Made by a program: the position numbers and the translations under genes
Notes under the pieces: generated by a model
The model's database searches: none
What the model was told of the DNA's origin: nothing
The model's input: only the letters and a program-made list of their open reading frames with translations
In this document: positions 1 to 10,104 of the stretch, piece by piece
Layout: each line of letters begins with the position of its first letter
Position numbering within the stretch: the first letter of the stretch is position 1
NCBI GenBank assembly: GCA_036170655.1
Contig: JAVHPP010000113.1
Span: 1-10,104 of the forward strand
Length of the DNA stretch: 10,104 nucleotides
Direction of reading: 5' to 3'
Origin: Candidatus Zixiibacteriota bacterium
Lineage (GTDB): Bacteria > Zixibacteria > MSB-5A5 > WJJR01

Positions 1-3000
1 ACGGCGATGCCGAGATTGGCGCGCAGTCCGTAGCCGAAGGCGGCACGAATGTCCTGGAGACGGAAGCCGTTCTCGGCCGAGGTCCCACGGAATCTACGAC
101 TGTCAGTCCATGCAGAACCCATATCGGCAAACAGGGCGCCAGCAACCTGTGACAACGCCAGCGGCAACGGGAATCGCAGAGCCAGATAATCCACAAACGG
201 GAAACGGAATTCGGCGTTGAGCAGCGCGTACTTGGTCCCCGCCAGTTCGTAGTAGTTGTATCCGTGGAAGGGCGTGATCACCTGCGAGAAGTAAAGTCCC
301 CCAACTCCATAGACACCGTTGACATCGTTGACATTGGTCCGCGCGATCGTTGAACCGATCCAGTTGTCGACCCCGCCCAAGTAGAACCGCTTGGGGTTTG
401 CTCCACCGGACATCCCGCCGGAAAGGCGCATCGCGAAACTGTAACGTCCCGCGATCCGGGCATACTGCCGGTAGTCGGCCGTCAACGCGCGGTAGGAGAT
501 GCCATCGGACAGTCCGCTGGGAGCGTATTCGAGTGACACGCGATAACGGCTTCCGTTGACCGGACCGGTCATCCCCCAAGATGCGACATCATGGACGAGC
601 GAGAGCGTCCCCAAGCCAACGCGATCACTCTCGTCATTTGCACCGGGAACGCGGTCGATGTAGCGCCGGTCAATGAACAGCATCATGCCGTTGAGCTCGA
701 GCCGCGTAAACTTCGAGAACGGACGCGACACATTCGCGAGGAATCCGTAGGTCCGGTCGGAAAAGAGCCGGTTCTCGAAATCGATGTAATAGTACTTCGA
801 GTGGAAGATCCCCGCGCCGTAGTCGATGCGTTTGGGCGTGTACATGTAGTACACCTGGATGTTCGATTGATCGATGGTGTTGACCAGATCGGTGGCGATG
901 AAGATCTGGTGGTCACCGAGATAATCGGAGATCACGAAGAAGGACTGGCCCTGCACGCCAAAAAACGAACTGTAACCCAGTCCGCCGGTCACCAAGTCGG
1001 GTGAGAATTTCAGTTTGTACTTCTGCACCGGGTATTTTTTTGCCTTCGCGGTATCGGCAGCGGCAAACGTCAGGCTGTCAGGATGTGACGGATGTGCTGC
1101 GGCCGGGACACTTCCTGGGGGTGATTTAGCTCCGGAGGAAATGGCCTTCGTCGTATCGTCCCCCTCAGACGTCATCGCCGGCAACGACGAATCGGGATGC
1201 AACGCTTGCGCATGACTCGTGTCGGCCACATCGGCGCTGTCGGACAGCAGCGGACGGCGCTGAAGCGGTGATTCCGCCTTGCGCACATAGGAGGTGAACT
1301 CCAGATCCTCGTCGAGGATCTTGGGCGCCCGTTCCTCCAGCTCAATTTCATGCTTGAGGACAAAGCTGGCGCTGTCCTGTCCACTCAGCCGTCTGACAAA
1401 AGCGGTCGGCGCCAGGTCTTTCCCATCCCCGATCTGGGGACGAATGTCCTTGATGAGGAACACGTCAAAGCCACCCTTGAAGAAGGCCGTAAAGGCGATT
1501 GATTTGCCATCGGGAGACCAGGACGGCGAGAAACACCCGGACAGCGCGTCCGTGATGGGATATGGCCGTCCGCCAGCCGAGTCGATTACATACAGGTTGT
1601 AGATCCCATTCTTGTTCGAGACATAGCAGATCTTCCGCCCATCCGGCGCGAACGCCGGCGTCTTGTCCTCGGCATCATCGTCGGTCAGCGGATACACGGT
1701 GCGGGAGTTCAGGTCAGCGGCGAAGATATTGTAGCGGCCGTACGGGAATTTAGCCGGGTCCTGAGGTTCGGTCATCAGGAGCGGTGTCGGCTTGTCCGAT
1801 GGACGGTCGCAGGCGAAGACGATGCGTGTGCCGCTGGGATCGAATCTCGGATCCTGTTCATCCCAACGGTCATCGGTCAGGCGTGTCGCCACACCAGAGG
1901 CCATGTCGACCAGATAGAGATCACTACGGTCGTCCCGTCGTGCGGCCACGACGATGGACTTGCCATCTGGGGAGAAGGCGGGGGAACTCATCGAAGAAAA
2001 CCCGAGCCGGAGTGTGCGGTCGTGTCCCTGACGGTCAACATCGACCAGGAACAGCGCATCCGTGCCTTTGGATTTGGCCACCAAGGCCAATGTCGCGCCA
2101 TCCGGTGAGAAGCTCATCCCGGATATGAAGGAATGGAGCGATTCGAACCGGTCCGTGCTGCCGCCTTTCAGTACACGCCTCAACTTCTTCCCGTCGATCG
2201 CGGAGATGATCTTGACCTCGGTGTAATCGGCGCGTTCGCTGAAGATGGCCAGCCGGTCGCCGCGCGGTGAAAAGACGGGCTTGTCATTGAAGTAGGAGCC
2301 GTCTTTCTCGTGGTCGGTCAGTTGCTTCGCAAAATCCTTTGGCTCTTGACGCTGGGAAATTTCGGGCCAGTACTCTTTCTTCAGCCGTTTCTGCCACTCC
2401 TCAGTGAAATCCTTCAGCCCCATCCCGATCGCCTTCTTGAGCGAGTTATCAAGGCTGGATTCAAAGCGGCCCTTGGAGATCACCTCGGGGATCTTTTCCT
2501 CGCCGTACCGTTCCGCGAGATAAAGGATAGCCGACTGGCCCTCTTTGTAGGCCAGGTATCCGCCCACGTATTCGAGCGGCACGAGATACCCATGGACGGT
2601 CGCGTCGCGCAGAACCATATCGGCGAACGTGTCCCAGCCGTGGCGCGATGAATACTCAGCGAATCCCTCCGCATACCACAAGGGGAGTTGGAACAGGGCC
2701 CGTCGCGATAGCATCTGTCCAATCCCGCCGCCGTAGAGCATGTCAAAGACAACCGCGTGGGTCAGCTCATGGTGGAGGACGTGGCGAAAATCCTCGTAGG
2801 ATCCGGTGAAGGGCATGACCATACGGTTCTTGAACGATTCGGTGAACCCACCGACTCCTTCTTCGAGCAGCCCGCCCGTGACGTTCGTCTGCTGAAACTC
2901 ATTGTGCGACTGGTAGAGGATAACGGGCACGCGCTTGTTGAGACGATGATTGAGCTGCGTGGAGACCGTCACATAAGAGGATTCCAGAGTCGTCGCCGCA

Positions 3001-3200
3001 AACACGGCAAGGTCGTAGCCCTCGTCGTAGAAATAGATGTCGAAGTGGTCCGAGGCGATGACGTTCCAGTGGAACTGCTGGTACTGAACTTTGTTCTGGC
3101 CGAATACTTCCCCCTGTCCGGACGCGGACCTCGGGAACAGCAGGAGAATCACGGCCGACAGCATGGCCACGGCAAGTACTCTTGGATTTGGGGTCGTCAT
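1..3200 (-). CDS. Secreted multidomain outer-membrane protein: zinc metallopeptidase (HEXXH, clan MA-like) + PD40/TolB-like beta-propeller + Omp85/BamA-TamA family beta-barrel; 3' end runs off the window
   Basis: Manually translated open frame from ATG 3200 to the window edge, about 1066 codons with no stop seen. N-terminus MTTPNPRVLAVAMLSAVILLLFPRSASG-QGEVFGQNKVQY looks like a Sec signal peptide. Peptidase motifs are VLHHELTHAV (HELTH 2771-2757) and PLWYAEGFAEY (Glu 2669-2667). Six PD40-like repeats: PVFSPRG, MSFSPDG, PAFSPDG, PRFDPSG, PAFAPDG, PSWSPDG. C-terminal Omp85 hallmarks: RFYLGG, FHGY...GTKYALLNAEFRFP, LFADMGSAW, FGYGLR. Confidence 0.9.
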   Translation of the reverse strand, partial: MTTPNPRVLAVAMLSAVILLLFPRSASGQGEVFGQNKVQYQQFHWNVIASDHFDIYFYDEGYDLAVFAATTLESSYVTVSTQLNHRLNKRVPVILYQSHNEFQQTNVTGGLLEEGVGGFTESFKNRMVMPFTGSYEDFRHVLHHELTHAVVFDMLYGGGIGQMLSRRALFQLPLWYAEGFAEYSSRHGWDTFADMVLRDATVHGYLVPLEYVGGYLAYKEGQSAILYLAERYGEEKIPEVISKGRFESSLDNSLKKAIGMGLKDFTEEWQKRLKKEYWPEISQRQEPKDFAKQLTDHEKDGSYFNDKPVFSPRGDRLAIFSERADYTEVKIISAIDGKKLRRVLKGGSTDRFESLHSFISGMSFSPDGATLALVAKSKGTDALFLVDVDRQGHDRTLRLGFSSMSSPAFSPDGKSIVVAARRDDRSDLYLVDMASGVATRLTDDRWDEQDPRFDPSGTRIVFACDRPSDKPTPLLMTEPQDPAKFPYGRYNIFAADLNSRTVYPLTDDDAEDKTPAFAPDGRKICYVSNKNGIYNLYVIDSAGGRPYPITDALSGCFSPSWSPDGKSIAFTAFFKGGFDVFLIKDIRPQIGDGKDLAPTAFVRRLSGQDSASFVLKHEIELEERAPKILDEDLEFTSYVRKAESPLQRRPLLSDSADVADTSHAQALHPDSSLPAMTSEGDDTTKAISSGAKSPPGSVPAAAHPSHPDSLTFAAADTAKAKKYPVQKYKLKFSPDLVTGGLGYSSFFGVQGQSFFVISDYLGDHQIFIATDLVNTIDQSNIQVYYMYTPKRIDYGAGIFHSKYYYIDFENRLFSDRTYGFLANVSRPFSKFTRLELNGMMLFIDRRYIDRVPGANDESDRVGLGTLSLVHDVASWGMTGPVNGSRYRVSLEYAPSGLSDGISYRALTADYRQYARIAGRYSFAMRLSGGMSGGANPKRFYLGGVDNWIGSTIARTNVNDVNGVYGVGGLYFSQVITPFHGYNYYELAGTKYALLNAEFRFPFVDYLALRFPLPLALSQVAGALFADMGSAWTDSRRFRGTSAENGFRLQDIRAAFGYGLRANLGIA

Positions 3201-3292
3201 GTGCGTATTGCAAGGTCGACTGGACCCTGCCAGTCGTATCGTCGCGACTGAGCCGGTGACTGACCAACAGGGAGGCCGCAACCTGAGATTTC

Positions 3293-3317
3293 AACCCCGG
3301 CCGGACAAAATTGTTCC
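3293..3317 (-). promoter_or_regulatory. Candidate ECF-sigma-type promoter (GGAAC-N17-GTT) upstream of the peptidase/PD40/Omp85 gene
   Basis: Minus strand reads GGAAC AATTTTGTCCGGCCGGG GTTGAAA in the 142-bp gap between the murA stop and ATG 3200. Motif and spacing resemble ECF promoters. The motif is short, so a chance match is possible. Confidence 0.4.
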
Positions 3318-3342
3318 AGTGGCAGTTACCGAGTGCGGTCTG

Positions 3343-4608
3343 CTATTCATCCTTTTGCCGCTTGATATCAGCTCCCAAGCGGCCGAGTTTCTCTTCCAAG
3401 CGCTCGTAGCCGCGATCGATATGATAAATACGGAGTATCTCCGACGTTCCTTCCGCCGCCAACGCCACCTCGACGAGACCGGCTCCGGCACGAATATCCG
3501 CCGCCATAACGGTTGCGCCCCGCAGGCGCGGGACACCGGACACACGCGCCTCATTTCCGGTCACACGCACGTCAGCCCCCATACGGACAAACTCCATGGC
3601 GTGGGAGAAACGATTGGGAAATACTGTTTCGGTCATCAAGGACGCACCATCGGCCACGGTCATCAGCGCCAGCGCAGCCGGTTGAAGGTCGGTCGGAAAA
3701 CCGGGGTAGGGAAAGGTGACGATCTGCGCCGGCCAGAGATGGGATGGCCCCTTGACTGTCATCCGCTTCTTGGTCACTGTGATCTGGACGCCCATCTCCT
3801 CGAGCTTGGCGGTCACGGCCTCCAAGTGCGTCGGTTCGACCCCGCGCAACTCAATCGTTCCCTTGGTCATGGCAGCGGCCATCATAAATGTCCCGGCCTC
3901 GAGCCGATCGGGAATTGGCTGATGTTCGGCGCCACGAAGTTTCTTGACGCCACTGATCCGAATCGTCGATGTCCCAGCTCCAGAGACCTTGGCGCCCATC
4001 TTGTTCAGAAAATCGGCGACATCGGCAATCTCAGGGTCACAGGCCGCGTTCACGAGGGCCGTATCACCCGGGACCATCGCCAGCCCGATCATCAGGTTCT
4101 CCGTTCCGGTGTGGGTGGGCCGATCGAATACAAATGTGGTGGCCTTCATCCGCGAGCCGTCACACTTGATGTAGCCGTGATCGTCCTCAAACTGGACACC
4201 GCAGGCCTGGAACCCCTTCAGGTGAAGGTCTACGGGACGCGGTCCAAAAGCGCAGCCGCCCGGCAGCGAGACACGTGCCGCCCGCATGCGCCCCAGAAGA
4301 GCGCCAAGAAACAGAAACGAGGCCCGCATGCGGCGCATGAGATCATAGGGGACATCGTGCGATTTGACTCCCGTGGCGTCGATGGTCAGAACGCGCGATT
4401 TCGGATCGTATGCGGCCTTTCCGCCGAGGTGATTAACGACCGCTACCGCGGTGCGAATGTCCATGAGGTCAGGAATGTCTGTAAGAACAGTCCGGCCGGA
4501 ATCGGCGAGAAGCGCAGCAGCGATGATCGGTAATGTGGCGTTTTTCGACGGAGCGATCACCACCGAGCCCGAAAGCCGCCTGCCGCCCTGAATCACGTAT
4601 TTATCCAA
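3343..4608 (-). CDS. murA: UDP-N-acetylglucosamine 1-carboxyvinyltransferase
   Basis: 421 aa with SKNATLPI, RMRAS, LPGGCAFGPRPVDLH (active-site Cys retained), IPDRLEAGT, YPGFPTDLQ, DIRAGA and HIDRGYE. TTG start preceded by a GAGGA Shine-Dalgarno sequence. Confidence 0.98.
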   Translation of the reverse strand: MDKYVIQGGRRLSGSVVIAPSKNATLPIIAAALLADSGRTVLTDIPDLMDIRTAVAVVNHLGGKAAYDPKSRVLTIDATGVKSHDVPYDLMRRMRASFLFLGALLGRMRAARVSLPGGCAFGPRPVDLHLKGFQACGVQFEDDHGYIKCDGSRMKATTFVFDRPTHTGTENLMIGLAMVPGDTALVNAACDPEIADVADFLNKMGAKVSGAGTSTIRISGVKKLRGAEHQPIPDRLEAGTFMMAAAMTKGTIELRGVEPTHLEAVTAKLEEMGVQITVTKKRMTVKGPSHLWPAQIVTFPYPGFPTDLQPAALALMTVADGASLMTETVFPNRFSHAMEFVRMGADVRVTGNEARVSGVPRLRGATVMAADIRAGAGLVEVALAAEGTSEILRIYHIDRGYERLEEKLGRLGADIKRQKDE

Positions 4609-4667
4609 GGTAATTCCTCAGTTGGCCAATAATCTCAGCGACAGACCATCTCCCTGCCGGTGAAACC

Positions 4668-4696
4668 AATACACACCCGCCCGTGGATTCTGTCAA
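4668..4696 (-). promoter_or_regulatory. Possible sigma70 promoter for murA
   Basis: Perfect TTGACA (4696-4691), 17-bp spacer, then a weak -10 TGTATT (4673-4668) that lacks the conserved second-position A. Confidence 0.3.
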
Positions 4697-4780
4697 GACG
4701 GGATTCCTCTGGCGGCTGGGATTTCATGGTCGTGTTCTCCTCCTTGCCAGATATATATTCGCCCCGTGGCACTCAAGGCG

Positions 4781-5539
4781 ATGACCGACAGCGGGACGAT
4801 CCTCTTCTTCTCCGATGCACATTTCGGCGCTCACGAGCCAGCACAAGAGAGGGAGAAAGAAAGGCGTTTCGAGACGTTTCTTGAACATGCCAGCCGTATC
4901 CACGCCGAAGTGTACTTTCTGGGCGACCTGTTCGATTTCTGGTTCGAGTATCACCACTGGATGCCAAAGGTTTCGATGCGCGTCCTGGCATCGATTCACC
5001 GCTTTACTCAATCGGGCGGGGAACTGCACATGCTCTTGGGCAACCACGACATCTGGGCGGCCACCTATTTTTCTGACCAGCTGGGAGCACATGTCCATCG
5101 TGAGGACATCACGATTGCCCGTCAAGGATTGCGCATTGGGATATCCCATGGCGACGGCCAAGCGCGGTCTGATCGCGGATACCGCGTGTTGAAGCAAATC
5201 CTGCGGTTCGGTCCCAACATCGCGCTGTACCGGCTGCTTCCCGCCGACTGGGCGTATGCCCTCGCACGTTTCTTCTCCGGCCGGTCCCGGCAGTTGACCG
5301 CTTCGCGGCCACCCAAGTTCCTTCTCGAATATGACTGCGTGGCCAGGGATCAAATCGAGGGCGGCTGCTCAGCCGTCATCATGGGCCACATCCACCAGGC
5401 GTGGGTGAAACGGCTGGGAGAAGGCTGGTCGGTGAACACGGGAGAGTTTTTCGAGAAGTTCAACTATGTCGAGCTCGTGGACGGGGAGTTCCATTTGCGA
5501 TCTTGGAATCCCAATCCCCAGCCCACAGCTCTCCCTTAG
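4781..5539 (+). CDS. lpxH: UDP-2,3-diacylglucosamine diphosphatase-like calcineurin-type metallophosphoesterase (LpxH family)
   Basis: Motifs SDAHFG, LGDLFDFWFEY, GNHD, SHGD, DRGYRVLKQILR, MGHIH and VNTG in the expected order. About 252 aa from ATG 4781; an in-frame GTG at 4766 is an alternative start. Confidence 0.85.
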   Translation: MTDSGTILFFSDAHFGAHEPAQEREKERRFETFLEHASRIHAEVYFLGDLFDFWFEYHHWMPKVSMRVLASIHRFTQSGGELHMLLGNHDIWAATYFSDQLGAHVHREDITIARQGLRIGISHGDGQARSDRGYRVLKQILRFGPNIALYRLLPADWAYALARFFSGRSRQLTASRPPKFLLEYDCVARDQIEGGCSAVIMGHIHQAWVKRLGEGWSVNTGEFFEKFNYVELVDGEFHLRSWNPNPQPTALP

Positions 5540-7005
5540 AACGAGATACCCAGTTGATCGATCACGGTTAGGACGCTGCCGACCCCCAGCACTTGCAGCC
5601 TGACACCCGGCGGTATTCCCATCGGTGACGTGCAATACGCCCAATCACCACCTGCGGCGACAATGCCGAGCAATCCGGACGGACCGAGCCGGCGTGCCAG
5701 CGCCATATCGAGCACCGAACCACCGGCGTTGACAATTGTCTCCAGCCATCCCCGACGCTGCGCCAGCCGGTAGATGGACGGCGTCGCGGGGACGACCAGC
5801 AAGGGCCACTCCGGGGCGATCCTTCGTCCCCGCAGCATCTCTGCCACCGCTTGGATCTCATAGGGCAAGGCGTCCGGGCCAATCAGTGCGCCACCTGGTT
5901 GGAGATCGTGTGAGGGGACGATCTCATCCCTTCCGTCACCCCACCTCAACAGGACACGGGGCTCGATCCCCCGGCCCTCGATGAAATGCTCTCCATCGTA
6001 GATGGCTACACGGTCAGGGTGGCATTGCGGGAAATGGCCCTTCAGCAATCCGACAAAATGGCGGCGGATGACGTCATCGAAGGGACAGAGCGCAGACTGA
6101 GCACCAAATGCGACTGCCAGCGAGGACAGCTTGACCTTCCGATCCAGTGACAGGTGTTCGATTGGACCACCGAGGAACTCGACAACGGAGTTGCCCCAAT
6201 CCCGGTCAATCTGACGCGCCAGGATCGCAATGATGATGTCTTCGACGTCGCATCGTGACGGAATCTTGCGGGTGATTTCGATCTTGATGGTTCGCGGGGC
6301 TTGGCGGGCGGACTCCACCGGGAGCGCCAGACACGCGATCCCGCCCACGCCCGGGGCGGTCCCGGACGGCCCCACCAGCAGGCACCCAGGGAGCACCGCG
6401 CGGGACTCGACAATCTGCCAAGCAAACGAACCGAAGTCGGGGGAGATCCAGACCGGAACTCGAATCTCTCCGGCCGACAGTGCTTCGGGCTGGGGCGCCG
6501 ACCGGGGCCACTCGACCGTAGGGCCGGGAATCAACGCGACGGCCATTCCCGACTTGTCAGTTGGCACAGCAAACCGCCAGTCAGCGGCAACTTCGGCACC
6601 GGGCCATTCAGCCTGGCACCGGTGCCAAATCTTCTTCGTAGCTGTCAGGTTTGGTGTGGTTGCAGGGGACTCGAACTCTGTGCCCTCTCCCGGCAGGCGC
6701 AACTCCAGTTGCTCGAGTTTGAGGAACGAAGGGCGGTCCGTGATTTCATACTTGCGACGCCAACTGTAGAACGCCGCCTTGGAGATGTTCAATTCCCGCC
6801 CACAACGGAAGTCATCACCGTAGCGTGCCCAAAGCTCCGCAACCTGCTCTTGAGTGAACTTCGGGGCGCTGAAACGCGGAATCCCCTTCTTGCGACGCCA
6901 GTACGCAACAAGATACTCAGGGACATCGAGCGCCTCAGCGATACGGGCATCGGTCTTATAGAGAGACTGGAGATGCTCCAGTTCGATTTTCCGCGGAACT
7001 TTCAT
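5536..7005 (-). CDS. Tandem helix-turn-helix domains fused to a degenerate 3-isopropylmalate dehydratase/homoaconitase large-subunit (aconitase family) domain; predicted catalytically inactive
   Basis: 489 aa from ATG 7005 (507 aa from ATG 7059). Two repeats end in YWRRKKGI and SWRRKYEI. The remainder is collinear with LeuC/HacA: LTATKKI, VLPGCLLVG, PRTIKIEIT, VEFLGGPIEHLSLDRKVKLSSLAVAFGAQS, IEPRV, AEMLRGRRIAP, LLVVPATPSIYRLAQRRGWLETIVNAGG. Catalytic motifs are replaced. Confidence 0.85.
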   Translation of the reverse strand: MKVPRKIELEHLQSLYKTDARIAEALDVPEYLVAYWRRKKGIPRFSAPKFTQEQVAELWARYGDDFRCGRELNISKAAFYSWRRKYEITDRPSFLKLEQLELRLPGEGTEFESPATTPNLTATKKIWHRCQAEWPGAEVAADWRFAVPTDKSGMAVALIPGPTVEWPRSAPQPEALSAGEIRVPVWISPDFGSFAWQIVESRAVLPGCLLVGPSGTAPGVGGIACLALPVESARQAPRTIKIEITRKIPSRCDVEDIIIAILARQIDRDWGNSVVEFLGGPIEHLSLDRKVKLSSLAVAFGAQSALCPFDDVIRRHFVGLLKGHFPQCHPDRVAIYDGEHFIEGRGIEPRVLLRWGDGRDEIVPSHDLQPGGALIGPDALPYEIQAVAEMLRGRRIAPEWPLLVVPATPSIYRLAQRRGWLETIVNAGGSVLDMALARRLGPSGLLGIVAAGGDWAYCTSPMGIPPGVRLQVLGVGSVLTVIDQLGISF

Positions 7006-7077
7006 GTATGATCTGGTAGTGGGACGATGCAAACCCGGGCACCAGCCCAAGTCTCTCATTCGTCATCGCTTTCTGTA

Positions 7078-7106
7078 AATCTACAGCAACACAGAACGGA
7101 ATTCAA
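7078..7106 (-). promoter_or_regulatory. Candidate sigma70 promoter for the HTH-aconitase-like gene
   Basis: Minus strand TTGAAT (7106-7101), 17-bp spacer, TAGATT (7083-7078), in the relatively AT-rich gap downstream of the HIT gene. Confidence 0.6.
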
Positions 7107-7215
7107 CGCTCAGAAGAGAGAGAAAGAAGATTTCCCGCAGTGCAAAGATCCTGTGACCCAGCCGCTTATGGGAATGGTCATAGCAAGGCCGACAATCGAC
7201 CGATCTCCAATTGTA

Positions 7216-7743
7216 TCAACCAGATCGGCCCGCCGATGACGGGCCGGATTTTCGCGGACGCAATGGTCGCCGAAAGGCGGCCTTCAGCTTTCGGCAAACA
7301 TTGGGGAGGCTGACTGACACAACGCGCGTCTTGAAGAGCGCAGGCATGAAGTTGGTATCACCGACCCATCGCGGTACAAGATGAACATGGAGATGACCGG
7401 CGATTCCGGCCCCGCCGGCACGGCCCAGATTCATCCCCAAGTTCATTCCCTCGGGTTTGAGTGTCTCATTCAGGACACGAGAGGAAAGTGCGATCAGGGC
7501 CATGATTTCGTTGCGCTCAGATCCGGACAGATCCTCCAGATTGGCAACATGACGATTGGGGACGATCATCAGATGGCCCGAGTTGTAGGGATAGCGATTC
7601 AGCACGACAAACGCACGTTTTCCGCGATACAGGATCAAGTCACGGATGGCACGGTGCGTCTCGGAGGCACAGAATATACATCCTTGTTCTTTCGGGCCGA
7701 GAATGAACTCCTCGCGCCAGGGGGCATACAGGAAATCCGTCAT
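7216..7743 (-). CDS. HIT (histidine triad) family protein, Ap4A phosphorylase/hydrolase-like
   Basis: 175 aa with N-terminal LYAPWR, CIFC, LNRYPYNSGHLMIVP, NLGRAGGAGI, the triad HLHVHLVPRW and GDTNFMP. GAGGTG sits just upstream of the ATG. Confidence 0.95.
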   Translation of the reverse strand: MTDFLYAPWREEFILGPKEQGCIFCASETHRAIRDLILYRGKRAFVVLNRYPYNSGHLMIVPNRHVANLEDLSGSERNEIMALIALSSRVLNETLKPEGMNLGMNLGRAGGAGIAGHLHVHLVPRWVGDTNFMPALFKTRVVSVSLPNVCRKLKAAFRRPLRPRKSGPSSAGRSG

Positions 7744-7826
7744 TTCACCTCACAGGTGAGTGTGGCTGGCCGACCGCATGGCTCGTACCGCACCGGGAAT
7801 ATAGACTGTCGCCCTGTCCTCTCGCA

Positions 7827-9308
7827 TCAGTTTCCCGCGCCGTGTCTTTCTAGCAGGGCCACGGCCTCCACATGGGGTGTATGGGGAAACATATCGACAG
7901 CGGAGAGCGCTGCCAGCCGGTAGGCAGTCTTCATCATCTCGAGATCGCGCGCAAGTGCGGCCGGATTACACGACACATAAACAATGCGAGGAGGCTTGAC
8001 CTGGATCAGGGTCTTGACGGCTTTGGGATGCAACCCCGCACGCGGAGGATCGATCACAACGGGAGGAAATGGTTCCCCCGTTCCGGCTCGATGCCGCAGG
8101 TATTCAAGCACATCCGCCACGACGAATTCACAATTGGTGATACCGTTGCACCGTGCGTTGTGGACACCGGCTTCTGTCGACTCCGGGTGGACCTCGACGG
8201 CCGTCACGTGGGAGAATCGCTTCGACAGAAAAAGCGATATCGCGCCTGCGCCGGAGTACAAGTCGAGAATCTCGTCCTCCGATGGCGCAATGCCTGAGGA
8301 AACAGCGCCCGAGGCAAACTCCACGACCTGGTGGAACAACCGCTCCGCCTGACGTGTATTGACCTGAAAGAAACCCATCGGGGCAATCTCGAACTCAAAT
8401 GGCCCCAACCGCTCTCTCAGGTCGCCCCGGCCATAGAACACCGTGTGAATCTCACCGCCAGCAACATTCGCGCGTCCGGAATTGATCGTCCAGAGTGCGG
8501 TCGTGACTTCGGGACAGGTCTTCAAGAGATGCTCGCGAAATTCTTCGGCACGCGGCCAAGGGCAGTCGGCTGTTATGAGGTTGACGAGCATTTCTCCCGT
8601 GTTCACTCCAAGCCGTACCACACAGAATCGCAAGAAGCCGGTGTGCCGGGCCGGGTGATACGGCGCCTCATCACTCTGTGCAAAGAAATTTCGAACTGAA
8701 CTGACGACTCCGCCGACGCGTTCGTCGGTCAGCCAGCATTCCTCCAGATTGAATGCATCCATGAAGTTCTCACGCGGATGCAGGCCCAGATGCAGCGCAT
8801 CGCCAAGACCGCCGCCGAACGAGAACTCCATTTTGTTGCGATAGCGGAAAGGAGGATCGCAGGCGAGCGCCTCGATGGGGGGCGGGTCATCGATCTTGCC
8901 GATCCGGCGGATCTGCTCGCGCAGATGCCGAACCTTGTCCGCCAGCTGCTGGTGATACTCCAAGTCCTGCAGACGGCACCCGCCGCACAGCCCGAAATGC
9001 CGGCAGGCCGGCTCGATGCGGTGCGGTGATGGCGTGACGACCGCCAATAGATCGGCCATCATGTGCCGCTTACGACGTCCGGTGATGCGGGCGCGAACCA
9101 CATCACCTGGCAATCCGCGATCGGTTAGCACGACCATCCGGCCGACGCGGGCGATGCCGCAGCCCTTGTCGCCCCAATCATCGATAGTCAGTTCGGCGAT
9201 CTCCCCCATGCGGGGAAGCCCTGAAGACGAGGGATCTCGAACGAGAGATTCTGCGGGAGAAGATTCTGTCTGATTCACGGGGGATAAGATACAGGTCAGC
9301 CGCGTCAA
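7827..9308 (-). CDS. rlmD: 23S rRNA (uracil-5-)-methyltransferase, RlmD/RumA family
   Basis: TRAM-like N-terminus, Fe-S motif CRHFGLCGGC plus a distal Cys (EECW), YRNKMEF, FFQVN, DLYSGAG, IDPPRAG, catalytic YVSCNP and VDMFPHTPHVE. Start is uncertain (TTG 9308, GTG 9278 or ATG 9209). Confidence 0.95.
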   Translation of the reverse strand: MTRLTCILSPVNQTESSPAESLVRDPSSSGLPRMGEIAELTIDDWGDKGCGIARVGRMVVLTDRGLPGDVVRARITGRRKRHMMADLLAVVTPSPHRIEPACRHFGLCGGCRLQDLEYHQQLADKVRHLREQIRRIGKIDDPPPIEALACDPPFRYRNKMEFSFGGGLGDALHLGLHPRENFMDAFNLEECWLTDERVGGVVSSVRNFFAQSDEAPYHPARHTGFLRFCVVRLGVNTGEMLVNLITADCPWPRAEEFREHLLKTCPEVTTALWTINSGRANVAGGEIHTVFYGRGDLRERLGPFEFEIAPMGFFQVNTRQAERLFHQVVEFASGAVSSGIAPSEDEILDLYSGAGAISLFLSKRFSHVTAVEVHPESTEAGVHNARCNGITNCEFVVADVLEYLRHRAGTGEPFPPVVIDPPRAGLHPKAVKTLIQVKPPRIVYVSCNPAALARDLEMMKTAYRLAALSAVDMFPHTPHVEAVALLERHGAGN

Positions 9309-9330
9309 TGCAAGTAGGTCGACCTGATGC

Positions 9331-10104
9331 TCATCGGGACGATGGCCGAAAACGCCGCAAGCGCAGCGAGTTGGTCAGCACGAACACGGACGAGAATGCC
9401 ATCGTAGCGGCCGCGATCATCGGCGAGAGCTGAAATCCAAACGCCGGATAGAGAGCGCCGGCCGCGATGGGAATAGCCGCAACATTGTAGAAGAAGGCCC
9501 AGAAAAGATTCCCACGGATGGTCGCCAGAGTGCGCTTGCCCAAGTCGACACCATCGGCAATGGCGGAAGCACGTGTGCCCAGTACCGTGATGTCGGCGGC
9601 TTCCTTGGCGACATCGGTGCCCGTGCCCATGGCGATTCCCAAGTCGGCGGCGGCCAAAGCCGGGGCGTCGTTGATCCCATCCCCGACCATCGCCACCTTG
9701 TGATGTTTCTGCTGACGTTCCTTGACGATGCGCAGTTTGTCCTCAGGACGGACCTCGGCGATGCTCTCGTCAACCCCCAGTTCACGTCCCACGGCTTCGA
9801 CAGCGGCACGCCGGTCACCCGAGAGGAGGACTGTTCGCCAGCCGTGCGCCTTCAAGCGGGCGATTGTGACGCTGGCTCCTTCTTTCAGCCGGTCACCGAT
9901 GGCGAGCGCTCCCGCCAACTGGTCACCCTTTGCCACGAGGCCGACGGTGTGCCCCGACGCCGTCCACTGGGACAGCAGGGGCGAAACCCGTTCGAGGGAG
10001 ACACCCGACTCCGCCATCCACACGGATGAGCCAATACGCCAATGTGCGCCATCGATCACGCCTTCGATCCCTTTCCCGGACAGGGCCTGAAAACCAGTAA
10101 CGGA
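9331..10104 (-). CDS. copA: Heavy-metal-translocating P1B-type ATPase, probably Cu(I)-exporting; 5' part lies beyond the window
   Basis: Frame is open to the right edge (SVTGFQALSGKGIEGV...). Motifs LSGD, PEDK, MVGDGINDAPALAAAD, GTDVAKEAADI, NLFWAFFYN and MAFSS. The YN and MxxSS pair is characteristic of the P1B-1 Cu(I) subgroup; the CPC and DKTGT motifs are outside the window. Confidence 0.88.
   Translation of the reverse strand, partial: SVTGFQALSGKGIEGVIDGAHWRIGSSVWMAESGVSLERVSPLLSQWTASGHTVGLVAKGDQLAGALAIGDRLKEGASVTIARLKAHGWRTVLLSGDRRAAVEAVGRELGVDESIAEVRPEDKLRIVKERQQKHHKVAMVGDGINDAPALAAADLGIAMGTGTDVAKEAADITVLGTRASAIADGVDLGKRTLATIRGNLFWAFFYNVAAIPIAAGALYPAFGFQLSPMIAAATMAFSSVFVLTNSLRLRRFRPSSR

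Follow-up and report, generated by a model that had tools for sequence, protein, structure and literature searches.

What does a protein do when a pair of DNA-binding units is joined to an enzyme fold that has lost its active site? The question is raised by one gene in a 10,104-nucleotide stretch of DNA from Candidatus Zixiibacteriota bacterium (contig JAVHPP010000113.1), referred to here as the window. The gene (P0001; 5536..7005, minus strand) encodes a 489-residue protein with a tandem helix-turn-helix (HTH) head and a body of the LeuC/HacA type. The initial annotation, made from the sequence alone, took it for a candidate transcription regulator derived from an enzyme. Here, the architecture of the protein, its distribution, its relatives and its gene neighborhood are considered in turn, and the possible functions are then weighed.

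Architecture of the fused protein and loss of its active site

The reading frame is open over all 489 codons on the minus strand, from 7005 to 5536, as had been described. An in-frame ATG further upstream, at 7059, would extend the product to 507 residues; the homologues start at the methionine equivalent to 7005. The AlphaFold model of the 489-residue protein has a pLDDT of 91.7. The C-terminal 370 residues (5539..6651, minus strand) adopt the LeuC/HacA large-subunit fold and comprise aconitase domains 1–3 only. The kinship with aconitases that had been proposed was borne out by profile and structure alike: Pfam PF00330 matches with an E value of 1.7e-13, above its cut-off, and the top three Foldseek matches of the model are to M. 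jannaschii MJ0499/MJ1003 (E 1.8e-20 to 4.5e-18). The best NCBIfam matches are archaeal-type LeuC/HacA families, of which PRK00402 (E 4.8e-20) is matched at 71.6 bits, far below its cut-off of 385.

The two HTH-like repeats noted earlier at the N terminus appear in the monomer models as two three-helix units within residues 6–85. The first unit (residues 5–42; 6880..6993, minus strand) gives generic HTH structural matches and has a mean conservation of 0.79; the second (residues 49–88; 6742..6861, minus strand) has a mean conservation of 0.80. Models and conservation together place conserved recognition helices in these tri-helical units, and the head is predicted to bind DNA. Sequence matches to HTH domains are weak, with Pfam E values of 0.004–0.24 (0.004 for HTH_Tnp_1 in the second unit, below its cut-off) and no named family past its cut-off. 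Superposition on HTH structures results in generic fits (best Z 6.4, rmsd 2.1, 43 residues aligned), and a fold search finds tandem homeodomains and Mos1 at E 0.03–0.06 and no named HTH family. A search of the ESM Atlas with residues 1–115 gave no usable match, and a search for relatives in viral contigs found none.

The body had been called catalytically dead on account of the segments PSGT, LIGPD and VLDMALARRLG. These are residues 213–216, 374–378 and 431–441 (converted by hand), and they align with the DSH, first-cysteine and CxxC positions of intact LeuC. In an alignment that includes the intact LeuC of the same genome, the protein retains none of the 19 active-site positions scored, and the DSH and NRN catalytic and substrate motifs are absent. 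None of the three [4Fe-4S] cysteines is present in this protein (0/3) or in any of 51 close homologues, whereas all three occur in 39/39 canonical LeuC controls, which were picked on DSH, so that the DSH column is circular for them. The shortening of the first subdomain is also real, the DH column being a gap in 51/51 close homologues. A substitute cysteine cluster is not apparent in the clade. The protein contains eight cysteines, and only C68 and C307 are conserved in over half of the clade, C307 being the sole body cysteine so conserved at a position that this copy shares. Conservation in the body lies in fold residues and in new basic residues; Arg-314, Arg-315, Arg-332 and Arg-418 are family-specific gains that are rare in canonical LeuC. 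By the alignment of fused bodies, the former substrate-binding positions are unconserved and depend on the lineage.

The window holds no small-subunit gene, in agreement with the initial annotation, and no extra or dead LeuD was found elsewhere in the genome. A separate canonical set, which had been proposed as a check, is present: the genome encodes an intact LeuC-LeuD pair, with LeuD directly behind its own LeuC, as well as aconitase and homoaconitase genes.

Purifying selection acts on both parts of the fusion. Over 36 locus pairs with unsaturated dS, among which are some duplicates (the same gene under two ids), the head has a median dN/dS of 0.023 and the body one of 0.14. Within the protein's own family, head and body values are 0.023/0.069, 0.008/0.077 and 0.065/0.22, the body lying at about 0.07–0.24; comparisons of the window with its nearest relatives are near saturation. 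Open reading frames and low dN/dS argue against a decaying gene. Either decay or continued service as an active dehydratase subunit with the genome's separate LeuD is an extremely improbable explanation, one that is already largely refuted. The genome does have a LeuD, and relatives in five families are intact (see below), but no Fe-S ligand or catalytic residue is retained here, C307 is the only body cysteine with the conservation described, and the LeuD sits behind a LeuC of its own. The head is far better conserved than the body, with identities to this protein of 50–70% versus 17–23% outside its order.

Distribution and single origin of the fusion

A head-only profile, built from 30 rows, matches 265 of 285 Zixibacteria genomes, 194 of the 198 good genomes and 19 of 20 families, with a single copy per genome save for one genome that has a second partial match. 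The fusion gene is a single-copy Zixibacteria core gene; it appears to be absent from family f13 and is hence not universal. Both f13 genomes hold, in another context, the HIT-family gene that accompanies the fusion elsewhere. A tally with the full-length profile (280/285 genomes) was discarded because that profile also catches canonical LeuC, and the count was repeated with the head alone. Outside the phylum, none of 116 sampled genomes matched the head profile. Record titles and protein names of the homologues, 80 of the 158 matches being listed, point to Zixibacteria; some of these 80 titles name Ignavibacteria, Calditrichota or Acidobacteriota.

A gradient from intact to dead enzyme among homologues had been predicted, and it was found to run from a complete active site to a fully dead one. 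The relevant set consists of 65 loci chosen to span 19 families, and it is not random but biased to high scores. In f4, f14, f15, f16 and f17, the DSHT, GSCTN, CxxC and NRNF motifs are all complete in 18/18 sampled loci, the head being the same, and in these 18 of the 65 loci an intact LeuD is the next gene after the fusion. Two such fusions were scanned (f15 and f4), and they reach 579 and 593 bits versus the curated LeuC/HacA cut-off of 385. Judged by these features, the fusions of the five families apparently keep an active form of the enzyme. The three cysteines without the catalytic residues occur in many f10 members and in one of the two from f19, several of these having a degenerate LeuD. 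Family f12 has a dead body, yet an intact LeuD in two of three loci. In the rest of the set the body is dead and no LeuD lies nearby. The view that the family is dead throughout was rejected as a sampling effect of the dead query, which the family-spanning set corrected.

The fused bodies are monophyletic, apart from stand-alone LeuC (support 0.99; SH-aLRT 99.9), and they form one clade, which indicates one fusion event. The number of active-site losses is not fixed by the tree because the dead copies have long branches. In the intact families, identity to the protein studied here is 54–60% for the head, similar to that in the dead families, and 20–23% for the body. Since the head is equally conserved where the enzyme is intact, its function is, on the evidence of these sequences, independent of the death of the enzyme and older than it.

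A candidate sliding-clamp motif behind the HTH pair

The best-conserved stretch of the protein is formed by residues 95–104 (0.86). Residues 99–104 (6694..6711, minus strand) follow the pattern Q-phi-x-(L/F/I)-x-(L/F/I) in 142/142 homologues and in 65/65 family-spanning loci, a pattern defined after the sequences had been inspected and family sets collected with queries containing the motif. Gln-99 is invariant; positions 98, 101 and 103 vary within the clamp-type stretch. The hexamer ends at a variable linker of 9–24 residues with low model confidence (pLDDT <50 at 102–114). The pattern matches the consensus of hexapeptide clamp-binding motifs, Q-phi-x-L-x-L, as given in bioRxiv 10.64898/2026.05.27.728225. 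A single substitution separates the f18 variant from the Hda motif given there, and variants in f10, f14 and f16 from the Pol IV motif. According to the same source, hexapeptide motifs bind some clamps weakly, e.g. the B. subtilis clamp. Hexamers of this kind are common by chance, with 278 in 761,175 residues of the genome's open frames. Residues 92–98 equal the motif in conservation and are helical in the monomer models, so the stretch may have a structural role.

A complex model of residues 1–115 with the DnaN of the same genome scored 0.70, 0.70 and 0.72, against 0.00 for the best of three controls. The mark that it passes was attained by 116/157 solved and 2/215 mismatched pairs, counts that are rough for models with their own alignments. 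The runs share at least 87% of contacts, and the partner pLDDT is at least 75. The protein contacts the clamp through residues 94 and 96–107 and three single residues. The best-supported contacts are those of residues 98–104 with DnaN 170–175, 246, 320, 344–346 and 363–368, which we take to be the canonical clamp cleft, and most contacted DnaN positions are invariant in 27 clamps of the phylum. The model pass shows fit, not binding, and it may reflect memory of solved complexes, since clamp-peptide complexes have been solved many times. A 106-residue protein on a 58-kb contig (P0147) ends at the hexamer and may be a standalone head; the search for a second such example or locus found none.

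Gene neighborhood and candidate functions

Directly upstream of the fusion, on the same strand, is a HIT-family gene (7216..7743, minus strand), assigned by profiles and fold search. It occupies this position in 79 of 81 loci, the other two being cut by contig ends, and in 64 of 65 family-spanning loci. The closest solved relatives of its product include a mycobacterial Ap4A phosphorylase (E 4e-32); the best family is NF052622 (mycobacterial-type Ap4A phosphorylase), yet the match reaches 132.6 bits versus a cut-off of 290. When the spacing was measured in 78 loci, the two genes were found to overlap in 42, to lie within 50 bp in 23 and to be more than 100 bp apart in 13. The window belongs to the last group, with 210 bp between the genes, and translational coupling to HIT is therefore not general. 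No general neighbors other than HIT and LeuD are conserved across families. Neither the fixed HIT link nor the clamp-type hexamer had been mentioned in the initial annotation. In eukaryotes, the HIT protein HINT1 retains a transcription factor in a manner that depends on Ap4A (PMC7705103), and for the HIT partner here this parallel is an analogy only.

The intergenic gap contains a candidate σ70-type promoter (7078..7106, minus strand), read from the sequence, with a −35 element at 7106–7101, a 17-bp spacer and a −10 element at 7083–7078. The claim that the gene has its own promoter thus stands in part: equivalents can be made out by eye in the 13 loci whose genes lie >100 bp apart, but the elements score 8/12 and a scan needs 9. 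In most other loci, a σ70-like promoter is seen by eye just before the HIT start codon. Motif discovery in the upstream regions revealed a 25-bp palindrome, YAA-N4-YTG-N5-CAR-N4-TTR, which in the window lies at 7144..7168 (13.4 bits), centered 50 bp upstream of the −35 element. Of 70 non-redundant upstream regions, about 89% contain it, with a log-likelihood of 251–260 versus 49–61 in resampled controls, and its center is 42–46 bp before the −35 element in 30/58 scored sites. The palindrome is probably a symmetric IHF-type site and not the operator of this protein, a role for which it was rejected because copies are spread over the whole genome (54 sites at ≥14 bits versus 1–8 for permuted matrices), because it is abundant in two genomes without the fusion gene (G203 and G204; 18 and 16 sites versus 1 and 2), and because each half corresponds to the IHF core. 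The only HU/IHF protein of the genome matches IHF models best, below their cut-off. Among palindromes of 23–28 bp, no operator that tracks the gene was found.

We favor, at a probability of roughly 0.45, a clamp-docking DNA-binding regulator built on an enzyme body turned scaffold. This reading is supported by the conservation of the head, the invariant Gln-99 and the hexamer, the DnaN model, the monophyly of the fused bodies, the intact loci and the precedent of the Mor/MuC phage activators, which need clamp motifs or the clamp for transcription (PMC12867686). One ancient fusion would have joined the head to the large subunit of an active LeuC/HacA-type dehydratase, in an operon of the order HIT-fusion-LeuD. 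Five families would retain the apparently active form, whereas in most families, and in this genome, the Fe-S site and LeuD would have disappeared, with the body retained as a folded scaffold. The scaffold may serve in oligomerization, or as a basic surface for nucleic acid, a nucleotide or the HIT partner. The empty operator search speaks against such a regulator, and the evidence does not separate an output in transcription from one in replication or repair. A far-reaching version, which we regard as doubtful, would be a phylum-wide chromosomal transcription factor that originated from an active Fe-S dehydratase and rides the clamp. It would couple the status of Fe-S or of amino-acid pathways, and also Ap4A turnover by way of a bound HIT partner, to expression at passing forks, with all stages (active enzyme, cluster-only sensor and bare scaffold) surviving in the phylum.

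The enzyme-derived regulator of the initial annotation is upheld in its fold, catalytic loss, purifying selection, separate canonical genes and intact-to-dead gradient. Ligand sensing by the dead body is not: the former pocket shows no conservation, and families with an intact enzyme conserve the head to the same degree. It follows the usual design of enzyme-derived regulators to combine tandem HTH units with an enzyme fold, and an ordinary one-component transcription factor, in which the dead LeuC pocket senses a metabolite and the hexamer is structural only, would agree with the purifying selection on the body and with the several f10 and f19 members that have three cysteines without catalytic residues, a combination expected of an Fe-S sensor. 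We nevertheless consider it unlikely, because the conserved body residues are those of the fold and the new basic ones rather than the substrate-binding positions, and because every variant of the hexamer conforms to the clamp consensus and the complex model docks the hexamer on DnaN. The basic residues could instead point to an RNA-binding regulator like apo-aconitase/IRP1, locked in the apo state. IRP1 binds RNA through its swivel domain, and this domain, the equivalent of LeuD, is absent from the copy in this genome. Even though apo-aconitases bind mRNA (PMC6978683), such a regulator is very unlikely, as it would leave the HTH pair and the hexamer unexplained.

The motif and the DnaN model would also serve for a clamp-docked replication or repair factor with its HTH pair on origin, fork or damaged DNA. 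Such a factor could regulate the activity of DnaA or the use of the clamp, or it could recruit the HIT enzyme to forks. The single-copy core behavior and the empty operator search would suit it. A DnaA paralogue such as Hda was not found in the genome by blastp; Hda itself uses an N-terminal hexapeptide motif (PMC5397184), and a review ties Ap4A to replication in eukaryotes (PMC7705103). The protein has no AAA+ or nuclease domain, its neighborhood beyond HIT and LeuD changes from family to family, and the gene is apparently absent from f13, all of which make this factor a rather unlikely alternative to the clamp-docking regulator.

Several known systems share parts of this design. Archaeal-type LeuC/HacA (MJ0499, MJ1003; PRK00402, TIGR01343, TIGR02086) has the same body fold, and the intact fused relatives resemble it in passing the curated cut-offs and adjoining LeuD. 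The fusion differs from it by the N-terminal HTH pair and the clamp-type hexamer, and this copy, with its shortened first subdomain and without Fe-S ligands, catalytic residues or a LeuD partner gene, is not a member of active LeuC/HacA. NrtR, PurR, FapR and MocR are enzyme-derived regulators, and like these and the trigger enzymes the fusion combines an HTH with an enzyme fold, active or dead. We know of no enzyme-derived regulator with an aconitase fold or a clamp motif; in contrast to the known ones, active and dead states of the fusion both survive in one phylum. Among trigger enzymes, PutA and BirA have an HTH fused to an enzyme fold (PMC6978683). The likeness to Mor/MuC consists in a DNA-binding protein with a clamp-binding motif, predicted in the case of the fusion; Mor/MuC come from phages, carry pentapeptide motifs and lack an enzyme body, whereas the fusion is a chromosomal core gene with a tandem HTH and a hexapeptide (PMC12867686). 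In the fold search with the head, Mor appears only at E 1.3, and no homology was seen. In its proposed mode of action the protein would resemble both the enzyme-derived regulators and Mor/MuC, without belonging to either group.

A short clamp motif on a regulatory or DNA-binding protein is also found in Hda (PMC5397184) and in clamp-binding transposases (PMC3971601), and the head has weak HTH similarity to transposase heads. Unlike these proteins, the fusion has no AAA+ or DDE domain and is a fixed, vertically inherited gene. Apo-aconitase/IRP1 and yeast Aco1p, which is present in nucleoids, provide examples of an aconitase fold with a role on nucleic acid that is independent of catalysis (PMC6978683, PMC6124551). 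Both are whole four-domain enzymes without an HTH, whereas the fusion body consists of domains 1–3 without the swivel domain.

Literature searches on Zixibacteria combined with aconitase, helix-turn-helix or sliding clamp, and on pseudoenzymes and trigger enzymes, yielded no description of this family, with subscription journals mostly outside their scope. The family hints at a connection between metabolism and chromosome replication that has not been described. Clamp-dependent transcription has been reported for the phages T4 and Mu. If the clamp-docking regulator is confirmed, a cellular single-copy core gene would use phage-like clamp-dependent transcription, and bacteria would thus employ such a design themselves. 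The family also represents a rare complete series from enzyme to pseudoenzyme behind the same head, with bodies that are intact and accompanied by LeuD (five families), that keep the cluster ligands only, or that are fully dead. This phylum marker is named aconitase or isopropylmalate dehydratase in databases, which misleads metabolic reconstructions of Zixibacteria.

Probable relatives of the head and LeuD genes beside dead fusions

Several unnamed proteins consist of tandem HTH repeats of the same type as the head of the fusion, ranging from several to about 12 repeats (P0152, P0158, P0159, P0168, P0183, P0189, P0214, P0223 and P0250), and they are a likely family from which the head was derived. 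A protein of 106 residues, P0147, which is encoded on a JGI contig of 58 kb, contains two HTH units and ends at the clamp-type hexamer, without an enzyme body. It is possibly a stand-alone head, or it could be the product of a broken gene.

In some genomes, a degenerate small subunit (pseudo-LeuD) that lacks the catalytic-serine motif is retained close to the dead fusion (L032:3976-4479, L035:3847-4305, L062:3877-4368, L076:3056-3544, L066:7827-8312 and, on the opposite strand, L089:2327-2815). In family f12, the fully dead fusion is immediately followed by an intact LeuD (L029:7642-8163, L031:4639-5139 and L078:4442-4939).

No pathway neighbors were seen for the stand-alone LeuC/LeuD-type pair of the window's own genome, G000, and this genome contains only one LeuA/homocitrate-synthase-like gene (C184:21889-23648 and C125:23227-24033).

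IHF-type palindrome

The window contains a copy of a symmetric IHF-type palindrome, YAA-N4-YTG-N5-CAR-N4-TTR, at positions 7144-7168. There are approximately 50-100 such sites per genome in G000, G241, G107 and G263 as well as in G203 and G204, which lack the fusion gene. The sites are predominantly intergenic (48 of the 78 top sites in G000), and the genes that they precede include rpoN-, lon-, parA/parB- and ribonucleotide-reductase-like ones. Because G000 encodes a single IHF-like protein, IHF likely acts there as a homodimer on the symmetric site.

The HIT gene and other genes of the window

In the majority of families, a σ70-like -10 box was identified by eye a few bases 5' of the start codon of the HIT gene (L024-L089), and this close spacing suggests that the HIT mRNA may be leaderless in these families. 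In three metagenome loci, a gene pair identified by eye as SbcD/SbcC-like (phosphoesterase and ATPase) is situated immediately 5' of the HIT gene (L162:52-3262, L163:153-3378 and L164:189-3405).

The window also contains murA (3343-4608), rlmD (7827-9308), a P-type ATPase gene (9331-10104) and, on the minus strand, a gene truncated by the contig end (3-3281), whose large product combines a peptidase MA-like domain, a TolB-like propeller and an Omp85 barrel. An LpxH-like phosphoesterase gene on the plus strand (4766-5539) is convergent with the fusion gene, and the stop codons of the two overlap by 4 bp.
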